Part shown: positions 1 to 32,000 of the stretch, piece after piece
Numbering within the stretch: position 1 is the first letter of the stretch
Layout: every line of letters starts with the position of its first letter
Source of the DNA: Candidatus Altimarinota bacterium
GTDB taxonomy: Bacteria > Patescibacteriota > Gracilibacteria > UBA1369
Direction of reading: 5' to 3'
Assembly: GCA_041659405.1 (NCBI GenBank)
Contig: JBAZYK010000001.1
Coordinates: 203,047-235,046 of the forward strand
DNA length: 32,000 bases
Notes under the pieces: generated by a model
The model's database searches: none
Told to the model about the DNA's origin: nothing
What the model saw: the letters and a program-made list of their open reading frames with translations, nothing else
Translations under genes and position numbers: made by a program

Positions 1-2275
1 TTTTCTTTTGGCGCTAACTTTTGAGCCGCCATCATCAACAAATAAAAATAATGGCGAGGGCACTTTTGGCCTTGCCTATGCCGATATTTCAACCGGAGAA
101 TTGCGTGTAACCGAGCTTCATAATCTGCAGGATGTTCAGACTGAACTGGAAAGAATTCATCCAAAAGAAGCTCTGATTCCTGCCGATCTTTTGAATGAAT
201 CTTTCTTTAAATCAATCAATCAGTCACAACTGCAAACTTTCTTTTTTACGACTGAATGCCCACCGGATAGTGAACAATTTTTGAAAAACTTTTTGGAGGT
301 TAAAGATTTGAATGGCTTTGGTTTGGAAGGTCAAATTGTGGCTATTAAAGCCGCTGCGCTGATTTTGAATTATCTTCAGGAAACGCAAAAAACGAGCTTG
401 AAACATATTCAAGGACTGCAAACTTATCAGCTTTCGGAGTTTATGCCGATTGATGAGAGCACTTTAAAGAATTTGGAAATTACTTCTACGCTGCGTGAAA
501 ATAAATTGGAAGGATCACTGTTATGGGTTTTGGACAGGACAATAACCTCTATGGGAGGCCGTGCTTTGCGGTATGCCCTGACTCACCCGCTGCTGGATGC
601 GGAAAAAATTCAGGAACGGCTGGATGCGGTTGATGATCTTTTCCAAAATGCTTCGATCCTGGACGATTTAAGAGAGGTTTTAAAGCAGGTTTTGGACTTT
701 GAACGACTACTGGCCCGTTTAAGTTTGGGCCACGGTAATGCGCGCGATTTATTGGGTTTAAAAGTGTCGCTTAAAAGTATTCCGTATGTTCAGAGCATTT
801 TAATGGGTTTGCATGCTCCACTTTTAAAACAAATTTTGGGTAATCTGGATGCGCTGCCCGATTTGGTTGAGCTTATTGAGAAAGCCATTATTGATGAACC
901 ACCATTGGCGATTCGTGAAGGTGGCATGATTAAAGATGGCTATAATGCTGAACTTGATAAGATCAAAAAAATCAGCCGCGATGGCAAGGGTTTTATTCAG
1001 GCTCTTCAGGAAAAAGAAATCGAACGCACCGGAATAAATTCGCTAAAAATTCGTTATAACAGTGTTTTTGGATATTATATTGAAATCAGTAAAACCAATC
1101 TGCATGCGGTTCCCACCGATTATACCCGCAAACAGACTTTGGTTAATGCTGAACGTTTTATCACTCCGGAATTGAAAGAATATGAAGAAAAAGTTTTAGG
1201 GGCCGAAGAAAAGATTGTGGCGATGGAGTATGAAATTTTTAATGCGCTGCGAATGCGTGTGGTAGAGGAAATTGGACGAATTCAAAAGTTGGCTAAAGGA
1301 ATTGCGGCCTTGGATATGCTGGGTTCTTTTGCCAGAGTTGCAGTTGATAATTGTTATTGCAAGCCGGTGATTACCCGGTTGACTAGTCAATTGAATATCC
1401 ATATTCAATCCGGTCGGCATCCGGTAGTGGAAAAAATGACTTTTGCTTCACGTTTTGTGCCAAATGATGTGCTGCTTGATTCAGGAGAAAATCAACTTTT
1501 GCTGATTACCGGCCCGAATATGGGCGGTAAATCGACCTATTTACGTCAGGTTGCGCTTATTACTTTGATGGCTCACATAGGCAGTTTTGTGCCTGCGGCA
1601 AAGGCTGAAATCGGATTGGTTGATCGTATTTTCACTCGCGTTGGGGCTTCCGATAATTTGATGCGAGGACAAAGTACATTTATGGTGGAAATGCAGGAAA
1701 CGGCTTACATTCTGCATAATGCCACTGCTAAAAGTTTGATTATTTTGGATGAAATCGGACGTGGAACTTCAACTTATGATGGCATGAGTATCGCCTGGGC
1801 AATTACGGAATTTATTCATGATAAAATTGGTGCGAAAACTTTATTTGCTACGCATTATCATGAGCTGATTGCGCTGGCGGAAAAGCTGCCACATGCGGAA
1901 AACTATTGTGTAGCCGTTAAAGAAAATGAAGAAGATGGTGTGGTCTTTTTGTATAAAATTGTTAAAGGTGGAGTGGATAGAAGTTATGGAATTGAAGTGG
2001 CAAAATTGGCCGGATTACCTGCTGAAGTGGTTGGCAAAGCACGTCAAATTTTGGCAGATTTGGAAGAAGGAGTTTTAGAAGCTGGAATTCAAAAAGAGCT
2101 TACGGATGCGAGCAAACGAGTTGCCCCGGGACAAACTGAAATTTTTGAACAGGGGCGAATTCATCAGGAAATCAAACCAAATCCGGCCATTGAAGAACTC
2201 AAAAAACTGGACCTTAATTCAATGACGCCGATTGAGGCGTTGAATGCATTGGCAGCCCTAAAAAAGAATTTCTAA
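1..2275 (+). CDS. mutS: DNA mismatch repair protein MutS, 5'-truncated by the window edge (N-terminal mismatch-binding domain missing)
   Basis: The ORF is open to the window start, and the TTG at position 8 is not a real start. MutS ABC-ATPase motifs are present: GPNMGGKSTYLRQ (Walker A), LDEIGRGTSTYDG and FATHYHEL. mutL follows directly. Confidence 0.95.
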   Translation, partial: FLLALTFEPPSSTNKNNGEGTFGLAYADISTGELRVTELHNLQDVQTELERIHPKEALIPADLLNESFFKSINQSQLQTFFFTTECPPDSEQFLKNFLEVKDLNGFGLEGQIVAIKAAALILNYLQETQKTSLKHIQGLQTYQLSEFMPIDESTLKNLEITSTLRENKLEGSLLWVLDRTITSMGGRALRYALTHPLLDAEKIQERLDAVDDLFQNASILDDLREVLKQVLDFERLLARLSLGHGNARDLLGLKVSLKSIPYVQSILMGLHAPLLKQILGNLDALPDLVELIEKAIIDEPPLAIREGGMIKDGYNAELDKIKKISRDGKGFIQALQEKEIERTGINSLKIRYNSVFGYYIEISKTNLHAVPTDYTRKQTLVNAERFITPELKEYEEKVLGAEEKIVAMEYEIFNALRMRVVEEIGRIQKLAKGIAALDMLGSFARVAVDNCYCKPVITRLTSQLNIHIQSGRHPVVEKMTFASRFVPNDVLLDSGENQLLLITGPNMGGKSTYLRQVALITLMAHIGSFVPAAKAEIGLVDRIFTRVGASDNLMRGQSTFMVEMQETAYILHNATAKSLIILDEIGRGTSTYDGMSIAWAITEFIHDKIGAKTLFATHYHELIALAEKLPHAENYCVAVKENEEDGVVFLYKIVKGGVDRSYGIEVAKLAGLPAEVVGKARQILADLEEGVLEAGIQKELTDASKRVAPGQTEIFEQGRIHQEIKPNPAIEELKKLDLNSMTPIEALNALAALKKNF

Positions 2276-2285
2276 ATTTTATTTT

Positions 2286-4187
2286 ATGTCTAAAATCCAA
2301 GTCCTTCCAGATTTTTTGATTAACCAGATCGCTGCGGGTGAAGTTGTGGAGCGGCCTGCTTCGGTTGTGAAGGAGCTTGTGGAAAACTCTTTGGATGCCG
2401 GTGCGACTTCCGTTACTGTTGAAGTTGATGGCGGTGGAGATACTCTGCTACGCATTACAGATAATGGCTATGGCATGGATCAGGATGATGCACTTTTGGC
2501 TTTTGAAAGGCATGCGACCAGCAAAATTTCCACTCAAGATGACTTGGTGAATATTCATACACTTGGTTTTAGAGGTGAAGCTTTGGCTTCAATTGCTTCT
2601 GTTTCTTCGATGACTTTGCAGACCAAAAAAAAGGGTGCCATGGAAGGAACTATCGTAATTTGCGAAGGTGGCGAAATGAAAAAATTGAAACCGGCGGGAA
2701 TGCCTGAGGGAACCCAAATTGAAATCAAACAACTTTTTTTTAATACTCCTGCGCGCAAGAAATATTTAAAAAATACGGTCACGGAATACAATCATATTTT
2801 TAATACGATTACCGGATTGGCTTTGGCTTTTCCGCAAGTCGCTTTTAAACTGATTCATGATGAAAAGATCGTGCTTGATTTGCCGGCTACGGAAGACCAT
2901 TTTTCAAGGATCAGAAATTTAATGGGACGAACGATTGCCGATGAATTGATTCCGGTTTTTTATGGTCATTCGCAGCTTCATCTGGAAGGTTTTATTGGCA
3001 AACCGCTGATTGCCCGCGCGAATCGCAATGCCCAATATTTATTTGTGAATAATCGCGAAGTAAAATCGCATGTTTTGTCTTATTCCGTAAAGGAAAGTTA
3101 TTATTCGCTTCTGCCAAAGGAAAAATATCCGGTGTTCTTTTTGTTTTATCATTTGGATCCGGAATTGGTTGATGTAAACGTTCATCCACGCAAAAGTGAA
3201 GTGCGTTTCCGTGATGAAAGAGAGATTTTTCGCATTACTTCTCAGGCCTGCCATAAGTCTTTGGAAACGCATATCTTGGCACCACAAATCAATTCCAATG
3301 GACCGGTAAATTATTACCAGGAACGTTCTCCGCAGCCATTAAAAATGATGGATAGTGGTAATTCCGTTGTTGGTTCCGGAAATGGTTTAGGGCTTAGATC
3401 TCCGCAACTTGTGCAGGTCGCACTGGATTTTACAAAAGATTTCAGTGCCGGATTGAACAATAAAACTGGTTTTCAAAATGGAACAGGCGTGCTGCAAAAC
3501 GATAATGCTCAAGAAAATCTGCCTGGTTCGGAAATGCGCAAAGGCGCTGTAAATGAACAAAATTCTACTGTCGGCGAACATAATGAACTGGAAAGAGCAC
3601 ACAGTGAAGAGCTGATTCCGCTGGGGCAATTGGCTTTATCATATATTCTTTGCCAACAGGGAAAAGCTTTGGTGATTGTTGATCAACATGCCGCTCATGA
3701 ACGCATCAGGTACACGGAAATTCTGGAAGATTTTGCAAAGCAGATTAGGGCTTCGCAGCCGCTTTTAACGCCACTTACTTTTGAGCTTTCGCAAAAAGAA
3801 TGCGCCATTATTCAAGAAAATAATGAAATTTTAGAAGGCCTTGGTTTTGAAATAGAGCCATTTGGAGGAAACACTTTTGTGCTCCATTCTGTCCCGAATT
3901 TTATGGTTCAGGAAGATATTCAAAAAACACTTTTGGGACTGATTGATGATCTGGGTAGTCAAAGTCAAAAAGGTGACTTCCTTAAGCGCAAAGAAAAGTC
4001 TTTGATTTATATGGCTTGTCGTTCCGCCAGAAAATTTGGAGACGTATTGTCTGCATCGGAACAAAAAGAACTGGTGAAAAAGCTGATGACTTTGGCGTTT
4101 CCATACACTTGCCCACACGGAAGACCAACCATGGTAATCATGAGCGAAGGAGAGCTTCTAAAGCGCTTTGGCAGGGATTACAGCTAA
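2286..4187 (+). CDS. mutL: DNA mismatch repair endonuclease MutL
   Basis: The N-terminal GHKL ATPase motifs are present (IAAGEVVERPASVVKELVENSLDAGAT, DNGYGM). The C-terminal endonuclease motif DQHAAHERIRYE and CPHGRP are typical of MutH-independent MutL. Confidence 0.95.
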   Translation: MSKIQVLPDFLINQIAAGEVVERPASVVKELVENSLDAGATSVTVEVDGGGDTLLRITDNGYGMDQDDALLAFERHATSKISTQDDLVNIHTLGFRGEALASIASVSSMTLQTKKKGAMEGTIVICEGGEMKKLKPAGMPEGTQIEIKQLFFNTPARKKYLKNTVTEYNHIFNTITGLALAFPQVAFKLIHDEKIVLDLPATEDHFSRIRNLMGRTIADELIPVFYGHSQLHLEGFIGKPLIARANRNAQYLFVNNREVKSHVLSYSVKESYYSLLPKEKYPVFFLFYHLDPELVDVNVHPRKSEVRFRDEREIFRITSQACHKSLETHILAPQINSNGPVNYYQERSPQPLKMMDSGNSVVGSGNGLGLRSPQLVQVALDFTKDFSAGLNNKTGFQNGTGVLQNDNAQENLPGSEMRKGAVNEQNSTVGEHNELERAHSEELIPLGQLALSYILCQQGKALVIVDQHAAHERIRYTEILEDFAKQIRASQPLLTPLTFELSQKECAIIQENNEILEGLGFEIEPFGGNTFVLHSVPNFMVQEDIQKTLLGLIDDLGSQSQKGDFLKRKEKSLIYMACRSARKFGDVLSASEQKELVKKLMTLAFPYTCPHGRPTMVIMSEGELLKRFGRDYS

Positions 4188-4189
4188 TA

Positions 4190-6358
4190 CTACTTTCCAA
4201 TTAAAGCCGCAAAATAAAGATCTTGGTTTAGATCGCCGGTGAATTGGAGTTGTCCACTTTCATCTTTTGGTAAATTTTCCGGATATTTTTTATAAATACT
4301 TATTCCCGGTTTAAATATGACTCTTTTTTTAAGGCTGCTAATAACTATGCCTGGTTGTTTTTGAATAAAAATGCGATATGCGTCAGCCGTAGCCAACTTT
4401 AAACGATTGGGCAATTTGTAGCTTAAACTAAAGGTTTTAGGATACTCAGCATTAACATTCATTTCAAACATGAAATAAGTTTTTTGAATTTCCTCGTCAA
4501 ATTTGGTTTCGATTTTGCTTTGATCTATGCCATCGGCGCTTAATAAAACGCTATCTTTTGGAACATAAACTTTGATGAACGATTTATTTTTTCCTCCGCC
4601 AAGAATGAATTTTAATGTTGGAGAAAGATCATTATCAAAACCAAAGGATTTAATGGTTTTCTTGATCTTCTGAAGCGCTTCCAGATTCCAGGTATCGGTG
4701 CGGGAAATCGTTAGATTATCAACAATATTGCCGTCCAGATCCACAAAAGTATCGTGCTGAAGATTTTGTTTAATATAAAGATCGCTCTTATTTCCACCAA
4801 TAGAAGTTGTGATTACATTCAGATAATCATCGGTTGGTTGAATTTGGGTAACACGACCGCTTAAATATAAATCATCAAATAATTTTTGAATTTCACTATC
4901 ACGTGAATACAGCAAAATGCTTTTCTCTTTAAGGCCTTTCACGAAGGCTGCAAGTGTTTTTCCGAAGGTTTCATTTTTGAAAAGTTTATCTTTAAATGCG
5001 GGAATAAATTCACGAAGGATTTTTTTTGGATCCTGCGCGCCACTTAATTTTGACTCAATCATGTAAGAAAGAATGGTCTGATAATTGTCTTTGGTTAGCG
5101 CTGCATTCAGGCCATCAAGCGTGATCGGGCCGGTGATATCAAAAAGATCAGCCAAAAAATGTTGGTTGATTGCTATGACGGAATCCACACTTGGCCCTTT
5201 TTCTTTCTGTAAAAACCAGGCCGCTTTCTCGGCTGAAATCGCAAAATCAGGGGAATAATTGGAATCACGCAAGCGCCAGTTTTTGCTTATCCTGGCTATA
5301 TCTTCCGGCGCGGGAATGTCTTCCTGAAGCTGTCCATCGGATTCATAGACATCATGAAAATCCATTTTTGTCAGATAGCCATCATTAAAATCGGCGATTA
5401 TATAACTGCCGATAAATCCGCCGGTTGGACGAGATTCGGTATCATTCTGCAACAAAATTAAATAACGATGAGGATAACGGTCTCCTAAAAGTTTTAGGAA
5501 TACCGGAATTCTTTCCTGAAAAGATTGAACAATTTGGAGAAGCGCAGCCACTTTATTTTTGCCATCCTGGAATTTAGCTTCATACTGCGGTGGCAAAACT
5601 TTTGGGTCAACCAGCACAAGATTATCGTTGGCTATTTCAAGCTCCTGACTGGCTTTATCAAGAAAACTTAAATCCTGACGAAGCTTGGTGGTAAGCAGAA
5701 TTTTAGGTTGAGCCGAATCTTGAGCGACACTCGTGGTGGTTTGATTTTCCTTAAGAATAAGCTCCGGTAACTGTTTAATATTTTCAATACCTTTGGCAAA
5801 ATCTTTTCCCGCTTCGGATACATTTTTGCCTGCCTGCAATATTCCCTCAACCGTTTGCACCGTTTTTTCCTGGGAGAAAAACAGGTTTTGATTTGAACTT
5901 AAAAAATTGATGTTTTTAAGAGCGGCCTGAAAATTGGTACTCGCTTTATCAAAGTTATCATTGGCGGCGTTAAAATTAACGTTTTTGGCGTCTACGCCGG
6001 CATTTTGAATCTGCTGATAACCCGCAGCAGCCGAAGCAATAATATTATCTTTTATAACAAGTCCACGTTGATAAATATTAATTCCATTTAGCGCAAACAG
6101 GATTAAAATTCCGCAGGCAACCAAACGGGTAAGTTCGGAAACTTTGTCGTAAATTTGATTTTTTCCGTTATCAACTTTGTAGGAAAAACTTTTTTTAGAT
6201 TTGGATTCACAAGTCTGTGTAATAACCGATTTTCCTTTATTTGAAGCCGAAAGGTCCAGTACGTTCTTTTGTTCTTGAGGCACATGAAGATCATGATCTT
6301 TGATTGTGATCAAAAAAGAACCTTTGCTTTGAATGTCGCGCAGTATTTTGTTCTTCAT
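4190..6358 (-). CDS. Membrane-anchored DUF4012-family protein (function unknown)
   Basis: This is a 722-aa ORF with a single N-terminal TM helix (LVACGILILFALNGINIY). The conserved block RYLILLQNDTESRPTGGFIGSY matches what I recall as the DUF4012 signature. It lies 12 nt downstream of the preceding minus-strand gene, which looks like an operon. Confidence 0.75.
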   Translation of the reverse strand: MKNKILRDIQSKGSFLITIKDHDLHVPQEQKNVLDLSASNKGKSVITQTCESKSKKSFSYKVDNGKNQIYDKVSELTRLVACGILILFALNGINIYQRGLVIKDNIIASAAAGYQQIQNAGVDAKNVNFNAANDNFDKASTNFQAALKNINFLSSNQNLFFSQEKTVQTVEGILQAGKNVSEAGKDFAKGIENIKQLPELILKENQTTTSVAQDSAQPKILLTTKLRQDLSFLDKASQELEIANDNLVLVDPKVLPPQYEAKFQDGKNKVAALLQIVQSFQERIPVFLKLLGDRYPHRYLILLQNDTESRPTGGFIGSYIIADFNDGYLTKMDFHDVYESDGQLQEDIPAPEDIARISKNWRLRDSNYSPDFAISAEKAAWFLQKEKGPSVDSVIAINQHFLADLFDITGPITLDGLNAALTKDNYQTILSYMIESKLSGAQDPKKILREFIPAFKDKLFKNETFGKTLAAFVKGLKEKSILLYSRDSEIQKLFDDLYLSGRVTQIQPTDDYLNVITTSIGGNKSDLYIKQNLQHDTFVDLDGNIVDNLTISRTDTWNLEALQKIKKTIKSFGFDNDLSPTLKFILGGGKNKSFIKVYVPKDSVLLSADGIDQSKIETKFDEEIQKTYFMFEMNVNAEYPKTFSLSYKLPNRLKLATADAYRIFIQKQPGIVISSLKKRVIFKPGISIYKKYPENLPKDESGQLQFTGDLNQDLYFAALIGK

Positions 6359-6370
6359 GGTTGATTTGCC

Positions 6371-8275
6371 TTACAACACCTTTATCAGGTAAAGATCCGC
6401 TATTCCATCATCAAAGAAATTTTTGGCAGAACTAATGGTGCCAAATGGCGCCAAATAAGTGCTAAGAACTTTGTTATTGTTCAATCCAAATGCCGCAAAA
6501 ATCGCACCTAAATTAAGTTCATTAATTTGATCAGCGGTACGCGCAATCGGCTGGATTGTGTCTTTATAAAGCGCGCTGTTTTTAAGGTTGGTCTTTTTGC
6601 TACCAAGACTGCGATCAATACTTTGCTGTAAAGATTCAAGGCTTGTACTAACCGCTAAAACATTTCCCAAAGCCGTGTAATGAATCCCGAAGCCTTTATC
6701 GCCAATGGCCAAAGAACTTATATTAACGCCGTTATAAACACTATCTGAACGGGTAATTTGTTCCGGGCTGGCTACGATTTCTTGGCCTTTTGTGCCATCT
6801 GGCAGCGTTACATCCTGTATTTTTGGTTCAAAAATAGCGCTCATCTTTACAAACGCATTGACGATTTTTTCAACACGAAGTAAATCGGAATTCTTATCGT
6901 TTAATTCCAGGTAAAAATTAACTTCCGGTTGCTCAAAACTCTTTTGAGCGGTAACAAGATATTCACCTTTTAATAATGGGAAAATATCATCCGTAAGTGA
7001 AATATCTTTACCCAAATATTTTTCTTTCTGGTATTCAAGCAGGCCCTGAACGATCACTGCATTTGCCTTTGTACCGGCCTTAAACAGGTCTTCCATGCGG
7101 CTGAGTTCTTTGTTTATATCATGGCCTCCCATAATCATTATTGGATTTTCGGCAGCGAGTTCCAAAAGTTTTCCCGCGTATTTATCGCTGTAAGTTAGGT
7201 AGGTATTTCCGTTCAATTCGGCGCGATTAATACTGCTGAAAGTCTGGATATGGAATTCTTTATTTTCCGCGAAGACGGTCATTCCGGCAGCGGAGAAAAT
7301 CTTTAGAAATGGCTGCAGATTGTTAAAATCCTGAATCTTTCTACTCATGAAAACCGGATTTTTAAGAAGTACCTCGAAAAATTTAGGAATGTTTACGTAT
7401 CCAAAAGCAAGCCCATTGGATGGAAGATTGTTTGCCACTTTTCGATAATTAACCTCATCGGCAAGGTTCAAATTTGAATTACTTTTTTCATTAATAAAAT
7501 CTTTAAGAAGGTCGTAACCGGAAGTCAGGACCAGATATTTATTAAAGAAAGTAAAGCTGATGGTTTGGCTGTTTTTGTAATGATAAAGCGTATAACCGCG
7601 AAGATTTTCCTGAAGAAGTTCGTCTCCGGATTGCTGCATTAAGCGAGTTTTGAAAAAACCAATAGCTGCATTTGCGTCCTTAACTTCCACCATTAAAACC
7701 GGATTTAATTTGCCGTCCGGAGTGCTGGATTTAACCATAACAAAGCCGGCTTTGCGGCCAATCCATGGCGAAATATTTTGGTAAGTTGCCGGCAAAACTA
7801 CATTTAAAAGTCCAATCAGTTCCGCCTTCCGGTACAGAGGATAATTTGCGAGTGCCTTATAAAATTGCTGAACCTGACTTGAGTCGCCATCAATATTGAC
7901 CTCCAACAAGCCAACTGTCGCATCTGCAGGTAATAATTCGGCTAAGGGTTGAGCTCTAAATATTTTTTGAAAAATCAGAACACTTACAAAAACCAGCCCG
8001 CAAATTGAAATCACCAACAAAACCGCACCTTTTATTTTTCGACTATTCTCGGGGGTAAGCTTTGCTTTTTTTTCAGGGGTGGCGGTAGCTTCAAGCTGTG
8101 ATACAAGCTCGCTCATTGTGGTTGTCTCTTCCGCTTTTTGATCCAGCTCTTTCTTCTTTGGCTTAATTTTCTTAAGCAGTTTTTTAAATTTCCCATTTTT
8201 TGGCTTCTCCTGTTCAATCATTGTTTCATTTTTTTTGGTTGAAGCTACGGTCTTTTTTTTGCTTTTTTTTCCCAT
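6371..8275 (-). CDS. Membrane-anchored hypothetical protein with a Lys-rich N-terminus and a large extracytoplasmic domain (possibly DUF3352-like; family not confirmed)
   Basis: This is a 634-aa ORF with a Lys-rich cytoplasmic tail and one TM helix (GAVLLVISICGLVFVSVLIF). I recognise no catalytic motifs. It appears to be co-transcribed with the DUF4012 gene. Confidence 0.7.
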   Translation of the reverse strand: MGKKSKKKTVASTKKNETMIEQEKPKNGKFKKLLKKIKPKKKELDQKAEETTTMSELVSQLEATATPEKKAKLTPENSRKIKGAVLLVISICGLVFVSVLIFQKIFRAQPLAELLPADATVGLLEVNIDGDSSQVQQFYKALANYPLYRKAELIGLLNVVLPATYQNISPWIGRKAGFVMVKSSTPDGKLNPVLMVEVKDANAAIGFFKTRLMQQSGDELLQENLRGYTLYHYKNSQTISFTFFNKYLVLTSGYDLLKDFINEKSNSNLNLADEVNYRKVANNLPSNGLAFGYVNIPKFFEVLLKNPVFMSRKIQDFNNLQPFLKIFSAAGMTVFAENKEFHIQTFSSINRAELNGNTYLTYSDKYAGKLLELAAENPIMIMGGHDINKELSRMEDLFKAGTKANAVIVQGLLEYQKEKYLGKDISLTDDIFPLLKGEYLVTAQKSFEQPEVNFYLELNDKNSDLLRVEKIVNAFVKMSAIFEPKIQDVTLPDGTKGQEIVASPEQITRSDSVYNGVNISSLAIGDKGFGIHYTALGNVLAVSTSLESLQQSIDRSLGSKKTNLKNSALYKDTIQPIARTADQINELNLGAIFAAFGLNNNKVLSTYLAPFGTISSAKNFFDDGIADLYLIKVL

Positions 8276-8453
8276 ACTAGAAAATTAAATTAAATGAGCT
8301 CGCGTCGCTTGCGATAGTAAAACGCACTTCGCGCGCGATAGAAAATTAGTCCAGATTAGTATCGCAGAATTCATTTTAAAGTTCAATTAAAATCTATTGG
8401 CGATATAAAGGAATCTGCTATAATTCAACACCGAAAACCCATTACATTTTTTT

Positions 8454-10427
8454 ATGCTTGCAAAAGACCTTCGAAGACGATTTATAGACTTCTTTGTCCA
8501 GAAACACGGACATGCGGAAATCAAGAGTGCCTCGGTCATTCCGGAAAATGATCCAACGGTTTTGTTTACCACTGCCGGGATGCATCCACTTGTGCCTTAT
8601 TTAATGGGCGAACCTCATCCGGCCGGAAAACGTCTGGTTGATGTACAAAAATCCATTCGCACTGATGATATTGATGAAGTGGGAGATGCCACACATTGCA
8701 CGTTTTTTGAGATGCTTGGGAACTGGTCATTGGGTGATTATTTCAAGAAAGAAGCAATTAAATGGAGTTATGAACTTTTGACATCGGCTTTGAATGAAGG
8801 CGGCCTGGGGCTCGATCCAAAGCGCTTAATGGTGACATGTTTTGCCGGTGACAATGACGCGCCAATAGATAATGAAGCCGCTGATGTTTGGAAAAGTTTG
8901 GGTTTTAAAAGCTTTGAAGATGCTACCAAGGATGATCACCAATTGATTTTCTTTTACGAAAAAAAGAAAAACTGGTGGGGTCCTGCAGGTCAAACCGGTC
9001 CATGCGGCCCGGATACTGAAATGTTTTATGATACTTGTCCGGAACTTCCCTGGGCTTCACACAAGCCCGGTGCATCTGAAGAATTAATCAATAAATATCC
9101 ATTGAAAAATGGAGCTCACTCCGCTCGCACTAATGATGATGGGCACTCCGTGCCTGGTTGTCATGCCAACTGTGAATGTGGGCGTTATATTGAAATTTGG
9201 AATGATGTGTTCATGCAATACAATAAAAAGGCTGATGGAACTTTTGAACCTTTGAAACAGCAAAACGTGGATACAGGCATGGGTTTAGAGCGTGTAGCTG
9301 CCATTTTACAAGGCAAGCCCACTCACTATGAAACTGAACTTTTCGCACCGGTGATGGAAAGAATTGCTGAACTGGCTGTGGGAGAAAAGAGTGGAACTGA
9401 TGAAGAACAAATTATTTCCGGACGTATTATTGCTGATCATTTGCGTGCTTCAACTTTTATTTTGGGGGATCCAATGAGTGTTTTTCCTTCCAATAAAGAT
9501 CAGGGATATATCCTGCGCAGATTGATTCGCCGGGCGATTCGTCATGCTAAAAAACTTGGTATTCACACTAATTTTACGGCGGAGATTGGTAAAATTCTTG
9601 TAGATAATTATGGTGATGTTTATCCCGAGCTTCTAACAAATGAAGCCCGCATAATTGATGAACTTAACAAAGAAGAAATTAAATTCCAAAAAACGCTTGA
9701 ACAGGGGCTTCGTGAAATGCGCAAAATCTGGAAGATGGATGATCTAAATGAATGCCACAAAGAAATTGCGGTTACTCATGGAGATAAGGCGTTTTATGTT
9801 TTTGAAACTTATGGTTTCCCAATTGAAATGATTGAAGAGGAGCTGACAAAAAACGGCTTTCAGATTGAGAAAAGTGAATTCAGAAATAAATTTGATGAGG
9901 CGCAAAAAGCCCATCAGGAAAAATCCCGTTCGGGAAGTGAACAAAAATTTGCCGGTGGATTGGCTGATAATAGCGCTGAATGCACGATGCTTCACACCGC
10001 TACTCACCTGCTTCATAAAGCTTTGAAAATTGTACTTGGTGATGAAGTGAACCAGAAGGGCTCAAACATTACCAAAGAACGTTTGCGTTTTGACTTTAAT
10101 TACGGCCAAAAAATGACTCCGGAACAGGTTAAAAAAGTTGAAGATATTGTGAACGAACAAATTCAACGCGACTTGCCTGTAAGTTTTGAAATTGTCACTG
10201 TGCCCGAGGCAAAAAGCAAAGGTGCGGTAGGGCTTTTTGAAGACAAATATGGCGACAAAGTTAAGGCTTACCACATGGGAGATTTCAGTTATGAAATTTG
10301 CGGAGGGCCCCATGCTCCGCACACCGGCGTTTTGAAGCGCTTTAAGATTCTAAAGGAAGAAGCTTGTTCAGCTGGAATTAGACGCATTAAAGCCGGAGTT
10401 GTGGGCGCGGGAATCAGTGCCGACTGA
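8454..10427 (+). CDS. alaS: Alanine--tRNA ligase, short form ending after the editing domain (no C-Ala/DHHA1-like C-terminal domain)
   Basis: The N-terminus is FTTAGMHPLVPY...FFEMLGNWSLGDYFK, followed by GPCGPDTEMFYD and IEIWNDVFMQYN. Editing-domain motifs HTATHLLHKAL and CGGPH are present. The ORF stops at 657 aa, shortly after the CGGPH motif. Confidence 0.93.
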   Translation: MLAKDLRRRFIDFFVQKHGHAEIKSASVIPENDPTVLFTTAGMHPLVPYLMGEPHPAGKRLVDVQKSIRTDDIDEVGDATHCTFFEMLGNWSLGDYFKKEAIKWSYELLTSALNEGGLGLDPKRLMVTCFAGDNDAPIDNEAADVWKSLGFKSFEDATKDDHQLIFFYEKKKNWWGPAGQTGPCGPDTEMFYDTCPELPWASHKPGASEELINKYPLKNGAHSARTNDDGHSVPGCHANCECGRYIEIWNDVFMQYNKKADGTFEPLKQQNVDTGMGLERVAAILQGKPTHYETELFAPVMERIAELAVGEKSGTDEEQIISGRIIADHLRASTFILGDPMSVFPSNKDQGYILRRLIRRAIRHAKKLGIHTNFTAEIGKILVDNYGDVYPELLTNEARIIDELNKEEIKFQKTLEQGLREMRKIWKMDDLNECHKEIAVTHGDKAFYVFETYGFPIEMIEEELTKNGFQIEKSEFRNKFDEAQKAHQEKSRSGSEQKFAGGLADNSAECTMLHTATHLLHKALKIVLGDEVNQKGSNITKERLRFDFNYGQKMTPEQVKKVEDIVNEQIQRDLPVSFEIVTVPEAKSKGAVGLFEDKYGDKVKAYHMGDFSYEICGGPHAPHTGVLKRFKILKEEACSAGIRRIKAGVVGAGISAD

Positions 10428-10429
10428 TC

Positions 10430-10461
10430 AATTACGAATTAAAAATTACGAATTGCGAATT
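10430..10461. repeat. AATTNCG heptad-type short tandem repeat immediately after the alaS stop codon (AATTACGAATT AAAA ATTACGAATT GCGAATT)
   Basis: Read directly from the sequence. A closely related run (AATTACGAATTACGAATTGTGGAATT) sits immediately after the ahcY stop at 25699-25724. Confidence 0.6.
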
Positions 10462-10479
10462 GCTTTGTTTTTATGTACT

Positions 10480-10523
10480 TTGATTTTGTTTTTAGTTGTG
10501 CTATACTGTACATATAAGTACAG
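10480..10523 (+). promoter_or_regulatory. Candidate abiE promoter (TTGTTT-N16-TGcTATACT extended -10) overlapping an inverted repeat CTGTAC-N6-GTACAG (candidate AbiEi operator)
   Basis: The -35-like TTGTTT is at 10480-10485, TG at 10499-10500 and TATACT at 10502-10507. The perfect 6-bp inverted repeat spans 10506-10511 and 10518-10523, 15 nt upstream of the abiEi ATG. Confidence 0.35.
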
Positions 10524-10538
10524 ATTAATTGAATATCA

Positions 10539-11138
10539 ATGAGCAAAAATCCGAATTCTTCTGCTCAGGAGCAAAAACCTTCAGCGGCAAAGCGAATCGC
10601 CCTGCTTGCGGCTAAAAATGAGCGTATTTTCCACACCAAAGATTTAGCCAATTTATGGCTTATCACCAATAAAAATACGTTATACACCTTACTCAAGCGC
10701 TATACCAGATTGGGACTGCTTCATAGGATTTATAAGGGGTTTTATTCGCTTGTTCCATTGCAGGAAATTGATCCGGTTTTGATTGGCAGCAAGGCGCTTC
10801 ATCAATATTGTTATTTAAGTACGGAAACTATTCTTTATCGCGAAGGTTATATTTCGCAGAAAGTTGGTTTTTATAGTTTTATAAGCCACAAATCCGGGAA
10901 GTTTAACGTTGGAGATTCCTTTTATAAAAGTCGCCAGCTGCTTGATCAATATTTGTTTCAAACAGATGGCATTATTGATGTTGATGGGTATAAAATAGCA
11001 ACGGCTCCACGTGCCATTGCTGACATGCTCTACTTTAATTCAAGATTTCACTTTGATAAAACGGTAAATTGGAATGAAATAAAATCGCTACAGCAAAAAA
11101 TCGGCTATCCTTTTACGCCTCATCGCTATAAATCATGA
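10539..11138 (+). CDS. abiEi: AbiEi-family antitoxin (type IV TA system), winged-helix N-terminal domain
   Basis: This is a 199-aa ORF. Its N-terminal segment IFHTKDLANLW...LYTLLKRYTRLGLLHRIYKGFYSL has the AbiEi-like pattern (x-G-x-L-x-R-x-x-x-G-x-Y). It has a 4-nt ATGA overlap with the downstream AbiEii gene. Confidence 0.75.
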   Translation: MSKNPNSSAQEQKPSAAKRIALLAAKNERIFHTKDLANLWLITNKNTLYTLLKRYTRLGLLHRIYKGFYSLVPLQEIDPVLIGSKALHQYCYLSTETILYREGYISQKVGFYSFISHKSGKFNVGDSFYKSRQLLDQYLFQTDGIIDVDGYKIATAPRAIADMLYFNSRFHFDKTVNWNEIKSLQQKIGYPFTPHRYKS

Positions 11139-11872
11139 TCCTTCCCGATCCATCAGATGCAATCCATAAAGCCTGGCTCTATCGTATTTTAAGCGGGATA
11201 GCCGATGATGAATTTTTAATTTCACAACTGCGTTTTAAAGGTGGTACCTGCGCGGCTATGCGGCATATTATTGACCGTTTTTCGGTGGATCTTGATTTTG
11301 ATCTTTTGGATCAGGCAAAAGTTGAGGATGTTCGCCGGCATTTGGAAAAAATTTTCTTAAAACTGGAACTGAAAATTGATGAACAAAGTAAGCGGGTGCC
11401 TCAATATTTCCTGAAATATAAAAACAAAGCAGGTGAAAGAAATACCATGCGACTTGATGTGACCTTTCCTCCGCCAAAATCCAATGATTATGAAGCGTTG
11501 CGTTTAAATGAAATTGATCGTGTTATTTATTGCCACACCGTACCAACCATGTTCGCAAATAAACTCGTAAGCGTTATTGATCGTTATGAAAAACATGGAT
11601 CAATTGCCGGTCGTGATGTGTATGATATTCACACTTTTTTCCTGAAAGGATTTAAATATAAACCGGGAATTATCATGGAAAGAAGACAAAAATCGGCAGT
11701 GGACTTTCTGATGGAATTGCAAAAATTCATTGAAAAATATTTCACCCAAACCGTAATTGATCAGGACTTGAGTGTGCTGTTGCCACCGGCTGATTTTAAG
11801 CGCGCACGGAAAATATTAAAGCAGGAAGTTTTGATGTTTTTGACTGATGAGATCAATAATATTAACCTATGA
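11135..11872 (+). CDS. abiEii: AbiEii/AbiGii-family nucleotidyltransferase toxin
   Basis: This is a 245-aa ORF. The motif FKGGTCAAMRHIIDRFSVDLDFD matches the AbiEii GGT...R-x-S-x-D-x-D-F nucleotidyltransferase signature. It is translationally coupled to abiEi. Confidence 0.8.
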   Translation: MILPDPSDAIHKAWLYRILSGIADDEFLISQLRFKGGTCAAMRHIIDRFSVDLDFDLLDQAKVEDVRRHLEKIFLKLELKIDEQSKRVPQYFLKYKNKAGERNTMRLDVTFPPPKSNDYEALRLNEIDRVIYCHTVPTMFANKLVSVIDRYEKHGSIAGRDVYDIHTFFLKGFKYKPGIIMERRQKSAVDFLMELQKFIEKYFTQTVIDQDLSVLLPPADFKRARKILKQEVLMFLTDEINNINL

Positions 11873-12627
11873 ACATCCTCACCTATATTATTGTCTTTGT
11901 AACCAGCTTTTTTGCCGGATTTATGGGCGGACAAGTTGGCGGAGGTGGATTGATTCTTTTGCCAATGCTGCTTTTGGTCGGTCTGAACCCATTGGTGGCC
12001 CTTGGTACTTCCCGATTTTCGGGGATTTTTTTGAATGTTGTGGGAACATGGCAACATCTTCGTCATCATAAAATTCCGACTAATCACGTCCTGCTTTTTG
12101 GAATTATGAGTCTGCTTGGCTCTTTGGGTGGATCTTTGCTGGTTTTCTACCTTCCGATTGATATGGAGAATTTGAAAAAAATAATTATCGCGGTCTTATT
12201 TTTAATTTTGGTGATAGTGTTTTTTTCGCAGAAATTGGGGCAAATTGACAATGATTTACATCCATCAAAAAAACATTATGTCTTATTGAGTATTATGGTT
12301 TTTTTAATTGGAATTTATGGAGGTGTTATTGGCGTTGCCATGACCACTTTCTTTATGATGCTTTTTACTTTTTATAAGCAAAGCTATCTGCAGAGTATGG
12401 CTTATGCAATTTTACTTAGCCTAATTGCATCGATTATTGCTACGATAATTTTCATGTATTACGGTTCGGTTGATTACACGCTGGGAATATTACAGGGCAT
12501 TGGTGGCGGAATTGGAACTTATTTTGGTTCGCGTTTCATCATAAAAAAAGGGAATCTTTGGCTGAAATATATTTTGGCGGTTGTGATTTTAATCACGCTG
12601 GGGAAAATGGGCTGGGACCTGTTTTAA
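11869..12627 (+). CDS. TauE/SafE-family (sulfite/anion exporter-like) integral membrane protein
   Basis: This is a 252-aa polytopic membrane protein with Gly-rich helices (GGQVGGGGLILLPMLL) and two similar halves, typical of the TauE/SafE family. Its start overlaps the abiEii stop (ATGA). Confidence 0.85.
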   Translation: MNILTYIIVFVTSFFAGFMGGQVGGGGLILLPMLLLVGLNPLVALGTSRFSGIFLNVVGTWQHLRHHKIPTNHVLLFGIMSLLGSLGGSLLVFYLPIDMENLKKIIIAVLFLILVIVFFSQKLGQIDNDLHPSKKHYVLLSIMVFLIGIYGGVIGVAMTTFFMMLFTFYKQSYLQSMAYAILLSLIASIIATIIFMYYGSVDYTLGILQGIGGGIGTYFGSRFIIKKGNLWLKYILAVVILITLGKMGWDLF

Positions 12628-12638
12628 AAATTTCCAAA

Positions 12639-14120
12639 CTAAATAAGATTGGTTTTCCGCCCCTGCGCTTCTCCTTTTAACAGCCAGTCCAAGGCTTGCG
12701 TGGCTTTTACTTCTACGATTGCACCTACCAAATCCGGGCTGCCTTTAAACTGGACTACTTTGGTTTCACGGCTTTTGCCCTCGCATTCGCCGGTTGATTC
12801 AATATAGCGTTCCACTAAAACTTCTAAAATTTTCCCGACCATGGCTTCGTGTTTTTCGTGCGAGCATTCTGTAAGAATACTGTTTGATTTGTGCCATCTT
12901 CTGGCCTTTTCTTCTCTGGAAACATCATCCTTGAAAGCATTGAATGAAACCGTGCCGCGACGTGGACTGTAGCGGCTGATATAAGCCATATCCCAGCGAA
13001 TTTCTTTAAAAATATCATAAGTTTCTTCAAACTGTTCATCGGTTTCGCTGCAAAATCCAACAATAATATCGGTTGTAATAGCGGCATTTGGCATTTTCTC
13101 GCGAATTTTACTGATGATTTTTTTGTAATCCTCAACCGTATATTTGCGATTCATCTTTTTTAAAACGGCATCACTCCCCGACTGAATTGGTAGATGAAAA
13201 TGCGGACAAAGAACTTCCAAATCAACATGGGCCTGAATAAGCGCGTCCGTGTAATCATGCGGATGAGATGAAATAAAACGCAGACGATTTAAGCCGGAAT
13301 CTTTTAATTTATTGATCTCTGTCAAAAGCTGGACAAATGGCTCCTGGTTGCGGTTATATAGCTCATCAAAGAGACCACTTTTTTTATCCAGTCCACTTAT
13401 GCCATAGGAATTAACGGTTTGACCAACCAGAGTAATTTCTTTGCAGCCCTGTTCAATTAAAGTTTTGCATTCGGCCAAAATTTCCGGCAGGGGGCGACTC
13501 TGTTCGCGACCACGGGCATAAGGCACAATGCAGTAGGTGCAATATTTATCGCAGCCGATTTGGATTGGGACAAAGGCCGAAAACTTTGTGCTGTATTTTG
13601 GCTTAATCTTAAGGTAATCCTTTAAATTCCGACTTGCAGATGTTTGCGAATTTTCTGATCCATTTGCAGTTTCTTGTTGATCCGCTTCGGAAATTTTCGG
13701 TTCGTCCGTCAGCGGGGTTTCAAGCTGTGGCAAATCCAATTGCGGCTCCGCTTCAAGCAAAATATCGGCCAATTTTTGGGTATCGGTAATGCGAAAAACA
13801 AAATCAACGGTATCAATTTTTTTAATGATTTCGTCTTTAATTTCTTTTTCGGAATTCCGACTACTCGTACTCCTTACCATGCAACCGGTAATACCCACTA
13901 AAAGCCTTGGATTACGCTTTTTTTGGAACTCCAAATTCTTAAGAAAACCATAAACGCGATCCTCACCTTTTTGGCGAATAGAGCAGGTGTTGAAGATAAA
14001 AAGGTCGGTTTCTTCGACATTTTCGCCCTTTTTGTAGCCGATTTTTTCCAGTACCGCAGCCACTCTTTCACTATCGGAATAGTTCATGGCGCAACCAAGC
14101 GTTTGAATAAGATATTTCAT
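12639..14120 (-). CDS. miaB: tRNA-2-methylthio-N6-dimethylallyladenosine synthase (MiaB-type methylthiotransferase)
   Basis: The MTTase N-domain begins at MKYLIQTLGCAMNYSDSE. The radical-SAM cluster motif CDKYCTYC and a C-terminal TRAM domain are present. I place the start at the internal ATG (14120) rather than at the ORF-track start (14312). Confidence 0.9.
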   Translation of the reverse strand: MKYLIQTLGCAMNYSDSERVAAVLEKIGYKKGENVEETDLFIFNTCSIRQKGEDRVYGFLKNLEFQKKRNPRLLVGITGCMVRSTSSRNSEKEIKDEIIKKIDTVDFVFRITDTQKLADILLEAEPQLDLPQLETPLTDEPKISEADQQETANGSENSQTSASRNLKDYLKIKPKYSTKFSAFVPIQIGCDKYCTYCIVPYARGREQSRPLPEILAECKTLIEQGCKEITLVGQTVNSYGISGLDKKSGLFDELYNRNQEPFVQLLTEINKLKDSGLNRLRFISSHPHDYTDALIQAHVDLEVLCPHFHLPIQSGSDAVLKKMNRKYTVEDYKKIISKIREKMPNAAITTDIIVGFCSETDEQFEETYDIFKEIRWDMAYISRYSPRRGTVSFNAFKDDVSREEKARRWHKSNSILTECSHEKHEAMVGKILEVLVERYIESTGECEGKSRETKVVQFKGSPDLVGAIVEVKATQALDWLLKGEAQGRKTNLI

Positions 14121-14187
14121 TGATGGGTATAATTGATCTTTTGGCCCGTTTGTGCTATCATTATATGAATTTCTAACAAAAACCCAA

Positions 14188-14802
14188 ATGAAAAATTTAA
14201 GCAAAACACAAATCGCAACTGCGGCAGGTAGCGCACTTGTACTTGTCTTGGCAATTGCGGCAGTATCAAGCACCGGAAGCTTGTACCAGGGATTCCTGAT
14301 ACCTTCGGACAATGGTTCTCAGCAACTGCATTCTTCTTTTGTTATGCCGGTTGCCACTTTACTAACTCCATCAAATCAGCTTCGCCCCGGGCTTAATTCT
14401 GTTTTAAAAGCAAAAATCACTTCACTCAGCGCGACTCAACTTTCAAAATTAAAAGTTCGTTTTGACTTTACCGATCTGGCTTTTAGCAATATTAGCGTGG
14501 TTGTAAATGGCAATAATCGAACCAATGATTTAACTGCCGATAATCAGGTTCAGATGAGTGCTTCCGTTGACGATGCTCAAGGCAAAAATAAGACTTTTGT
14601 TTTTGAATTCGCAAAGCCGGTTGCGCTTGAAGCAGGTCAAAATACAGTTGAGGTCGTTTTGACTGCAGATGCACTAACAATCAATTCGATTTTGGCAAGT
14701 AGCCTGATTGATATGGTTGTAACAGACAATGGCCAGGCCTACGTTGTGGAAGGCCCTATGGAAAAAGCCGTGTTGAAGGTTAACTATACAACTGCAAACT
14801 AG
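14188..14802 (+). CDS. Hypothetical secreted or membrane-anchored protein
   Basis: The start is moved to the ATG at 14188, giving MKNLSKTQIATAAGSALVLVLAIAAVS, a signal or anchor sequence. I recognise no domain. A TATAAT with an upstream TG lies at 14124-14133. Confidence 0.6.
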   Translation: MKNLSKTQIATAAGSALVLVLAIAAVSSTGSLYQGFLIPSDNGSQQLHSSFVMPVATLLTPSNQLRPGLNSVLKAKITSLSATQLSKLKVRFDFTDLAFSNISVVVNGNNRTNDLTADNQVQMSASVDDAQGKNKTFVFEFAKPVALEAGQNTVEVVLTADALTINSILASSLIDMVVTDNGQAYVVEGPMEKAVLKVNYTTAN

Positions 14803-14816
14803 GCACTAATTGGGGA

Positions 14817-16916
14817 TTATTTAGCCTCGCGCCAGAAGATTGTATATTGATCAGCTCCACCAGCTTTCTTAACTGTAGCAGTAAATCTTGTGCCGTCGGC
14901 AGCTGTTACCGTTATGCTTTCCTGGCCAAACCATTCACCTGCTCTTATTCTTTGTTCAGTTTGAGATTTTAAATTTGAGTATGGATCTTTTTCAACATGA
15001 TTGGAAACTTTTTCAGCATTAGGAGCAGTTTGAGTTTTTCCATTTTCGATTGTTGAACCGGAAACAGTTGTATTTGGAGTATTAGAGTCTGAGTCTACAG
15101 TAGTAAAATTACCTTCTCTTGAGCCAAAACTGTTTGAAGTTGGAGTGGCTGGAGTAGCAGAAACTGAACTAGCCGGACTGTTACCACTTAACTTATGTCT
15201 TTTATGCAAAGTTGGGACTTTTGCAGCGTTATTGGAATCTAAATTCGCTGTAGCTGTTGATGTTTTTGGAGCTTCTGTGTTCGCAACAGTTGGGGCTTTT
15301 GCAGACACTGTTGCGGGAGATGTGGATGCGCCGGGAGTATTCTGTGCCTGGCCGACCAAATGGCCTGCAGCAGGCATATTTATAGCATCTCTAACTCTGG
15401 TCATCATAGCTTGTGATGGTTGTCCCGGTTCTTGAACATATGATGCAGGTATTGTATTTAAAGCAAGATTTTCATGAGTAGCTCTTGCAAATGACCTTAT
15501 AACCGCGTGAACAGTTTCATTTGGATCTACTACCCGTCCTTGTGGGGTTTCATTAATTTTGGCTTCTTTCAAAGCACTTTGTACTTTCGCATGAAGATTT
15601 GTTGGAACCGAGGCCATCTTATCTTCTACTTGCTTATAAAGTTTTGTTCTTTGAATCTTGGCAAAAGCATCTTCGTATGCTCTTTGAGCTGTGATTTGAT
15701 GAGATTTTGGTGGCACACCCGGTCTATCGAGTTCAGCTGGTCGAGTTGAAACTTTAGGTAATGCTACCGGAAGTTTTTCACCTGATGTCGCAGATTTAGT
15801 CCCAATTGTGTGCGCGCCTGCAGTTTTTTGAGCAGTACGTGAGGCATTTTTACTAAAATCATAATAGGCTGCTCCTGGCTCAGAAGACTTTTTTGCTTGA
15901 GCGACTGATCCTGCATTTTTTTGAGCTGATTGTTGTGGTCGATTATATCTAAAGTTATAGTATGGAAGTGATTGTCCCGTAGCTGATCGACCTGTAGATG
16001 TTGGTCCCGTAGATTCAGGCTTTAAACTCGGTCTTGAAGAACTGGCATTGTTTTTACTTGTATGGCCAGCCATTGAAACGGATTTTGCTAAAGCTGGAGA
16101 GGTTGGAGCTGAGGAATGTGATTTACCAGTACCAAACTTGGCAGATGGAACGGACTTTGCCGCAGTTTTTGAAGCTGGGGCCGTGGATGCTGTGCTTGGG
16201 CTCGCACTTGGAGCGGCTGCTACAGAGGCCACAGACGATGCGGAAGTAGCTACACCTGCGTCAGTTGATGCGGTTGCCTCTACTGATGATGCAGCGTCGC
16301 CGGCATCAGAAACATCTGCACTTGCGTCTTTGGCTTGTGCATCGGTTCCGGCATCTTTTGAAGCTTTTGCAGTTACGGCTGAGGTTGGACCTGAGCCGCC
16401 ACTACCACCATGATTACCACATGTTTGCGTAGTCGCAATTGCACCTAAGCTCAAAAGAAGACCTAAACCAGCTGCGCGTCCTGCTCTTTTTGAGAAACTA
16501 GGAAGCTTCAATCCGGTGATTGCGTCTCTTACTTTAGAAGCAATTTTGCCAACAGCTCCGAAGTTCCGTGAACTTTCTTTTTTTTCATTTATTAATTTCA
16601 ATTCTTCCGCAGTTAAACCTTCAAGAGCTACAGCACGAAGTTCTTTTGCTGTTTCTATAGCTTGTGCGCGTCCGTCTCTGGTAAAATTGCGAATTCCATC
16701 AGCTTTATTCTCACCTTGAACATATTGTTGAAGGTCAATCCCTGCGGCATATTTATCAAGATAAGAAGTGTCCTCAAAAAAAACTTGCTCATTGGCAGTA
16801 AAAGCATTTTTATCATTTAGGATTGGAAATACGTTTGCACCATCACCTGGGAGGGAATGCTCCCCACTTGATCTATCTGGGTTTGATTCCGCAAATTGTA
16901 AGTTTCTAGTACTCAT
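14817..16916 (-). CDS. Large low-complexity (Ala/Ser/Thr/Pro-rich) membrane-anchored protein of unknown function
   Basis: This is a 699-aa ORF. It has a roughly 150-aa N-terminal globular region and one hydrophobic segment (AAGLGLLLSLGAIATTQTCG). A region of roughly 400-500 aa rich in A/S/T/P/G and predicted to be disordered follows, ending in a short C-terminal globular segment. The gene is noticeably more GC-rich than its neighbours. Confidence 0.7.
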   Translation of the reverse strand: MSTRNLQFAESNPDRSSGEHSLPGDGANVFPILNDKNAFTANEQVFFEDTSYLDKYAAGIDLQQYVQGENKADGIRNFTRDGRAQAIETAKELRAVALEGLTAEELKLINEKKESSRNFGAVGKIASKVRDAITGLKLPSFSKRAGRAAGLGLLLSLGAIATTQTCGNHGGSGGSGPTSAVTAKASKDAGTDAQAKDASADVSDAGDAASSVEATASTDAGVATSASSVASVAAAPSASPSTASTAPASKTAAKSVPSAKFGTGKSHSSAPTSPALAKSVSMAGHTSKNNASSSRPSLKPESTGPTSTGRSATGQSLPYYNFRYNRPQQSAQKNAGSVAQAKKSSEPGAAYYDFSKNASRTAQKTAGAHTIGTKSATSGEKLPVALPKVSTRPAELDRPGVPPKSHQITAQRAYEDAFAKIQRTKLYKQVEDKMASVPTNLHAKVQSALKEAKINETPQGRVVDPNETVHAVIRSFARATHENLALNTIPASYVQEPGQPSQAMMTRVRDAINMPAAGHLVGQAQNTPGASTSPATVSAKAPTVANTEAPKTSTATANLDSNNAAKVPTLHKRHKLSGNSPASSVSATPATPTSNSFGSREGNFTTVDSDSNTPNTTVSGSTIENGKTQTAPNAEKVSNHVEKDPYSNLKSQTEQRIRAGEWFGQESITVTAADGTRFTATVKKAGGADQYTIFWREAK

Positions 16917-16967
16917 GAATATGTTGTTATTGTAAATATCATTGATTATAACGCGTTGGCCCGGGAA

Positions 16968-16998
16968 TTATTACAGTAGTTATTACAGAGTTATTACA
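16968..16998. promoter_or_regulatory. Three direct TTATTACA repeats at 11-12 bp spacing upstream of the 699-aa gene (candidate regulator-binding iterons)
   Basis: TTATTACA occurs at 16968-16975, 16980-16987 and 16991-16998, which is 52-82 bp upstream of the start codon at 16916. Confidence 0.3.
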
Positions 16999-17167
16999 TG
17001 AATTTCTTAGCCAGGATTCTTATTTAAACGCATTACACGATAAAAGTCAAGCATTTCATAGCATAATGTATGTGAATCAATGTCAAGGAAAGTTGGGGGA
17101 CGGCTAAAAAGGGCTGCTGTTTTGAGTGGTTTAAGCTTTTGGACTAGCCGCACTGGCAAACTTTCGT

Positions 17168-17395
17168 TTATTTGGTTTTCTTATCTAAAATATTCCAAAA
17201 TTCCTTTTTGGTAATTTTAAGTTGCCTGCAAATCCACATAAAAATATCCTCTCCGATTTCGGCATATCTTGGAATGGTTATTTTCCCAACTCCGTCTTTT
17301 TTGTACTGCCAATGACTGGATTGGATTTCCCTGAGCGTAAACCCCAAGTATTCAACTACTTTTTGAATTTCATTGGGCTTGAGCGGTCTACGCAT
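17168..17395 (-). CDS. hicA: HicA-family mRNA interferase toxin
   Basis: This is a 75-aa ORF. The pattern LGF...SSHWQYKKDG...ITIPRY.EIGEDIF..ICRQLKITKKEF matches the HicA fold pattern (G-S-H ... v-P-x-H/Y ... i). It overlaps the upstream hicB-like gene by 8 nt. Confidence 0.7.
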   Translation of the reverse strand: MRRPLKPNEIQKVVEYLGFTLREIQSSHWQYKKDGVGKITIPRYAEIGEDIFMWICRQLKITKKEFWNILDKKTK

Positions 17396-17714
17396 GAGTT
17401 GGCGATATGGAAGGATTATATGTAGCTTTTCCTACAAAATTTTCGATGGTTTTCGATGTACTTTTTTCATTGAGTTCCTTAAATAATTCATAAAGATCAA
17501 AATATTTTTTGGGTGCTTTTCGATAAATTTCCTTATCAGATTCGTTATCTTTGCAGCACATGCTTAAATAACCGATGGTTGCTTCGCGCAACCTATCAAT
17601 CGCCTGCCCCATGGTCTTTCCTTCGGCCATCAAATCCAAGTCTAAAGATACAGCCAAAAATTTGGAATCTTTTTTATATGCAATTTCTCTGACTGTAAAT
17701 ATTCGGTGTTTCAT
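17388..17714 (-). CDS. hicB: HicB-like antitoxin (UPF0150-type fold)
   Basis: This is a 108-aa ORF. FLAVSLDLDLMAEGKTMGQAIDRLREATIGYL resembles the HicB N-terminal domain. It is located upstream of and overlapping hicA. Confidence 0.6.
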   Translation of the reverse strand: MKHRIFTVREIAYKKDSKFLAVSLDLDLMAEGKTMGQAIDRLREATIGYLSMCCKDNESDKEIYRKAPKKYFDLYELFKELNEKSTSKTIENFVGKATYNPSISPTHA

Positions 17715-17734
17715 AAATATAACTTAAACTTTAG

Positions 17735-17749
17735 ATTTACATTGTAAAT
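17735..17749. promoter_or_regulatory. Perfect palindrome ATTTACA-T-TGTAAAT upstream of hicB (candidate operator)
   Basis: Read directly from the sequence. It lies 21 bp upstream of the hicB start codon at 17714. Confidence 0.35.
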
Positions 17750-17777
17750 GAATAAAATTTAAGGGTCAAATTTTTCC

Positions 17778-17852
17778 TGGTGTCCTCGACAGGAGTCGAA
17801 CCTGTATTTAGCCCTTAGGAGAGGCTCGTTCTATCCATTGAACTACGGGGAC
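17778..17852 (-). tRNA. tRNA-Arg (anticodon CCU), CCA encoded
   Basis: I folded the reverse complement GTCCCCGTAGTTCAATGGATAGAACGAGCCTCTCCTAAGGGCTAAATACAGGTTCGACTCCTGTCGAGGACACCA by hand. It has a 7-bp acceptor stem with one C.A mismatch and a D arm GTTC/GAAC. The anticodon stem is AGCCT/GGGCT with loop CTCCTAA, and the T arm is ACAGG-TTCGACT-CCTGT. Confidence 0.9.
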
Positions 17853-17880
17853 CTTCCGGCTTAATCGTACTAAAAAGCGT

Positions 17881-18516
17881 TTAGGCAGTGATCGGATTCA
17901 AAATGACAAATTCGGTTTTCTCTTCAGAAAGATCAGACTTGGCATTTAACACAAATTTATCTTTTGGCAGAACGCTGGCAATTCCGGCCTGTTTGGCAAA
18001 GTTGTCCAAGGTGTCTACCGTAAGCTTTAATCCAGGCGTCATATAACGCATTGGAACCACAGCTCTTGGCTCGATTTCTTCAATTGCGGCATGAGCTTCT
18101 TTGTATCCTGCATTATTGCCACTAACAGGAACAATTAAAACGTCTACTTGGCCAATATTTTCAACGAATTCATCGCTTAGCGCGGTTGAAACATTGGTAA
18201 GATAACAAACCTTCAATCCATCAGCATCAAGCGTAAACACCATGGAATCGGCTAATTTTGGGTCATTATTGAGTTCCTGAGCTGTAATGGCAATTCCGGC
18301 CACTTCGTATTCGCCCGGCCAACTTAGTACTTTTGGCTCACCACCAATGCCTGCAGCATTATTAGTTGCAGGATCTTCCGAATTGGAAGTCAGAACAACG
18401 TTTGCTTTTATGTTAGGTAATTTAAGGCCAATTTCGTCTTTGTAAGGGTTGATAATGGCAATTCCATCCTTGGTTTTGATTGAAAGACAGCCATATCCAT
18501 GCCAGATGATTTCCAT
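17881..18516 (-). CDS. MBL-fold (metallo-beta-lactamase superfamily, UPF0173-like) protein with a degenerate metal-binding motif
   Basis: This is a 211-aa ORF. MEIIWHGYGCLSIKT...INPY and the overall pattern resemble UPF0173/MBL-fold hydrolases. The position of HxHxDH reads LTSNSEDP. Confidence 0.7.
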   Translation of the reverse strand: MEIIWHGYGCLSIKTKDGIAIINPYKDEIGLKLPNIKANVVLTSNSEDPATNNAAGIGGEPKVLSWPGEYEVAGIAITAQELNNDPKLADSMVFTLDADGLKVCYLTNVSTALSDEFVENIGQVDVLIVPVSGNNAGYKEAHAAIEEIEPRAVVPMRYMTPGLKLTVDTLDNFAKQAGIASVLPKDKFVLNAKSDLSEEKTEFVILNPITA

Positions 18517-18653
18517 AAATTTTTGGGTAAATTATAAAATATTTTATTATGAGCTCGTTTCACCCACCCCAGGGCACTTTGTGCGTGGGCGAAATATTCG
18601 CTACAGCGGGAACTATACTTTATTTTTTTCCGATTGTAAATTTCGAGGCGTAG

Positions 18654-19982
<1,329 letters not shown>

Positions 19983-19994
19983 CGCAGCAATTTT

Positions 19995-20858
19995 ATGGTT
20001 CCAGAATTAAAACTCAGCGAGGTTAGAAAAGTTTATCCAAAGCGCGCGACCGATTCACACAAAGGAATGAATGGACGCGTGATGATTATTGGTGGCAGCA
20101 TTGATTATCACGGTGCACCGGTCTTAAGCGGTTTAGGGGCTTTACATAGCGGTGCGGATCTGGTGTATCTTTTTGTTCCCGAATGTAATTTTGATGTTAC
20201 CCGCAGCAAATATCCTGATTTTATTGTGCGTTCTTTTCCGGGAAATTATTTGGATATGAAAGGCGTTTCTTCTATTCTGGAATTTTCAAAAAAATGTAAT
20301 GTGGTTTTAATGGGACCGGGAATTGGTGATAAGGAAGAGAGTTTTGAGGCTATGCTTGAACTTACAAAGCGCTTTGATATCCCAACCGTTTTGGATTCTG
20401 AGGCGATCCAGGTTTTTAAAAAAATAAAAGAAGTTCCGCTTCCGCAAAAAATTGTGATCACTCCTCATCATAATGAATTTGAACAATTAACAGGCAAGGA
20501 TATTAAAATTTCCGGATCGCTTTCGGGGAAAGTTGTACTTGTTAGGACGATTGCCACTGATTTGAGAATCAATATTTTACTAAAAGGCCCACAGGACTTG
20601 GTGGCATCGGAAGAAGGCGAAGTTTTCATAAATAACACCGGCAACGCAGGCATGACAGTTGGTGGCAGCGGTGATGTTTTGAGTGGATATGTGGCGGGCT
20701 TAATTGGGCAGGGTGCTGCGCCTTTTGCGGCTTGTCAGGCGGCGGCTTATCTTTTTGGAAAGACCGGAGATCACCTCTTTAAATCCAAAGGTTATTGCTT
20801 TACGGCCACAGATTTGGCAAGTGAACTTCCTTACGTAATTCGCGAAAATATTTTTTAA
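19995..20858 (+). CDS. nnrD: ADP-dependent NAD(P)H-hydrate dehydratase (YjeF C-terminal / carbohydrate-kinase type)
   Basis: This is a 287-aa ORF with HKGMNGRVMIIGGS...GAPVLSGLGALHSGADLVY and the C-terminal GGSGDVLSG motif. Confidence 0.85.
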   Translation: MVPELKLSEVRKVYPKRATDSHKGMNGRVMIIGGSIDYHGAPVLSGLGALHSGADLVYLFVPECNFDVTRSKYPDFIVRSFPGNYLDMKGVSSILEFSKKCNVVLMGPGIGDKEESFEAMLELTKRFDIPTVLDSEAIQVFKKIKEVPLPQKIVITPHHNEFEQLTGKDIKISGSLSGKVVLVRTIATDLRINILLKGPQDLVASEEGEVFINNTGNAGMTVGGSGDVLSGYVAGLIGQGAAPFAACQAAAYLFGKTGDHLFKSKGYCFTATDLASELPYVIRENIF

Positions 20859-20883
20859 ATGTGACGTTTAATAAATTTGGATC

Positions 20884-21744
20884 ATGCGAAAAGTTTTCAA
20901 AAAAGATTTACCCGTTTTTCAGTTTCATCTTTTACAAAAATTTTCGGATGATCTTGAACATGCTGTAACTTGTAGAATTGGTGGAGTTAGTAAAGCGCCG
21001 TATGATGAGCTTAATTTAAGTTTTAGTGTTGGCGATGACGAAAAGGCGGTGCAGAAAAATCGTCAAATTTTGAGCGAGGCTTTGGGTGTGAAAAATATTG
21101 TCGGGGCAAATCAAACCCACAGTAAAAATATTCTGGTGATTGATGAAGAGTTTGCGCGCTATTGTGATTTAGGGCCGGAGCCGGCCAACATTGATGGCTT
21201 TGTGACGGCACTTTCCGGCATTGGGTTACTGTTAAAAGTGGCTGATTGTCAGGCGATTTTGATGTTTGATCCGGTGAAAAAAGTGATTGCGGCGGTGCAT
21301 GCGGGGTGGAAAGGGCAAGTACAAGACATAAGTGGGCAGGCCATAAAAATCATGCGAGAAAATTTTGGAGTTGATCCTGCAAATATTCTGGTGGGAATTT
21401 CGCCTTCGCTTGGGCCATGCTGCGCGTTTTTTTCTGATCCGCGTTCGGAATTGCCAAAAAGTTTTGAGCCATTTATTTTGGATAATAATCGTGTGGATTT
21501 GTGGGGATATAGTCTTTGGCAATTGCAACAACATGGCGTTTTGCCGGAGCACGTTGAACTTGCCCGCGTGTGCAGTTTTTGCTCGGGACATAATGGAATT
21601 CGCGGCTTAAGCTCGAGCGCGCTGACGAATGAACAAGCCGGGGAGTTGCCTGAAGGTTCTGTGTTACCTGCTGGAAAATTTTATTCTTTCCGCAGAAATC
21701 TTGGAATTACCGGACGCTTTGGTGGAATGATTTTTTTGAAATAG
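20884..21744 (+). CDS. pgeF: PgeF/YfiH-family (DUF152, laccase-domain) purine nucleoside/peptidoglycan-editing enzyme
   Basis: The conserved His/Cys/His triad contexts are present (QTHSKN, VADCQAI, VHAGWKG), along with the C-terminal FYSFRRN...TGRF. A roughly 30-aa insertion precedes FYSFRR. Confidence 0.85.
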   Translation: MRKVFKKDLPVFQFHLLQKFSDDLEHAVTCRIGGVSKAPYDELNLSFSVGDDEKAVQKNRQILSEALGVKNIVGANQTHSKNILVIDEEFARYCDLGPEPANIDGFVTALSGIGLLLKVADCQAILMFDPVKKVIAAVHAGWKGQVQDISGQAIKIMRENFGVDPANILVGISPSLGPCCAFFSDPRSELPKSFEPFILDNNRVDLWGYSLWQLQQHGVLPEHVELARVCSFCSGHNGIRGLSSSALTNEQAGELPEGSVLPAGKFYSFRRNLGITGRFGGMIFLK

Positions 21745-21772
21745 ATTTGTGCGCGCGCACAGATTTTAATTT
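21743..21772 (+). terminator. Candidate intrinsic terminator of pgeF: GC hairpin TGTGCGCGCGCACA followed by GATTTTAATTTT
   Basis: The palindrome spans 21748-21761 and is extendable by A-T/G.T pairs. A T-rich tract follows on the plus strand only. It lies between convergent genes. Confidence 0.5.
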
Positions 21773-21791
21773 TCGCGTGTTCGCTGGAAAG

Positions 21792-22877
21792 TTATTTTTT
21801 CAACAAATATTGGGACTGCTTTCCGGAAACCCATTTTTGCATTTCTTTCCAATCGACGCGGCGTTTTTTCATGATTTCTTTGCGTTTTTTGAGCATTTTG
21901 GGCATCTGCTTCAACATCAACCAAAAAGATTTGTACAAATAAGGCTCACGCAAAGTCATGTAGCCAAACATTAGCAGTTCTTTCCAAAGAAGGTAGGGCA
22001 AATCATGGCCAATGTTAGGCCAAAGATCGTTTTTAATCTGCATCAAACGCTGATTTTTGTAAGAATAATGTTTTTGAAATGCATTTAATTTAGTGCGGTT
22101 TTGGGCAACTTCCATGGTTGTGAAACGCTTTAAAACACCCGTTCCGCGACCATGATACGCATGAGCCGTTGGCAGAAAAAAGCAGGTCCAGCCAAGCAGA
22201 TGAAAGCGCCAGGAAATATCCACATCTTCTTTGTACATAAAAAAATCATTGTCCAGGTATTCATACTGAGGCTCTTCCTTCCCGCTCGTCGTCTTAATTT
22301 TGGCATCCTCAAGCGCTTCTTTGCGGTACAACGGACAAGCGCCGGAAATACCAAAAACCTCTTTGGGCTGATCAAATTGGCCCTGATCTTCCAGGCCCTG
22401 ACCGTCATCAATCACGCGGCGGTTGCGATAACAAAAGAGTCCAACCGTATCAATAAAATTTGTCTGCTTGTTATTTTGAAAATCGTATTTGTAAATTTTT
22501 CCGCAAATGGCTGCGATTTTATGATTCTCCTCCATTTTGACCACGCACTTTTCCAGATAATCCGGAGCAAATAAAATATCCGGATTCATCAACATTACAT
22601 ACTTGCCTTTGGATAAATTGATACCCTGATTTCCAGCAGGCGCATAGCCAATATTGTCCTTGTTGCAAACAAAAGTTATTTTATTTTCCGGCGAATGCAA
22701 AGTGCCATTTTTTGAATATTCCTGAATGGCATACTCACAAGATTTATCCGGAGAATTATTGTCGATTAAAAAAATTTCGATATTTTTGTAATTCTGCGCG
22801 AGAAGACTGTCAATACAGCCCTTTAAAAGGTGCTTGGTGTTGTAGTTGATGATGATGATGCTGACGAGTGGCCCCAT
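21792..22877 (-). CDS. Family 2 glycosyltransferase (rhamnosyltransferase-like)
   Basis: The N-terminus VSIIIINYNTKHLLKGCIDSLLAQNYKNIEIFLIDNNSPD is the typical GT-A/GT2 opening. LMNPDILF occupies the DxD-equivalent position. Confidence 0.85.
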   Translation of the reverse strand: MGPLVSIIIINYNTKHLLKGCIDSLLAQNYKNIEIFLIDNNSPDKSCEYAIQEYSKNGTLHSPENKITFVCNKDNIGYAPAGNQGINLSKGKYVMLMNPDILFAPDYLEKCVVKMEENHKIAAICGKIYKYDFQNNKQTNFIDTVGLFCYRNRRVIDDGQGLEDQGQFDQPKEVFGISGACPLYRKEALEDAKIKTTSGKEEPQYEYLDNDFFMYKEDVDISWRFHLLGWTCFFLPTAHAYHGRGTGVLKRFTTMEVAQNRTKLNAFQKHYSYKNQRLMQIKNDLWPNIGHDLPYLLWKELLMFGYMTLREPYLYKSFWLMLKQMPKMLKKRKEIMKKRRVDWKEMQKWVSGKQSQYLLKK

Positions 22878-22895
22878 TTTAAATTGGTAATTGAT

Positions 22896-22975
22896 TGTTC
22901 AGTTCATGAAATATTGTCTTCACACACAGGGCCCCTACCCCGGATGTGTTCAGCCAACATTTCATGAACTGAACA
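22896..22975. repeat. 80-nt near-perfect inverted repeat (long hairpin) between the GT2 start and the metK upstream region
   Basis: Arms 22896-22916 and 22955-22975 pair at 20 of 21 positions. The inner segment adds ACACA/TGTGT and GGG/CCC pairs. Each arm contains the palindrome TTCATGAA. Confidence 0.85.
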
Positions 22976-23205
22976 CAGACTTAATTAAAAATTGCTTAAC
23001 TTTTTAATGGTTTTCTTTTTAACTGCAGCTTTTTCGTTAGTGATTTTACCATTTTGTTGTAAAAATGCCATATTTTGCTTGGTTGAGGGTGTATGCCAAG
23101 CTATTGAAGTCAGCACGGCTTTTCTTGCCAAGAAGGCCCTTTTAGTATAGATTCTTGCATGTGTTTTTATAAATTTCCGGTTCAATAAATTTAATTTTCC
23201 CCAAT

Positions 23206-24336
23206 ATGTCCAATTATCTTTTCACTTCAGAATCGGTTACAGAAGGTCATCCGGATAAGATTGCTGATCAAATTTCCGATGCGGTGCTTGATGCAATTTT
23301 GACTCAGGATTTAAATGGACGTGTTGCCTGTGAAACTCTTGTAACAACCGGATTAGTGGTTGTGGCAGGGGAAATCACCACAAATTGTTATGTGGATATT
23401 CCAAAAATCGCGCGCAAAACAATTGAAGAAATTGGTTATAATGATGCGAGTTATGGCTTTGATTCCAAGGCCTGCGCGGTTGTGACTTCCATTGATGAAC
23501 AAAGTCCGGATATTGCGATGGGTGTTGATCCGGGTGGCGCCGGTGATCAGGGAATGATGTTTGGTTATGCGGTAAACGAGACTCCGCAATTTATGCCGAT
23601 GCCAATTATGTTGGCACATCAACTAACACAAAAATTGGCCAGCGTGCGCAAAGCAAATGGTCTTAAATATTTGCGTCCGGATGGTAAAAGTCAGGTTACG
23701 ATTGAGTATGAAAATGGCAAGCCAAAGCGCGTTCACACGGTTGTGGTTTCCACTCAACATGGACCGGAAGCTTCTCAAGAACAAATTTACAAAGATATTT
23801 TGGAGCATGTGATTCAGCCGGTTTGTGGCAAGATGCTTGATAAAAATACAATTTTCCATATCAATCCAACCGGAAGATTTATTGTTGGCGGGCCACCGGG
23901 TGATTGCGGATTAACCGGCAGAAAAATTATTGTGGATACTTACGGCGGAATGGGACATCATGGTGGAGGTTGTTTTAGCGGCAAGGATCCAAGCAAAGTT
24001 GACCGTAGCGCTGCTTATTATGGACGCTATGTTGCAAAAAATATTGTGGCTTCCGGAATTGCCGATCGTTGTGAAGTGCAGATTGCTTATGCAATTGGCG
24101 TGGCAGAACCTGTTTCGATTTATGTAAACACTTTTGGAACAGGAAAAATCTCCGATGAAACAATCGCCCAATTGGTTCGTGAACATTTTGAATTTACGCC
24201 GAAAGCAATTATTCAGCAGCTTGATTTGCGTCGTCCTATCTACAAAAAAACGGCAGCCTATGGCCATTTTGGACGCGAGGACGAATCATTCAGCTGGGAA
24301 AAAATTGATAAGGCGCCGCTTTTGATGATGCGATAA
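23206..24336 (+). CDS. metK: S-adenosylmethionine synthetase
   Basis: The motifs are [24 protein letters not shown] and [19 protein letters not shown]. Confidence 0.97.
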
Positions 24337-24406
24337 GGTTAACAATTATGTTAACTATCTTGCATCATAAACTTACTGAAATTTATTTTTTATTTTCCGA
24401 ACAAAA

Positions 24407-25696
24407 ATGCTCGATCTGAACAATGAAAATTTGATTAACCAGGGGCAAATGAACCTGGCGCTGGCTGAGCGCAGCATGTCCGCATTAATGCAACTACGTG
24501 AAAGATTTCGTAAAGAAAAAACTTTTAGTGGTGTGCGCATTGGGATGGCGCTGCATGTTACAAAAGAAACCGGTGTGCTTGTTAGAACTTTGATTGATGG
24601 AGGAGCAGAAGTGGCTATTACAAGCTGTAATCCGCTTTCGACCCAGGATGACATTGTGGCAGCTTTGAATAAAGAAGGCGTAAAAGTTTATGGCTACAAA
24701 GGCGAATCAAAAGAAGAATATTATGCTTTTTTGCAAAAAATTATTGAATTTAAGCCAACAATTACGATTGATGATGGTTGTGATTTGGTGAACGAAATTC
24801 ATCTTCATCATCCTGAACTTATTGAAAATATCATTGGTGGATGCGAAGAAACGACTACGGGGGTGATCCGCCTGAATGCGATGGAAAAAGATCATGCGCT
24901 AAAATATCCGGTGGTGGCCGTGAACGACAACAACACCAAACATTTGATGGACAATTATTACGGGACCGGACAATCAACTTTGGATGGCATTATTCGTGCT
25001 ACAAATGTCCTTATTGCGGCGAAAGTGGTGGTGGTGGCCGGATATGGGGACTGTGGGAAAGGCGTGGCTTTACGCGCAAAAGGGCTGGGTGCCCGTGTGG
25101 TTGTAACAGAAATCAGACCTTTCCGCGCTTTGCAGGCCAAAATGGATGGTTTTGAAGTTATGCCAATGGCTGAAGCTGCCAAATTGGGGGATATTTTTAT
25201 AACGGTAACCGGAGATTGTGATGTGATTCGTCCGGAGCACATGAAAGTGATGAAATCCGGTGCAATTTTGGCTAATTCAGGCCATTTTGATGTTGAAATT
25301 GATATTCCGGGATTGAAGAAAATTTCCAGTAAAGTTACACGAATGCGTCCATTTTTGGATGAATACCTACTTCAACCTATTTCAACCTCAAAGGTCGGGG
25401 CGACCTCGGGGCAACCTCAAAGGTCGATTTACGTTGTGGGCGAAGGCCGCCTGGTGAATTTAGCGGCAGCGGAAGGTCATCCAAGTGAAGTTATGTCCAT
25501 GTCTTTCTGCGGACAAGCTTTAGCAACTGAGTTTTTGCTTAAAAACAAAGGCAAACTGGAACCACGCGTTTATCAACTCCCCGAAGAAATTGACGAAGAA
25601 ATCGCTCAACTACAACTTGATTCAATGCAGGTTAAAATCGACGAATTGAATGCCAAGCAGAAAAAATATCTGGAGAGTTGGCAGGAAGGAACTTAG
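24407..25696 (+). CDS. ahcY: Adenosylhomocysteinase
   Basis: The Rossmann motif VVVAGYGDCGKGVA is present, along with EGRLVNLAAAEGHPSEVM and an overall AhcY pattern. It contains an extra segment of about 14-16 aa encoded by the repeat at 25371-25426. Confidence 0.95.
   Translation: MLDLNNENLINQGQMNLALAERSMSALMQLRERFRKEKTFSGVRIGMALHVTKETGVLVRTLIDGGAEVAITSCNPLSTQDDIVAALNKEGVKVYGYKGESKEEYYAFLQKIIEFKPTITIDDGCDLVNEIHLHHPELIENIIGGCEETTTGVIRLNAMEKDHALKYPVVAVNDNNTKHLMDNYYGTGQSTLDGIIRATNVLIAAKVVVVAGYGDCGKGVALRAKGLGARVVVTEIRPFRALQAKMDGFEVMPMAEAAKLGDIFITVTGDCDVIRPEHMKVMKSGAILANSGHFDVEIDIPGLKKISSKVTRMRPFLDEYLLQPISTSKVGATSGQPQRSIYVVGEGRLVNLAAAEGHPSEVMSMSFCGQALATEFLLKNKGKLEPRVYQLPEEIDEEIAQLQLDSMQVKIDELNAKQKKYLESWQEGT
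25371..25426. repeat. GC-rich direct and inverted repeat cluster inside ahcY (in frame)
   Basis: CAACCTCAAAGGTCG occurs twice (25383-25397 and 25412-25426). TTCAACCT occurs twice (25371-25378 and 25381-25388). AGGTCG / CGACCT inverted repeats are also present. Confidence 0.85.
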
Positions 25697-25698
25697 TT

Positions 25699-25729
25699 AA
25701 TTACGAATTACGAATTGTGGAATTTGTGG
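25699..25729. repeat. AATTACG-type heptad repeat run immediately after the ahcY stop, overlapping the last codons of the convergent 708-aa gene
   Basis: AATTACGAATTACGAATTGTGGAATTTGTGG is read directly from the sequence. It is related to the run at 10430-10461. Confidence 0.6.
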
Positions 25730-27827
25730 CGGAATGAAGAATGGTCGTTTTTTGAGCGGCTTGTTGCGCGTGCTTAATCCGGAAAGATCCTTTTTCGTGG
25801 AATCCTCCAACTTCATTCAAAATTTTGCGGCGATAAACTGCAAAACCGCCCGCTCCGCTCGCGGCAGAAACATCTTCGTCCGTGGCTGACATGCTCGCGT
25901 TTTTAGCCTGATTCAAATTCACAAAATCAAGCTTTTTGCTTTGTAAAGCCTTTACGACTTCAAAAAGGGCATCCGGTGTGAGTTCATCTTTGTTGTCCAG
26001 TAAGCCAACATAACCACCTGTCGCCAGCTTTAGAGCTTCGTTTGAAGCTTTAATAGCACCACGGTTTTTGGTCTTAAATTGGACCTTAATGCGTTTATCC
26101 ATGGCCGCATATTTTTCCAAAAGTGGTTTGATATTGGGCGCAGTTGAACCATCATCACAAATGCAAAGTTCAAAGCGATTATATGTCTGCTTTTTTACTG
26201 ACTCTATAGCTTTAACAAGCAACTCTTCCGGCACATTATAGACCGGCATGACAATGCTGATCACCGGTTTATATGAAAACATTTCCTGTTCTTTCAGTAC
26301 CAGGCCGAGGTGTTTTGGAGTGAAACCATCCGGCAAAATATTTTCGGCAGCTTCAGCCGGTTTGATTTTATTTTTGACGGAATTAAATGCTTTTTGAAAA
26401 TAATTCGCGTTGAGTTTTTTAAAAAATGCGATCACTTTCCATGATCTGGAAGCCAAAATTTCATCTAAACTTTTCTTCTGCGCTGTGGAAAGTTTTTGCA
26501 GAGAATTAAGTTCAAGATTTTTTTGATCCAAAAGTTCATTTTTTTCTTTGAGTGTTTTTTCAATATTTTGGATATGGATAATTAAAAGTTCTTTTTCCTG
26601 AAACAGGCTTTCATATTCCTGTTCTTTGGAAAACAGCTGCTTAAGAAGCTCTTCAATTAATTGTTCCCGCTCGTTGATATTATCTTTAAAATTCTGATTT
26701 TCGCTTTGAACTTCGTCCAGGGCCGCGCTTTTTTCCTGCAGTACGGCACGCAAAAACTGGATAGCCTTTTTGCAATCAAGAAGAAGACTTTCCAACTTCT
26801 GTTTTTTGGCCTCCATCTGCACAAATTCGGTCTGAGTTGAGAGACTTAATTTTTCAACCTCGGCCAGTTTTGTAACTGACAATCTGAGTTCTTTTCTTTT
26901 ACGATTAAAAAGTTTTCTGAGTTCGGTAAAAGCAAGTTTCAATAAATAGGAAAAGTTTTTTATTGAAAATTGATTGTGAGTACCAAGCGTGTTTTTGATT
27001 CTATCATGCGGAATTTCGTCATTCTTACTAATGCAATAAATGGTGCGATAAGTCGGCTCTTTAAAGTTTCCAAGCAAATCAAAATTTCTGTTGGCATATT
27101 CTTGAAAATTGCTAAATTCCTCTACCACAGGCTCGCCAAGCTTTGCACCGGACAACAATTGTTGAAGCATCCAATTGCTGATATTGCCTTCGCCGTAAGC
27201 GGTGAATTTAAGATTTTTTTCCGTCAGCCAGGTTTTAAGCTGATCTTCGTTAGGCAAGCCAAGCCGCTGATGCTCAATTAAAAGTGGATGTTGGCTACCC
27301 GCGTTTTCCAAATACTGTTGGCGAATAATATTTTCAATATTCTCGTTATAATTTTTGTAAAAAGGAGCCGCGATGATAATAAAATTATTGCTGATACGCT
27401 GCAATTCCTCTAAGGCAAGTGGACGATCGGCCTGACCCATGTGCTCCAAAAAATCCGCCGCAATCACAAAATCAAAATCGCCATCATTAAAGGGCAGTTT
27501 TTTGAAGTTGGCCTTATCTAAAACCGTAACTTGCGCGCCGGGAATATTCGCAGTTAAAAATTGCGATGTTTGGATAGCGAATTTGCCCAGATAAAGGATC
27601 TTGGAGCCGGCCGGGGCTAGAGCGGGGGCTAAAACGTCCGAGGGGATGGCCTTTGCAGCTTCAGAATTTTGAACCTGGTCAGTCTTTGCAGCTTCCGGAT
27701 CTTGAACTTGGTCAGCGATTTCCGCTTTAGGATCTTGAGCGTTCGCCAACTCCTTAGCAATCAGCGTGAAGGCAAAATTCCGGGAGTAAAGGTCTAAAGG
27801 CAGTTGATATAAATTGGTTGGTTCCAT
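25701..27827 (-). CDS. Fusion protein: N-terminal class-I methyltransferase-like domain, central coiled coil, C-terminal family 2 glycosyltransferase domain
   Basis: The N-terminal region has FDFVIAADFLEHM and VTVLD (MTase motif II and post-I), but motif I reads ILYLGKFAIQ with no GxGxG. Roughly aa 300-450 are heptad-rich in E/K/L/Q. The C-terminal ISIVMPVYNVPEELLVKAIESVKKQTYNRFELCICDDGS is a GT2 opening. Confidence 0.8.
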   Translation of the reverse strand: MEPTNLYQLPLDLYSRNFAFTLIAKELANAQDPKAEIADQVQDPEAAKTDQVQNSEAAKAIPSDVLAPALAPAGSKILYLGKFAIQTSQFLTANIPGAQVTVLDKANFKKLPFNDGDFDFVIAADFLEHMGQADRPLALEELQRISNNFIIIAAPFYKNYNENIENIIRQQYLENAGSQHPLLIEHQRLGLPNEDQLKTWLTEKNLKFTAYGEGNISNWMLQQLLSGAKLGEPVVEEFSNFQEYANRNFDLLGNFKEPTYRTIYCISKNDEIPHDRIKNTLGTHNQFSIKNFSYLLKLAFTELRKLFNRKRKELRLSVTKLAEVEKLSLSTQTEFVQMEAKKQKLESLLLDCKKAIQFLRAVLQEKSAALDEVQSENQNFKDNINEREQLIEELLKQLFSKEQEYESLFQEKELLIIHIQNIEKTLKEKNELLDQKNLELNSLQKLSTAQKKSLDEILASRSWKVIAFFKKLNANYFQKAFNSVKNKIKPAEAAENILPDGFTPKHLGLVLKEQEMFSYKPVISIVMPVYNVPEELLVKAIESVKKQTYNRFELCICDDGSTAPNIKPLLEKYAAMDKRIKVQFKTKNRGAIKASNEALKLATGGYVGLLDNKDELTPDALFEVVKALQSKKLDFVNLNQAKNASMSATDEDVSAASGAGGFAVYRRKILNEVGGFHEKGSFRIKHAQQAAQKTTILHSATNSTIRNS
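27651..27716. repeat. 33-bp tandem repeat (2 full copies plus a degenerate third to about 27745) inside the N-terminus of the 708-aa gene
   Basis: CTTTGCAGCTTCAGAATTTTGAACCTGGTCAGT (27651-27683) is followed by CTTTGCAGCTTCCGGATCTTGAACTTGGTCAGC (27684-27716). These encode DQVQ(D/N)(P/S)EAAK(T/A) repeats. Confidence 0.85.
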
Positions 27828-27906
27828 CGGGTTCAGGTAAGACTAAAAAGCACTTTTCGCTGGGCTATCATAGGGATTTACGGGCGACTAGTCAAAGCAA
27901 TCTGAT

Positions 27907-28335
27907 TTACAGTTTTAGATCTTTTAAAAGCCTGATATTTCCTTCTTTTTTAACCAATTGATAATATTTTTCGTCAGCGGTAATAAGTTCAGCATCATAA
28001 GCTTTGGCCAAAGCATGATAAGCCGCGTCATAAAAACTGATTTTGGAATATTTTGCCATAAGCCGTGAACAAATTTTCATCAAGTCTCTTTCCAGAGGGA
28101 CGACACTTATTTGTTTTTCCATCAAAGTTTCATAGGCTTTAAAAGCCAAATTTGGATCAAGCCCTTTAAGTAATTTGTTAAAAAATTCATAGGGGAAAAT
28201 ATCCGGAACGAGAATGGAAATTTCGAATTTATCCTTTAAATATAAAAGTTTTTTTACAATTTCAGCTTCCGGCTCCTGTAATATTGGCTTTAATAAAACA
28301 GAATTATCGACCACAAAAAGTTTTATATTACTCAT
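27907..28335 (-). CDS. vapC: PIN-domain toxin, VapC family
   Basis: This is a 142-aa ORF with acidic PIN residues in the usual contexts (FVVDNS, PYEF, FYDAAY, ITADEKY). It sits 3 nt downstream of the antitoxin gene. Confidence 0.85.
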   Translation of the reverse strand: MSNIKLFVVDNSVLLKPILQEPEAEIVKKLLYLKDKFEISILVPDIFPYEFFNKLLKGLDPNLAFKAYETLMEKQISVVPLERDLMKICSRLMAKYSKISFYDAAYHALAKAYDAELITADEKYYQLVKKEGNIRLLKDLKL

Positions 28336-28338
28336 AAA

Positions 28339-28590
28339 TTAATGCGATAATCGGTCTTCCCGTTGAAGTTCCACAGCTGTTTTCTTAATTTTAGGTTGAT
28401 AATGTTTGGCTATATTATCCCAAAATCCGCTTACCTCTTCTAAAGTTATGGTTTCTTTTTTTTCAAGATTTTTCTCGATCAATTCAGCAATGAATTTGCT
28501 TCTTTTGTTTTTAGGAATGTTGATTTCGAGCTTCCTAATTATAGTTTTTGGAATGGAGAAGGTTACTCTCTGAACATTTTTTAAAGCCAT
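28339..28590 (-). CDS. vapB: Ribbon-helix-helix antitoxin (VapB/CopG-like)
   Basis: This is an 83-aa ORF. The N-terminus VTFSIPKTIIRKLEINIPKNKRSKFIAELIEKNL shows an RHH pattern. It lies immediately upstream of vapC. Confidence 0.75.
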   Translation of the reverse strand: MALKNVQRVTFSIPKTIIRKLEINIPKNKRSKFIAELIEKNLEKKETITLEEVSGFWDNIAKHYQPKIKKTAVELQREDRLSH

Positions 28591-28594
28591 AAAA

Positions 28595-28649
28595 AGTTAC
28601 GTAAGTTTTATTACGTAACTATGATACTTGATTTAAAATTTATATTCAA
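28595..28649 (-). promoter_or_regulatory. vapBC promoter (TTGAAT-N17-TATCAT on the minus strand) with twin TTACGTAA palindromes as candidate operator
   Basis: On the minus strand the -35 is at 28644-28649 and the -10 at 28621-28626, with a 17-nt spacer. TTACGTAA occurs at 28597-28604 and 28611-28618 within the 10-bp inverted repeat AGTTACGTAA/TTACGTAACT, between the -10 and the vapB ATG. Confidence 0.5.
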
Positions 28650-28680
28650 GAAAAAACATATCAAGTTTTGAAATCGCGTT

Positions 28681-28843
28681 CTGTGCGCGCGCACAAGGCG
28701 GCAGACTTGTGGCCCGCCGTTATCGTACACTTTTACGCTGTTATCACGCACTTTTGTTCGTATAACAAAAAACTCCGGCACTGGAGCCTCGAATAGTGGC
28801 TTATCACCGCAGAGATGGGTCTAGGGCCTGCGATTATGCGTAC
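28681..28843. repeat. Copy A of a GC-rich non-coding structured element of about 170 nt (unknown family; candidate ncRNA, structured terminator or recombination site)
   Basis: An ungapped 124-nt core (28719-28842) matches 31166-31289 at 93 of 124 positions. It contains hairpins at 28740-28766 and 28808-28832 and the palindrome TGTGCGCGCGCACA at 28683-28696. It has no ORF, and it is GC-rich relative to the AT-rich flanks. Confidence 0.8.
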
Positions 28844-28857
28844 CTTTCTTTTCTTAA

Positions 28858-29443
28858 TTAATGATGCTTTTTGAGCTTCTCCTTTTTAGCCCTCTTTAGG
28901 TATTTCATAACTAAAGCCTTTTGATCTTTATTTGCAGCACGAACAACAGGCTTTAGCAGCTTCTTTAAATCCTTAAACGGTAATTCTAATAGTTGTGTTA
29001 GGCTCATATGAGTTTCTCTAAGGTTGTTTTACTGTACTTGAAATTCCTTTTTCATTTTTTCAACATTTTCTTTCGCATTAAAAAAAGCATCAATAAAGGC
29101 CTCTTTAGGAATATATCTGCCCTCCACTTTTTCTCTGATTTGTGTGAATTTCCATGCAATCAAAGGATCTTGGTAAATGTAGAATATCGCAACCTTTCGC
29201 CCCTTGTCCAATGATCTTTTAATATTTTTCTGATATCGTCGGGATCAATCCGTACTACTACTAATTTATTTTTTTTATAAGATTAAGTGAAAATTCCGTT
29301 TTTCCCGCACCTGGACTTCCAGCCATCAAAATAGTTGATGGATCTTCGCTAGGCCTATCACCATGAGGCGGACAAATAAAATCACTCGCAAATTTTGCAA
29401 GTAGATCTTTTGTTTCCTGTTTACAGTCTTTCCCAAAATCCAA
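28858..29443 (-). pseudogene. Zeta-toxin-like P-loop kinase/NTPase gene, disrupted by two frameshifts and one in-frame TAA
   Basis: Piece 1 (29443-29261) carries the Walker A motif MAGSPGAGKTEF. The next frame reads VVVRIDPDDIRKIL. Piece 3 (29211-29029) reads DKGRKVAIFYIYQDP...EGRYIPKEAF. The 49 codons after the TAA at 29029-29031 are in the same frame (MSLTQLLELPF...). The first frameshift sits at an A8 run (plus-strand T8 at 29269-29276). Confidence 0.65.
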
Positions 29444-29555
29444 TTTATGCGATTAACGTTTCATCCAGTTACATACCCGTTACATAAGAATTTGGCTTAA
29501 TTAGAAGGATTTATTCAATTTTCATAAAAAAGCCGAGATCCCGGTTACTTAAAAC

Positions 29556-31004
29556 TTATGCCCAAAAAGGAATATATTTGGCATGTTTTCTTTGCTCTGG
29601 ATCAATTGCCTTTATTAAACCTGCTTCAATAGTATCTGACATTATTCTTGAAGCCATTGGATAGTTATTTTCAGCGATGTTAAATCTATTTCTTAAAGAA
29701 TTATTGGTCATGGACTCATTAGAAATGTACTTTAAAACACAATGCTGATAGCAGGCACGTACCTTATCCTCCTTATTCATGCGAGTTAAATTTTGATAAG
29801 AATACAATGTTATTTTTGTAAATTTTTCTTGTGTTTGGAACTTTGGGCCAGGCAACTGATAAAGTTCAATACTGGTAATGACTTTATCTATGCCACTCCC
29901 ACGTTCTTCACAGATTTTAATCCTTCTCATAAACGCGGCCAATTCTTCATTTCTAGATTGAGGAGTATGATCAATAAATCTTTCTACACTAATCAGCGGG
30001 GCTCCAGGGTTGGTAGTTTCAATCCTGTCTTCAAAAATCTCAATTAGAGGACCTGTTCCCCTTTCGCTAAAATCTTGATGAATAAGAGCATTAGCTATAA
30101 TTTCCCTAAGCGCTATTTCAGGATACATTTTCTTCTCAATTCTTAAGGCCTTCTCAATTTTCTCATCACCGGGTAATTGGTTATTAACGTATTCAATTAA
30201 GCCAGCAAAGCCCACGGCATAGCCATTGTTGCCTTCTTGCTCTTTAATTGTTTGAACCCTGTCTTTTCCTTTGTAAATTATTACTCTTACAGATTTCCTC
30301 CTAATTGTTTCAAAATTTTTGAGATCTTTTGCAAAAAGAAGGGCACCAAGATTGGTAATATCATAATGATCAATATTCTTTTTTATTAGTTTGTCTTCTT
30401 CCATTTTTGTTAAAAATCCATTCGTATCCGATGGCAGTGGCTGATCTGTAAGGGAAAAATATCCAGAATAATCCAATAACTTTAAGACATCCTGAGGTGA
30501 TACGTTAGGTTGAGCAATTTCCTTCTCAAAACTCCTATTGCCACGGTTTAACCAAATTTTCTTTTCTTTTTCGGGAAAATCTTTAAGTTCACGAGTAATA
30601 CTGTTAATCCTCACATATCCTTTATTTTGAAACAATACCGGTCTATCAATTGCAGCAGGAACCTGGAATAAAACTATAAATTTCCCTTGGCACTCAAACT
30701 CATAAATTCTAAAATCCATTTTCGGATTGAGCATTTGAAAAATCCAATGCTCAATAAGTTCATTTCCCCTTTTTTCTTGTTTTGGTCTAAAAGTTGTTCC
30801 AACAATTTGATGGTCATGATCTTTTATTCCAAAAACCAAATAGCCAAAATCTTTTTCTAATAAATTAGCACTATTGGACAAGGCGGATATTCTCTCTCCG
30901 ATCACTTCCGGCTTATAATTATTTTCTTTAAATTCTACCCATTCGGTTTCGCTAGGATAGCTTAACAATTTCAGCAATAGCTCCTGTAATTGAAGAAGAT
31001 CCAT
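29556..31004 (-). CDS. AlbA_2 (Schlafen-like divergent AAA) N-terminal domain protein with a C-terminal HATPase_c_4/RecG-C-like region and winged helix; putative DNA-binding regulator
   Basis: This is an intact 482-aa ORF. The N-terminus SETEWVEFKEN...ISALSNS...GYLVFGI is AlbA_2-like. The C-terminus LREIIANALIHQDF...IEIFEDRIETTNPG...SRNEELAAFMRR...EERGSGIDKV is HATPase_c_4-like. Confidence 0.85.
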   Translation of the reverse strand: MDLLQLQELLLKLLSYPSETEWVEFKENNYKPEVIGERISALSNSANLLEKDFGYLVFGIKDHDHQIVGTTFRPKQEKRGNELIEHWIFQMLNPKMDFRIYEFECQGKFIVLFQVPAAIDRPVLFQNKGYVRINSITRELKDFPEKEKKIWLNRGNRSFEKEIAQPNVSPQDVLKLLDYSGYFSLTDQPLPSDTNGFLTKMEEDKLIKKNIDHYDITNLGALLFAKDLKNFETIRRKSVRVIIYKGKDRVQTIKEQEGNNGYAVGFAGLIEYVNNQLPGDEKIEKALRIEKKMYPEIALREIIANALIHQDFSERGTGPLIEIFEDRIETTNPGAPLISVERFIDHTPQSRNEELAAFMRRIKICEERGSGIDKVITSIELYQLPGPKFQTQEKFTKITLYSYQNLTRMNKEDKVRACYQHCVLKYISNESMTNNSLRNRFNIAENNYPMASRIMSDTIEAGLIKAIDPEQRKHAKYIPFWA

Positions 31005-31117
31005 AATTCTATGCTTATAAAATATTTTTTTGCGCTCAGTTCGCTGCTCAGTTTAATCCATCCACATTACAAAATTCTAAACGGATTGTGAAATCGACAT
31101 AAAATCGTTGAGTCTAT

Positions 31118-31290
31118 CTGTGCCCGTGCACAGGGCAGCAAACTTGTGCCCGGGCACAGAGTTCCGTTATTGTGCGCCATTACGCTGTTATTGCGCACTT
31201 TTGTTCGCATAATAAAAAACTCCGGTGGCGGGGCCTCGAACGGTGGCTTACTGCCGCGGAGGTGGATTTTGCCGCGAGAATTATGCGTAT
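31118..31290. repeat. Copy B of the GC-rich structured element of about 170 nt
   Basis: See copy A. The hairpins are at 31187-31213 and 31255-31276, and there are two TGTGC...GCACA palindromes (31118-31133 and 31145-31158). The overlapping ORFs (79 aa minus, 61 aa plus) have no counterpart in copy A. Confidence 0.8.
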
Positions 31291-31365
31291 TCACCCTCTT
31301 TTTCAACTACCGAGAATTCCTCGATAGTTGATTTTTGATCAACCTCATTGGTGGAGTTGCAGCTT

Positions 31366-31872
31366 TTAAAATATTCTAGCCGCTTCCTCTAAAGCGGATG
31401 TAATAATTTTCTTAAGATCGTCATAATAGCCTTTATCCGCTGAGTTAAGTGCTTTTACATATTTGGTCCGTCCTGATTTCGTCTCTATTTTCAGTTCAAT
31501 AGGCGGAAGATCCAAGTTAAGCAAAATCATATTTATAAGCAGTCTACCTATTCTTCCATTGTAATCCACGAAAGGATGGATCCAGAGGAATCGATGATGC
31601 GCCCAAGCTAAAATCAGGGATCAGGTCGGATCGACCAATAATTCCGAAAGCGGTCTCTTTGTAAGTGGTTTCTCCCTGTTTTTTCCTTAAAATCATTTGC
31701 TCGCAAGCTTATGAAGAATTTTCCTTACCATCAGTGGTGTTGTTTGAGCATTCTCGGTTTTTGTCGTTCTGTAAATCATCTTTATTTCAAAATTATTGAG
31801 ATACGTCTGACGTTCTTTTTTTTGAGCTTTTTGATAATTCTTGAAAGCATGTGCGATTTTTGCCAGTTTCAT
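31366..31872 (-). pseudogene. Fic/DOC-family gene split into three reading frames
   Basis: The Fic motif is read on the minus strand: AHHRFLWIHPFVDYNGRIGRLLINMIL. An in-frame TGA lies 13 codons upstream of the H of HPF. An upstream piece in another frame (ATG at 31696) reads MILRKKQGETTYKETAFGIIGRSDLIPD. A 59-codon piece (31872-31693, MKLAKIAHAF...) ends in an ATGA overlap. Confidence 0.6.
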
Positions 31873-31904
31873 AATATTATAGTTAAATCAAAATGATTAT
31901 ATCA

Positions 31905-32000
31905 GAAAGCGTTTTTGTTTAAAATAAGAAGTCCGGGGGCACTGGATCCGCCCGGTTTAATCCACGCACAGTAAAATTCTACGTCAACGTGACGCTCTAC
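31905..32000. repeat. Possible third, diverged and left-truncated copy of the structured element, running off the window end
   Basis: GCGTTTTTGTTTAAAATAAGAAGTCCGGGGGCACTGGATCC aligns with copy A GCACTTTTGTTCGTATAACAAAAAACTCCGGCACTGGAGCC. Downstream, ATCCACGCACAG aligns with ATCACCGCAGAG. The similarity is moderate and the copy is incomplete. Confidence 0.35.

Follow-up and report, generated by a model that had tools for sequence, protein, structure and literature searches.

A hairpin-rich, somewhat conserved non-coding element repeated between toxin–antitoxin and defence modules of a Gracilibacteria islet

The attC sites of sedentary chromosomal integrons, such as the Vibrio cholerae repeats, are direct repeats of 120-180 nt, richer in G+C than their surroundings, that stand between short modules in which toxin–antitoxin genes abound, and they fold better, each as one bulged hairpin, on the strand complementary to the genes. 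In an integron array a site comes after each promoterless cassette, and the integrase gene intI lies beside the array together with attI and Pc, except in CALINs. REP and BIME sequences are G+C-rich imperfect palindromes located between genes at gene ends, where they may terminate transcription or protect 3' ends and can act as recombination substrates; REPs are units of about 35 nt; tens to hundreds of them lie dispersed, in either orientation, and they have a cognate RAYT transposase. In accretion arrays of the CIME kind (attL, internal att and attR), the internal sites have a common arm type, the terminal arm is continuous with the empty site, and the modules between copies vary among related genomes. 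Intrinsic terminators, finally, consist of a G+C-rich stem followed by a run of U. To our knowledge, almost nothing has been learned about regulation or genome plasticity in Gracilibacteria. Here we describe an element of about 175 nt in the genome of a member of Candidatus Gracilibacteria (candidate phyla radiation; genetic code 25) that has points in common with each of these systems. It is non-coding, rich in hairpins, somewhat conserved and repeated between the modules of one islet.

The window that we analysed is a stretch of 32,000 nt. The copies lie in an islet of about 5 kb whose toxin–antitoxin and defence modules all read on the minus strand; it is flanked by a glycosyltransferase gene and a gene for a glycine-rich secreted protein. 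The islet reads, in order, copy C, Phd-Doc, copy B, AlbA_2, zeta pseudogene, small ORF, copy A and RHH-PIN, and the copies stand in direct orientation at module boundaries. Between C and B, the Phd-like and Doc/Fic-like module (31366-31872) shows the motif HPFVDYNGR when translated with code 25; it is missing from a sister species (locus L005). The AlbA_2/HATPase_c_4 gene downstream of copy B (29556-31004) is also missing from L005, and its junctions carry no copy of the element. The small ORF and the frameshifted zeta-toxin pseudogene occupy 28858-29452, where Pfam Zeta_toxin matches two fragments; in L005 the zeta-toxin gene is intact and encodes 229 aa. We considered that the pseudogenes might be artefacts of translation with code 11; code 25 does join the Doc-like fragment, yet the zeta gene remains frameshifted. 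Downstream of copy A lies a module of an RHH-like antitoxin and a PIN toxin (27907-28590; Pfam PIN, E=5e-15), with the promoter TTGAAT-17-TATCAT and a palindromic operator at 28596-28619. Each module carries a separate promoter that lies downstream of the element. Cumulative GC skew reaches its maximum at the islet; because the skew here tracks gene orientation, no replication terminus can be inferred from this peak.

Two direct copies of a GC-rich element had been proposed from a sequence-only reading, and both a repeat search (28717-28842 versus 31164-31289, 75% identity) and blastn (E=1e-17) recovered them. The hand count reported for the gapless block, 28719-28842 against 31166-31289, is exact at 93 of 124 identities. 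When one 10-nt indel is allowed, the similarity reaches left to 28676 and 31113; it does not continue into the flanking ORFs. Copy A (28676-28848; nhmmer E=3e-53; 172.9 bits with a covariance model), with the small ORF/zeta-toxin pseudogene on one side and the RHH-PIN module on the other, has lost 10 nt of the left hairpin. Copy B (31113-31295; E=5e-60; 208 bits) is the most complete and separates the Phd/Doc-like module from the AlbA_2 gene. Copies, cores and end motifs are given here without a strand. The copies contain 53-55% G+C against 27-37% in their flanks, in agreement with the initial description, as is the palindrome CTGTGC-N4-GCACAR at the start of both. In copy A, the palindrome CTGTGCGCGCGCACAA at the left end (28681-28696) has lost its partner arm with the 10-nt deletion. 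In copy B, the left hairpin (31118-31159, plus strand) contains CTGTGC-N4-GCACAG and TTGTGCCCGGGCACAG as palindromes in tandem; long-range pairing between them, over 16 base pairs, is also possible. The right-end motif of B, ATTATGCGTA (31280-31290), is an inverted repeat of CGCATAAT at 31206-31213; the corresponding pair in copy A is 28833-28843 against 28759-28766.

A third full copy, D, occupies the same position in the sister species (L005), so that three full copies are known, in two genomes. A degenerate copy, C, starts at 31930 and is cut by the window end at 32000; in locus L001 it runs to about 32055. It was recognized by nhmmer (E=1e-14 to 1e-16) over model positions 94-183 and retains the right half and the promoter-proximal part, whereas the core of about 150 nt, deleted between two short internal direct repeats, is missing. 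Copy D is a mosaic: its right part resembles C (90-100%) and its core resembles B (95-100%). The internal copies A and B have one type of right half and the terminal copies C and D another, and the right ends of C and D are homologous to an empty site in locus L010. Beyond the copy itself, B and D remain homologous for about 60-110 nt more towards the downstream gene (blastn, L005 3674-3892 versus window 31271-31053, 81.5%). This includes an AT-rich extension of B (31053-31112, minus strand) that reaches towards the AlbA_2 start and is homologous to the region downstream of D, to part of C and to a remnant in locus L012.

No coding function emerged, as the first reading had concluded. The A/B differences fall 12/8/11 by phase, with no 3-nt periodicity, the indel in A shifts the frame, and six-frame translations of A, B and D matched nothing among 5.8 billion proteins. 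One reading frame deserved separate consideration, a minus-strand ORF of 47-49 codons that begins at the ATG of ATTATGCG, is open in B and D with a common end, and has GGAG 9 nt upstream of the ATG. That it encodes a small protein has almost no chance of being right: B and D differ 5/9/8 times at codon positions 1/2/3, without an excess at the third position, 12 of 47 residues differ between them, A has ATA in place of the ATG, and its 10-nt deletion shifts the frame.

The element also belongs to no family that we could recognize, again as first proposed. At the gathering threshold, Rfam 15 gave a single match in the whole window, a tRNA at 17781-17852, and none on the element; permissive scans of 28550-32000 and of L005 3450-4000 gave chance matches only (E above 0.5), and ARAGORN found nothing. 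No further copy is present in about 43 kb of this genome (the window and 10 kb to its left) or in the related loci. With A, B and D as its input, a covariance model matched nothing else in 98 kb, and an nhmmer search of the same sequence set with the element profile gave no members beyond A-D. Searches for exact core patterns gave chance matches only in GTDB species genomes (in Myroides) and in JGI metagenomes, and chance matches or none in IMG/VR; blastn against plasmids and phages found no copy. All copies found in the ~43 kb and in the related loci lie in the islet, unlike the many dispersed copies of a REP, BIME or MITE. The element is like REP and BIME in being a G+C-rich imperfect palindrome at gene ends, but it is a 175-nt composite, restricted to one islet and one orientation. 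The termini do not suit a MITE either: the CTGTGC... of the left end has no inverted counterpart in the ...ATTATGCGTAC of the right end, and the alignments show no duplication of flanking sequence. A LexA operator was considered as well; CGAACAAAAGTGCG fits the Gram-positive SOS box at 9 of 10 positions, but the window is not enriched in such sites, and the palindrome of the host lexA promoter, GGTGAG-N6-CTCACC, is missing from the element.

The reading that we favour, tentatively, is that the element is a spacer, duplicated locally, with a role in cis at the boundaries between modules. On this view a lineage-restricted, quasi-palindromic non-coding sequence, originally the islet's own intergenic DNA, spread through local duplication and recombination and may have been kept for its action in cis. 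This is supported by its confinement to the islet, by the modules' own promoters downstream of it, by the homology of the right ends of C and D to the empty site in L010, by the mosaic copies and the deletion in C, by a core conserved above the neutral rate, and by a terminator-like hairpin of the same palindrome type elsewhere in the window, between convergent genes at 21747-21762. A three-way alignment of A, B and D delimits a 42-nt core that is nearly invariant in copies otherwise about 75-80% alike. In A it is CGCTGTTATnnCGCACTTTTGTTCGnATAAnAAAAAACTCCG (28736-28777), which includes hairpin 1 (28740-28766) and an A6 run; in B it lies at 31183-31224, with hairpin 1 at 31187-31213 and again the A6 run. 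Past this run, the first 28 nt are identical in B and D. Over 96 nt the B and D cores are 88.7% identical, whereas 4-fold degenerate sites in the orthologous genes reach 68-77%, with neutral identity put at about 74-76% (binomial P of about 2e-4 to 2e-3), a comparison made on one species pair.

The same conservation bears on the possibility, which we judge unlikely, that the copies are functionless, decaying segmental duplicates in which apparent compensation arose from quasi-palindrome mutation and not from selection. Signs of decay do exist: C has lost its core, A has the 10-nt deletion and no folding signal, and the family is restricted to a single islet. Between two strains, 8.5 kb contains just 6 differences. 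Every one of them falls within 42 nt of copy C, and several generate complementarity to sequence about 60 nt away. Such a pattern is the product of template switching, a mechanism reported to give rise to hairpins and preserve them in the absence of selection (bioRxiv 10.1101/2021.04.15.439925). A compensatory change suspected in the outer stem of C was rejected, since the part concerned is homologous to the promoter-proximal region and not to the core. Against decay stand a B-D core more conserved than 4-fold sites, 53-55% G+C kept within a background of 36-40%, and the near invariance of the 42 nt in three copies that have diverged elsewhere.

If the spacer does act in cis, its two halves may do different things. 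On the gene strand, the right half is like an intrinsic terminator in having a G+C-rich closing stem followed by U6, and this CUCCG/CGGAG-closed hairpin with its U6 could serve to generate the upstream module's 3' end or to shield it. The long imperfect hairpin of A (CTCCG...CAGAG; 28773-28814, minus strand) has a predicted energy of -13.4 kcal/mol, with U6 after it on the gene strand, and a terminator scan matched A at 28790-28769 on the minus strand. Its counterpart in B (CTCCG...CGGAG; 31220-31261, minus strand) is preceded on the plus strand by A6, so that the minus strand reads U6 behind the hairpin, and 80% of its cells are paired across copies. In B and D, the 42-nt hairpin with U6 is predicted at -14.6 and -14.9 kcal/mol (z -1.4 and -1.9). 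A, B and D all have exactly the same CGGAG-T6 junction; in C and D the interior of the hairpin has been swapped for a different hairpin while the closing stem was retained. The left half contains conserved inverted repeats, namely two TGTGC-N4-GCACA palindromes and a CGCAC-TTTT-GTTCG hairpin with GTTAT repeats. We infer that these, lying upstream of the next module's promoter, may constitute a regulatory site that is read at the protein or nucleic-acid level. The copies might in addition supply the homology for deletions and rearrangements that reshuffle the islet. Several observations weaken this interpretation. On the minus strand the predicted hairpins are weak, at -13 to -15 kcal/mol (z -0.7 to -1.9); the terminal copy (C, D) has no upstream minus-strand gene to terminate; and the plus strand, which is antisense to the genes, gives the better fold for both the left hairpin and the element as a whole. 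Compared with intrinsic terminators, too, the hairpin is long (42 nt), irregular and weak (z in the same range), makes up a quarter of a conserved element, and in the terminal copy has no gene upstream.

The folding preference raises the alternative that the plus strand gives rise to a structured small RNA, about 190-240 nt long and antisense to the islet genes; its targets would be the neighbouring toxin–antitoxin or defence transcripts, or a protein. We regard this as rather improbable, although plus-strand folding far exceeds that of shuffled sequences in B (-78.2 kcal/mol, z -3.87), in D (z -2.60) and in a weakly related region of L012 (z -2.70), with weaker signals on the minus strand (z -1.83, -0.39 and -1.66, respectively). 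The left hairpin folds well on the plus strand only: in B it reaches -30.9 kcal/mol (z -5.4) on the plus strand against -25.0 on the minus strand, and in D -22.2 (z -3.2) against -13.0 (z -0.5), so that in D it survives on the plus strand alone, where C-to-U changes keep G-U pairs. A G+C content well above the AT-rich setting, a core conserved above the neutral rate, and a plus-strand hairpin with ATTTTTG behind it, 14 nt past copy B, also fit a small RNA. On the other hand, that last hairpin pairs better on the minus strand, and A folds no better than shuffles on the plus strand (z +0.14; -1.13 on the minus strand) and has lost one arm of its left hairpin. No canonical plus-strand promoter lies upstream, in a genome whose promoters are clear (TTGAC-17-TATrAT), and there are three full copies only. 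The G-U and A-C cells of the right domain are balanced. The G-T wobbles of B that the sequence-only reading had taken to be tolerated on the plus strand alone are offset by A-C positions in A, which would be minus-strand wobbles (12 versus 10 outside B). The minus-strand promoter signals suggested in the same reading did not hold up: their -35 hexamers lie outside the conserved sequence and failed the scan criteria, D has no -35, and the region holds no more promoter-like matches than chance predicts (13 found, 13.0 expected).

Covariation is likewise without statistical support, which counts against a structured RNA. The RNAalifold covariation term was +1.24 on the plus strand and +0.13 on the minus strand, values near zero or positive that leave it unsupported on both. 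The number of compensatory pairs, 4, was reached in 66 of 500 shuffles, and the covariation score in 61 of 500, using an alignment of 3-5 sequences in which the left ~20 columns of two C rows (helix 1) are not homologous. The claim that hairpins preserved by compensatory changes define a structured family therefore fails on covariation, and also on homologues, which amount to one full copy in the sister species and one deleted copy, with nothing further from the covariance-model search. At hairpin 1, one exchange of A-T for G-C does stand, but the other change turns G-C into G-T. At hairpin 2, the 3' arms CTGCG (A) and CCGCG (B) lie 3 columns apart in the gapless alignment, so the exchange is not at homologous positions, and the hairpin itself is missing from C and D. 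Nothing in the analysis marks the element as a new RNA family, and "compensatory" changes between the hairpins of two copies should not count as evidence for a structured RNA.

Direct repeats that separate modules rich in toxin–antitoxin genes also invite a comparison with recombination sites. The element could be the site of a cassette array, attC-like or a phage-type att with arm repeats, at which modules would enter and leave, beside the glycine-rich gene, through a recombinase encoded elsewhere. We think this distinctly unlikely. The better-folding strand is complementary to the module genes, as are the bottom strands of attC sites; the C/D type of right half, as opposed to the A/B type, continues into the empty-site sequence of L010; D combines C-like and B-like parts, and Phd-Doc, between C and B, is missing in L005; and CGCATAAT-like motifs were read in the sequence four times per copy. 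Yet the mosaic D can equally be explained by homologous recombination between repeats, the copies are only ~75% alike with no exact core common to the junctions, and the last module, RHH-PIN, has no site. Phd-Doc is bounded by C and B, but AlbA_2 and the A-RHH-PIN segment have their breakpoints elsewhere; these and HicAB pairs were gained or lost at junctions free of the element. A search for recombinase domains, covering the window, 10 kb to its left and the L005, L010 and L012 flanks, with the right flank reaching 1.3 kb past the window, found no integrase or recombinase in ~43 kb of the genome or in those flanks.

With regard to particular site types, a canonical attC was rejected. A RYYYAAC...GTTRRRY pair at 35-135 nt spacing does not occur on either strand of 27800-32000, which leaves the element without R''/R' core sites. 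In addition, the predicted folds are three or four separate hairpins over ~175 nt, including an 80-nt right domain with a very asymmetric junction of 6 nt against 19 nt, and not the one imperfect hairpin of 57-141 nt, with its R and L boxes, extrahelical bases and variable end structure, that marks an attC. A Xer/dif site (28 bp, as in IMEX and pdif modules) was rejected as well; CGCATAAT resembles a XerC arm, but there is no TTATG partner arm 6 nt away, the element has no dif-like 11-6-11 site, and the dif-like pattern occurs in the window at chance level (48 matches versus 46 expected). The element is thus like sedentary-integron attC sites in length, direct orientation, G+C content, separation of modules and strand preference of folding, but differs in lacking RYYYAAC/GTTRRRY, in its several hairpins, in having three or four copies only and no integron integrase within reach, and in that the islet modules have promoters and turn over also at repeat-free junctions. 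It is similarly like CIME-type arrays in its common internal arm type, its terminal arm continuous with the empty site and the variation of its modules among related genomes, but unlike them in having neither an integrase, nor an exact duplicated core, nor a counterpart at the far end of the islet, and in copies diverged to the ~75% level. An integron-like site that folds from the strand complementary to the cassette genes, without similarity to attC and served by a recombinase elsewhere, is very improbable indeed; it would mean that cassette arrays evolved independently of IntI.

Should the core of this duplicated spacer act in cis, it would rank among the rare documented instances where the tiny genome of a Gracilibacterium carries a conserved non-coding signal, and the islet would also be a small hot spot of turnover of toxin–antitoxin and defence genes. 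Its practical value is limited for now, since only three full copies are known, in two genomes.

The repeat is real, non-coding, rich in hairpins and somewhat constrained. Because the host belongs to Candidatus Gracilibacteria, TGA is read as glycine, and ORFs were re-derived with code 25. The window is chromosomal (mutS, mutL, alaS, miaB, enolase, metK and ahcY are present, and lexA lies just left of it). Copies A and B sit in an islet of toxin–antitoxin and defence genes that runs from 27828 to about 33070, with every gene on the minus strand. By coordinate, the order is a PIN gene with an RHH-like antitoxin (27907-28590), copy A, a small ORF with a frameshifted zeta-toxin gene (28858-29452), an AlbA_2/HATPase_c_4 gene (29556-31004), copy B and a Doc/Fic-like plus Phd-like pair (31366-31872). 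An overlapping contig with the Phd-like protein extends 1.3 kb beyond the window end; on it lie a degenerate third copy, C, and then a plus-strand gene for a glycine-rich secreted protein.

A repeat search of the window returned 28717-28842 and 31164-31289 as a 75% direct repeat. Recounting the gapless block proposed in the sequence-only reading (28719-28842 versus 31166-31289) gave exactly the claimed 93/124 identities, the differences being 23 transitions and 8 transversions. When one 10-nt indel is allowed, the similarity spans 28676-28848 and 31113-31295; aligned to each other by blastn, A and B score E=1e-17. The supposed GC-richness was borne out, with a G+C content of 53-55% in the element, 27-37% in 200-nt flanks and 36% in the islet, as was the lack of 3-nt periodicity (A-B differences split 12/8/11 over the three phases). 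A minus-strand ORF of 47-49 codons behind GGAG, common to B and to copy D of the sister species, was rejected as coding: B-D differences fall 5/9/8 by codon position, and in copy A ATA replaces ATG and the frame is shifted, in agreement with the non-coding nature claimed earlier.

On the plus strand, the element opens with a left hairpin (31118-31159 in B) of two tandem palindromes with TGTGC half-sites, which can also pair with each other as a 16-base-pair hairpin; a 10-nt deletion removed one arm in copy A. A GTTAT...CACTTTT unit then occurs twice, about 20 nt apart, the second being hairpin 1, GTTATyrCG[CACTTTTGTT]CGyATAAy. An invariant A6 run lies 3' of hairpin 1, followed by an imperfect 42-nt hairpin with closing stem CTCCG/CGGAG, and the right end is formed by ATTATGCGTA, an inverted repeat of CGYATAAY. 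Across A, B and D a core of 42 nt, CGCTGTTATnnCGCACTTTTGTTCGnATAAnAAAAAACTCCG, hardly varies, and in B and D homology goes on for about 60-110 nt more towards the downstream gene. The right halves are of two types, one in A and B and the other, with a different inner hairpin, in C and D, where the right end runs on into sequence common with the empty site of the related locus L010. Elsewhere in the window, TTGTGCGCGCGCACAG (21747-21762) differs very little from the left-end palindrome of copy A; placed between two convergent genes, with ATTTTAATTTT after it, it resembles a terminator hairpin. Another hairpin, 14 nt right of copy B (31304-31330), has a perfect 12-bp stem on the minus strand (-17.5 kcal/mol) with no U run behind it, and on the plus strand one mismatch followed by ATTTTTG.

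Three related loci were reached by synteny, through homologues of a glycosyltransferase encoded beside the islet. The sister-species locus, L005 (76% amino-acid identity to the window in the glycosyltransferase, 94-97% in AhcY and MetK, 68-77% at 4-fold sites), has a single full copy, D, at L005 3650-3832. It lies upstream of an intact zeta toxin, with the glycine-rich gene as its neighbour. Only the palindrome GTGTGCCCGGGCACAG and a promoter-proximal stretch remain in the more distant relative L012, and L010 is without the islet. The proposed covariance-model search, run with a model of A, B and D and also with nhmmer, recovered no further copies in about 98-190 kb including 10 kb left of the window. 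Only chance matches, or none, came from pattern scans of species genomes, JGI metagenomes and viral contigs, from blastn searches of plasmids and phages, and from a six-frame pseudo-protein search. Within the sequence searched, the repeat is thus restricted to a single islet, shared by two sister genomes. Core identity between B and D is 88.7% over 96 nt and 84.5% over 161 nt (binomial P = 2e-4 to 8e-3 against neutrality, by region and neutral rate used). Since this exceeds identity at the 4-fold sites of orthologous genes, the core is probably functional, with a level of constraint similar to that seen in regulatory intergenic DNA elsewhere between these two species (92% beside the glycine-rich gene). 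Set beside this conservation, it appears unlikely that the copies are simply decaying duplicates, a reading that would fit the lost arm of A and the core of C, deleted between two short internal direct repeats.

Rfam matched the element to no known family, just as the sequence-only reading had found no pattern that fitted; its sole hit in the window is a tRNA outside the element, and permissive scans gave chance-level matches only. The compensation claimed for hairpin 1 stands as one A-T to G-C exchange beside one G-C to G-T change, but it is a single event, D being identical to B there. That claimed for hairpin 2 falls away, its columns not being homologous and the hairpin missing from C and D, and the RNAalifold covariation terms (+1.24 and +0.13) did not sustain covariation. 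Of the right-domain cells, 75% pair in register and 33-53% with partners slid, but the structure tested was derived from copy B, and the ~20 leftmost columns of both C rows later proved non-homologous; the observed count of compensatory pairs was reached by 66/500 shuffles. Over the whole element, folding was better on the plus strand for B and D, not for A, and D keeps a stable left hairpin on that strand only (-22.2 plus vs -13.0 kcal/mol minus). Outside B, G-U and A-C cells are in balance (12 vs 10). A plus-strand small RNA would suit the folding of B and D, less so that of A and this balance, and we consider it improbable. Hairpin-forming potential, as modelled, is conserved and leans to the plus strand, without statistical support; judged by further homologues and supported covariation, as the earlier reading itself asked, a new structured RNA family is not established.

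Copy D is a mosaic, its right part 90-100% like C and its core 95-100% like B. L005 lacks Phd-Doc, AlbA_2 and the A-RHH-PIN segment of the window genome or has them truncated; of these, only Phd-Doc is bounded by element copies. HicAB pairs in L005 and L012 lie on the other side of the glycosyltransferase gene with no element nearby. Module turnover thus occurs both at the element and away from it, which speaks against a dedicated system for cassette recombination. An att-like recombination site, to which the bounding of Phd-Doc might point, is thus very unlikely, the more so as canonical attC and dif features were not found in the element and no recombinase gene lies within reach in the window and neighbouring sequence examined. 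We tentatively favor, as the most likely reading, a locally duplicated boundary element acting in cis. On the gene (minus) strand it would supply a hairpin and U6, its conserved palindromic core would lie upstream of the next module's promoter, and its copies may double as recombination substrates.

The HicA/HicB pair (L005 7135-7659 and L012 3908-4432), absent from the window genome, lies between the glycosyltransferase and AdoHcyase genes; these insertions and an AbiEii pair (window 10539-11872) show that toxin–antitoxin genes turn over often, and at several intergenic sites. Comparison of two strains, each from a different sample, gives only 6 differing positions in 8.5-9.2 kb, and 6/6 fall within 42 nt of copy C (chance about 2e-11), at 1301-1342 of L001, which runs past the window end (window-equivalent about 32001-32042), compared with 77-118 of L002 and L007. 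Through several of the changes the window lineage gained complementarity to GCACAGTAAAATTC, which lies some 60 nt away, and the patch looks like a template-switch or gene-conversion event in a quasi-palindrome.

The zeta-toxin gene (29029-29452) is frameshifted even under code 25 and intact in the sister species (229 aa, L005 3935-4624); in both genomes a 45-49-codon ORF comes after it, with no epsilon-type antitoxin upstream in that role. A perfect inverted repeat, GTTACGTAA-N6-TTACGTAAC (28596-28619), separates the predicted promoter of the RHH-PIN operon from the operon's start and is a likely autoregulatory operator of the antitoxin. The glycosyltransferase promoter, TTGACT-N17-TATGAT (27867-27895, minus strand), is kept in 4/4 genomes (window, L005, L010 and L012) and, together with the lexA promoter, indicates canonical sigma-70-type promoters in these Gracilibacteria. 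The lexA gene encodes LexA_DNA_bind and Peptidase_S24 domains. In its promoter region (6793-6850 of L015, the sequence left of the window, some 1.2 kb from the window start), TTGAC and TATAAT enclose a perfect palindrome, GGTGAGCGTATACTCACC, a candidate SOS box of this Gracilibacterium that is unlike known Gram-positive or proteobacterial boxes.
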